Shown here piece by piece: positions 1 to 64,000 of a stretch of DNA of 64,000 nucleotides. Below the pieces are notes generated by a model that searched no databases, was not told the DNA's origin, and was given only the letters and a program-made list of their open reading frames with translations. The DNA is from Mobula hypostoma (taxonomy: Eukaryota). Position 1 is the stretch's first letter. The number at the start of each line of letters is the position of its first letter. Location of the stretch: positions 97,218,001-97,282,000 of the forward strand of contig NC_086097.1 in NCBI RefSeq assembly GCF_963921235.1, written 5' to 3'. The position numbers and the translations under genes were made by a program.

Positions 1-452
1 CATGAATGTAGGATTTATTTACCAAAACTCTGCCCAACACACCGATACTGTACACAACCGACCTCCCCAACACCTACCCCCGCGCCATCAACTCCTTCCC
101 AGTTACAGTGGTATTCACAGCCTTACTGGATCCAGGCCAGGGCTGAAAGTTGCCTCATATTTTAAAAATCCCAAGGATCTATAGTAGGTATCGAGAGCCC
201 AGTAGAGCAGCATAGCTCCTTCTTCAATCTACAGCTTCTGCTGCGTTTCGTCACATGAATGTTAAGCTTCTAAGTTATTCTCTCACCCGGCGTTCACTTC
301 CCCACCATGACAATGTTTTGTGTCAGGTGACATATGGTTCACGGTGTAGTTTCGCGCGATCCACCCTTCCTCCTTTTCGTCCGCGTCAGAGCCACAACGG
401 CCAAGGGTATTTATGCTCCTTTTACGGTCTTCTCCCACCCATGTAATCTTTC

Positions 453-1744
453 TGTCATAAAGGAAGGGGCGCTGGCAGCGGACCTGAATGCAAGGACACA
501 GACACTGAAGTATTAGGAACAGGCTCGGAGTGAGAGCGGGGACAAGAACAGAGACTTGGGCAAGGACATTGGCTAGGCAAGCGGGACCAGGACAAGGAAC
601 TGGGAACTAGGAGCCTGGGCTTGGACTCCGAGCCGGAGACTGGACAAGGACCCAGAACCTGGGTCTTGACTCGGGATCGGACCCCGGAACTAGGCGAGGA
701 CATGACGTGGCTACAGGACTGGGCATGGCTTGGGTTCTTCGAGGCGAGGACATAACGAGGCTTGGGTTCGGGCTCCGAGCCAGAGACAGGACAAGGACCC
801 AGAACCTGGGTCTTGATTCGGGCTCAGACTCCAGAACTAAGCGAAAACATGACGTGGTTTTGGCAGACAGGACTAGGCGAGGCTACAGGACATAACGAGA
901 GACTCCTGGGCAAGACGAGGGATCTCTAGTACAGGACGAAGCACATGGACAGAACGAGAACATGAAGCCTTGACTTGGTACTCAGGAACAGCTGAGTCTT
1001 GGACTTGGGACTACAAGAGCCTCGGCAGCCTGGACTTGGGACGACAGGAACGCAGAACACAGAGCCCTGGTCTTGGGGAGGACGGGAACACAGAGCCTTG
1101 GTCTCGAGCATGGTAACATGGAGCCTTGGACTTGAGAGAAAGGAACACAAGGACATGGAACACAGAGCTGGGATCCCTCCTTGGGAACAGGACTTAGGGC
1201 CGGGACTCGTACACAGAAAACAGAGCCAGGACCCCTCTTTGGGAGCAGGACGTAGGGCCGGGACTCATACACAGAACACCGGGAGACAGGTCTCCGCTCA
1301 AGGTAACGGCAAACGGCCGGACCTACCTAGCAAAGGTGTGGACACAGAGACGTTTCCCAACATTAGGTAGCGGCAAACGGCCCGACCTACCTAGTGAAGG
1401 CGTGGACACAGAGACAGTTCAAAACAACAATAGACAGTTCCTTATCTTAGTCCAGCGGTTGAACTTGACAGCGGTTCAGGCGAAGGTTGCAGGCGCGGGT
1501 TACAGGCGAGGCAAGGCTTCAGGAGGAAGAGGCCAAGAAGGGATTCAGACAGGGGGGGTTTTGACAGGAACAATTCAGCAGCCAAGCCCTGGTCTCCGGA
1601 AGTATTTATGTGTCTTTCCAAACGAGAATCATGTGTCTCAATTAGAGCACCCAACAGAACAAAGGAAAACCAGAAAACCTGGTATAAGGATCGATTGACC
1701 GGTCCGTGAACCGGAATGCGGACTTCAAAGATCGGACCATGACA
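453..1744 (-). mobile_element. Solo LTR, family 1 (Gypsy-like), 1292 bp
   Basis: TGTCAT...ATGACA termini; 5-bp TSD CTTTC (448-452, 1745-1749); internal tandem repeats; inverted homolog of 6225-7470. Confidence 0.85.
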
Positions 1745-2575
1745 CTTTCTGGACCCACAAATGAAACTACAAAGCACATTCTTCGGCACGAGGTTACTGC
1801 AGGGCTGCGAATGGTTGACATGAAGTGATTATAGCGCCTAGAAAACGCCCGTTGCAATTCTGAAACATTTGGGGAAGAACTATGGCTCGTTCTCATGTGA
1901 ATTCTACCCAGTACTCTGCTTGGGTTGAAAAATGAGCTCTGTCAGTCCACCTCAAAACGAAACGTGAAGTGACAATATGTGCATATCTTAGACACGGATC
2001 CGTGTTAACAAATATACTTTTCTTAATCCTGATTTCTATGAAATCTGATCAATTCCAATGCGCTACGTTACACTCTGCAAGGATATACTGTATCTCTGCA
2101 GTGTAGCGACAGCACATAATTAATAAACTGCAAGGGAAAGAAAGTTGAGCATCTGTTGATCTCCGAGTAGCATCACCATATCAGTGAACAACGGGTGACC
2201 AGAAACGAGAAATGAGAATCCTAGGTGGATGGGGGGTGGTGCGAGGGGGGGAGCGGGGTCGGGCCGGTGGTTGTGTCTCTGACGTTGAGGCTGGACTATA
2301 TGTCGCTTCCAACAAAATATCCTCCCAGGAACTAATCAAGCCGATCGAAAGGATTTTTCCTTGATTTTCCTTACAAACGTAACCCAGAATTTATTACCAC
2401 TATGAGGACTTCACTGGGTCCCCAAGACCCATTTGAAATGGCCCTCTAAGACTGTAGGACTCTATCAACCCGCTCCATAGCAGTTGCTTAAGCTGCCTTT
2501 TAACAATGGATCCAACCAGCCTATTCAACACCCTGATCTCTCCCTACTCTGCTGGAGGAACTCGTGTTATCGAGC

Positions 2576-2576
<1 letters not shown>

Positions 2577-2633
<57 letters not shown>
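2577..2633. repeat. (GT)n microsatellite
   Basis: About 28 perfect GT units. Confidence 0.98.
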
Positions 2634-2634
<1 letters not shown>

Positions 2635-2741
2635 AGGCGGGGGGGGGGGTGTGGTCTGGAAATAGAATTGTCAACATTTGGCGTCGAAATCCTGCAATGA
2701 CACAGAGTATAGAGGAATGACAAAGTGGTGAAGGGATGTGA

Positions 2742-5250
2742 GCAACACATATAAAAGTTGCTGGTGAACGCAGCAGGCCAGGCAGCATCTCTAGGAAGAG
2801 GTACAGTCGACTTTTCAGGCCGAGACCCTTCGTCAGGACTAACTGAAGGAAGACTGAGTAAGAGATTTGAAAGTGGGAGGGGGAGGGGTAGATCCGAAAT
2901 GATAGGAGAAGACAGGAGGGGGAGGGATGGAGCCAAGAGCTGGACAGGTGATAGGCAAAAGGGATATGAGAGGATCATGGGACAGGAGGCCTAGGGAGAA
3001 AGACAAGGGGGAGGGGGATAAAAGCCCAAAGGATGGGCAAGAAGTATAGTGAGAGGGACAGAGGGAGAAAAAGGAGAGAGAGAAAGAATGTGTGTATATA
3101 AATAATTAACGAATGGGATATGAGGGGGAGGTGGGGCATTAGCGGAAGTTTGAGAAGTCAATATTCATGCCATCAGGTTGGAGGCTACCCAGACGGAACA
3201 TAAGGTTTTGTTCCTCCAACTGAGAGTGGCTTCATCTTTACAGTAGAGGAAGCCGTGGGTAGACATATCAGAATGGGAATGGGATGTGGAATTAAAATGT
3301 GTGACCACTGGGAGATCCTGCTTTCTCTGGCGGACAGAGCGTAGGTGTTCAGCGAACGATCTACCAGTCTGCGTCGGGTCTCGCCAATATATAGAAGGCC
3401 ACATCGGGAGCACCGGATGCAGTATATCACCCCAGAGGACTCACAGGTGAAGTGTCGCCTCACCTGGAAGGACTGTCGGGGGCCCTGAATGGTGGTGAGG
3501 GAGAAAGTGTAAAGGCATGTGTAGCACTTGTTCCGCTTACGAGGATAAGTGCCAGGCGGAAGATCGGTGGGGAGGGATGGGGGGGGGGGCGAATGGACAA
3601 GGGAGTCGCGTAGGGAGCGATCCTTGCGGAAAGCAGAGAGGGGGGAGGGAAAGATGTGCTTAGTGGTGGGATCCCGTTGGAGGTGGCAGAAGTTACGGAG
3701 AATAATATGTTGGACCCGGAGGCTGGTGGGGTGGTAGGTGAGGACAAGGGGAAGCCTATTCCTAGTGGGGTGGCGGAAGAATGGAGTGAGAGCAGATGTG
3801 CGTGAAATGGGGGAGATGCGTTTGACAGCAGATATTAATGGTGAAGGAAGGGAAGCCCATTTCTTTAAAAAAAGAGGACACCTCCCTCGTCCTGGAATGA
3901 AAAGCCTCATCCTGAGAGCAGATTCGGCAGAGACCGAGGAATTGCGGGAAGGGGATGGCATTTTTGAAAGAGACAGGGTGAGAAGAGGAATAGTCCAGAT
4001 AGCTGTGAGAGTCAGTAGGCTTACAGTAGACATCAGTAGATAAGCTGTCTCCAGGGATAGAGACGGAAAGATCTGGAAAAGGGAGGGAGGTGTCGGAAAT
4101 GGACCAGGTAAATCTGAGGACAGGGCAAAAGTTGGAGGCAAAGGTAATGAAGTTAACGAGCTCAGCATGCGTGCAGGAAGCAGCGCCAATGCAGTCGTCG
4201 ATGTAGCGAAGGAAAAGTGGGGGACAGATACCAGAATAGGTTTGGAACATAGATTGTTCCACAAAGCCAACAAAAAGGCAGGCATAGCTGGGACCCATAT
4301 GGGTGCCCATGGCTACACCTTTAGCTTGGAGGAAGTGGGAGGAGCCAAAGGAGAAATTATTACGAGTAAGGACTAATTCCGCTAGACGGAGCGGAGTGAT
4401 CGTAGAGGGGAACTGGTTAGGTCCGGAATCCAAAAAAAAAGTGGAGAGCTTTGAGACCTTCCTGATGGGGGAGGGAAGTATATAGGGACTGGACATCCAT
4501 GGTGAAAATAAAGCAGTGGGGGCCAGGGAACTTAAAATCATCGAAAAGTTTAAGAGCGTGAGAAGTGTCACGAACATAGGTAGGAAGGGATTGAACAAGG
4601 GGGGATAAAACCGTGTCGAGGTATGCAGAAATGAGTTCAGTGGGGCAGGAGCAAGCTGAGACAATAGGTCTGCCAGGACAGGCAGGTTTGTGGATCTTGG
4701 GTAGGAGGTAGAAACGGGAAGTGCGAGGTGTGGGAACTATAATTTTGGGAGCAGTGGATGGGAGATCCCCTGAGCGGATAAAGTCGGTGATGGTGTGGGA
4801 GACAATGGCCTGCTACTCCTTAGTGGGGTCACGATCGAGGGGTAGATAAGAGGAGGTATCCGCTAGTTGTCGCTGTGCCTCGGCAAGGTAGAGGTCAGTA
4901 CGCTCAGACTACAACAGCACCCCCCTTATCGGCGGGTTTTATAGTAAGGTTAGGATTAGTGCGAAGGGAGTAGAGAGCAGAGCGTTCGGAAGGAGTGAGG
5001 TTGGAATGGGAACAAGGGTGCGGTGAAGTCGAGACGGTTGATGTCCCGTCGGCAGTTAGCGATAAAGAGATCCAGAGCAGGCAGAAGACCAGAGCGGGGG
5101 GTCCATGAAGAGGAGGAGGGATGAAGACGGGAGAAGGGGTCGTTGGTGGGGGTGGGAGAGTCCTTGCCGAGGAAATAAGCTCAGAGACGTAGCCGGCGGA
5201 AGAAGAGTTCCGCGTCGTGGCGAACGCGGAACTCGCTGAGGTGTGGGCGA
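2742..5250 (-). mobile_element. Penelope-like retroelement (Neptune-type), 5'-truncated and frameshifted RT + GIY-YIG
   Basis: IKPADKGGAVVV; GVAMGTHMGPSYACLFVG; FLRYIDD; VIYCIRCSRCGLLYIGET (GIY-YIG); Cys-rich linker; terminal repeat with hammerhead motif. Confidence 0.93.
2804..2845 (-). ncRNA. Minimal type I hammerhead ribozyme motif (helix III variant)
   Basis: Minus strand: agtc-CUGACGA-agggucucggccu-GAAA-a-GUC-gacu. Confidence 0.7.
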
Positions 5251-5615
5251 TATGAAGTATCCCTAATATAGGTCGGAAGGAACTAGACAATGGGTGATAG
5301 GGTAAAGTCAAGGTATGAGGAGTGCAGGTAAATGGGGCAAGAGCGGGTACTATATCGGATCTACTATCACAGTCCGGTTTGTAGATGTTGGATAAAATAT
5401 AGAAGTTGGAAGTGTGGGACTGTGGAACTATCAAGTGGGAGAATGTGTGGGAGCTCTGCGGATGTACATGAACCGTGACTGTACACGAGATGGCGGCCTG
5501 ATGTTCGTAGGTGATCAGCGTCGATACGGGATTTCGACCCGATATGTCGAGAATTCTTTTCTTCTCACAGATATTATTCGATGCACTGAGTTTCTTCGGC
5601 AGATCGTTTGTTTTA
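5251..5615 (-). mobile_element. Older diverged Penelope-like fragment (host of the 2742-5250 insertion) with inverted terminus
   Basis: Decayed FYILSNIYKPDC...YLDFTLSPIV*FLPTYIRDTS; the reading appears to continue left of 2742. Confidence 0.6.
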
Positions 5616-5653
5616 GATACAAGCATGTACCTCTTGAGTCTTTTTCTCCCTAA

Positions 5654-5875
<222 letters not shown>

Positions 5876-6224
5876 TAACATTACAAATAATGTTATCAAC
5901 TATATACACATTTGAATAAGTGAGGGTCAAGATTACAATAGTGCTTAGGTCTCTAATTTACATTTATCTTTTGTGTTCCACGGTCAGCGCGCATTGTCCT
6001 AGAACATATGATATAGACCAGTCTAGCACAATGGCTGCGATATTGCACGTCTACGATATTGTACCGATCTTTTAATGCATTCGACAATCAATCTAGCCTT
6101 TCCCTCCCGCGCAGCTATCCGAAAGCCATCCTGACCATCCCAAATCAGACTATCTTCTCTATATACTCGTAAATCCTGTCGCTAAGAATTTTCTCCAATA
6201 GTCTGCCCACCACTGACGTAAGAC

Positions 6225-7470
6225 TGTCATGGTCCGGTCCGAGAAGTCCGTATTCCGGCTCACGGTTCGGTCCATAGTTCCTTATTCCAGGGTTTCTGGT
6301 TTTCCCCAATTTCTGTTGTAGGCACATGATTCTCGTTTTGGGGCTGAGACATAAATACCTCTGCAAACCAGGATTCCCTGTTGGACTGTTCTGTTCCCCT
6401 CCATGTCTCCCCGCCCCCTCGCCTGACTCTCTGCCTGGATACCTCGCCTGACTCGCTGCCTGGGTACCTCGCCTGACTCTCTGCCTGCTCACCTAGCCTG
6501 GATACCCCGCCTGTATACACTGCCTGTATAGCTGAAATTTTCCACCGAAGCAAAACCGGAGCCTTGTTACGTCAAGATAAGGAACTGTCTTTCGTCGTGT
6601 GGATTGTCTCTCTGTGTCCACGCCTTCGTTAGGTAGGTCCGTCCGTTTGCCGCTACCTCGTGTTAAGAACTGTCTCTGTGTCCACGCCTTCGCTAGGTGG
6701 GTCTGGCTGTTTGCCGCCACCTTGTGTTGGGATCCGTCTCTTCATGTTCAGCGTTCTGTGTATGAGTCCCGGCCCTACGTCCTGTTCCCAAGGAGAGGTC
6801 CCGCCTCTGTGTTCCGTGCTCCCGTCTCTTCTAGTCCAAGGCTGCCTGCTCCCATCTCTTCTAGTCCAAGGTTCTCTGCTCCTGAAGGCTCTCGTCCGGT
6901 CCGTGCCTAGTCCAGTCCTATCCGAGTCCTGTCCATCTGCCTTTACCTGTCCTTGTGTCTCGCCCTGCACAGCAGTTCCTCATCCAAGCCATGTCCAGTC
7001 CTGTAGCCTCGTCTTGTCCTCGCCTAGTTCTGGAGTCTGAGCCCGAGTCAAGTCCCAGGTTCTGGGTCCTTGCCCAGTTTCTGGCTCGGAGGCCATACCC
7101 AAGCCTCGAAGTACCTTCGACCCAAGCCTCAAGACCCCAAGCCTGTCTCCAAGCCTCAAGCCTCAAGACCTCAGCCTCCAGTCCTGCAGTCATGTCATGT
7201 CCTTGCCTGGTTCTGGGGCACGAGCCCAAGGCAAGACCCAGGTTCTGGGTCCTTGTCCGATCTCCGGCTCGGGATTCTAGCCCAGCTTCCTAGTTCGTAG
7301 TTCCTTGTCTCGGTTCCCTGTCTAGTCCATGTCCTAGCCCAAGTCTGCGTTCTTGTCCCTGCTCCTTGTCTGTATCCTGTCACGCCCCTAACTCTAGTCA
7401 GGTCCTGTTCCTTGTACTTTGGTGTCTGTGTCTTGCAGTTGAGTCCGTTCCCAACGTCCCCATTATGACA
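6225..7470 (+). mobile_element. Solo LTR, family 1 (Gypsy-like), 1246 bp
   Basis: TGTCAT...ATGACA termini; 5-bp TSD AAGAC (6220-6224, 7471-7475); inserted in a CR1 remnant. Confidence 0.87.
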
Positions 7471-7506
7471 AAGACTCACTGGTCAATAATTCCAGGATTA
7501 TCCATA

Positions 7507-9178
7507 TCCCACCAGGAAGGTCTCAAAGCTCTCCATCTCTTTTTGGATTCTAGACATAACCAGTTCCCCTCTACCACCACTCAGCTCCGTCTAGCGGAAT
7601 TAGTCTTTACTCTTAATAATTTCTCCTTTAGCTCCTCCCACTTCCTCCAAACTAAAGGTGTAGCCATGGGCACCCGTATGGGTCCCAGCTATGCATGTCT
7701 TTTTGTTGGCTTTGTAGAACAATCCGTATTCCAAACCAATACAGGTATCTGTCCCCCACTTTTCCTTCGCTACATCGACTGCATTGGCGCTGCTTCCTGC
7801 AGACGTGCTGAGCTTATTGACTTCATTAACTTCGCCTCCAACTTTCATCCTGCCCTCAGGTTTACCTGGTCCATTTCTGACAACTCCCTCCGCTTTCCAG
7901 ATCTTTCTGTCTCTATCTCTGGACAGCTTATCTACTGAAGTCTACTATAAGCCTACTGACTCTCACAGCTATCTGGACTATTCCTCTTCCCACCCTGTCT
8001 CTTGCAAAAATGCCATCCCCTTCTCGCAATTCCTCCGTCTCTGTCGCATCTGCTCTCAGGATGAGGTTTTTCATTCCAGGACAAGGGAGATGTCCTCCTT
8101 TTTTAAAGAAAGGGGCTTCCCTTCCTCCACCATCAACTCTGCTCTCAAACGCATCTCCCCCATTTCACGCAAATCTGCTCTCTCTCAATCCTCCCGCCAC
8201 CCCACTAGGAATAGAGTTCCCCTAGTCCGCACCTACCACCCCACTATCCTCCAGGTCCAGCATATATTTCTCCGTAACTTCCGCCACCTCCAACGGGATC
8301 CCACCACTAAGCACATCTTTCCCACCCCCACCACCCTCCCCACTTTCTGCTTTCCGCAGGGATCGCTCCCTACGCGACTCCCTCGTCCATTTGTTTTCCC
8401 CCCCTCCCCACATCCCTCCCCACCAATCTCCCTCCTGGCACTTATCCTTGTAAGCGGAACAAGTGCTACACATGCCCTTACACTTCCTCCCTCACCACCA
8501 TTCACGGCCCCAGACAGTCTTTCCTGCTGAGGCGACACTTCACCTGTGAGTCGGCTGGGGTGATATACTGCGTCCGGTGCCCCCGATGTGGCCTTCTATA
8601 TATTGGTGAGACCCGACGCAGACTGGGAGATCATTTCGCTGAACACCTACGCTCTGTCCGCCAGAGAAAGCAGGATCTCCCAGTAATACACATTTTAATT
8701 CCACGTCCCATTCCCTTTTCGATATGTCTATCCACAACCTCCTCTACTGTAAAGATGAAGCCACACTCAGGTTGGAGGAACAACACCTTATATTCCGTCT
8801 AGGTAGCCTCCAACCTGATGGCATGAACATTGACTTCTCTAACTTCCGTTAATGCCCTACCTCCCCCTCGTACCCCATCCGTCATTGCCCATTCTCTGGG
8901 CTTCCCCCCTCCCCCTTTCTTTCTCCCTAGGCCTCCCGCCCCATGATCCTCTCATATCCCTTTTGCCAATCACCTGTCCAGCTCTTGGCTCCATCCCTCC
9001 CCCTCCCGTCTTCTCCTATCATTTTGGATCTCCCCTCCCCCTCCCACTTTCAAATCTCTTACTAGCTCTTCTTTCAGTTAGTCCTGACGAAGGGTCTCGT
9101 CCCAAAACGTTAAATGTACCTCTTCCTATAGATGCTGCCTGGCCTGCTGCGTTCACCAGCCACTTTTATGTGTGCTCC
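7507..9178 (+). mobile_element. Penelope-like retroelement, 5'-truncated
   Basis: GVAMGTRMGPSYACLF; VYYKPTDSHSYLDY; IYCVRCPRCGLLYIGET; 9-bp TSD TTATCCATA (7498-7506, 9179-9187); same family as 2742-5250. Confidence 0.93.
9075..9116 (+). ncRNA. Degenerate hammerhead motif (GAAA to AAAA, helix I broken)
   Basis: agtc-CUGACGA-agggucucguccc-AAAA-c-GUU-aaau. Confidence 0.55.
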
Positions 9179-9187
9179 TTATCCATA

Positions 9188-9720
9188 CAGTATTATCTTT
9201 TTTTGAAGGGATGGCATTTGCCACCTTCCAATCTTCTCCCGTGGCCAGTGAGCACACAAAGATCATTGCCAATGGCACTGCAGGTTTTTCGCTTGCTTTC
9301 CGTTGCAGCGTGGGGTGTACTCCGTCTGGTCTTGAGGACTACCTAGGTCAATGTTTTTCAAAAATTCCTGCACATCATCTTTCTTACCGTCCACATGTTC
9401 CATCCCATTAGCAACTTCTACTCTGCTGCATTCCTCAAGGTTCCCCTCTCAGGCGAATACTGAAGCAAAATAATCATTAGAGACTTCATCTACCACTTCC
9501 GACTCCAGGCACGTTTTTTCTGTTATCCCTGAACGGTCCTACCCTCTCTCTAGTCATCCCCCTGTTCTTCACGTCCGTGAAAAATGCTTTAGGGTTTTCC
9601 TAGTCCTGCGCGCCAAGGCCTTCTCATGCTTCCTTCTAACTTTCCTAAGTTCATTCTTTAGCTCCTTCCTGGATACCTTATAACTCTCAAGAGCTAAGTC
9701 AAATGTTTGCCTGTCTGATC
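9188..9720 (-). mobile_element. Old CR1 LINE ORF2 remnant (also 6060-6224 and 7471-7500)
   Basis: LTSVVGRLLEKILSDRIYEY in ORF 6145..6492; similarity to other CR1 copies in the window. Confidence 0.6.
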
Positions 9721-11004
9721 AATCCTGCCCTTGTGACTGTATACGGCCACAACATCGTAGCTCCAAGTACCATACATATTCATCAACTTTCTTCCCGATA
9801 CTTGTCCTATTGGAATGAACTATTTTAACCCATCCAACTGTGGCTGAAGAATTCGTACAGAGGGCCCAATTTCAGTTTTGTGGATCATTGGAATCTCTTC
9901 TGGGGAAAGTATGACCACTACCAAAGGGATGTATTACATTTGAACTCGAGAGGAGCCAATGTCCTTGCGAGCCGGTTTTCTCGAGCTAGTCAGGAGGGTT
10001 GACGTGGAGATGGGAATTATAGTGATGGGTCAGATGATAGAGCAGTTGGTGTAAAGGTAAATGCAATGTGTAGACAGACCGTGAAGAATGTTAGACAGTA
10101 ACAGGCTAGGAGACAACCTTATCACTGTAGAATTTGTTAGGCACAAATAATCATATTACCTTTGCAACAAAAACCATTACAGAAAGATTCTGTAATGTAA
10201 TGAAAAGGATTCAATGAATAAGATTAAATTCACGCGAGAATAAGAGGCTGCTCACAGACTGATGCTTCAGCTTTAGACGTCACCAACCCCTTGAATCTTT
10301 ATTTTATCCTCGTTGGTGGAACGTGTCCTCTGGATTTTGGAATAGTATATTGGACTCTCCTAAAACATTGGTTTCATTTAAAGCAACAATACGTTATCTG
10401 TTTCGGTCAGGGTGAAGTTGTTTGCACCTTGTAAAACTTCGATGCAGTTATTACAGAATCACTAGGTCCTAACAGAATGGAAGACAGCGACGCAGTCCAC
10501 TTCGGGCGCCACACCACCCCACCCCACCCCGCTCGATCTAAGTAAGAGCTGGTAGAACTCGGCTGCGCTGTAAATTGATTTCCTGTACACCTCCATTTTG
10601 AATATTACAATTGAATTCTATTCAAGGACGCGAACCACTCACTATATTAAAAATGCTTTGGCGCAAATTTTGGTTCTTTTCTCAATCACGCCATTGTACA
10701 TCCTATAGTCCTTAACCTCTCCGTATCAGCATCATTTTCTGTGCCCTCATGATTCTAAATACATCTACTAAATCATTTGTGCCAAGGAGAACAGTATCGC
10801 CGTCTAAATTTTGTCCATTTAACAGAGGTCCTTGAAATTGCAGATTGCTTCCGCAGTCTCTGCAAAGCCTTCACATCTTCCTTAAAACGTGTGCTCCCAG
10901 AACTGGACAGGATAGTCCAGCCGTGACCGAGTCAATGTTTCATAAATCATGTGCCTCACGATTTCTTGTTCCTGTGCTGTAAGCCCAAGCCCAAGATAAA
11001 TACT

Positions 11005-11006
<2 letters not shown>

Positions 11007-11060
<54 letters not shown>
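11007..11060. repeat. (TG)n microsatellite
   Basis: 27 perfect TG units. Confidence 0.98.
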
Positions 11061-11063
<3 letters not shown>

Positions 11064-11794
11064 GAAGACGTGCATACTCTACACACGGGTCATGCTGGTG
11101 TGAAGTAACTGTTCTACCGGCTGAATCACTGTGATGCCCTGAGTATCCGTACATCATCCGTCACTGGGGAAAATCACGTTGAAGTGGCGTAAAACTATGT
11201 TTGGGCAACAAATCAAACCCCTAACATTTAAAGAGCACTGTCAAAAGCGTTTACTGTTCCCTGAGACATCTGAGTTTGGAAATGGAACCTGATTTCACGC
11301 AGTTCACTTTGAATTCGCTATTCAAACTTTCACTGCAGCCAATGGTTGTTGAACAAGAAAGCTACGGCTCAAGGGATTTGTATGACATGAGTCACAAAAG
11401 CCTGAAAGCTCGTACCGCCAGGCTCAATGACGGCTAGCTGTTAATGAACGAATCTCCTGTATGGTGAGACAAATTCTTGTCCTCACATCTACTTTGCAAT
11501 GGGCTTGCTTCTTATAGTCCGCCTACACGGCAGCCTAACACACTATTTTGCATTCAGTTATCGTTTTACCCTTGCACAAATTGATGCTGTGAAATGTTAA
11601 AACAATAAATAGATTTACCAACCCCCTTCTACCTCCTTTAGGACATCTTCTGACTACTTCTGACTGGGGTTGTAGTTTGAGGTTATTCTGTGTTGTATTC
11701 TGAGCAATTTTCACTCCATCTGGCACAAATTATTACTCTAGATCGTACTGGCCTGAGCTAAAGGGTAAATTTGTATAATTTGTTCTTTCATCAG

Positions 11795-12246
11795 GCGGAG
11801 ATGTCACTCTCACGGACATGCGATACGTCCTGAAACAAATAGAACACAATGTTTCTGCTAACATCCCCCTCAGCTCCAGGCATCGTTCGAAAATCAGCGC
11901 CCTGGTCTGGGGAACCGATCAGAACAACTATCCATCTGACTTTGATGTTATTCTGGGATCGGACATCGTGTACAACCCTACCAACTTTCCACATCTTTTG
12001 CAGACACTTTTACATCTTTGCAACGAGAAAACTATAGTTTACATCTGTTCTAACATGGTTGCCAGAGAGGGAGCCACTAATTTTCACCAAGAACTATTGC
12101 CGGGGCAGTTTAATAGCGAGTTAATTCACACAAGCGGAAGCAACAATATTTACAAGTTGACTAAAAAAACAAGCACCCTCAGGAGGAAGGGATTAATTTC
12201 TGATACGGAGTGGAAAAGCAGCCTGGTACCAAAGTGTAAAACCTGA
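11795..12246 (+). CDS. EEF1AKMT3: Paralog A terminal coding exon
   Basis: Acceptor ttctttcatcAG; GGDVTLTD, LVWG, FDVILGSDIVY, LLQTLLHLC; ORF 11818..12246 ends in TGA. Confidence 0.93.
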
Positions 12247-12250
12247 TAAA

Positions 12251-12378
12251 AAACAGAAGATACTGGGAACATTCAGCAGGTCAGGCAGCATTTGTAGAAA
12301 ATGAAAGAGAATTAACGGTTATGTGATCATCTCCACGGAAGCTGCTCGATCTGCTGAGTGTTTCCAGTATTTACTGTT
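12251..12378. repeat. Palindromic element derived from Penelope termini, immediately after the paralog A stop codon
   Basis: Arm aacagaagatactgggaacattcagcaggtcaggcagc is the imperfect reverse complement of gctgctcgatctgctgagtgtttccagtatttactgtt. Confidence 0.7.
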
Positions 12379-13889
12379 CTTATTTTAGAATTTCAGTAAA
12401 TGGAGTTATTTGTAAGGTGGAACTTTATTACACGGACTAACATTTTAGGAAAAATAACATTCAAATGAAAATAATGATGGTTTTCCATTTTCTTATTTCC
12501 TTCCTCCTCAGTAATAATCTAGCGATTTATACTAATCCTCGTGCCATCAATGTGCGGAACACATAGCCTTCCTATAGAGCAGACTACACTTTGGTGCAGG
12601 TTCATATAAGTGAAAGAGAGAAATTTCTGGCGCCACGTAAAATGTTCACGTATTATTTAAATAGTCACCTCGCCTTATTGCAATGTTAATGCCAAATCTC
12701 GATCTCCTCAACGCTGAATGAAACCTGCTCATATGTTCTTTTTGTTGCCAAAATCCTTTTTAAATAACTGGAAGATCACTCAGCGTTTAAAACTGCGTAG
12801 AGAAAATCCTTTATTGCAAAGAATGACGCACAAAGGTCTCATTTTCCAACCCTCGATATTCCCCGTAGCCTTTCCCGTTGGATTCCATTTGTTAGGGCTA
12901 AACTAAATGCCGGCTGGTACTGATTCCCTCGAATTTATACCGCAATCACGTTTGAGTTATAGAAGGCTTTGCCTGCAGGTACCAATGAGAAGATAATCGG
13001 GTGCCTTTTATAAAGCTGCCCACGCTAACATATGGACTAATTCAGGAAGCAATCACCCTGTTCATTGCTTTGCATGAAAATTGAAGATGCGCAACACGTG
13101 CAAATTCCTTGGGAGTTCTATTTATGCAGTGCGATTCGATTCCGTCTCTTCAGTGGACAAACGACAGAACGTGAGAACGTGCTTTTTCACTGGCAAAAGG
13201 TGGTCACAACGCAAGCAAACACTGAGTGTCAGAAGAATATCTGGAATAGTTACAATCCAGTGCGCATTTCTGTTAGCTGGAAATGTTAATTATTAAGCAT
13301 TGCAAACAATAAATCATAAAGTTATTGCAGTTTGGATCCGTCCTGCGTGTTTGATTTATGGAAATTACAGAACCACTGTAAGGAGTATAATGAGTTCTAG
13401 AATTCTCTTCATTAAGACGTCAAACTACGCGCATCATTACCAAATTTACTAATAACATTTCACATTAGTCTAGAGTCCAAAAATGCAAGGAACAATGCAT
13501 TCCCCCGCCAACTGGCCACTGTTACTGGGGTGGATGACCGTGCACTGAGTCTGTACTTTAGCAAAAACCAACAGTCATCCGTGCCGACCGCAGTGGGAAA
13601 ACGGAATATAATACAACACAGTTGGCGAGGGATTAGTCTCGATAGCTGGCACACGTCCGCTGGACCGAAAAACCTGTTCCTGAGCTGGCGGATTCTATCA
13701 AAGACGCCCGATGTACAGGCTAATCAGATGAAGCATTGATATGAATTTGCAGAGGCTGCTAATGATTCTTATGATAATTGTTGACATCAATAAGGTCGTA
13801 GTAGAATCAGAAAGTATCCAAATTTTATCGGGCGGTATGTCATTTTGGGGAAAAGAATGTGAGGTTATTTGCGTTTAATCAGGAAAAAG

Positions 13890-15500
13890 TTGAGTTGAAT
13901 TGAACTGACTTTATTTCTTACATCCTTCACATACACGAGGAGCAAAAATCTTTACGTTACGTCTCCGTCTAAATGTGTAGTGTGCAATCATAGTATTTTA
14001 TAATAATTTATAACAAATAGAACAGTCAATGTAACATAGAAATACACTCAAAGCAGCATGACTTAATCAGTCTGATGGCCTGGTGGAAGAAGCTGTCCCG
14101 GAGCCTGTTGGTCCTGGCTTTTATGCTGCGGTACTGTTTCCTGGATGTTAGCTGCTGGAATAGATTGTGGTTGGGGTGACTCGGGTCCCCAATGATCCTT
14201 CGGGCCCTTTTCTCACACCTGTCTTTGTAAATGTCCTGAATCATGGGAAGTTCACAACTACAGATGCGCTGGTCTGTCCGCACCACTCTGTGCAGAATCC
14301 TGCGATTAAGGGAGGTACAGTTCCCATACCAGGCAGTGATGCAGCCAATCAGGATGCTCTCAATTGTGCCCCTGTAGAAAGTTCTTAGGATTTGGGGGCC
14401 CATACCAAACTTTCTCAACTGTCTGAAGTGAAAGAGGCACTGTTTTGCTTTTTTCACCACACAGCTGGTGTGTACAGACCACATGAGATTCTCGGTGATG
14501 AGGATGCCGAGAAACTTACAGCTGTTCACCCTCTCAACCCCAGATCCACTGATGTCAATAGGGGTTAGCCTGTCTCCATTCCTCCTGTAATCCGCAACCA
14601 GCTCCTTTGTTTTTGCGACATTGAGGGAGAGGTTGTTTTCTTGACACCACTGTATCAGAGAGATGACTTCTTCCCTGTAGGCCACCTCGTTATTGTTTGA
14701 GATTAGGCCAATCAATGTAGTGTCGTCGGCAAATTTAATTAACAGATCAGAGCTGTGCGTGGCGACACAGTCATGGCCATACAGGGTGTCAAGGAAGGGG
14801 CTTAGTACACAGCCCTGAGGGGCTCCTGTGTTGAGAGTCAGAGGATTGGAGGTGAGGGAGCCCATTCTTACCTCCTGTCGGCGATCTGACAGGAAGTCCA
14901 GGATCCAGCTGCACAAGGCAGGGTCAAGGCCGAGGTCTCTGAGCTTCCTGCCGAGCCTCGATGGAATTATGGTGTTGAATGCTGAACTGTAGTCCAAGAA
15001 CAGCATTCTCACATAGGCATCCTTCTTCCGCAGATGTGTAAGGACAGTGTGTAGAGCTGTGGCTATTGCGTTGTTTGTTGATCAGTTGTGTCGGTAGGGG
15101 AATTGTAGGGGTCCAGGATGGGTGGTAGCAAGCTGCAGATGTAATCCTTGACCTGCCTCTCAAAGCATTTGCTTATTATTGAGGTGAGTGCGACAGGACG
15201 CCAGTCGTTCAGGCATGTTACCTTGGTCTTTTTCGGTACAGGGACAATAGTGGATAATTTGAAGCAGGAGGGCACTCTACGCTGGGAGAGGGAGAGATTA
15301 AAAATGTCTGTAAACACATCAGCTATTTGTGCTGTGTACATCCTGAGTACTCGCCCTGGGAGGCCGTCCAGTCCCGTAACCTTGCAACTGTCCACCCTGT
15401 GGAAACATCTGCGTACCTCAGCCTAGGAGATGACCAGGTTGCAGGTTGTAGCGGTGGCTTTCCTCAGAGGCTCAGAGTTAGCGACATCGAACCAAGAGTA
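13890..15500 (-). mobile_element. Rex1/Babar-clade LINE, 5'-truncated
   Basis: CLNDWRPVALTS; MLFLDYSSAFNTI; TGAPQGCVLSP; KFADDTT; AATAAA plus (TTCAA)-like tail. Confidence 0.9.
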
Positions 15501-15859
15501 AAATAAAAGGAATAAAATATTTTCTAACTGATTACTACAGCTATGGACCTAGAAGCTAAATAATAAAATACTGCAGATGCAAAAGTAAAATCTGAGAGAG
15601 CAAAATGGAGCGAAGTAAACATATCTCCAGCCAGCTGGTTATTTTAATTGTACAATAATTTTGAATTATAATAATACAATACAGACTGAGGCACACATCT
15701 GGCGTGCCACATTTCCCGAAGAAATACTGGATTGCCTAGAGGGAGAGAGAGAGGGGAGTCAGTCGGAACCACAATTCCCCAGCAGACATTAGATTGCGCA
15801 TATTTAGGCACTTGGCAAGATCCAATGAAAATAATTTAGTGATAAGCAGAGCAGCCTTT

Positions 15860-18830
15860 GTGGGAGAGGCCATTGTGTGAGTGGGCCAGTGTTAAAGTGG
15901 GGACTTGAGGCTTCACCTCATCGAGGCTTCGGCGAGGACAGAGAGGACAGGCGTGGGCTGTAAGGTAGATTCTTTTCATCGTTTAGTTTTTTTTTTCTTT
16001 CTTATTGCACACTTAGAGCAGTGGCGATGCTATGTAGGATAGTGAAATGCTCCCCTTGCGGGAAGTGGGAAGGCAGGAAGACATCAAGGAGTTGGAGCTG
16101 GAACTGGATGAACTCCGGATCATTTGTAAGGCCGAAGGTGCATGCAACTGCATGACCGTCAGGTAGGGGAACGGGGATAGGCAGCCAGTGCAGAGTACCC
16201 CTGTGGCCGTTCCCCTAAACAACAGCTTTAGGTACTTTTTTTTTGGAGGGGGGGGATGACCTAGCAGAGGAAAGCCATAGTGGTCAGATCTCTTACACTG
16301 AGTCTGACTCCCCGCGGCTCAGAAGGGAAGGGAACATGAAGAAGTGCGTTGTGGCAATAACGGATTCATTAGTTATGGAAACAGTATGGAGGTTCTGTGG
16401 ACGACAACAAGATTCCTGGATGGTATGTTGTCTCCCAGGTGCCAGGCCAACGGGACATCTCGGATCAAGAGTTCAGCATTCTTAAGTGGGAGGGTTAGCA
16501 GCCAGAGATCATGGCCAACATGGATACCAATATCATAGGTAGGAAGACTGATGAGGTTCTGCAAAATGAGTTCAGGAGTTAGATGCTAAGTTAAAGGACA
16601 GACCTCCAGGGTTGTGATCTCAGGATTGCTACCCATGACGCGTGCTAGTGAGGCCAGACATAGGAAGATCATACAATTCAATACATGGCTAAGCAGTTGG
16701 TGTAGGAGGGAGGGCTTCAGATTTTTGGATCATTGTGCTCTCTTTCAGGGAATGTGGGACCTGCACAGAAGATACAGCTTGCACATAAACTCGGGGGGGG
16801 GGGTGGGGGCTGAATGCGATAAGTGCCGCTCTGCTGAGGGCCTCACTAGCACATATTTTCTGCTTTTGCCCTACATTATACAACTTTTGGACTGCAATTA
16901 TTGAGTGGCTCTCAAAAGTCTAATCTAGAGACATTCAGCCCAATAATGACCTCGCCATCTTTGGATGCTCTGCAGAGACTCTTGAGTTGCCGCACGACAT
17001 GCAGATTGCTCCGCATCTAGAAATGGTGGGGGCTAAGAAACTTATTCTTCTGACCTGGAAGTCTACTACTCCACCCATCTTCGCATACTGGCTCAAGGAG
17101 ATGTTGTCTATTACACAAATGGAAAGACTGCGTCTGCACAAGCCCAATACACGGAATACATTTGAGAGAATATGGGGACCCTTATTGGTTCAGTGTCATA
17201 TTACCTCACATACATGGTGACCTTGACCTGTCTAGTCTCATGAGTGGGTGTGGTGCCTAACCGGATTTCTTTATTCATCTTACTTTACATTGCTTCCGTG
17301 ATGTCACTATTGGTGTCAACTCCTTATCTGAAAGTTTATTTAGGTAATCTTGTAAATTGCCTGGCAACCTTTTTGTTTTTTTTTGGTCTTGATTTGTTTT
17401 GTCTGTGCTCCACTTGGAGCTGTACTTCCTTTGTATTGTTTTGAACGTCTTCAATTTATTTTGTCTTTGTAAAACTGAAAATTATAGATAAAGTATTTTT
17501 TAAAAAAACGGGGGGTGAGCTAATGCTGCACAAAGGCTTTAAGCTAGAGTTGCAGGGGGCTGGGAATCAGAATGCAAGAGAAAATACGGGACTGGTTGTA
17601 GAGACAGATGATGTTAAGACCTCAGACAATGTTAGGAATTCAAACATTAAGCATGGTGGGACTAATGTTCTGAGTTGTGCATACTTCAATGCAAGAAGAA
17701 TTGTAGGAAAGGTAGATGAGCGCAGTGCGTGGATCAACACATGAAATTATGATATTGTAGCCATTAGTGAGAAATGGTTGCAAATCGGTCAGGAATGGTA
17801 GCTCAATATTCCAGGGTTCCGTTGTTTTCGACGTGATAGAGTGGGAGGGATTAAAGCGGGAGGGGTGGTATTACTAGTCAGGGAAAATGTCACAACAGTG
17901 CTCAATCAGAACAGACAGCAGAATTCGTCTATGCTGTATGTGTGGAACTAAAAAATAAGAAAGGTATGATCACATTAATGTGGCTATATTATAAACCACC
18001 GAACAGTCTGCAGGATTTAGCGGAAGAAATTTGCAGAGAGATCACAAACTGTTGAAAAATAACATAAGGTTTTGTTAGATGGTGATATTAACTTTCCACA
18101 TTGACTGGGACTCCCATAAAGGGCTGGATGAGAAACAGTTTGTGAAATGTGTTCAGAAGAGTTTCCTTAATCACTACATAGGAGTGAAGTAGTGACTACA
18201 TAGTAGTGACTAGAAAATGACTACATAGTCACTAGAGAGAGCGTGCAATACTTGATCTCCTGCTAGGGAATGAAACAGAGCAGGTGACAAAACACATTCA
18301 ATCTGGTGATCATAATGCCATTAGTTTCAAGGTAATTATGGAAAAGGATGGGTCTGGTCCTCGGATTGAGATTCTAAATTGCAGAAAGCCAGTTTTTATG
18401 GTATCAAAAAAGGATCTTGCCAGTGTGGACTGGGGCAGGTTGTTTTTTGGCAAAGATGTACTTGATAAGTGGGAGGCCTTCAAACGTGAAATGTTGTTAG
18501 TACAGAGCTTCTATGTGCTTGTCAGAATAAAAGATGAAGATAACCAGTTTAGGGGACCTCGGTTTTGAGAGATATTGGGATCCTGGTTAAGAAATAAAAG
18601 GAGGTGCATAGCAGGTATAGGCAGGTAGGAACAAATGAGGTATTTGAGTATAGGAAATGCAAGGGAAGTAAACCAGGAGGGCTACAAGAAGGCATGTGGT
18701 TGCTCTAGCAGACAAGGTGAAGCAGAATCCTAAGGGCTTCTACAGATACATTATGAGCAAAAAGAAAGCAAAGGATAAGATTGATCCTCTAGAAGATCAC
18801 AGCAATGATCTGTGTGTGAAGTCAAAAGTG
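15860..18830 (+). mobile_element. CR1 LINE 5' half (ORF1 esterase-like and ORF2 APE endonuclease), decayed
   Basis: RFCGRQQDSWMVCCLPGAR; ISGLLP...NTWLSSWCRREGFRFLDH; CAYFNARRIVGKVDE; GDHNAISF; KQNPKGFYRYI. Confidence 0.82.
16810..17508 (+). mobile_element. L1/Tx1-like 3' fragment nested in CR1
   Basis: AKKLILLTWKSTTPP...WLKEM...ERLR...FERIWGP is typical of the L1/Tx1 ORF2 C-terminus; T-rich UTR, A-tail and a G-rich duplicated flank. Confidence 0.7.
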
Positions 18831-18929
18831 ATGTCTGGTGGGACGGCAGGTAAGGGCAGTAAAGCATGCTTTCTGCAAACAGAGCAGAGTGAGCCCATTT
18901 CATGTGAAAGATCTTCCCGCTTCGGGCGC

Positions 18930-19971
18930 TAACATAGCACGCTCACAGTTCACTAGCCGTAAGTCTCCTGAATGTGGTGTGACAAGAATACACATAGATT
19001 AAGATGTTAGCTGTCCTGGGTGATGAGCAGTTGGTCTGTCACCTGTCTTCAGGAGAGAGAGAGATAAGGAAAACAATGGAGCAGCATTTGGAGATGTTAA
19101 TGAAGGGACGGGAGAGAGAGCTGTCAAGAGCGGCTCCCCCTTTGAACCCTGAACTGTTTGAAGTGATGGACAGGCGATACCCCAGCAGGGGGATAAAAAG
19201 GGACAGGTTCGCTAAGGCGACACAAACGACACCCGAGGTAACGAGACCCTGGAAGCGGTGCGTCTCTCACAAGTCGGTGGGAAGTATCGGTCCATAAACG
19301 CACAGGGTGGAAAGGCACGATCGGCGGGAACCTGGTGTGTGTCCACCCTTGCCTGGGTGCCAGGTTCAGTGCAGAGAAACGGTCGTATCTGGAAACGGAG
19401 GGGTCAGGGTCGGTGACCTCAGATGACATCACAAAGGACTCGCCCGAAAGCTGACTGCGAAGGTCTGTGTGTGGAAGCTGTTTTGAATATTCATTCGTTT
19501 TGCTCTCTCTCTCCTTCCCCCCCCCCCCCCCCCCCACTGTCCATCGCCACGGCAGCGATTACTGCGAACTAAACTGAACTTTGCGTCACTTTGAAACTGG
19601 TCATTTACCCCTAGACAACGATAGAGCTTGATTGATCCTGTTATCTGAATTCTGTGTACATGTATGTTTATCATTGCTGAACTGTTGCATTCATTATCCT
19701 TTTGATTAGAGTACTGTGTTGCTTGTTTCTTTAATAAAACTTTCTTAGTTCTAGTAATCCAGACTTCAACTGAGTGATCCATTTCTGCTGGTTTGGCAAC
19801 CCAGTTACGGGGTACGTAACAGTGGAAAGAAAGCTCGGCACTCAGAGGAAACCCACGTTGTCGCAGACAGAACGTGCAAGCTCCATACAAGCAGCGGTGG
19901 GAATCGAACTCCCATCACACAGTCACTGCCGCAGTAGCGTTACCACAACCACTACGCTACCATGCCGCCCC
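18930..19971 (-). mobile_element. V-SINE (HE1-like), interrupted by a solo LTR
   Basis: Minus strand has a tRNA-like head (GGGCGGCATGGTAGCGTAGTGG, GTTCGATTCC) and a V-domain-like CGTGGGTTTCCTCTGAGTGC. Confidence 0.7.
18978..19821 (+). mobile_element. Solo LTR, family 2, 844 bp
   Basis: TGTGAC...GTAACA termini; 4-bp TSD GTGG (18974-77, 19822-25); internal AATAAA; homolog at 49017-49908. Confidence 0.88.
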
Positions 19972-20084
19972 AACTAACCACCATAAACATCAAGGATGCT
20001 AATTCTTCTAACTTTATATTACAGAAGTAACACCTGCCGCAATGTTCTGAGCATGTGTCATTGATTTTCAACAACCATCCATTA

Positions 20085-21170
20085 ATGTAGGTTAGGCTGT
20101 TGTTCATTGCTTACAGCTCAACTTTCGACACCATCATATCCTCAAAACATACTATCAGGCTCCAAGAACGGGACAGCTGTGCCTCCCTGTGCAATTGGAT
20201 CGTTGTCTTCCTGGCTGGAAGACCACAACCCGAACAGAACAGGTCAGAGGCATGTGTTTCAGGGCTGTGTGCTTTGCCCTAATTCTATTCTCTTTATACC
20301 TAACGACTATAGCGCTGAGCATAGCTTCAACAGTATCTACAAAGTTGTGAATGACACCACAGTTGTGGCAGAATCACAGACGGTGAATAAGAGGTGTATA
20401 AGAGTGAAATAAGTTATGCTGGTTGAATAGTGTCATCGCTACAACTCAGCGTTCAACGTCAGCAAAGCGACGGACGGTGAGAAGGGAAAGTTAGCTGGAC
20501 CAACACCAGTCCTCAGTGGAGAGTTTGCCGTGGAAGGGCTGAACAGCTTCTAGTCCATGGGTGTCAACATCTTAGACGATCTATCCCGCACATGACTGAA
20601 CCCATGAACAAGGCACAGCAGTATCTCGGATTTTCTAGAAGTTTGAGGAGATTTGGCATGGTATCGAAGGCTCTGACAAGCCTCTGCAAATGTACAGAGG
20701 AAAGCATTATGACGGGTTGCATCATTGACTAGTATGGAAACTCCAATGCACAGAACTGCAAGAAGCTACAGAAAGAGGCGGGCTTAGTAGGTTGCGTCAC
20801 AGTAGAACTCTCTCCGCCATCAAAGATACAAGAGGTGACATCACAGGGACGCATCATTCTCTGTTAAGGACCTTCACAATCCAGGCCTTACCCACTTCAC
20901 AGCGTTCAACAGCAGTTTATTTTCACCACCATCAGGTTCTTGAACCACCTGAAAAACCTTAAAATGCGGCAGAGTATAATTTACCTGTCAATTTGCTCTG
21001 GCATTAGTATTATTCTGTTTGTTTTGTCATGTAAATTATATATAATTTATATTCATTTAAGTCTATTTCAATTTATCTATGACCTCCTTGTAAAGTAACG
21101 GGTTGCTGCAAAAAGCTAATTTCCATGGCATTTATATCCGGGCCTGGGGGGTAAAGGGAATAAACCTGAA
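20085..21170 (+). mobile_element. Old Rex-Babar LINE remnant
   Basis: FIAYSSTFDTII...LCNWI; QGCVLCP; KVVNDTTVV. Confidence 0.7.
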
Positions 21171-21764
21171 CATGCAGTTGATCTTTCGGCCAGAGGAGAG
21201 CTTCTCTGCCAGTCACTGTTGACCTCAGATTCATTACAACCACATTCTGACGATTCTGCTTCAATGCCAAAATCATCAGTTCAAAAACCCGCGTTGTGGA
21301 TCAGGGCAGTATTTTTTCCGGCCGATGACGCTGACGGAACACAAGGTGAACACTTTGACCAGTCGCAGCCCTTTAGTGAGCAAGTGCTATTTGATACCAT
21401 CATCTACAGTAACTTCCAGCAATTTCCCAAGAACAGGGGCCGTATTTCAATTTGCTGCCCCCATTTAGTGGACTGGGACTGCCTGCACATTATCAAAACT
21501 GCTTCGTAGATGTGCTATTAATTCTGGAATACTGTTCTGAAAGATCACAGCAAAGATTTGTATCACATAGCTTTTCCAGTTGGATGCTTTGCAGTTACAT
21601 ATGACATAATCGGATTTTCTATTACACGAAAAAGCTGCTCAATATATATTAAATCAACTGTTCAAGATTCTTGGATGTCATCATGCAATTTGAAAGCAAC
21701 TGTCAGGTATTCAATATTCTGAGTCCCTCTAACTGCTGGCAGACTATTACAAATACCCAACTGT

Positions 21765-22145
21765 CGTAGTAGACAGCTGTCGATCCCAGAGCATCATGGG
21801 TTTGCGCCTCTGGTGGACCATGTCCTCTCCAGAGCTCAAGCCTGGACGGGAAGATTTGAAGAATCGGCTGTTGCTCATGCAGCAGGTTCTCACTCTCCAT
21901 GTTACCGATGTAGTCCAAGGGAAGATGGCACCAGTGTCATCACAGGGGCTGCCAGAGTGAAGTTGTAAACAACATCAAACTGCTTTGGGGACCCCGGCTC
22001 TGGATTTCTGCCTCAGGGTTTCCACTCGAAACCTTTCCCCTGGGTGGGTATGGCCACAAAGCAGTGAAGGTTTAAAATCAGAGTTTTTCTTCTCTTAGGC
22101 GGGCTGCCATCCCAGGCTGACGACCCTCACCTGCCCGAGTCTACT
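21765..22145 (-). mobile_element. Non-autonomous element with RTE-like 5' motif (unclassified)
   Basis: Minus strand GGGCAGGTGAGGGTCGTCAGCCTGGGATGGCAGCCCGCCTAAGAGAAGAAAAACTCTGATTTTAAACC resembles RTE-clade leader sequences (from memory); short ctactac tail. Confidence 0.4.
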
Positions 22146-22454
22146 GGTAGTGACTGAAAATGTGGATATTAACTAAGAGACGAAACTGATAATGAACAGG
22201 TCTTTTCGCAATGGGAGGCAATGTACATTGTTGGGAATAGATCATTAAGCTTCCTGAATCTGTTTTGATCAAGACTTATCAGTCTCTCAGTTCCAATTTC
22301 TCCTGGGTCCATTTCTGTCAGCAATCATGCCAACAAAATTTGTCAATCTTGGTTCTAAGATTTTCAATTGGTTTAACCTCAGTAATGTTTAAAAGGAAAG
22401 TGTTTGGAAGAAGCGAACGACAAGCCTGTCGTAAGCATCTGAACACATGTGTGA

Positions 22455-23995
22455 TACAAATATGAATCAGCATACAGGAGGGAGATTGAAAATTTGGCTG
22501 AGTGGTGTAATAACAACAACCTCTCACTCAATATCAATTAGACCAAGGAACTGATAGTAGACTTCAGGAGAGGGAAGCCAGAGGTCCATGAGTCAGTAAT
22601 CATCAGAGGATCAGAGGAGGAGAGGATCAGTAACTTTAAATTCCTGGGTGTCACTATCTCAGAGGATCTGTCCTGGAACTATCATATAAATATTATTGCG
22701 AAGAAAACACAACAGCGGCTCTATTTCTTCAGGAGTCTGTGGAGATTTGGCATGTTATCAAAAACCTTGGCAAACTTCTGTAGATGTGTGGTGGAAAGTG
22801 TGCTGACTGGCTGCATTATGGCCTGGTATGGAAACACCAATTCATGGTACATTGGCCTTTATTATTTGAAGTATTGAGTATAAGAGCTGGAATGTTATGA
22901 TGAGGTTGTATAAGGCATTGGTGAGGCTGAATCTGGAGTATTGTGTTCAGTTTTGGTCACCAAATTACAGGAAGGATATTAATAAGGTTGAAAGAGTGCA
23001 GAGAAGGTTTACAAGGATGTTGCCGGGACTTGAGAAACTCAGTTACAGAGAAAAGTTGAATAGGTTAGGACTTTATTCCCTGGAGCGTAGAAGAATGAGG
23101 GGAGATTTGATAGAGGTATATAAAATTATGATGGGTATAGATAGAGTGAATGCAAGCAGGCTTTTTCCACTGAGGCAAGGGGAGAAAAAAACCAGAGGAC
23201 ATGGGTTAAGGGTGAGGGGGGAAAAGTTTAAAGGGAACATTAGTGGGGGCTTCTTCACACAGAGAGTGGTGGGAGTATGGAATGAGCTGCCAGATGAGGT
23301 GGTAAATGTGGGTTCTTTTTTAACATTTAAGAATAAATTGGACAGATACATGGATGGGAGGTGTATGGAGGGATATGGTCCGTGTGCAGGTCAGTGGGAC
23401 TAGGCAGAAAATGGTTTGGCACAGCCAAGAAGGGCCAAAGGGCCTGTTTCTGTGCTGTAGTTTCTATGGTTCTATGGTTCTATGCGAGTGGAAATTCCTA
23501 CAAAAGGTAGTGGATTCAGCCCAGTACATCATGGGTAAAACCCTCCCAACCATTGAGCACGTTTGCATGATATGTTGCCGTAGAAAAGCAGCATCCATCA
23601 TCAAAGATCCTCACCACCCACACTGGGCACTTTTTTCACTGCTGCCATCAGGTAGAAAGTACAGGAGCCTCAGGAGTCACACCACTAGGTTCAATAACAA
23701 TTACTACCACTCAACCATCAGGCTCTTGGTCAAAAGGGGAAAACTATGCCCACTTAAGAACTCCTTTGTCTTGTTATTTCCTGCAAATTATTTATAGCTA
23801 TTTATTCATTATCTGCATTTGCTCAGTTTGTTTACAGTTTACTGTCCCTGATGTTTACAATTTACAGGTACTGTTTACAGCTACTGTTCTATAGATTTGC
23901 TAAATATGCCCACAGAAAAAGAATCTCAGGGTTGTATGTGGTAACATGTATGTACTCTGATAATAAATTTTACTTTGAACTTTGAACTTTTGAAT
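22455..23995 (+). mobile_element. Rex-Babar 3' fragment split by a CR1 insertion
   Basis: WCNNNNLSLN-type region at about 22500; IIKDPHHPHWALFSLLPSGRKYRS; AATAAA and (CTTTGAA)n tail. Confidence 0.8.
22843..23483 (+). mobile_element. CR1 3' fragment
   Basis: LYKALVRLNLEYCVQFWSP...TRGHGLRV...FFTQRVVGVWN; (TTCTATGG)n tail. Confidence 0.92.
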
Positions 23996-24334
23996 TTTTT
24001 TTCTGGCATTAATGACAAATACTGTACCCCCACACTAAAAACCAAATCCGTTCGTTCAGGATTTCTTCTTTGTCCCATCAGCTCACTCAATCATCTTATG
24101 GTTACATCACATCAGAACTTTAACATATATTTAAGGGAACAAAATACCATTGTGTGCCATCTGCTCTTATAATGTAATAATTTTAGTGGGGGGAATAAAG
24201 AAAAATGCAAAATGAATATGTGTAGCTCCCTACCCTTGCTGTTTGACCTGGGTATGTCTAGGTTTGTTTTTTTTAAAGATGGAGTTCAAGATCTTTCTGT
24301 TTTTTTTTCCTTTTGTTTGAACATTCAGAATAGC

Positions 24335-26490
24335 AATAGGTATTGTCCTTGTGGGAAAGTTTTAAATTGGAGGAGGACAAATTACATGGGCATTAGGCAG
24401 GAACTAAGAAGCGTTAATTGGGAACACCATATCAACCATGTGGAGGGTGCTTAAAGATCAATTGAATGGAGTACAGAAGAGTACATGTTCCTGTTAAAAG
24501 GAAGGACAGGAATGGAAAAATAAGAGAACCTTGGATATCCAGAGAGGTGATAAATTTAGTCAAGAAGAAAAAGGAAAAGTATGTAAAGCTTCAGAAGTTA
24601 GGATCAAACGAAGCACATGAGGAGTATAAAGCAGTCAGCAAAGAACTAAAGAAGGAATTAGGAAAGCCAGGAGCAGCCGTGAAAAGTCCTTGGCAAGTAG
24701 GATTAAGGTGGATCCCAAAGCATTCTATACATACATCAAGAGCAAGAGGATAATTAGGCACAGGGTGGGACCACTCAAGGATAAAGGGGGTAACATTTGC
24801 TTGGATGCGGAGAACATGAGTGAGGTACTTATTGAGTACTTTGCTTCAGTACTTACCAAAAAAAAAGGATATGGAGGACCAGGAGATCAGTACTGAGTGT
24901 ATAAAGACATCAGGGAGTTCAGAGGTCAAGGAGGAGGAAGTGTTGGGCATTCTAATGAGTATTAATGTGGATAAGTCCCCAAGGCCAGATGGGATTTACC
25001 TCAGGTTATTGAAGGCGGCAAGAGACAAGATTGCTGGGGCTTTGACCAGTATCTCCATGTCCTCTCTAGGCACAGGCGAGGTTGCGGAGGACTGGTGAGT
25101 GGCTAATGTTGTACCTCTATTTAAGAAGGGAGCAAGGGAAAATCCTGCAAACTGTAGACAGGTTAGTCTCACGTCATATGTAGGGAAATTGCTGGAGAAA
25201 ATTGTTAAGGCAAGGATATATGAGCATTTGGAAACACACAGCCTAATCAGGGAGAGCCAGCAAGGCTTTGTGCAGGGCAGGTCATGTCTTACCAACTTGA
25301 CTGAGTTTTTTGACAAGATGACAAGAGAGATTGATGAGGGTAGATGTTCTCTACATCTATTTTAGTTAGGCGCTTGACGAAGTCCCCCATAGGAGGCTAA
25401 TCCAGAAGATTAAGATACATGGGGTCCACTGCAAATTGGCTGTTTGGATTCAGAACTGAATTGCACATAAAATACCGAGGATAGTTGTTGAAGGAACTTA
25501 CTTGAACGGTAGGTCTGTAGTTGGTGGTGTTCCACAAGGCTCTTTGCTGGGATGTCTGCTGCTTGAGATGTGTTTGTATATAAATGACCTGGATGAAATG
25601 TAGATGGGTGGATTAGTAAATTTGCGGATGATACCAAGATTGGAGTTGTGGATGATGTAGAAGACAGGCAAAGAATACAGCACAATATAGATCAGTTACA
25701 GGTATGGGCAGACAAATAGAAGATGGAGTTTAACCCAGATAAATGCGAGGTGTTGAACCACAGTAAGGCAAGTGCAAGGAGACAGTACACTGTTAAGGGG
25801 CAAGATCCTTAGTGTTGTGAGCAGAGAGATCTTGGGGTCCAAGTTTGTAGCTCCATGAAATTGGCTACACAGGTCGATAAGGTGCTTAAGAAGGATTAAG
25901 AAATGCTTGCTTTTATTTGTCACATTGAGTTCAAAAGTTAAGAGGTTATGTTGCAATTTTATAAAACTCTGCTTAGGTCACATCTGGTGTATTGTATACA
26001 GTTCTGGTCGACCCACTATAGGAAGGATGTTGAGACTTTGGAGACGGTGCAGAAGAGGCATACTAGGATACTGCCCGGTTTAGAGGGAATGTGCTATCCT
26101 GAGAGGCCGGATAAACTTGGCTGTTTTCTCTGGGATAGTGGAAGCTGAGGGGAGATCTGATAGAGGTTTATAAGATTGTGAGAGGCATAGATAGAGTGAA
26201 CAGTGTATCTGTTTCCCAGGGTTGAAATGTCTAATACCAGAGTGGAACGAATTGAAGGTGAGAGGGGGTAGGTTCAAGAGGGATGTGAGAGGTAAATGTT
26301 TTACTCAGAGAGTGGTGGATGCCTGGTATGGTGGGAGAGGCAAATAAATCAGAGGCTTCTAAGTGGTGTTTAGAAAGGTACTTGAATGTGAGGAAAATGG
26401 CATTATGTAGGTAATTTGGGGGGGGGTGTTGATTTACTTTTTCACTGGTTCAGCACAACATTGTGGGCCGAAGGGCCTGTTTCTATGTTC
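24335..26490 (+). mobile_element. CR1 ORF2, decayed
   Basis: ANVVPLFKKG...QQGFVQGRSCLTNLTEFF; YCIQFWSTHYRKD; multiple frameshifts. Confidence 0.88.
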
Positions 26491-26989
26491 TGTTTTGTTT
26501 CCAATGTAAGCTGTCCATTTTTATTACTTTTCGATTATTCCTTTAAGCTCTATGTTTTATTCCTTTGAATTTCTGCTTCACCTACTCAAAGCCCAATATC
26601 TTTGTTCCTACATCTATGGCACAGAACTGAAAGCAGTGGTCCTAATATGGTCTAAAGAACACTACATGACTTTAAAATAATATTTACATTTTTGTATCCC
26701 TGACCTGTTGAGATGGAAACTATGATTCATTCGGCAATTTTAATTGTTTTCTTATTTGAACTCTAAATATTTCTGGACATTTAACCTTCCAATTTAAATG
26801 CCTATCTGGTTTGCCTGTCGTGTAACCAATCTGGATGTGATATGGGAGTTAAATGAGATTCAGTCTGCTACTAGTTTCGTTAGTCATTTTGCATGTAGAC
26901 ATTTGGAGTCATATCATAGTCTGTCAGACTCTGCTCTCCAGTAATGAAAAAAACAAAATGATGGACTCATATCAAGCCTTAAATTAATA

Positions 26990-28290
26990 TTTATGATAAC
27001 TTTATTTATATAGCACTTTTCATACATTTTTAAGATGCAGGCTCAAACTGCTTCATATAGATTGCAAATATAAATTGATATAGTCATTAAATTTGAGACA
27101 AAATGAAAAATTATAAGTAAAGGCAAACATGATATAGAATACAATGTAACTGAATATACCAAATTACACAAATATAATCAACATCAACAGGCATTAACTA
27201 ATCCTATAAGTAGGGCAAATTTAAAAAGTAGTTTTTTTAGAAGTCTTTTCAAACATTCCACAGTACTGGTCTGGTGTATCTCAGTTGGTAGATTGTTCTG
27301 GATTGTTGGTGCGTAAGAGCAAAAGGAACATCTTATGTACTTGGCTCTAGGATCTCTAAATGAACTAGTATTCATGGATCTAAGATTACAATTAGGGACA
27401 TAGGGGGAAAGACACACCAAAATATATGAAGGAGCTAGGTTATTCAGAGCCTTATGTACAATTAAGAACATTTTTAAATCGATCCTAAAGGACACAGACA
27501 GCCAGTGTAATGATCTCAAAACCAGTGGAATGCGTTCAGATTTTTTTTCTTTCATTAAGATTCTTGTTGCTGCATTTTGAACAAGCTGAAGCTGATTTAT
27601 ATAGCTTTTGGCAGTCTTGAAATAAATGCATTAGAGTTGTCAAATCAGCTGAAAACAAAAACGCGTATCAATTTTTCTGCATCCTGAGATGTTATAAGAA
27701 ATCAGACTCCTGCAATGTTCTTTAAATTAAAGAATGCAGTTAACATGGTTAATATCTGTTTTGAAATTTAGCTCAGAGTTGGAAACAACGCCTCAATTCT
27801 TCACATCTGGCTTGATATGCAAGGTCAGATGATCGTTTATTTCTGAGATTCACACTTTTTATTTCTAGCAATACCAAAATTTCAGTTTTTTCCTAAGGAA
27901 ATTTGAATTCATCCATTCTGTAATGTGAGGACATAGGGCAAGAGGTTTCAGAGCCTCACGGTCATCTGGCATAATAGACAAATACAGTTGTGTGTTGCCT
28001 GTCTAGCTGTGATACTTCACCTGTGTTTTGAAACAATCTGACCTAATGGGAGCGTGTAGACTGAGAACAACAACAGGCCTAAAATTGACCCTTGTGGCAC
28101 ACCAAACACAATATCATGGATTTCAGATGTACAATCACTACGGCTGATAAATAATTTTCTTCCTGTTACACAAGACTGAAACCAGCTTATGGCAGTACCA
28201 GAAACACCGACACATTGACTGAGGGGGTCTATGAAAATGCTGCGCTCCATGATATCAAATGCTGTGTTCAAATCTAAGAGAACAACAACT
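26990..28290 (-). mobile_element. L2-clade LINE 3' fragment
   Basis: LLDLNTAFD; GVPQGSILGLLLFSVYTLPLG; LVLRSLHWLSVSFRIDLK. Confidence 0.82.
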
Positions 28291-28291
28291 G

Positions 28292-28900
28292 ATATAAGAA
28301 CACAAGACATAGGAGCAGAATCAGGCCATTCGGCCCATCAATTCTGCTCTGCCATTTCATTATGGTTGATCCATTTCCCTTTCCACCACTTTCTCCTGCC
28401 TTCTCCCCGTAACCATTCATGGCCTGGCTAATCAAGGATCTGTCAACATCCATCTTAAATGCACCCAGTGGCATGGCCTCTGCAGCCGCCTGTGGCAACA
28501 AATTCTACAGAGTCACCACCCTCTGGCTAAAGAAATTCCTCTTCATTTCTGTTCTAAATGGATGTCCCTCTATATTGAAGCCATGCTCTCTGGTCCTAGA
28601 CTCCCCCACCAAAAGAAACATCCTCTTCACATCCACTCTATCTAGGCCTTTCAATGCTTGATGAGTTTCAATGAAATCTCCCTTCATTCTTCTAAATTCC
28701 AGCAAGTACAGGGCCAGATCCTTCAATTGCTGCTCATATGATAACTCTTTCATTCCCAGAATCATTCTCATGAACCTTCTCTTAATGCTCTTGAATGTCA
28801 ATACATTCTTTCTTAAATAAGGGGCTGAAAACTGCTTACAATAGCCCAAGTGAGGCCTCACCAGTGCCTCATACAGCCTCAGCACTACATCCTTACTTTC
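28292..28900 (-). mobile_element. CR1 3' fragment (continues at 30241-30590 past the Tc1 insertion)
   Basis: LYEALVRPHLGYC...FFSQRVV; YVNDL in ORF 30428..30631. Confidence 0.85.
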
Positions 28901-30240
28901 AAAGTACCTATAAAATTTACAGTGCAATTTTTCCCCATTCTTCTTTATAAAACTGCTCAAGCTCTCTCAGACTGCATGGGGGTCATGACAGAACAGCCCT
29001 CTTCAAATCCAGCTACAAATTCTCAATTGGATTGAAGTCTGGACTCTGACTTAGCCACTCCAGGACATTAACTTTTTGTCATTTTTAAGCCGTTGTCGTG
29101 TAGCTTTCGCTTTATGCTGGAAAACGAACCTTCACAGTTCTCTTGCAAACTACATCAAGTTTTCTGCCAAGATTTCCCTGTATTTTGCTGCATTCATTTT
29201 GCCGTCCACCTTCACAAGTCTTCCAGGGGCTGCTGCAGTGAAGCATCCCCCACAGCATGATGCAGCCACCACCGTGCTTCACGGTAGGGATGATGTGTGT
29301 TTGATGATGTGCAGTGTTTGGCATACACCAAACATAGAATTTAGTCTGATGGCTATATCTTAATTTTGGTTTCAACAGATCATAGAACCTTCTTCCACTG
29401 ATTACAGAGTCTCCCACATGCTTTCTGGCAAACTCGAGCCAAGATTTCATTTGAGGTTTTTTTCCTACGGTGGTGTTCTCTTTGCCACTCTCCCATAAAG
29501 CCGCAACTGCTGAAGCACCCAGACAACACTTATTGTATGTGCAGTCTCTCCCATCTCAGCAACTGAAGCCTGTAATTCATCCAGGGTTGTCAGAGGTCTC
29601 TTGGTGGCCTCCCTCACTAGTCCCCTTCTTGCCTGGTCATTCAGTTTTTGAGGACAGCCTGCTCGAGGCAGATTTACAGCTGTGCCAAATTCTTTCCATT
29701 TCTTGATGTTGACTGAACTGTACTCCAAGCGATAGGCAGTGAATTGGAAATTTTCTTGTATCCATCTCCGGACTTGTGCTTTTCAAGAATCTTTCCATGG
29801 AGTTACTTGCAGTGCTCTTTTGTCCTCATGGGGTAGTTTGTGCCAGGATACTGACTCACCAGCAGTTGGAATTTCCAGATACAGGTGTATTTTTACTACA
29901 ATCAAAACACATCTGGACCACACACAGGTCTCCAAAAACAGACGTGCATTTGACTAATTATGTGACTTCTAAAACCAACTGGCTGCACCAGTGATGATTT
30001 GGTGCTTCATATCGGGGAGGGGGGGCGGGGGGAATACTTATGCAATCAATTATTTTGCATTTTATGATTGTAATTGACCAAGATCATTTTGTAAAGATTT
30101 GTTTTCACTTTGACATGAAAGGACCTTTTTCTGTTGATTAGTGTCAAAAAAGCCAAATTAAATCCACTGAGATTCAATGTTGTAAAAGAATAGAACATGA
30201 AAACTTCCAAGAGGGGTCAATACTTTTTAAAGGCTCTATA
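28900..30240 (-). mobile_element. Tc1-like DNA transposon, decayed
   Basis: NLPRAGCPQKL..RRGLVREATKRP; LEFARKH; PTVKHGGGCIMLWG; right TIR resembling TACAGTGCC...AAAAGTATT.ACCCC, with an internal direct repeat near 30030. Confidence 0.85.
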
Positions 30241-31643
30241 TATTGTAGTCCTCTTGAAATGAATGCTAACATTGCATCTACCTTCCTCACCATCTGCACA
30301 TGGTCTCCCAAATCCTTCTGCATCTCAGATTTTTTTAATTTTAGCCTCGTTTACAAAAGAGTCAATGCTTTTATTCATTCTACCAGAGGAGTCTTTTTGA
30401 TACTGTATGTGATCTTTGCCCTTTCTCCTATGTCCTTCTGCAGCCTTTCTGCTTCCTCTGCAATACCTCTGCTCCTCCACCTATCTTCATATTTTCCACA
30501 AACCTGGGCACAAACCCATCAATTTTGTTATGCAAGTCGTTGACATACATGTAAAAACAAACCACCCAAAGTACATATCCAGCTTGTCCTCCATTTCCTT
30601 GCACCCCGTTAGTATCTCTCCAGCAGTCCAAAACTACTCTGGCCTCTCTTTTAATCTTTATATGACAGAAAAAAAATCATTTTACCTGCATTGGTATTAA
30701 GTCATGGTTTATTAATTTATTTCAAGCAATTAAATTTCTGAACTATGATTAGATCTAAAACTGATTGATACTTGCAAAAATATAATTTGTATTCAAGAAA
30801 TCAATTAATTATGGAAAAATTACTTTTTCAAACTTTTACTAAGAAAATTCAATAACTTGAGACAATTTATTGGATTCTTTCTCTTCATATTGTAGTGAGC
30901 AGTGGTTTGATAATAGGCCACATAATTTTTGGAATAGAGGAATGCAAAGGAACAATTATTTGTTCCATGGTACCTGTCTCATTCACACAATAGAACATGT
31001 TCAACCGTTTTGCATCACAGATATCATTAATACATCTACTTGAATATTCCCATCCCGGATATATTTAAATTACATCGTATTATTGGCTTTAAAAAGTCAG
31101 GCTCGCACACTCAATACACGATCAACATAAACAAAATACCAGCGTCTGTAGATTTTCTCAATACACGATGTTTCCTTAAAATATGATTATCTGCCTTACT
31201 GAAAATAAAATGGCCTCACTGGAAAGATTTGACTTTTATTTGCGCACGATGGCTCCTTAGACGAACGGGAGAACAGTCATAAAAGTACTAAAGTAACACA
31301 ATCAAATATTATCGTCTTTGTGGAGTTAAAACTGGTCCACCCGCTTCTCCAAGATTCGTCAGAGGCACGGGGTAAAAGAGTAGTGGATGGGTGCTCACGG
31401 AGATATGCAGTTGCCAAGAAAACACCAATTTCCATTCAATAAATCTAACATCAACTATTTAATTAGGGCAACATAATTGGAGGTACTTTCCGAGCTTTTC
31501 AGTTCCACTTTCTCTGAGGGTTTTCAAATTAAATGAATGTAATTGCATGTGGTTTTTATTTCACGGGAGTTATGAATGGCCGGAATTAGATAATTAAAGC
31601 AACACGTGGTTGAAGGAGCCTGAACTGCTAAACTCCTCCAGCC

Positions 31644-33095
31644 GATTAGATCAGTTATTGATTATGGTTGTATTGCTTATGGTTTTGCTGCTACGGCAGT
31701 GCTTGGAAAACTAGACACTGTGCAATCCAAAGCACTTAGACTCTGTTGTGGTGCTTTTAGAACAACATCAGTTCCGGCATTGTGTGTGCAGATGGAAGTG
31801 CCTCTCCATTTAAGACGAATTCAGTTGGGCCTGCAGTATTGGGTAAAACTAAATGGATTCAATCACAGCTGTCTGCCAAAGTGTCTTTTGCAGGGGAAGT
31901 CAGAGCGCCAAAGTAAAATTAAAAGATATCCATTTTTGGATTTGGTTAATAACTGGGCTGTGAAATTGAAACTGACTGAGGAAAACATAGTTGACCAAAT
32001 TTGCTTGCCACTTGTCCCTTTTGGGCTCTTGCCAGAATCAGAAGCAGACCTATTCCTCCTTTTTTGGCTTCAAGGAAGCAGTGCAATTTCATCAGCGGTG
32101 AACACAAATGAATATTTAAATAATAAATGGGGATCTTATCTGAAGATTTTTACTGATTGCTCAGTGGACCCAGAGAGCAGTAGGGCAGGATTTGGGATGT
32201 ATGTGTCTCAACTTGGAATTAAGATTAGTCACTGGGTTTCAGATGGTGTTTCTGTCTTTGCAATAGAATTATTAGCAATCCTCTGGGCCTTATGGTGGAT
32301 AGAAGACCATGTAGGGTTATCATCTGTTCGGATTCTGCTGCTGCCTTAGAGGCTGTAAAAGGGAATAAATCAAAAGCTCGGCCTGACATAGTTATTGAGA
32401 TTCTCTTCGTGTTGTTTACAGTAGGGAAGATGGGTTGTGCAGTTAGATTTTCATGGATACCTGGGCATGCTAGGGTGGAAGGAAATGAAATTGTGGATGG
32501 CATTGCAAAGTCTTCCTTACAGAGCAGGCAAGTAGAAATTAGAGTTCCCCTAGGCAGAGCAGAATTGAGAGGTAGGATTTAAAAAAGGTATAGAGAAGAA
32601 GATGCAGGAGGATTGGAATAATGAATTAAAGGACTGGCATTATTTTTCTAGTCACCCGCTAGTTAAAAAGGTCTCAGACTATTACCTTTTAAATCATAAA
32701 GATATGGTGAGATTAACAAGATTTAGGTTGGGGCATTGTGGGCTAAACTATTATTTAAAGATAATAGGAAAACATCCCACTGGATTATGTGACTGTGGTA
32801 GTCCAGAGACAGTCCAGCATGTTTTGCCGAGCTATAATCGACACAATAATTGAAAGAAGCATGTTGTTCAAGAGGCTATCTTTCTTAAATGTATTTTGGT
32901 TTTCTATTAAATCTTTGTTTGGCCATCAAGAGAACCAACATCAGATTAAAGAGTCTATTATTCAGTTTATACGTGAGACTAGATTATATTCGAGAATTTG
33001 AGTTCCTTGAAGTTCTATAATTAATTATACATCCTGCGGAGGGCAGTAATACGCCTAGATGCGTCTAAACTGCCGGAGATAGAGGAAGAAGTAGT
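31644..33095 (+). mobile_element. Nimb/I-clade LINE 3' fragment with RNase H and CCHC-type domain
   Basis: QSKALRLCCGAFRTTS; IFTDCS...ELLAI...ICSDS...WIPGHARVEGNEIVD (RNase H); RLGH...CDCGSPETVQHVL; 10-bp TSD TCCTCCAGCC (31634-43, 33096-105). Confidence 0.9.
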
Positions 33096-33599
33096 TCCTC
33101 CAGCCCCTGTAGGCTGTTCCAGACCTCCAGCCTCTGCAGTCTCATGTGACTCGATAATTGAATAGCACTTTACGATATTAACTGCGAATGAAACACCCTC
33201 GGCGTTATTTCTTAAAGATGTTAGCATATTTTTGGAAAATTTACACCCTCATCGACCAATTGCAAGTTCCGGGTTGACATGGAACAGAATAATTTCTACT
33301 TCGGTATCTTCAGTATTTTATACTGCTGCTGTAACTTGGCCATGTCCGTTTATGGGTATACCATTGCCTTTGGGCAAGAGGAGAGGTTGATTCGGTACTT
33401 GGAACCTGAGGGCCATAAACCCCTTTATAAGATTTTTAAAATTGTATTTTCAGAAGGGAAAAAAAGCCATTATATAATAAGATGTGCCAGAAATATCATC
33501 AATATTTGGTGAACCTTAGCATCGAAACAAATAAACAGAGAGGAAAGTTACTTTAGAAGGGAAAAAAAAATGTAAGTTTGGGAGATTCCTGTCCCTACA

Positions 33600-34000
33600 T
33601 CAGAAAGTGAAGTTCATTGCCGGGGCCTTTTTGGTCACTTTGTAAATGCAGTTACTCCCGCTTCTATGAATTACCTCACTATTAAACTTCTCTGGCACCA
33701 GCACCTCGTGGAAATGGACCGAGCCCTCTCTGTACTTTATATCGGAAGACAGGTAAATGACAGTGTTTGAACCGCAGAGATCTTGAAGTGTCTGCAAAAG
33801 GAAAGGAAATTGCGATGGACTGTACACAATATCCGAGCCCAGGATGAAATCAAAATCATTTGGGTAGTTTTTCTGATCAGTCCCCCAAACCAGAGAGCTG
33901 ACTTTTATCCGATGTCTGGAGCAAGGAGGAATGTTAGCGGAGACATTGTACTCGATTTGCTTCAAGACGTATGGTTTGTCTGTCAGAGTGACATCTCCGC
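33600..34000 (-). CDS. EEF1AKMT3: Paralog B terminal coding exon
   Basis: Minus-strand acceptor tattttccAG; GGDVTLTDKPYVLKQIEYNVSANIP...LVWGTDQ...FDFILGSDIVY...KVTKKAPAMNFTF*. Confidence 0.93.
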
Positions 34001-34639
34001 CTGGAAAATATCAGAAATATCATTATTAATGGTGTTGTTCTGTTATGATACTAATCAACTCTAACACAATCTCTCTATAGATGCTACTATTTGTATTTTT
34101 CTCACGGCCATTCGGAATAGATATCTCCAATATAAAGTAATATCATACCTTAAATTTAAATAATTGCCCGAGTAAATGGGAATTGTTAGCTGATGCCTAC
34201 CAGTACGGCGAAAATGTCACCACTGACACTTGATTATGGGCAGGCACTGCTATTGATCATGAAATTGGCATAATAATTAACTTGATGCCCTCAGCTAAAA
34301 AAAAATCAGAATTTCATCTCTAGTTGCTACTCCTGACAGTGTAACATGAGAAACGGTCACAGTATCCCCTAAAACAATGATCACTTAGAACAGTGGATAT
34401 GCAGTGGACGGGTGACCAGATGCGAGTCATGATTATGAGCGGATGCACGAGGAATAGCAACTAGAGATGCGAGTTAAGTCTGCGATGCTAAAAAAATATT
34501 AATTTCAAGCACTGTGAATGATAATTATAGGATCAGCTGCGATTAACATTCACAGGTTCATTTATTATCAAAGTATGTACCCATAAACAACTGAATTTCG
34601 TCTTCTCAAGATAGCCAAGAAACTAGGAAAGAACGTGAA

Positions 34640-34876
34640 AGTAACACATCAAAGTTGCTGGTGAACACAGCAGGCCAGGCAGCATCTCTAGGAAGAGGTA
34701 CAGTCGACATTTCGGGCCGAGACCCTTCGTCAGGACTAATTGAAGGAAGAGCTAGTGAGAGATTTCAAATGTACCTCTTCCTAGAGAGCTGCCTGGCCTG
34801 CTGCGTTCACCAGCAACTTTTATGTTTGTTGCTTGAAATTCCCGCATCTGCAGATTTCCTCGTGTTTGCGTTTTTA
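34640..34876. mobile_element. Short Penelope-derived insertion made of two inverted termini
   Basis: About 55-bp inverted arms around a hammerhead motif; flanking duplication AAAGAACGTGAA (34628-39, 34877-88). Confidence 0.8.
34701..34739 (-). ncRNA. Minimal type I hammerhead ribozyme motif, catalytic core intact
   Basis: Minus strand: uagtc-CUGACGA-a-gggu(cucg)gccc-GAAA-u-GUC-gacug. Confidence 0.75.
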
Positions 34877-35865
34877 AAAGAACGTGAAGTCGTTCAGAGA
34901 GAAACATCAAGCCCAACTCCCGCATAAAAAAGAACGGCATCCCAATCGTCAACCCACAACCCCCCACCCTGCACAAAACGCAACAAGGACATCCCCCAAA
35001 CCCCTCTCCCGTCGCGCAACAAAACGGAAAGGAACGGGCAGAATACAAGAACCATAAGACTGGAAAAGCTCGCTGTCCATAAATGCAATACTCTAATCCA
35101 TAACGCGGTACCGTCCTCCTCCTCGTCATTGAAGAGAGAGGCAGCACGCCAGCGCAGAGGACTGCCCGCATGTCAGTGAGCCACAGAGCGACAAGTCGCT
35201 CACTGGCCGCTCCCCGGCAGCGACTTTAGGGAAGGCAGTCGGCGCTGAACGCTCGCTTGCCTTCCGGGAGGCAGACGGGTGAGAACCTGTGGATATTGCT
35301 AGTATGGCCTTCCAGACTGCACTCGGTGGCTCCACGGGTGACAGTATGCAATAGTAGGTGGATCGAATGTGATGAGTATTTATATAGGAAGGTAACTGGT
35401 GTAAAAGATAAGAGTTATGGAAGACAGTGTTACTCGCGATGATTCCCAGGAATTTCTGACGGTGCTTCAACTTTTCACTAACCTTCAGATGAGTCACGTT
35501 ATCTGAACTTTCGGATCCGATTAACAATGTAATTGGATGTAAATTAAACGAGTTGATACCACTGTGGGAGAGTTATTTGAATGGGGGAGGGCGTGGGCAG
35601 CAATTGAAAATGAGAAACTGAGACAATACAGGAACTCTCCTCAGACGCTATGAAACAGAGTTAACATTTCAGGTGGTTTGACAACAAAACGAACGCAAAA
35701 ATGATGGTCAAGGATATTGTATTTAGAAGCTTAAACTGAACTAGGAGAGAAATTTAACAATTACTAAAGGCTAATGAAAGGTTTTCTTAAAGCCTTAAAA
35801 GGTTCATGGAATGTTGACTTACACATCAAAGTTGGAATACTAATGAGCAGAAGTTATGAGCCTTT

Positions 35866-36890
35866 TGGGGTACCGCAAAGCTCGGTGCTGGGACCCCAGT
35901 TGTTTACAATATATATTAATGACTTGGATGACGGAATTAAATGCAGCATCTCCAAGTTTGTGGATGACACGAAGTTGGGTGGCAGTGTTAGCAGTGAGGA
36001 GGATGCCAAGAGGATGCAGGGTGACTTGGATAGGTTGGGTGAGTGGGCAAATTCATGGCAGATGCAATTTAATGTGGATAAATGTGAAGTTATCCACTTT
36101 GGTGGCAAAAATAGGAAAACAGATTATTATCTGAATGGTGGCTGATTAGGAAAAGGGGAGGTGCAACGAGACCTGGGTGTCATTATACACCAGTCATTGA
36201 AAGTGGGCATGCAGGTACAGCAGGCAGTGAAAAAGGCGAATGGTATACTGGCATTTATAGCGAGAGGATTCGAGTACAGGAGCAGGGAGGTACTACTGCA
36301 GTTGTACAAGGCCTTGGTGAGACCACACCTGGAGTATTGTGTGCAGTTTTGGTCCCCTAATCTGAGGAAAGACATCCTTGCCATAGAGGGAGTACAAAGA
36401 AGGTTCACCAGATTGATTCCTGGGATGGCAGGACTTTCATATGAAGAAAGACTGGATGAATTGGGCTTGTACTCGTTGGAATTTAGAAGATTGAGGGGGG
36501 ATCTGATTGAAACATACAAGATCCTAAAGGGATTGGACAGGCTAGATGCAGGAAGATTGTTCCCGATGTTGGGGAAGTCCAGAACAAGGGGTCACAGTTT
36601 GAGGATCGAGGGGAAGCCTTTTAGGACCGAGATTAGGAAAAACTTCTTCACACAGAGAGTGGTGAATCTGTGGAATTCTCTGCCACAGGAAACTGTTGAG
36701 GCCAGTTCATTGGCTATATTTAAGAGGGAGTTAGATATGGCCCTTGTGGCTACGGGGGTCAGGGGGTATGGAGGGAAGGCTGGGGCGGGGTTCTGAGTTG
36801 GATGATCAGCCATGATCATAATAAATGGCGGTGCAGACTCGAAGGGCCGAATGGCCTACTCCTGCACCTATTTTCTATGTTTCTATACTA
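35866..36890 (+). mobile_element. Young CR1 3' fragment
   Basis: [29 protein letters not shown]; intact C-terminal ORF 36161..36796; (TTTCTATG)n tail. Confidence 0.95.
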
Positions 36891-37606
36891 CAATGGCTGG
36901 GATTGGAACTTAGAGAACAGAGCGGAACCGTCCCCACCATCGGGGACACCATCAAGAGGCAGTACCTCAGAAGCCATCCATCAGTAAGGGCCTGCACCAT
37001 CTCGGACATGATCCATTCTCATTACTACCATCAAAGAGGAGGTACAAGAGTTAAGGCCCACATACAATTCAAGAACAACTACTTCTCCCCATCAGATGTC
37101 CGAACAGTCCATAAAATAATGAACACTGCCTCAGTATTCCTTTATAATTTATAGTAATTTCATCTCTTCGCAATGTACAGCTGTCTCAAAACAACAAACT
37201 TCACGTCTAAATCTGATTCTATAACATGGTGGTTTAAAGGGCCGGATTATTGGACAGTTTACGATTAATCACTATTGAATACAGAAGATCAAGAGGTGAA
37301 CTCTTCAGGGTATTAATAGTAAAGCCAATATTTCAGGGGGAAGAAATTCCTGAAAATAATAGTGACCAGTGGGGCCTGGTCCAGACGCATCTCCCTGCCC
37401 TCAGGTCAGAAACTGGTGCTATTACATGGGAGTTTAAGGGCAATGACGACCCGTGGGATACTGCTGTCGAGAATGCCACAAGGGCCGATAATTAGCTTCT
37501 CTCTTGCTGGGGTAGTCATTGCTCATACTTAACACTTACAAGCCGTGCCTAATTAGCAGATATTGCCAGGGTGAACGGTGAATAAATTGATTTACACTGC
37601 AAATGG

Positions 37607-38004
37607 TGTCCACTATAGCAAGTAGTGCCACAACCACGGATTCGGCAGCGCAGCAAATGCGGCCATTGCGCTCGTGAGTATGCACGCGTCAGCTAATTAT
37701 TATTTCATTCTGACTGCATTTAACTCCACTCGTTTCTGCGTAGTGCTGGTCGAGACTTGAACACAGCAGCGTTTAGCTACCTGTTTGCATTCAGCCTTGC
37801 CTGAGAAATTGGACTATCGATCAAACTGACTCTGAAGACTAGCGGTATTCGTTTTATATTTTCTTTCAGCCGCAGTGTTAGCTTCGTTTCCCATTAATGG
37901 CCCTGTTTAGCTAGCGTTTACTGATTTCTTTTCCTTCTAATTTTGGGTGTCGCATTAAAGTCCGAACTACCAACCCGCCTGGATCATATCCGAACATAGT
38001 GACA
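37607..38004 (+). mobile_element. Possible short solo LTR
   Basis: TGT(C)CACTAT...ATAGTGACA imperfect inverted termini and ATTAAA near the 3' end; no clean TSD. Confidence 0.35.
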
Positions 38005-38039
38005 CTGTGGGCGTGGCGAAAACTAACTTAGAGTTCAAC

Positions 38040-38520
38040 AACGCACACAAAATGCTGGAGAACGCATCAGGCCAGGCAGCATCAATGGAAAAAGAGTATA
38101 GTCGACGTTTCGGGCCGAGACTCTATCAGGACTTGGGGGGGGGGGGTGGAGTGAGAAGTGTCAATGTAAGAAAGCGGGGGGAAGGGGGGAGCTTAAACCA
38201 TGTAGCGGCTGGCGGGGATGAAGTAAAGAGCTGGGAAGTTGATTGGTGAAAGATACGGGGCTGGAGAAGGGGGAATCTGATAGCAAACACCCCATGGAAA
38301 AAAGGGGAGGAGCACCAGAGGGAGGTGATAAGGTGAGGGGGGACATCGCCGGAAGTTCGAGTAATCCATGTTCATGCCATCAGGTTAGAGGCTACGCAGA
38401 CAGAATAGGCGTTGCTCCTTCAACCTGACTGTTCGCATTGCGATAGTAGAGGAGGACATCGACTGACACGTCGGATTGGGAAGTAGGATTAAAATGGGTG
38501 GCCACTGGGAGATCCCGCTT
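38040..38520 (-). mobile_element. Penelope-like 3' fragment with broken hammerhead (38099-38134)
   Basis: GIY-YIG tail MNMDYSNFR; agtc-CUGAU(--)AGAGUCUCGGCCC-GAAACGUC-gacu. Confidence 0.75.
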
Positions 38521-38559
38521 TTAAACAAAGTTAGATGTTAATTGGAAGAATGAACGTAC

Positions 38560-38671
38560 CCAGCAACGTCGCCAAAATCCCCACGATTCCGCTTCCCGAA
38601 CCAAGTTCAAGCAGCTTCTTCCCGGTAAAATTCATCTTCTCGGCCTCAAAATACCGACAAAGAGCAAGGCC
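38560..38671 (-). CDS. EEF1AKMT3: Paralog B internal coding exon (112 nt), motif I
   Basis: Acceptor tttcctcAG and donor G|GTACGT; GLALCRYFEAEKMNFTGKKLLELGSGSGIVGILATLL; 29/37 identical to the paralog A exon. Confidence 0.92.
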
Positions 38672-41364
38672 CTGAGGAAAGAGACAAAATGCGTTTCTAC
38701 ACCACTTTCAGACAGAAGCCGATGTGAGAAAGTGGGAATAGGATGGTGGTAGGGTACGTGCGGAAGACTTTCGTGAGAGAAGGTCAGCGCAGCCTTCCGA
38801 ATTCTGAAGAACAGTTGATTTAAAGGAATCGGGGCCTTAAACGAAGGAGACGAGAGAAATGCAATGGAAACCCAAAACGATTACTATTAACTTGATTAAA
38901 CTTTTACAGTTTTGTTCAGTTTGAAAGTCAGAGCGAAATGATCAAGGACAAGGATTGTGATGTACTGCATTGACAGTATAGGGCAACGGTGGAAAAGTGA
39001 GGCGAAGGGTAGGTCGAAACAGGGTTCAATTCACCTGAAGATAGAAGGAAACAGAATTTCGCTGGTGAAGAGCGCGTTGAACGTTTTGTGCTGGTGAAAT
39101 ATAAATGGTTAATTTGAAGAGAAGGCGGTAACTTGTTGCAAGCTTCTCTCTCACACACCCACTTAACGTTGTTTTACTTACAACACTACAAAAGTATGGT
39201 TATCATATTGTACGTTGTGACTTGCGGACAAAATCGATTTATGGATGTATGCAAATACCAAACCTATTTGTTACCTGGTTTTATGTTGACATTGAGTATG
39301 AGAGACATAGCTAGTGAAGAACCTTGTGTCTCCGTTGGTAGGGACGCGAATCAAACTCCACTAGATTTGAGATTGTAACTCGGCAAGTCTGATTCCATGG
39401 TCAGAAGGACAGGCCAAAGATGGTTCTCGATCAATGCAGGTGTTGGTTGACCCATTCGAAGCGAACTGTGGAACTCGTCCGTGTTCGTTTCTCCGCTTTT
39501 CTCACTAAGATTTCCCTGGTCTTGTCATTTCAGCTTGAGACTCGTCTTTCATCCAACACGTTTACAACTCAGAACTACTTGCGGTTCGAGGCGTATTTTG
39601 TAGATCGGCTCAACTTGTAAGGCTTCATATTTTGGAAATATTTCTTCGGTACCAAACTCGATTTTTTCTTTGTTTTGCATATTCTCTTTACAATGTCATG
39701 CAGCTGGAATCTTTCTCGGGGGGAGAAAACTTCGCCCCCGCCCCGGGAATAATCAGAACCCTGACAAATCCTCATGCTTCCGATGCACATTGTTGCTGCA
39801 CTAAATAACAACGGTGGAGTCTTAGAGTTTTTTTTTTAAATATAGAGCCAGTGGAGTCGCAGTCCTTAAGTTTTAAAGTTTGTCTCATTGTTCTAGCTGA
39901 ATGGACACTGTCGGCATGCGGGTTGAGCACAGGGCCCGTATCTGCGCACTACTGTTCTACCATGCTTTGACTTGTATTGCAGGTTCAAAGGAAGAATCGG
40001 CGGAAGTATTGCATATGGCTTCCCTATCACCGTCTGTGTCTATAGTTTATTTGTGATTCTGTACACATACATTGTCTTAATTGTTTTCCTCCGCTTCTCG
40101 GTAAATCGCTATTTATTATGCTTATAAAGTTCAAACCTCAGCCCAACGGGTACCTTTAACTGATCCTACCCTCATTTTATTCCCACCCTCACAACCACCT
40201 AACACTGGAAATCAGTTACCAATAGGGAAGGTTGGTTTAGAGGAATGTGGGCCAAACTCGGGTCATCAGAACAGAAGATGTTGGATCAGAATTGAGCCAT
40301 GGGGCCCGCCGAGTTTGCCTCGGCGAGGGTCGCTCATGGAAGCAAAGACCTGGTTCCGTGCTGTATAACTCTGAACCTAAACCAGACCACGTGGAGGAAA
40401 CCCCGCCTGGCCGCAGGGACAAAGTGCACAATAACAACACTTGTGATCAGAATTGAAACTGGAGCTGTGCCACTGTCGTTTCCATAACTCTGCCAGATCC
40501 AACCAAATTATCATTTCGGTTAGGAAGAGCTAGCGAAGTGTTCTCCCGTTGGTTATCCTTTCAACTTTCCGGAGCTATTCAGAATCAGGATAATTATCAC
40601 CGGCATATGACGTGAAATTTGTTAACTTAGCAACAACAATTAAATGCAATACATAATTTATTTTTCCTCTAAGTAATTAATTAGTATACGTATATTGAAT
40701 AGATTAAAAGCGTGCAATAACACATACTGTATATTAAAAGTGAGCTAGTGTCCAAGGGTTCAATGTCCATTTAGGAATCGGATGGCAGACGGGAAGAAGC
40801 TGTTCCTGAATTGCTGTGTGTGACTTCAGGCTTCTGTACCTCCTATCTGATGGTAACAGTGAGAAAAGGGCATGCCCTGGGTGCTACAGGTCCTTAATAA
40901 TGGATCTGCCTTTCTGAAGTTGTCCTGGGTACTTCGTAGGCTAGTACCCAAGCTGGAGCTGACCAGATTTACAACCTTCTGCAGTGTCTTTCGGTCCTAT
41001 GCAGGAGCCCCCTCCCCATCTCCATATATGATATGTCTGGTATGTCCAACATTTTCTTCATTTGTTAGATTCCCTGGGTACCAATTATATCAATACAGTA
41101 TATGGTCCAGTCTATTGTACAAAGTCCACGGCGTCTCTCTCTGGTGTACCTGAATGCACCTCGGTTACAATAAGGCAGGCTTTAGGAACGGAAACGTGTC
41201 AAACATCCCCACACAAATGTGCGTCATTCTCCATCGAGGGGCTTATACTACACTGGTTTAAAATCAGAGTACACTCTGCGGGTAGCCTCCCGGAGACGTG
41301 CATGCTTCTGATCCAAGCCACCGCTGCCAGAAGCTCTTCGGCAATTGGCAAAGGTAGAGAGTAA

Positions 41365-42255
41365 TTCACAAGGATGTTACCTGTCCTGGTGGGTTGCTGA
41401 TATAAAGAGGCTGAATGGGCTGGGACCTTTATTTCTCCGGGCACTGGAACCTGATGGGTGACTTTGCAGAGATATTTCAAATCATGGTAAGGTAAAATGT
41501 CAGTCTTTTTCCCTCAAAGTAGGGGAGTCCAAGTCTAGAGGGCATGGAATTTAAGGCGAGTGAGGAGAGAGTTAAAAGGGGACTGAGGGACAAGTTCTTC
41601 CACAAGGAAGATAGTGGGTGTATGGAATAAGCTGTAGAGGCAGGCACAATTATTGAGATTAGAAATCATAGAACACTGCAGCAAAGCAACAGGCCTTTTG
41701 GCCCATTTAGTCTGTGCCGAACTGTTGGCCTAGTCCCTTTGATCTGACCCGGACCATCACCGTCCCATCCATGTACCTATCCAAATCTCTCAAATTTGAA
41801 ATCTATCCCGCATCCAATACTTCCACGCTCTCACGACTTCGAGTGAAAAAGCTCTCCCCGAGTATTCACTGTCCGCCTTTAACTCTAGTTCTAGTCTCAC
41901 ACAACCTGGGTGGGTGGGTGGGTGCAGGGGGAACCTACTTACACTGGCCCTACCAATAACCCTAATAACTTTACATACTTCTATCAAATCTCCACTCAAT
42001 CTTCTACGTTCTAAGGAGTAAAGCCCTAACCTGTCCAATCCTTCCCCGTACATCAGGCCCTTAAATCCTAGCAACATCCTTGTAAATTTTCTCTGCACTT
42101 TCAATCGTATTAATCTTTCCTGTCGTCATTTAAAAGACATTTGCTCGGATACATGGATAGAAAACATTGTGGGGGATATGGGCCAAACACAAGCAAGAAG
42201 GACTGGCTTGGATAGATGTCACAGACAACGAGAACGAGTTGTACTGAAGGGCTTG
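41365..42255. mobile_element. CR1 3' fragments in both orientations
   Basis: Minus ORF 41790..42104 (VQRKFTRML...LERRRLSGDLIEV) flanked by plus-strand CR1 pieces. Confidence 0.7.
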
Positions 42256-42310
42256 GTGTATCAGGATTTCTCTTAAGCAAAATAGACTGGTAATAGGTTA
42301 TCAGACTTAC

Positions 42311-42436
42311 AGGACTCCAGACATAAGCAGAAACGCCCAATGAAGATTCTTTAAACAGACTAATCTTCATAGTATGTCCATCAAATTCATAATCTCTCTC
42401 CTCCAACAACATACTGTTATTTTCTGTACCAGACAT
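42311..42436 (-). CDS. EEF1AKMT3: Paralog B first identified coding exon
   Basis: MSGTENNSMLLEERDYEFDGHTMKISLFKESSLGVSAYVWSP then donor GTAAGT (42310). YEFDGHTMKI and LGVSAYVW match the METTL21 N-terminal pattern. An acceptor ctttaatctcAG puts the exon start at 42468, with the frame open to the ATG. Confidence 0.85.
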
Positions 42437-42529
42437 GTAGAGTTCACGAGTCTGATCCAAGAATTTACCTGAGATTAAAGGAGAGCAGGGCGTGATTTAA
42501 TTGTGTGTTAATTGCTGTCTATTAAGGAG

Positions 42530-42700
42530 GTTGTAGCTTCTCCCCATGGCCACGTGAGTTTCCTCCGGGTGCTCCGGATTCCTCAGAGTCCAAAGACCTA
42601 CCGGTTAATTGTCCCGTGATTAGGCTAGGGTTAAATTGGGGGGGGGGGATTACTGGGCGGTGTTGCTCAAAGGGTCTATTCTGTGCTGTATTTATCGAAG
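42530..42700 (+). mobile_element. V-SINE (HE1-like) fragment
   Basis: CGTGAGTTTCCTCCGGGTGCTCCGGATTCCTC V-domain followed by a CR1-like tail. Confidence 0.75.
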
Positions 42701-42799
42701 TTGATAAACAGATGAATAAATACTACTCACGTACTGTAAAATAGATTACACTTCCAATAAATTTAATCACTGATTCAGCGTGACCCTAATGACTCCAGT

Positions 42800-43555
42800 A
42801 TTGTCTTAAAACAGCGAGAAATGCCGATTCCTGCTGAATTCCCAGTTGACAATGAAAACATGCCGGGGACAGGAGGCATAATCCATAGATCCAAAGCAAG
42901 GGCAAAATAGAATAATAAATAAACAAACAACAATTATCGAGAACATGAGATGTAGAGTCCTTGAAAGTGAGTATATTGGTTATGGGGACATTTCGATAAT
43001 GGGGCAAGTTATCCCCTTTTGTTCAAGAGCCTGGTGGTTGAGGGGTAATAACTGTTCCTGAACCTGGTGGCGTCAGGGGTGTTAACTGTTCCTGAACCTT
43101 GTGGTTGAGGGGTATTAACTGTTCCTGAACCTGGTGGTTGAGTCTGAGGCTCTTGTAACTTACTCCTGGTGGCATGAGTAAGACGAGAGCTTGACCTCGG
43201 TGGTGGGGGTCCCTGATTATGGATGCTGATTTCCTGCTACAGCATTTCATGTAGATGTGCTTAATGGAGGGAAGGTTTTTACCTGTGATGGACCGGCCTG
43301 TCTCCACTTTTTTTGTAGGATTTCCCGATCAAGGGTATGATGTTTCCATACCAGGCTGTGATGCAGCTGGTCAATATACTGACCGCTACATATCTATAGA
43401 AGTTTGTCAAAGTTTCAGATGCAATGCCAAATTACCGCAAACTCCTAAGGAAGCCAGAGGCGCTGCCGTGCTTTCTCTGTGCTGGGCCCGGGGCAGGTCC
43501 TTCGAAATAACACCGACCCTCGTTGCTGACCCTCTCCACCTCTGATCCTCCTATG
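42800..43555 (-). mobile_element. Rex-Babar 3' fragment with an internal tandem duplication of about 32 nt (43025-43145)
   Basis: SIIRDPHH...PPGVSYKSLR; repeated aactgttcctgaacctggtggttgagggg. Confidence 0.75.
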
Positions 43556-44545
43556 AGGAGTGGTGTAGAGTGGTCCAGAGAAGATGGAAAGCGGTATATA
43601 GGACCAACGTAATATCTGATAATCCGACGCGAAACTAATCTTGGTAATACAGGGTAAACTGTTTACGATTTTGTTTTATTGTCATGCAAGCGACGTGAGC
43701 TTTCACAGGGCCGTCCTTGAGGTGGCTTGCTGCCTTCCCGAGGCATTGTAGTCCTTGGGGTGTGGTTGTGATGTTACCAGGGAGAGATTTCCAGGATCTT
43801 AAGCCAGGGTGAAGAAACGGCGAGATGTCGTGCGTGGCAGGGAGAACAGCCGCCGGGCGGCCGCGTTCCTGAGCTGCCCTTCTTGCTGCTGGAGGTCGTG
43901 TGTTTGAAAGGTGCTTTTCAAAGTGTTCTGGTGAATTGCCGCTGTGCATCCTGCAGATAGTCCCCGCAGTCTGAACTATGTGTGGATGGGTTAATTGGGC
44001 GTGGGGGTTGGAGAAAGAACCAACTCATCGTGTTTCCAAATTGTGCCTTTCTACCACTCTGGTTCTGAACAAAATAATGGAAAAGCTGTGAAATATGGAG
44101 CTAAAGGTAATGCTTAGCGGATCTTGTGGTAGTAATGAAGAGAGAAAATTCAAGTCAATAACACAAGGATTAGCTCTGAATTTTAAAAATCAGATTAGTT
44201 CTGAATTTTTTTAAAAGGAGATTATATGAAGTTGTTGGTCTTGATATTGAGTCTGGAAGATCGTGAAGTGCCTAAACAGATAAGGCACTATTCCTCCATC
44301 TTTCACTGGGCTTCATTACAACAACCACCGACCGATCGGGCCGAGTGGGAGTTGGATGAAGAAGAGGCAGGTGACAGTTAACTCTGAGTCTGCTCTTCGG
44401 ATAGAGGGCGGTGTTCGGCAAAGTATAAAAATGCAAGTCCAAGTGTATTACCACATCACCTGAAAAGAGTGTTAGAGTCTCCAGATGGTGGAAAAGGAAG
44501 AGAGAAAGGCTGGCCGTAGTAGCCCGTTCCCCCTTTTCAACTCAC

Positions 44546-44650
44546 CCTTGCTCCTGTAATGAGCTCTGCGGAGCGCGGGAGAGCACTGGGCTCGGGTTTT
44601 TTGCGCACCTGAAATGGTTAATTGCTGATTAACGATCGTCGTTAATCGTT
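44546..44650 (-). promoter_or_regulatory. Candidate upstream (probably non-coding) first exon/promoter region of paralog B
   Basis: Strong donor AGG|GTGAGT at 44545 on minus in CpG-rich, apparently unique sequence; the exon at 42468 has an acceptor and needs an upstream donor. Confidence 0.35.
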
Positions 44651-44789
44651 TGAGTTCCTTCTGTTTTTTCCTCAAACGTCTCGCTCTTTGTAATGTGGCT
44701 TCCAGCTGCCTTCTGTTTAAGCTTATTAAATTTATTTTGATTGGGTCGGGGATTCCGTGTTACTTGTGTTATTTAACAAACAAACTTGC

Positions 44790-45117
44790 CCCCAAACTTG
44801 CACCTGACATCTCCTCTGTACCTACTTCCAAGCACCTTTAAGCTATGCCCTCTCATGTTAGCCACTTCACCCCTGGGGAAAAGCTTCTGACTCTACAGAA
44901 TCAATGCCTCCCATCATCTTATATACCTCTATCAGGTCACCTCTCATCCTCCGTTGCTCCAAGAAGAAAAGGCCGAGTTCACTCAACCTATTCTCATAAG
45001 GCATGCTCCCCAATCCAGGCAACATCCTTGTAAATCTCCTCTGCACCCTTTCTATGGTTTCCACATCCTTCCTGTAGTGAGGTGACCAGAACTGAGCACA
45101 GTACTCCAAGTGGGGTC
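44790..45117 (-). mobile_element. CR1 fragment
   Basis: EYCAQFWSPHYRKDVETIERVQRRFTRMLPG. Confidence 0.85.
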
Positions 45118-46065
45118 ATCCTTGCGTCATTCTAAGATGACTGACCCTTGGTTCAAGGACAGCTTAATCAGGGGAAGTGTAGTCCCTGCATCTTCCCTGT
45201 TGAGACCTGGAAGGGTTTAAAGGTTTGGTTCATATTGGAAGGAGATTGGATTGAATAGAATCCCCCTTAGAGTTTTAAAAGAACTTGGTAATGGAAACAA
45301 GCCATTGCAACATATCCAGAGGAGGATATGAACTCTGTTGCAAATTCAAAGATATTTGCTCTAGCATTAATTCAGAGATGAAAACAGTAACAATGTCACC
45401 ACATATAGAATCCTGGATACTTTAGGTGCCTGGCTCCATTTAAATATTGCTTCTGTGGGGTCTATCATTGAATGCCCTATCCACTTCCATTTTAATTACC
45501 ATTACTAATCAGTCCAACCTGGGTCAGGAGGTTGTGGGACATCAAGAGTCTAAAATAATAAAGCTGATTATTTGGAAAGAGAGGAAAGGGAGACACTAAT
45601 TTACTGAGGTGTTCTTCCCAGCAGATCCACATGGGTGGGCTTACTATATGGGAAAAGAAACCTACTTCCACCATGACATTTATGTAGATAGACTTGGCTG
45701 TGAGAGTCAGCAATGGGTGGTTAGGGGCAAGACGCTGGGTCCAGAGCACTAGGTTTGTGTACGTGCTATCTCTCAGTTCATCTCTCTCTCGGGTACTCTG
45801 CTATTGCATTTCTTGCTCTGATGCTTTCCTGTACTTCATTTCACTGCTGTTTCAGCTTTCCCACAGAAAATTTCTGCTACTTCAGATGAAAAGGGTCATC
45901 AGCCTGAAATTTTATCTGTTTCTCTCTGCACAGCTGCCTCCTGGCTAAATAAGTAACACTCTCTAGTTATTGCTTCATTCATATCACCTCTTTCATTTCT
46001 AACAAGTACTGTCTGTCATTTTACCTCACTATCTGACACTATCTTACCTCATCTCTGCCATTGCT

Positions 46066-47425
46066 TGGAAACTGCTGGAGTCAGTTATCAAAGATGTGAT
46101 AACAGCACATTTGGAAAGCGGTGAAATCATCGGACAAAGTCAGCATGGATTTGTGAAAGGAAAATCATGTCTGATGAATCTCATAGAATTTTTTGAGGAC
46201 GTAACTAGTAGAGTGAATAGGGGAGAACCAGTGGATGTGGTATATTTGGATTTTCAAAAGGCTTTTGACAAGGTCCCACACAGGAGATTAATGTGCAAAC
46301 TTAAAGCGCGCGGTATTGGGGGTAAGGTATTGATGTGGATAGAGAATTGGTTACGGGACCAATTGGAAATGGGACCTTTTCAGAATGGCAGGCAGTGACT
46401 AGTGGGGTACCACAAGGCTCAGTGCTGAGACCCCAGTTGTTTACAATATATATTAATGACTTGGATGAGGGAATTAAATGCAGCATCTCCAAGTTTGCGG
46501 ATGACACGAAGCTGGGCGGCAGTGTTAGCTGTGAGGAGGATGCTAAGAGGATGCAGGGTGACTTGGATAGGTTGGGTGAGTGGGCAAATTCATGGCAGAT
46601 GCAAATTAATGTGGATAAATGTGAAGTTATCCACTTTGGTGGCAAAAATAGGAAAACAGATTATTATCTGAATGGTGGCCGATTAGGAAAAGGGGAGGTG
46701 CAACGAGACCTGGGTGTCATTATACACCAGTCATTGAAAGTGGGCATGCAGGTACAGCAGGCGGTGAAAAAGGCGAATGGTATGCTGGCATTTATAGCGA
46801 GAGGATTCGAGTACAGGAGCAGGGAGGTACTACTGCAGTTGTACAAGGCCTTGGTGAGACCACACCTGGAGTATTGTGTGCAGTTTTGGTCCCCTAATCT
46901 GAGGAAAGACATCCTTGCCATAGAGGGAGTACAAAGTAGGTTCACCAGATTGATTCCTGGGATGGCAGGACTTTCATATGAAGAAAGACTGGATGAACTA
47001 GGCTTGTACTCATTGGAATTTAGAAGATTGAGGGGGGGATCTGATTGAAATGTATAAAATCCTAAAGGGATTGGACAGGCTAGATGCAGGGGGATTGTTC
47101 CCGATGTTGGGGAAGTCCAGAATGAGGGGTCACAGTTTGAGGATAAGGGGGAAGCCTTTTAGGACTGAGATGAGGAAAAACTTCTTCACACAGAGAGTGG
47201 TGAATCTGTGGAAGTCTCTGCCACAGGAAACAGTTGAGGCCAGTTCATTGGCTATATTTAAGAGGGAGTTAGATATGGCCCTTGTGGCTACGGGGATCAC
47301 GGGGTATGGAGGGAAGTCTGGTGCAGGGTTCTGTGTTGGATGATCAGCCATGATCATAATAAATGGCGGTGCAGGCTCGAAGGGCCGAATGGCCTACTCC
47401 TGCACCTATTTTCTATGTTTCTATT
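46066..47425 (+). mobile_element. Young CR1 3' fragment, near-identical to 35866-36890
   Basis: [41 protein letters not shown]; same tail. Confidence 0.95.
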
Positions 47426-48344
47426 CTTTCTTGTATAACCCCTCTGAAGATTTGGCCCACCAAATGTGGATATTTTAATCCCCTTTCCACCTAGATGAGC
47501 AGACTCATCATTTAGGAAAGATTCATCGATTCAAAGCAAAGTTAATGTGGTTTCATGAGGATCTAACAAGCAGAGTAGACATAGGGACTGGATTTGGACT
47601 TTCAAAAAGTGTCTGTCAAGGGAGCACATAAGAGATTGGCGGATATGAGTTCGTGGTATTGGATGAAGTGCATTAGTTTGGATTAAATAATGGACATCAC
47701 ATAGAAAACAGAAAGTTGGAATGAACAAAATATTTATTTTAGGTTTGCTTTGTTGCTAATTACATACAACATACATTAAAAACATTCCAGGGAATGACTT
47801 TGCCAAACAACTATACTTGTTCACTAGTCACAGTTGATTAAAACAACTCAAACATTCACCACATAGTGTGAAATGATCACTTAACTCAACCGTTTAATTT
47901 ACAATTTCCAAATCTCACAACTTGCATTCAGAAATTGTCCACTCTTGTTGAACCTGGCTGGAGTTCAATCTGGCAAGTTCTGAGTCCTTGACTATCAAAT
48001 GCATCTAGTTCTTGCCCTGTCTTCAGGTCACATTCAGATATTTACAGGGCTGTAAAGCTGTCCCAGCCATGTGCTCAGTTGAGGCTGACCAGGTGTTGAT
48101 GACAGGAACTTTATTCACTGTGCCCCTTTGTTTGGTGGTTTCCAGCATTTCTTCCCTGGCAGCAAGGTATTATCCCAAAGCATGGTGATATATTTGATAT
48201 CTCCCCGGCTGCTACTGGATGTTGTAACTTATGGAGTACCCCAGGAATCAGCTCTTAGTCTTCAGTTATTTACTATTTACATTCATGATTTGGAGGTAGA
48301 AGCAGAGTGTAATGTATCCAAGTGTGCTGATGACACAAAAATGC

Positions 48345-49010
48345 TGACCTGCATTGTAGCTGTTCCCCCAACAGTGAGGGTTGTATGGTATTGAAGGCAA
48401 TTGAGAAATCAAAAAACATTATCTTCACGGCGATGCCCTGCTTATCAAAATGGGAGTATGTTCTGTTCAGCAGGTAGATGATGGCATCATCGACTTTGGT
48501 GTGGTCCTGATAGGCAAACTGCAGGGGATCGAGGCCTGATCTGACCAGGTGTTGGAGGTGAGCCAGGACCAGCCTCTCTGGGGTCTTCATGATGTGGGAG
48601 GTTAGGGCCACTGGACGGTAATCATTCAAGACTTTCAGTCGGCCCTTGGGTACTGGGACTGTGTTTTCCAGACAAGCAAGACCCTTTCCAGGCTGAGACT
48701 CAGACTTAAAATGCATTGAACTTCCACAACTGCTCAACACACTCCCTCAGGACCTTGGGGTTCACTCCATCTGATCCCAATACTTTGCCGTGTCTGTGTT
48801 CCCAGAGCCCTTCTCACCTGCTCAGTAGTGAAGGAGAGTCCATAGTGAATGAGGAGTTGACAGAAGTGGGACCAGGGGAGGAGAAGATCAGGATAGTAGT
48901 ATTTGGTATGTGGACGTATGGATGGTAAGTGCAGGGGAAGGAGAGGTTGTAAACTGTGGTAGCATGTGTTGTTCATCCAAGTGTTGAACTGGACAGGGGA
49001 GGAGGGAGGA
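48345..49010 (-). mobile_element. Rex-Babar RT fragment
   Basis: LNDYRPVALTSHIMK...DPLQFAY...MFFDFSIAFNTIQP. Confidence 0.82.
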
Positions 49011-49016
49011 TGGGAG

Positions 49017-49908
49017 TGTGACGAGAATACACATAGATTAAGATGTTAGCTGTCCTGTGCTGGCACCAGTGGGATCAGCAGTTGGTCTGCCACCTGTCTT
49101 CAGGAGAAAGAGAGATAAGGAAAACAATGGAGCAGCATTTGGGGATGTGAATGAAGGAACGGAAGAGTTTAACGGAAGGAGAGCTGTCAAGATCGGCTCC
49201 CCCTTTGAACCCTGAACTGTTTGAAGTGATGGACAGGTGATATCCCAGCAGGGGGATAAAAAGGGACAGGTTCACTAAGGCAGGACACACACGACACCAT
49301 GAGGTAACGAGACCCTGGAAGCGGTGCGTCTCCCATAAGTCGGTGGGAAGTTTTGGAGGGCTGGTTGCGGGACCAAGCACAGGGTGGAAAGGCACGATCG
49401 GCGGGAACCTAGTGTGTGTCCGCCCTTGCATGGGTGCCAGGTTCACCGCAGAGAAACGATCGTATCTGGAAACGGAGGGGTCACGGTCGGTGACCTCAGA
49501 AGACATTACGAAGGGCTCGCCCGAAAGCTGAATGCGAAGAATATCGAAGGTCTGTGTGGAAGCCGTTTGAATATTCATTCGTCTTTGCTCTCTCTCTCCT
49601 TCCCCCCACTGTCCATCTCCCACGGCAGTGATTACGGTGAACTGAACTGAACTCAATTGAACCGAACTTTGCATCACTTTGAAACTGGTCATTTACCCCT
49701 AGACGACGATAGAGCTTGATTAATCCTGTTATCCTAATTCTGTGTACCTGTGTGTTTATCATTGCTGAACTGTTGCATTTATTATCCTTTTGATTAGAGT
49801 ACTGTGTTGCTTGTTTCTTTAATAAAACTTCCTTAGTTCTAGTAATCCAGACTCCAACTGAGTGACCATTTCTGCTGGTTTGGCAACCCAGTTACGGGGT
49901 ACGTAAGA
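49017..49908 (+). mobile_element. Solo LTR, family 2, 892 bp
   Basis: TGTGAC...GTAAGA (terminal CA mutated); 4-bp TSD GGAG (49013-16, 49909-12). Confidence 0.87.
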
Positions 49909-50209
49909 GGAGGCATTGGAAGACATGAACATACACTCAGTGGCCATTTAATTAGTGGTAACTGAGTATACAAGATAGTAAAGAGAGGGGAAAAAATTGC
50001 AAAAACAACAGTGCAGAAAAAAAGCTGAAGGTACAACCCATGGCATTGTGAGATGTGATCTGTGGTGTTCCATTACTGAGGTAGGGTTAGGAGTGTGCAG
50101 GTCAGTTCAGGAAGCTGATGGACGTAGGAAAGTTGCTGTTCCTGAACCTGGTGGTGTAGGAATTCTGTACCTCCTGCCTCATGGTAGCAGTAAGAGGAGG
50201 GCTTTAGTA

Positions 50210-52620
50210 GAATGGTTTATTATTGTCACAGGTACCGATGTACAGTGAAACACTTGTCTTGAACACCATCAATTCTGATCAATTCATTACAACAGTGCAT
50301 TGAGGTGGTACAAGGTAAAACAATAACAGAGTGCAGAATAAAGTATTACAGTTTACAGGGGAAGTACAGTGCTGATAGACAGCAAGGTGCAAGATCATAA
50401 TGAGGTTGACTGTGAAGTTAAGGGTCCATTTTACCATATTAGTGGACCATTCAAAAGGCTTTATAACAGTGAGATAAAAATAGTCCTTGAGCCTGGTGGT
50501 AAGTCTTCAGGCCTTTGTATCTTCTGCCCAAAGGGAGGAGGAAAAGAGAGAATGTCTGGGGTGGGTGGGGTCTTTGATTTTGCTAGTAGCTTTACCAAGG
50601 CAGCGACAAGTTTAGACAGAGTCCACAGAAGGGAGGCTGATTTTTGTGATTTGCAGAGCTGTGTCCACAATTCTCTACCGTTCCTTACAGTCATGGGAGA
50701 AGCTGTGCCATACCAGATTGCGATGCCTCTGTGCCTCAATGCATCAATAAAAATTGATGGTGGTTAAAGGAGACCTGCTAAATGTCTTTAGCCTCCTGAA
50801 GAAGTAGAAGCACTAGTGAGCTTCCTTGGCGGAGACATCAACGTGGTTGGACCAGAGCAGGCTATCGGTGATGTTCACACCTACGACCCTGGAGCTCTCA
50901 GCCCTCTCAACCTCAGCACCGAGAAGGATGTATGCTGCCCCCTCATCATGAAGTCAATTGCCAGCTCTTTTATGTTGTGGACATTGAGGAAAGGTTGTTG
51001 TAATGACTCCATGGCACTGAGCTCTCGCTCTCCTTCCTGCACTCTGACTCATCGTCATTTGAGGGGCCACTGCAGTTGCACTCATCATGTGTAAATTTGA
51101 AGCTGGAGCTGGAGCAGAATCTGGTCTGCAGGCATGAATGTGTAGGGTGTAGAGTAGGGAGCTTTGGAGGGGGAGGGGAAATTGCTGAGAATAGCCATGG
51201 CAGAGGTGTTGCTGCCTATCCTCACTGATTGTGCTCTATTGGTCAGGAAGTCAAGGATCCAGTTGCAAAGAGGATTATTGAGTTCCAAGTTTGAGTCTGG
51301 TGGTGAGACTTCTTGGAATTGTTGAAGGCAGAGCTGCAGTCAATATACAATAGTCCACAATAAATATCTTTACTGTCCAAATGCTCCAGACATGAGAGTC
51401 GGGTCAGGGAAATAGCATTTTACATAAACCTGTTTTGATGGCAGGCACATTGCAGTTGGTTGAGGTTGTCAGGGAGGCTGGAGTTAATGACCAGCTCTCG
51501 AAACACTTGATGATGCTGGATGTCAGAGCATCTGGGTGGCATTTATAAAGCCACATGACCTTGGTTTTTTTTTCAGGACCGGGACGATAGTGATCATTTT
51601 AAAGCAGCTGGGAGCCTTCTATCCAAGCAACAAGAGGTTAAAAATGTCTGCAATACTCAATCTGCTGATCTGCACAGGATCTAAGAACGCGGCCAGGAAC
51701 ACTGTCAGGGCCAATTGCTTTCTGCAGGTTCACTGTCTGGAAGTCTGATCCTACATCTGCAAAAGTGACTATGGGTTCAGGCACATTGACAACTGCCAGA
51801 GTGAGTGGTGACATTCCAATCCCCTTCTGGTTAAAACATGCATAGAATGTGTTGAGCTCATTGGGAAGGGATTTGGCGCCTGATTGTTTTGTAGCCTGTT
51901 ATAGCATGCATGCCTGATAGATGGTCTAAGACTCAGTTTTGAACTGTTTTGTTTCTTGGCATCTATGACAGCATTATGGAGGTTGTATCTCAATTTTGAG
52001 AAGATCAGCATCACCTGACTTGAACACCGCAGTCTTAGACTATATAGAGAGTGGATCCCCCAGCGGCTGGTTTGAGATTACCCTGATTGTCCTCTTTGAT
52101 ACACAATCCTCAATGTACTTGCTGATAAAGTTCACGTGCTGGTGACATAGTCATCTAGGCTGAGTGCTGAGTCTTATTCATTTTGAAGCTCATCTATTTC
52201 CACAAATCACCATTGAATGTCTTTCAGTACTGGATCCTCACATCACAGCTTCTGTTTGCATGCAGGGGGTCTGATTTACCAGGGGATGGGCTAATAATCA
52301 CCTTTGGTTGTGTAGCAATAGTCAGTGGTGTTTGTGCCTCTGACAGGGTAGGAGAAACTATCCAGATGGTGAGTAGCCTCGATGATAGATACTGCCTTCC
52401 AGAAATAGCACCTCCTGCAGATGCTGTCAGTGGCAGGCATAATGTGTTCACTACTTTCCGCAGCCTCTTGTGTTTCTGCATTGGGATTGCCTTGGCAGGC
52501 TACGATGCACTCAGTCAGGCTACTTTCAACAGTGCTTCTGTAGTGTATCTGGTGACATGTCAAATTTCCTTAAGCTTCCAAGGAAGTAGAGACACCCAGG
52601 CACTTGGTGATTGCATCTAA
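50210..52620 (-). mobile_element. Old Rex-Babar LINE remnants
   Basis: [35 protein letters not shown]; heavily frameshifted. Confidence 0.72.
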
Positions 52621-52639
52621 GTGCTTGGTCACTGCAACA

Positions 52640-53970
52640 ATGTAGAGATGGATTTAAAATATGAATGAAATCTTAATAGACAGAGTTTAGTTTGGGAAAG
52701 TGTGAGGTCATCTACTTTGGTCTGATGAATGAAAAGGTGGATTATTGTCTAAATGGAGAGTGGTTACAATTCAGTACAGAAGGATCTAGATGTTCTTGTG
52801 TATGACATATGAGATGATGAGGGAGAGGGAGAAGCGGAGAGTCCGCCATTGTGCCTGACGCCGGCCCCCTAGGCCTGAGTCGTCATAGTAGTAGTACATA
52901 CAAGAAATCAGAGGTAATGTGCAGTAAGTAGTTAAGGGGAAACACAATGCAGTGACACTTGGAATTTAGAAGTAGGGAAGTTCTGTTACAATTGCACTGG
53001 GCGCTGGTGAATTGTCACCTGGAATACTGAACAGAGTTTTGGCCCCAGTACCGAAGAAAAGATATAGTAGCAGTGGAGACAGCTAAAAAGCGATTCAGCC
53101 AGATTCAGATTCATTTATTTATTACATGTACACAGAAATGTACAGTGGAATGTGTCATTTGTGTTAACAACCAACACAATTTAAGTATGTGCTGGGGCAG
53201 TACTCAGATGTTGCCATACATTCCAGCGCCTACCTAGCATGGTCACAGTGCTTCATAGAGCACTCAACACAACAAACAACAAAACAACAACAGCAAAGCA
53301 AGCCCCTTTCCTAACTCCACCCATCCACATCTACAGACAGCCCTCCAGTCCGGGGCAGGCCTTCAGCCTCCAGTCTCCAGGTTTCAGATATCAGGCTTTG
53401 CCTTCTGGACAACTGATCTACTTTCTTGCTCCGATCATCGGTATTGACCCTTGGACTGGCCGATGATAGGACCCCAAACTCCAGACTTGAACTCCATGCC
53501 TCACGTCACTGGCCTTTGAGCAAGGAGTGAAGGCCTGACATCTAATTCCTCCACCTCCCTGTCCCTAAATCCTAACATCTGACTTCCCCACGTCACTGTC
53601 TCTAATTGCTAAACTGACTTCTAACTCGCCTTTCTATCCCCAAAGCCATCCCTGCAAACTTAAAAAAACAACTAGGTGTGAGTCACAATCTCAACAGAGA
53701 TCATTTAGAGCCCAGTTATGTTGAAGTTTCTTCTCGCAGAGACGAGTGAATCTTTTGAGTTCTCTGCCCTGAGAGGGCTATGAAAGTTAGCTCATTAGAA
53801 ATATTGAAAGTGGAGTAAAGTAGCTTTCTGAAGGATTGTGGGATTAAGGACTGTAGGGACCTCGCAGAGAGAAGGAAATGAAACCTGGAACAGATTAACC
53901 ATAATCATATTGAACAGCAGGGCAAACTTGATGGGCTGAGTGGCCTATTATTGTTCCTATTTTCTTGTGT
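52640..53970 (+). mobile_element. Old CR1 3' remnants with a nested insertion
   Basis: Decayed KCEV.YFG and HLEY..QFW codons; CR1-type 3' end near 53940. Confidence 0.55.
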
Positions 53971-56096
53971 ACATCTTTGAAATTATTTTTGTAGTAAATG
54001 TTATTGCACAGCTATGAGTAGAAAGTGTATAGAGTTGGACTCTGATGATATCAGAGCCCTAGTATTACAGTGAATCTAGCGCTGGGTGAGCACAGCATGC
54101 ACAGATCTTTGCAGCAAAGGACTGTATAATTATCAAAGTGTCCTGAAGGTATTTAATGATGACATATACTATACGCTGTACAAATAGTCTCTGTTTTGGT
54201 TTTGTGTGTAATATTTCATGGTGCTTCAGTCAGTACTAGTTCATAAAGTTCTATCCACATGTCAATTGTAAAACAACAGAAGCAGAAAAGTATTTGTAAG
54301 AAGGTGGACATGAGAAATATTATGCAGAGCTGGGAGGTGTTATGGAAGTTTAGGGTCATGTTAGTCTGAACTTCCAGTGTGAGTAGATTTACGAAACTTT
54401 CAGGCTTGGGTTTCCTTGCCTTTGGGTGAATTCAACAACTACCGTCATTTGGTATGTATAATGTATCAATCATCGCAATGAGGCTAATGTCACATATAAA
54501 AGGACTACTTGTCGAATCAGAATTGGAAAGACAATGGCACTTTCTGTCTGAGGATTGTTAGATTAAGAAGGGAGGTCTCTGCTCTGTCACAGCCTAGTGT
54601 TTCCTTTTTTTAAAATACAAAGAGCATCAAATATTGCAACCACTTTGCTGATGTCACCAACCCAGCTATCATCAAAATAGGAACACAAAAATGTAAGGAA
54701 TAAGAGCAGGAATAGCCCAAAAATCCCATGAAACCTGCTCTGTAGTTCAACAAGATCTTCACTGGTCCAATTGTTGTTCTCATTTCTATTTCCTTACTAA
54801 CTCCTTACAGTGCCTCAGAAGGCATATCTTATGAGGGAGCTTTGGGAAGGTGAGGCTTGTGACCACTAGGGTTTAGAGGAATGGGAGGGACCTGAGTCTG
54901 AAAGGTCTTGACAAGCTGGATGTGAAGAAGATGTTTCCTGTTCTGTTTCTGGAAGAATCCAGAACTAGGGGTCACATTTTAAAAAGAGAGTAACCAATTT
55001 AGAGAAGAGATGATGCATTTTTGTTTGCTCTCAGTCATAACTCTTTGGATCTCAAAAGGAAAATTGAAGTCGAGTCATTAAATACTTTTGTGGCCAAGGT
55101 TCTTAATGAGTGTAAGGGCTTAGGTATTCTGGAAAGTGGAGTGGGAAGGATCAGATCAGCAAATCCACAATAAGGCAGTGTTTGTGAGACCGAGTGGTTT
55201 GTTCTTGCTCGTCATTAAATTTGGATGAAACCATTGGTTCATTATTATCTCTTTGCCTTGATGATACAGTATCTCCGGGTTGGAGAATTCCAAAGAATCA
55301 CACAGCTCTCTCCAAGAAGAAATCCCTCATTTTTTTTTTAAGTGTCCATTCCACTGCCCTGAGACACTGCATGGTATTCCTTTGTTCTAGACTTTCCTAC
55401 CGGGGGGGAAAAGAAAAACCTCTTCACAGCATCTCCTCGCCAACCCTCACAGAATTTTCATGATTCAAAGAGATCTTCCCTTGTTCTTCCAAATTCCAGA
55501 GAACCTCACCTGAAAACTCACGAATTTAAAAAGGGGACACGTCAGCGTAGACAATCAAAAACTGGGGGAAGACCAAACAGTAAATTCCTGCGTTAAATTT
55601 TAACTCATTTAACAATTTTAAAAACCTTTAAGGGAAGGAGACTTTACAAATTTTACTGTGAATTTGGCACAAAAATGATTTAAAACAAGCATAAAATGCA
55701 GAGCTGTCTCAGAAAAAAATATTTAAAGCATTGTAGAGAGTTGTTGAAGAACTTTGGTACAATTTGCATTTGAAAACATGGTCACAGTTTAATCCCTGAA
55801 GGGTATTCACAGTCACAGGTTGGGGTGTAGAGAGATTTATACATAGTGGGACTGATAGGGAGATGAATTATAAGAATGAGATGTGCCACTCAGCTGGAGA
55901 AAACCTCTTAAACCACAAAACATGTTTACACTCAAATTGCAGCCACTCCTCCACAAGTACAGAAAGGAACTTTGTCATCATAAAATAGTCTGTGAACATC
56001 AAATGACGTCAGTTTGCAATGCACCAAACATTTCAAACAGTAACAGAGTATCTGTAGCAGAACGGACTGTGGAAAAGGAACAGAAATTATTGTTCA

Positions 56097-56925
56097 AAGT
56101 TGTTGGTGAACACAGCAGGCCAAGCAGCATCTCTAGGAAGAGGTACAGTCGACGTTTCAGGCCGAGATCCTTCGTCAGGACTAACTGAAGGAAGAGCTAG
56201 TAAGAGATTTGAAAGTGGGAGGGGGAGATCCAAAATGATAGGAGAAGACAGGAGGGGGAGGGATGGAGCCAAGAGCTGGACAGGTGATTGGCAAAAGTGA
56301 TATGAGAGGAACATGGGACAGGAGGCCCAGGGAGAAAGAAAAGGGTGGGGGGGGAATCCAGAGGATGGGCAAGGGGTATAGTGAGAGGGACAGAGGGAGA
56401 AAAAGGAGAGAGAAAGAAAGAATGTGTGTATATAAATAAATAACGGATGGGGTACGAGGGGGAGGTGGGGCATTAGCGGAAGTTTGAGAAGTCAATGTTC
56501 ATGTCATCAGGTTGGAGGCTACCCAGACGGAATATAAGGTGTTGTTCCTCCAACCGGAGTGTGGCTTCATCTTTACAGTAGAGGAGGCCATGGATAGACA
56601 TGTCAGAGTGGGAATGGGATGTGGAATTAAAATGTGTGGCCACTGGGAGATCCTGTTTTCTCTGGCGGACAGAGCGTAGGTGTTCAGCAAAGCAGTCTCC
56701 CAGTCTGCGTTGGGTCTCGCCAATATATAGAAGGCCACATCGGGAGCACTGGACGCAGTATATCACCCCAGCCGACTCACAGGTGAAGTGTCGCCTCACC
56801 TGGAAGGACTGTCTGGGGCCCTGAATGGTGGTAAGGGAGGAAGTGTAAGGGCATGTGTAGCACTTGTTCCGCTTACAAGGATATTGGCAAGACCCGACAC
56901 AGACTGGGAGACCGCTTTGCTGACC
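56097..56925 (-). mobile_element. Penelope-like 3' fragment (GIY-YIG + terminus) with short inverted 5' piece
   Basis: CKRNKCYTCPY...GVIYCVQCSRCGLLYIGET...MNIDFSNFR*; 56887-56925 is plus-strand Penelope sequence. Confidence 0.92.
56146..56187 (-). ncRNA. Minimal type I hammerhead ribozyme, best-preserved copy
   Basis: Minus strand: uagtc-CUGACGA-agg(aucucgg)ccu-GAAA-c-GUC-gacug; palindromic ACGU in helix III; predicted cut between 56151 and 56150. Confidence 0.8.
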
Positions 56926-56949
56926 GCTTTTTTGGGAAGAATCCGGAGA

Positions 56950-58490
56950 ATTGGCCTCCACTGCCTTCTGAGGCAGAGCATTCCACAGAACCACAACCCT
57001 CTGTGTGAAAAAGGTTTTCCTCAACTCTGTTCTAAATGGTCTACCCCTTATTCTTAAACTGTGGCCTCTGGTTCTGGACTCCCCCAACATCGGGAATATG
57101 TTTCCTGCCTCTAGCGTGTCCAATCCCTTAATAATCTTGTATGTTTCAATCAGATTCCCTCTCATCCTTCTAAATTCCAGTGTATACAAGCCCAGTCGCT
57201 CCAGTCTTTCAACATATGACAGTCCCGCCATCCCGGGAATTAACCTGGTGAAGCTACGCTGCACTCCCTCAGTAGCTAGAATGTCCTTCCTCAAATTTGG
57301 AGACTAAAACCATACGTAATATTCCAGGTGTGGTCTCACCAGAGCCCTGTACAACTGCAGATGGACCTCTTTGCTCCTATACTCAATTCCCCTTATTATG
57401 AAGGCCAGCATGCCATTAGCTTTCTTCACTGCCTGCTGTACATGCATGCTTACTTTCAGTGACTGATGAACAAGGACACCAAGATCTCATTGTACTTCCC
57501 CTTTTCCTAAATTGACACCATTCAGATAGTAATCTGCCTTCCTGTTCTTGCCACCAAAGTGGATAACCTCACATTTATCCACATTAAACTGCATCTGCCA
57601 TGCATCTGCCCACTCACCCAACCTGTCCAAGTCTCCCTGCATTCTCATAACATCCTCCTCACATTTCACACTGCCACCCAGCTTTGTCATCTGCAGATTT
57701 GCTAATGTTACTTTTAATCCCTTCATCTAAATCATTAACGTATATCGTAAATAGCTGTGGTCCCAGCACCGAGCCTTGCGGTACCCCACTAGTCACTGCC
57801 TGCCATTCTGAAAAGGACCCATTAATCCCTACTCTTTGTTTCCTGTCTGCCAGCCAATTTTCTATCCATGTCAGTACCCTGTCCCCAATACCATTTGCTC
57901 TCATTTTGCACATTAACCTCCTATGTGGGACCTTATCAAAGGTTTTCTGAAAGTCCAGGTACACTACATCCACTGGCTTTCCCATGTCCATTTTCATAGT
58001 TACATTCTCAAAAAATTCCAGAAGATCAGTCAAGCATGATTTCCCCTTCGTAAATCCATGCTGACTCGGACCTATCCTGCTACTGCTATCCAAATATGCT
58101 GCTATTTCATCCTTTATAATTGATTCCAGCATCTTCCCCACCACTGATGTCAGACGAACTGGTCTATAATTGCCTATTTTTTCTCTCTCCCTCCTTTCTT
58201 AAAAAGTGGGATAACATTAGCTACCCTCCAATCCGCAGGAACTGATCCTAGTCATACTTTACTTCATTGATCCCGGGGGAGATTGGTTTTCGTTACAGTT
58301 GCACCAACCAAGAATTAGAGTATAAATCTATATTTATAGAATCTATAGAACATTGGAAAATGACTACCAATGCGTCCACGATTTCTAGAGCCACCTCCTT
58401 AAGTACCCTTGGATGCAGACCATCATTCCCCGGGGATTTATCAACCTTCAGTCCCATCAGTTTACTCAACACCTTTTTGTGCCTGATGCA
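56950..58490 (-). mobile_element. CR1 ORF2 fragment
   Basis: [42 protein letters not shown]; short foreign insertion at about 58250-58335. Confidence 0.93.
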
Positions 58491-59729
58491 AATGGACCCC
58501 TCAGCTAATGGCAAGTCTCCATGGCGTAAATAAAGGTTGGAAACCCCTGCTGTTAAATGTTGCCATTGTATCTGTTTCTACCACTTCCCTAGGCAGTGCA
58601 TTCCAGTTACCCACTGCTCTGCATGAAAATCTTGTCTCATATTTCTGCTTTAAACACTCACCCCCCCCCACCCCCCACCTTAAAGCTATGTATTTGACTT
58701 CATTGACACAGGGAAAAGACTCTATCTATTTAGACCTCTCAATTTTATAAACTTCTCTCGGGTTGCCCTCCAGGGAAAACAACTTAAGTTTGTCCAACCT
58801 CTTATGGCTCCTACTCTCCATTGCAAGCAACAGCTGGTGAACCCCTTCTGTCCTCTCTCCAAACCACCCTCATACTTCCTGCAACGAAATGCACACATAT
58901 ATAGCCTCAGCAAAGTTTTTCCCAGCTGCAACATGACATCCTGACTTTATACCAATGAAGGTAAGTACTCTATACGCTTTCTGTACCACCCCTTCCACTT
59001 GCTTTGCTACTTTCAGGGGACCATAGATTTCTGTCAGGTGCCTCTGTACATCAATGCTCTAAAGGGCCCTGTCATCAGATGAACATTTTCAGAGAACTGC
59101 TTCTGAAGAGCTACTGCCCGAAACATGGTCTAGATCTCCTGTTTGAGTTCTTTTGAAGATCAATTGGAAGCTAAAGATGGACTCACCCTGGATGTAGGGT
59201 GTGGTATTGGGAAGCCACAGTGACTGTGTAAGTATGAGACAACATATTATGGAAATTCATGGTGAAAAATGAGCCCAAGACAGACACAATTACTTGACAA
59301 CACATCATGAAGTGGTTAAAATAGCTCAGGGAGAGATAACAGTTCAAAGCACTATGACAAACCTTGTACTGAAACTGGTTCAGAAACAATCAGACAGTGA
59401 AAATATTTGGGCATTTTTTAAAAACAAATTGAAGCTAGGAATTCGAAAGGATTGATGGATGAGATAACTGAAAGCGAAGATCTGACTTTACAGTTGCCAC
59501 CTATCAATGAATAATTTTGAAAAAATGCTCTGGAAAAACATCTTTCATATTTGTTTCACATTGAAGCTTTGCCTATACAGTAACTAATATATAACATGCA
59601 GTTGAAAACAGCCCTTTTGGACAACTAAAATACATTTCTACCTCCTTATTCTAACTTGATTGAGATCTGTTCAGTCAATTCAGCACGGACTAGAAGGGCC
59701 TGTTTCCATGCTGTAATTGTTATTATGGT

Positions 59730-60200
59730 TATTAGATTAGATTAGATTCAACTTTATTGTCATTGTGCTGAGTACAGATACAAAACCAATGAAATGCATT
59801 TAGCATCTGACCAGAAATGCAAAGAATAGTGTTATTTACAAAATAACTGTGAATAAAAAAAAGTGCTACAGCACACAAATATAAAAATACTGAGACAGTA
59901 CAATACAGATGCAACTGCTTAGCACTGTGATGAGAGGTTCAGCAGTGTCACAGCCTCAGGGAAGAAACTCTTCCTGTGCCTGCTGGTGCGGGAGCAGAGG
60001 CTCCTGTAGCGCCTACCGGATGGGAGGAGAGTAAAAAGTCCATGGTCAGGGTGAGATGCATCCCTGATAATGCTTTTCGCCCTGCCCAGGCAGCATTTAT
60101 GGTAGATGTTCTCAATGGTGGGCAATTGGGTGCCGATAATCCGCTGGGCAGTTTTCACCACATGCTGGGGTGCTTTGCGGTCCGATATGGGACAATAAGC
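59730..60200 (-). mobile_element. Rex-Babar 3' end
   Basis: IIRDASHPDHGLFTLLPSGRRYRS; AATAAA and (ATCTA)n tail. Confidence 0.88.
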
Positions 60201-60854
60201 ATGAATGCCTTCAGGTAGAGATGCTGAAATTCATAGAACCAATGCAGAAGGCTTGGGTAGGTCATGATGATTAAGAATACATTTTCTCACTGGAAATGAA
60301 TAAATTTCACACACATTGATTATAACATGCATCATTGAAGCACCTATTGGGTGTAACACGATCACAATAAACACAGTAACGAAACAAAATCTTTAGAAAA
60401 GAATAAAAATAGGACGTTGAGGTTAAGTGAATAAAGCTTGAGAGTGTCAGATTAAAAATATCTCACCCTCAAGACAGGGATTTACAAGTGTTAATTTAAG
60501 CAAACAAAAGCAGTTTTTCAATGCATAGTACAATTTTATGATGTTCCTATGCACCCTAGTGTTTAACATTGTTCCTGCAATGGACCTCCGTTGGTAAAGA
60601 TTGTTAAAGCAAAGGCAACAGGTATTGATGCTATTGAAAAGATGTAAGACCATGAATCAAAAATTGATCAGTTAAGTCAAAAATGGTGCTAACTGCAAAT
60701 CATGTGCTGAACAGTTCTGTTTAAAACCTTCCAGCTTTGAAAGTGGAAGCACTACTCTAAAATGCAAAACTGTGGTATTTTGTTGGGGCCAGATAAATGC
60801 TGATAAAATATAGTCATCATCTCTTACCCTAACAGCAAACACATCTTTACCCTT

Positions 60855-61180
60855 CCTTCATGGTCTTCTGTCCTCTCCTATCAGATTCTCCCTTTTCCAG
60901 CCTTTTGTCTCTTTCACCAATCAAATTCTCAGCTCTTTACTTTACCCCACCCCCTCTCCCGCTTTCACCTATCACCTCCACCTTGTACTTCTTCCTCCCC
61001 TCCCCCCCACCTTTATTAATCTGACTTCTTCCCTTTCTTTCCAGTCCTGATGAAGGGCCTTCACCCCAAAACGTCGACTGTACTCTTTTCCATAGATGCT
61101 GCCTGGCCAGCTGAGTTCCTCCAGCATTTTGTGTGTGTTGCTCAGATTTCCAGCATCTGCAGATTTTCTCGTGTTTGTGA
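60855..61180 (+). mobile_element. Penelope-like terminal repeat
   Basis: Pyrimidine-rich tract, hammerhead motif and gatgctgcctggccagctgagttcctccagca tail. Confidence 0.8.
61042..61080 (+). ncRNA. Hammerhead motif with G-to-A lesion in GAAA
   Basis: cagtc-CUGAUGA-agggccuucacccc-AAAA-c-GUC-gacug; perfect 5-bp helix I. Confidence 0.6.
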
Positions 61181-61254
61181 TTTACTGATTCACAGCGAAG
61201 TCCGTTCGAGAAGTGCCGACCTTGAAGAAGTTAAAATCTTCCCTTTGATGGGAG

Positions 61255-63208
61255 ATCAGTGAAACCATCTCTCACCACTCCCTCTGTGAGATCTCTGATG
61301 CCCTCCAACTCTATGACTGTGTGCTCACCCAGACCTGCTACCACAGCCATGTATCCCCCCTGGGAACTTGTCTTCACCACCATCTTGTGGCCACATGGTT
61401 TCCAAATCCATTTTCAGGCTCCTCGGTTTGGACCCACTGAGGACTCCAGATGCTCTCGTTCATTTGACTGCTTCTCCCTCCACTATGAGGAGATTCTGGT
61501 GGCCCTGTCTCAGTCACTGCCACAGCTCCAGGATTCTCTCTCCTCCACCTGCAATAGACTTCTCCGATACTTTATCTTCCACCAGATCCACACTTTCAAC
61601 CATTGGTTCTTTGCCTTCCTTACATCCAGCAAGGATGGGAAGGTCACCCATCTCCAGCAAGGATGGGAAGATCGCCCATCTCCAGCCTGCAGAACCCAGC
61701 ATCTCCAACTCCAGCCACCTTGGGTGCCTCCTGCTTGGACCTCAACACCACCTGATGCCCCCAGATCATGAATCTCTCTGAATCCATCCCCAGCCCCAAT
61801 CTCTGTACTGGTGACATTAACATTGCCAGCAGCGGTTCCAACAATTCCGAGTGGATGCAGATAATGGATTCCATCACCATCAATGCCAGATTCTACGATC
61901 CCGCACATCTTCAAACTGCTAATTACTCAACATTGAAGTCAAGCTCCAGCTTGGAAATTGACCGACAACACCTCCAGGCCAAAACTTTGTGTTGCCAGCA
62001 GACTCTCCATCTCCCTTTCCCCCACCATCGGTCTGTAATCCCGTGTCTCTCAGGCCTGACCATCAACTATTGGGTCCTCAGATCCTCCATCTTCCTCCCA
62101 CCCCACCTTCCCCAAACACCCCAACCCTCCTTTCTCCTCAGACACTACCAACCTTCTTCCCCCCTCCAATTCCAGCTCTCATCCGTGCTGGGTCTTCACC
62201 ATCCCCTCTGACCTTCCCCTCTCTGAGGCAGAACACTCTGTCCTCACTAAGGGTCTCACATTTGTCACCTCAGTGAGTTCTACACCTGCCAAGATGCCAA
62301 GTTCTTCTTCTGTCTCCATACCTGCTTCCTTGGCAAGGATTCTGCTGCCCACACTGCTGACACCTTGTCCCGACTTCAACCCTCCTCCTATTTTTGGACA
62401 CCCTGCTTTGATTTTCTTCCTGCTATGGAGCTTTTCATTGTTAACTGCTGATGAGACATCAATCATCTCAACTTTAATACTCCTCTCTCCAATTCAACCC
62501 TCACTCCCTTTGAACACTTTGCTCTCCACTCTCTTCACACTAATCCTAACCTCGCCATCAAACCCATAGATAACAGAGGTGCTGTGTAGTCTGCTAGGCT
62601 AACCTCTACCTTGCTGAGGCCAGGTGACAACTCTCAGACATCTCCTCTTACTTACCCCTTACACAGGACCTCACTAAGAAGCATCAGGCCATTAACTTCC
62701 GCTCCGTCACTGACCTCATCGACTCTGTGGGGGTGGTCTCCCATCCATTGGCAAGAACCTCATAGTTCCCTTACCCCACACCTCCTGGTTCTACCTCCTT
62801 CCCAAGCTCCACAAACTTGACTGTCCAGGTAGATCCATTGTTTCTGCCTGCTCCTGCCCCACAAAACTTGTGTCTGCATACCTCAACTCTGTTTTACCCC
62901 CTAATGACTTTAAGTTCCCTGGCCCCAGTTGTTGCATCTTCACTATGGATCTCCAGTCTCTGTACACTTCTATTCCCCATCAGGAGGGCCTTAAAGTTCT
63001 CCACTTCCTTCTGGACAACAGACCCAACCAGTTCCCCCACCTCCACCACCACTCTTCTCCATCCTGGCAGGACTGGTCCTTGCCCTCAACAGTAACTCCT
63101 TTGGTTCCTCACACTTCCTTCAATCCAAAAGTGTAGTTATGGGCACCTGTACGGGGCCCAGCTATGCCTACCTTTTCATCAGCTACATCCAACAGCCCAT
63201 CTTCCAAT
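61255..63208 (+). mobile_element. Older Penelope-like element, N-terminal and RT region, decayed
   Basis: IFTMDLQSLYTSIPHQEGLKVLHFLLDNRPNQFP; GTCTGPSYAYLF-like codons at about 63140. Confidence 0.8.
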
Positions 63209-64000
63209 TGTAACACCTGTGTAGCAGTTGTCTTATCTCATGTGACTGGTTGCCACACTCTTTATGAGAAAAATCAAATTACATAGTACGATACTAGGTG
63301 CTCATGGGCTCTAAGTATTGGAAGGAGGCAACGCATAGAAAACGCACACTTCTACAGGTAAGTTTTGTTTAAATAAAAAGCAAGATGTACATAATGTTTA
63401 CATGAGTAAGAACAATTCAAAATTCCAAATTCCCCTTGGGTTCCAAATCTCAGACATCAAACAAAAACCAAACTCCTTTTTAGTCAGAATCAGCGATATT
63501 CATTAGAATAACCTTTGTTACTCCAGTTTCTCTAACTAATTAGATCTAGTGTTCTCCCCTATTTAAAGGTTTACAGTCTAACCCTTTTTATATATCCCCA
63601 GTCAGAAAAACTATATAATTGAATTCCTATTCTTAAGTATTATGGTTAACTTCAGTTTCTGTTCAGGTCAGTATGTCTACAAATCCAAATTTAAAAATTA
63701 TATATCTATACAGCTGAACTCCTTTCACGACAATTCTCCAAAATCAGAACTTTAAAACAAAGTAAATCTCCTTCAGTAACACATCAAAATCTTTGCAGAA
63801 ATAATCAGTTCTTGCAGAAAATCAAATTCAGATCCTTCAACTGAAAATAAACATACATCCAACCGTATTAAATCTATCTACATCATTAAACATTTCATTC
63901 CCACGCTGTTTCTTCGACCTTGGGTGGCTCGCCATCTTGTTTCTCATTTTGTTGGATGAAATAGTGGATCATCCACCAAAAGTCGATTTACAATACTTAC
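63209..64000 (-). mobile_element. Probable LTR-element sequence with tRNA-Arg-like PBS, running off the window
   Basis: TGTAAC start interrupts the Penelope RT; minus strand TGGCGAGCCACCCAAGGTCGAA at 63913-63934. Confidence 0.45.

Follow-up and report, generated by a model that had tools for sequence, protein, structure and literature searches.

A minimal hammerhead motif left in a truncated, probably Neptune-type Penelope-like element of Mobula hypostoma

The stretch of Mobula hypostoma DNA analysed here (64,000 nucleotides, called the window below) holds at position 56146, on the minus strand, a sequence that resembles a hammerhead ribozyme. The question raised by this locus is whether the motif is a true member of a known ribozyme class, and whether this copy may still cut RNA. 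Minimal hammerheads (min-HHRs) in the pseudo-LTRs of metazoan Penelope-like elements were described in 2014 by Cervera and De la Pena (PMC4209133). Their monomers are inactive and their dimers cut poorly; the motifs of tandem elements pair through a palindrome, each cutting the other's site, and 5'-truncated elements with only the 3' motif are the common case (Table S1, same paper). We have found that the motif at 56146 is real, slightly damaged, solo and without a tandem partner. Its parts are the following.

56146-56183, minus strand: minimal type I hammerhead motif (pattern search, nhmmer homology, folding energies)
56183-56179, minus strand: helix I 5' strand, UAGUC
56178-56172, minus strand: CUGACGA box
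56171, minus strand: extra A before helix II
56170-56159, minus strand: helix II region, 12 nt
56158-56155, minus strand: GAAA box
56154-56152, minus strand: C-G-U; the ACGU palindrome is 56155-56152
56151, minus strand: C17; predicted cut at 56151/56150
56150-56146, minus strand: helix I 3' strand, GACUG

Helix I has 5 bp, four Watson-Crick pairs and a U-G (UAGUC/GACUG). The box CUGANGA, with the extra base (H) that follows it, is present as CUGACGA-A (56178-56171), and GAAA, a palindromic 15.2-16.2, U16.1 and H17 come, with no loop III, as GAAA-C-G-U-C (56158-56151). The copy fits the published consensus, CUGANGAH G...C GAAAN-palindrome-NUH (PMC4209133), except for U at 11.1. Most published sequences (consensus above 80%) have C opposite G10.1, several rows have U and so a G-U at 10.1-11.1 (PMC4209133), and here too G10.1 pairs with a pyrimidine, U11.1. 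The earlier note had found the motif correctly and had drawn it 4 nt too long, at 56146..56187.

A strict descriptor, with a Watson-Crick palindrome, matched once in the 64-kb window, at this copy, and never in 300 Markov-1 resamples; a simpler motif pattern matched once against 0.01 expected. The five homologous motifs claimed at 2804, 9075, 34701, 38099 and 61042 were all recovered by nhmmer (E 2e-14 to 4e-4). That the copy is the only one keeping both core and palindrome holds among the six window copies for a Watson-Crick palindrome, and fails if G-U is allowed there, when the 34701 copy passes as well. The Rfam scan of the window gave no hammerhead family at E<=1, the monomer folds with a z-score of -0.86 and its minimum-energy structure is not a hammerhead; both results would be expected because helix III is absent. 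A canonical type I hammerhead was rejected on the same grounds, no Rfam match and no helix III in the monomer.

We have delimited the element that carries the motif as follows.

56096-56145, minus strand: element 3' end, stopping 55 nt past the predicted cut (blastn boundary with other copies)
56184-56472, minus strand: pyrimidine-rich 3' UTR or pseudo-LTR body, from the ORF stop to the motif (89-92% identity with 2754-3547 and 8885-9166)
56473-56883, minus strand: C-terminal Penelope-like ORF fragment with CX4CX2C linker and GIY-YIG endonuclease, open to its stop (translation)
56881-56923, minus strand: 43-nt duplicate of internal 56684-56726 (91%) at the 5' truncation junction
56948-58198, minus strand: unrelated LINE fragment adjoining upstream, by chance in frame with the Penelope fragment (RVT_1 E 4.6e-24 at 57659-58198)

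Contig depth drops to the single-copy level below about 56090. The Penelope-like fragment (56096-56883) is 91.6% identical to a longer copy ending at 2754, and the LINE fragment recurs at 35866-36708 and 46067-47246. As claimed before, the motif lies after the GIY-YIG stop: it is in sense orientation, in the pseudo-LTR, 295 nt downstream of the stop of that frame. The endonuclease fragment (VIY...YIG motif) reached a Pfam E of 0.018, below the curated cut-off, and 0.96 to GIY-YIG clusters of the ESM Atlas; the comparison with solved structures gave no match. In the translation it is preceded by the linker C-X4-C-X2-C, and a CX2-5CxxC linker before the endonuclease is a feature of Neptune and Nematis elements (PMC8557442). 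The RT is missing from this truncated copy; a 92%-identical sister shows DKG and YIDD by eye (Pfam RVT_1 E 0.1). The element is a 5'-truncated Penelope-like element, probably of Neptune type, the type being read from the Cys linker and the endonuclease. Penelope-like elements typically show 5' truncation, inverted 5' fragments and an optional tail of 30-40 nt (PMC8557442), and this family has 5'-truncated copies, an inverted tail at 34770-34880 and two 3'-end classes.

The upstream pseudo-LTR is absent from the 56146 element; on its own strand 18 kb separate it from the next motif, and the 61042 copy lies on the opposite strand. The 37 nt before the element (upstream of 56923) and the 46 nt after it (downstream of 56096) were compared, and no target-site duplication longer than 4 nt was found, nor a host exon between 47.5 and 60.9 kb (Pfam scan of selected ORFs, 98 frames, and a crude splice scan). 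An ATG about 20 nt past the cut site, common to all copies, opens a frame in the tail (56128-56096, minus strand). By analogy with the anole element, whose ORF starts inside its hammerhead, it may be the start of the element ORF in a tandem unit.

Like the Penelope min-HHRs of 2014 (PMC4209133), the motif has CUGANGA, an extra base before helix II, GAAA, a palindromic 15.2-16.2, UH and a helix I of 4-5 bp without loop 1, and it lies downstream of the RT-endonuclease, mostly solo in 5'-truncated copies that number in the thousands. The closest published row is that of a Neptune element of Acropora digitifera, which has CUGACGAA-GGG and C-G-U-C in common with the 56146 family. The sequence of the family is not among the Fig. 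S3 rows compared, none of which comes from a cartilaginous fish (PMC4209133). It differs from the published motifs in its helix II, which is short at 4 bp, has a CUCG loop and a closing pair that is mostly G-U; the 56146 copy has a helix II mismatch besides. This is not a new ribozyme family, since a class with the same consensus was described in 2014 (PMC4209133); it is, judged by its sequence, one more family of that class. In the open literature, with Repbase and Dfam outside the scope, we found no description of this family among the accessible accounts of shark or elasmobranch Penelope hammerheads. Anatomy, position and published consensus all support the earlier assignment, a minimal type I hammerhead of the dimer type at the terminus of a Penelope-like element.

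Two other systems come close. In the Anolis Poseidon element PAc (PMC11167929) the element ends also lie past an uncut hammerhead, at two positions about 40 nt apart; here one class of ends lies at about +55 to +70 from the cut and the other at about +105 to +110. PAc belongs to the Poseidon clade, is intact and has been assayed, whereas the 56146 copy has a Neptune-type Cys linker and is a fragment. Non-LTR retrozymes (PMC7229834; bioRxiv 10.64898/2026.07.22.740005) have type I hammerheads related to Penelope pseudo-LTRs and are reported, in the second of these sources, in one chondrichthyan genome. They are non-coding tandem arrays of at least 2 units, and canonical hammerheads as well as circular RNAs are typical of them, whereas the 56146 copy stands alone, attached to an endonuclease fragment. 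A retrozyme was rejected for this copy because it is solo, with its nearest same-strand motif 18 kb off.

The earlier note had called the motif intact, and in this respect it went too far. We have aligned the contigs of four runs (two labelled DNA, two guessed to be RNA) to 55980-56400 at 84% likeness. At 56168 (position 10.3), where this copy has A, another letter made up 95.4% and 96.8% of the depth in the two DNA runs and 99.6% and 97.3% in the two guessed RNA. The A (G>A) is private to the 56146 copy, and it disrupts helix II. The family-majority helix II has 4 bp and -2.3 kcal/mol (-3.9 with C11.1); in the same register the 56146 copy has an A-C mismatch at 10.3 and +3.3 kcal/mol, and in a shifted register a 3-bp helix (A-U, G-C, G-C) of -0.2 kcal/mol. 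Helix II is thus weakened from -2.3 to -0.2 kcal/mol by the private change, and is the weakest of the three box-intact copies (-0.2 against -2.3 and -3.9 kcal/mol). The U at 11.1 was also considered as decay of this copy and rejected, as U is the family majority and the C form makes up 16-32% of the depth in the four runs.

In the local fold the core bases of the copy are paired with upstream sequence with a probability of about 0.9. An upstream anti-core hairpin kept as a conserved switch was rejected: of 16 family representatives only 2 beat shuffles, one of them an adjacent inverted copy, and of 28 other matches 3 did, while the window copies gave p values of 0.07-0.64. The copy has kept all its catalytic bases, and a homodimer modelled under constraints came to -9.1 kcal/mol. 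Given the catalytic bases, the 3-bp helix II and the modelled homodimer, some residual activity in trans may remain.

The family itself is very large. Contigs matching the 421-nt stretch numbered 86,251 and 90,131 in the two DNA runs, with depth peaking over the motif; in one DNA run the summed depth was about 14 million over the motif against 12.7 on the flank, depth being distinct from copy number. Dividing the depth ratio by the largest overlap factor (31) puts a rough floor of about 35,000 on the copies, at a density in the window of 6 per 64 kb. By this rough figure the family seems to be much larger than those of coelacanth and Xenopus, for which 4,000-9,000 copies are given (PMC4209133). 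The six window copies and the very high contig depth bear out the dispersed family claimed before. Among those listed, the largest rows of loose contig ends fell at 56180-56182 (140+165+551 contigs, run X1) and at 56145 (309), where helix I begins and ends, and therefore the motif is better conserved between divergent subfamilies than the sequence on either side of it.

About 90% of the depth keeps each of G8, G16.2 and G1.1; each is changed in about 9-13% of the DNA-run depth, always by a CpG-type change. With most family copies keeping each element, the sole status of the 56146 copy as bearer of core plus palindrome is an effect of a six-copy sample, and its special status does not extend to the genome. 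Within 56146-56178, CpG dinucleotides hold G8, the palindrome and the cut-site junction, as well as G12 in the C11.1 form. Taken together, the catalytic bases, their CpG context and a decay of about 9-13% at each of the three listed indicate that methylation decay erodes the catalytic bases first. G8>A made up 1.2% and 3.4% in the two runs guessed RNA against 10.2% and 8.6% in the DNA runs. This scarcity of CpG-decayed variants was set aside as a signal, because loop positions drop too and contigs lose rare variants. On the unique flank (55980-56084) neither guessed-RNA run gave a contig, and contigs carry no strand, end or level information. A 2,857-nt contig of a second, related organism spans the flank and breaks off 27 nt into the element, as does the contig of the first organism; this suggests an insertion common to both, with the 27 nt falling below the 31-letter bridging bar.

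The other Penelope-like copies of the window, and the gene exons between which some of them lie, are the following.

2746-5174, minus strand: longest sister, with frameshifted RT (DKG, YIDD) and endonuclease; 5' end approximate
7508-9174, plus strand: sister between two METTL21-like paralogue exons; hammerhead at 9079-9116, G12 and helix I pairs lost
34644-34880, minus strand: 126-nt copy; hammerhead at 34701-34738, core complete, 4-bp helix II, AUGU replacing ACGU
34770-34880: inverted tail fragment preceding the 34701 copy
38039-38521, minus strand: copy of an older subfamily; its motif (38099-38134) has a broken CUGANGA box and keeps ACGU-C and the 3' strand of helix I
60878-61189, plus strand: older-subfamily copy, G12 lost, long tail
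42468-42311, about 38672-38543 and 34000-33600, minus strand: METTL21-like paralogue exons
5723-about 5850 and 11797-12180, plus strand: METTL21-like paralogue exons

The hammerhead of the longest sister (2804-2841) has A at 15.2, and helix II of the 34701 copy is better than that of the 56146 copy. An older Penelope-like RT fragment at 61235-63176 (plus strand) is 74-76% identical to 2746-5174 and has no hammerhead end in the window. The METTL21-like genes are two convergent lysine methyltransferase (PF10294) paralogues, with 66-77% identity over the two exons that were compared; neither first exon was located. Other repeats of the window are LINE segments at 35866-36889 and 46403-47427 (1,025 nt, 95.9% identical, same orientation) and at 18977-19822 and 49016-49909 (85% identical), and an inverted pair of GC-rich repeats with short internal repeats, at 534-1750 and 6225-7364, which flanks the two long Penelope-like copies.

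All six window copies run through the cut site, and therefore their RNA templates were uncut there. Five copies end about 55-70 nt past it, and the 61042 copy and the inverted tail at about 105-110 nt. The inverted tail starts 3-4 nt past the predicted cut, and two single-copy contig joints, from 56185 and from 56195 to 56151 (run X5), return to the cut itself or to a point no more than about 3 nt from it. These are possible footprints of cut RNA templates, three anecdotes that are given no weight here and of which one may be an alignment edge from CpG decay. Among the rows listed, no pile-up of loose ends was found at 56150/56151 as a footprint of cutting in vivo.

We have looked for relatives in metagenome loci with a scan that fixed only CUGAYGAAGGG...CCYGAAAC and left helix I and the cut triplet free. 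There were at least 118 matches in at least 114 loci. GTH follows in 60 of the 118 matches listed against about 5.5 expected by chance; a longer-insert type makes up 27 of the 118 listed, and the remainder resemble chance or decayed matches. Dropping one match with a short flank, 59 matches gave 25 distinct pairs of helix I strands, 26 with the 56146 copy. In this set 82 of 104 cells are paired against 48.3 +/- 4.6 when shuffled (0 of 10,000 shuffles reach 82), and slid controls paired 30-53 of 100 cells. The innermost pair is A-U in 20, U-A in 3 and C-G in the 56146 copy. At the level of sequence helix I covaries across related animal families, these being families of other animals with relatedness uncontrolled. 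Within the own family, for which helix I and II covariation had been proposed as a check, the common variants among those listed are single-sided and CpG-type. An endonuclease homologue (35-56% identity, tblastn down to E 2e-32) lies on the motif strand in 11 loci among the matches listed, and in the 8 with a listed motif position the motif is downstream of it. Some loci (L009, L025 and relatives) hold hammerhead families with a palindrome 2 nt longer (ACAUGU type), others (L019, L060, L076) pairs of motifs that are inverted back to back with about 25 nt between them, and L053 a close relative of the published Acropora Neptune motif.

The reading that we prefer, with a probability of about 0.85, is a minimal hammerhead of a Neptune-type Penelope pseudo-LTR left in a 5'-truncated insertion. 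Core, palindrome, helix I, the position after the endonuclease, the very high copy number and the motif island between subfamilies are established in the sequence. Following the published work, a tandem source element would hold two motifs about 3 kb apart that pair through ACGU, each core cutting the other's GUC. Such mutual cutting would be weak, probably with the element protein as chaperone, and would trim a long precursor RNA. Reverse transcription would start 55-110 nt past an uncut 3' motif, and every insertion would therefore carry a passenger motif. In the anole element uncut RNA is the main template and RT starts at two internal downstream sites (PMC11167929); since 6 of 6 window copies read through the cut, as with the anole template, the passenger reading would fit those data by analogy. 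Granted this origin, it is very probable that the 56146 copy is an inert relic, as it has no partner in cis and a private mismatch in helix II.

We consider it unlikely that the dispersed copies are themselves active, their transcripts meeting through the palindrome, cutting each other's GUC and affecting host introns or transcript turnover, in which case the 56146 copy could serve as substrate or partner. That about 90% of the depth keeps each of G8, G16.2 and G1.1 speaks for such activity, as does a pair of sense copies 3.4 kb apart in one METTL21-like intron, where 34701-34738 has the core and 38099-38134 the intact cut-site strand. On paper the two are complementary (helix I 5/5 Watson-Crick, helix III three Watson-Crick and one G-U, -8.4 kcal/mol). 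However, at such a copy density two sense copies per intron would be expected by chance, only 4+5 bp join the partners, and the local fold sequesters the 34701 core with a probability of about 0.9. Moreover, published dimers cut poorly even when adjacent (PMC4209133), the anole motif cuts only with the element protein, and no RNA-seq ends were found at its site in the data of that paper (PMC11167929).

A further reading, which we hold to be equally unlikely, is that the motif is kept for a role other than cutting (protein binding, RNA dimerisation or positioning of the RT start) or is a parasite of the element, the catalytic bases being vestigial. The anole hammerhead is dispensable for insertion in vitro, where catalytic mutants insert normally (PMC11167929), Naiad elements thrive without canonical hammerheads, with parasitism raised by the authors (PMC8557442), and the RNAs behind 6 of 6 window copies were uncut at the site. 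Against it, distant animal families have the catalytic boxes and the cut triplet in common, as seen in the 60 of 118 matches listed and in the published alignment (PMC4209133), and the anole motif responds to C3/G8 swaps in the way that a true hammerhead does (PMC11167929). This reading concerns the role of the family, and the class assignment of the 56146 motif is unchanged by it. A chance likeness inside an ordinary repeat, to which the Rfam result, the z-score and the monomer fold might seem to point, can largely be dismissed, since a motif without helix III would not be expected to match those models or fold alone, and the 300 empty resamples, the agreement of consensus and position and the helix I covariation across families all argue against it.

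Returning to the preferred reading of a Penelope pseudo-LTR relic, the copy at 56146 itself adds little. It is very unlikely, in our view, that a genome with at least tens of thousands of motif copies runs a distributed system of ribozymes, one broken copy making up for the defects of another. If it did, the 34701 core could cut the 38099 GUC in the same METTL21-like pre-mRNA, at the natural tandem spacing, and the decay of the CpG dinucleotides that hold G8, G12, the palindrome and the cut site would be a passive off-switch of the host. The family adds a lineage missing from the 2014 alignment rows compared (PMC4209133), and its copy number is apparently much higher; a genome with so many copies offers good material for tests of the in vivo role of Penelope hammerheads.
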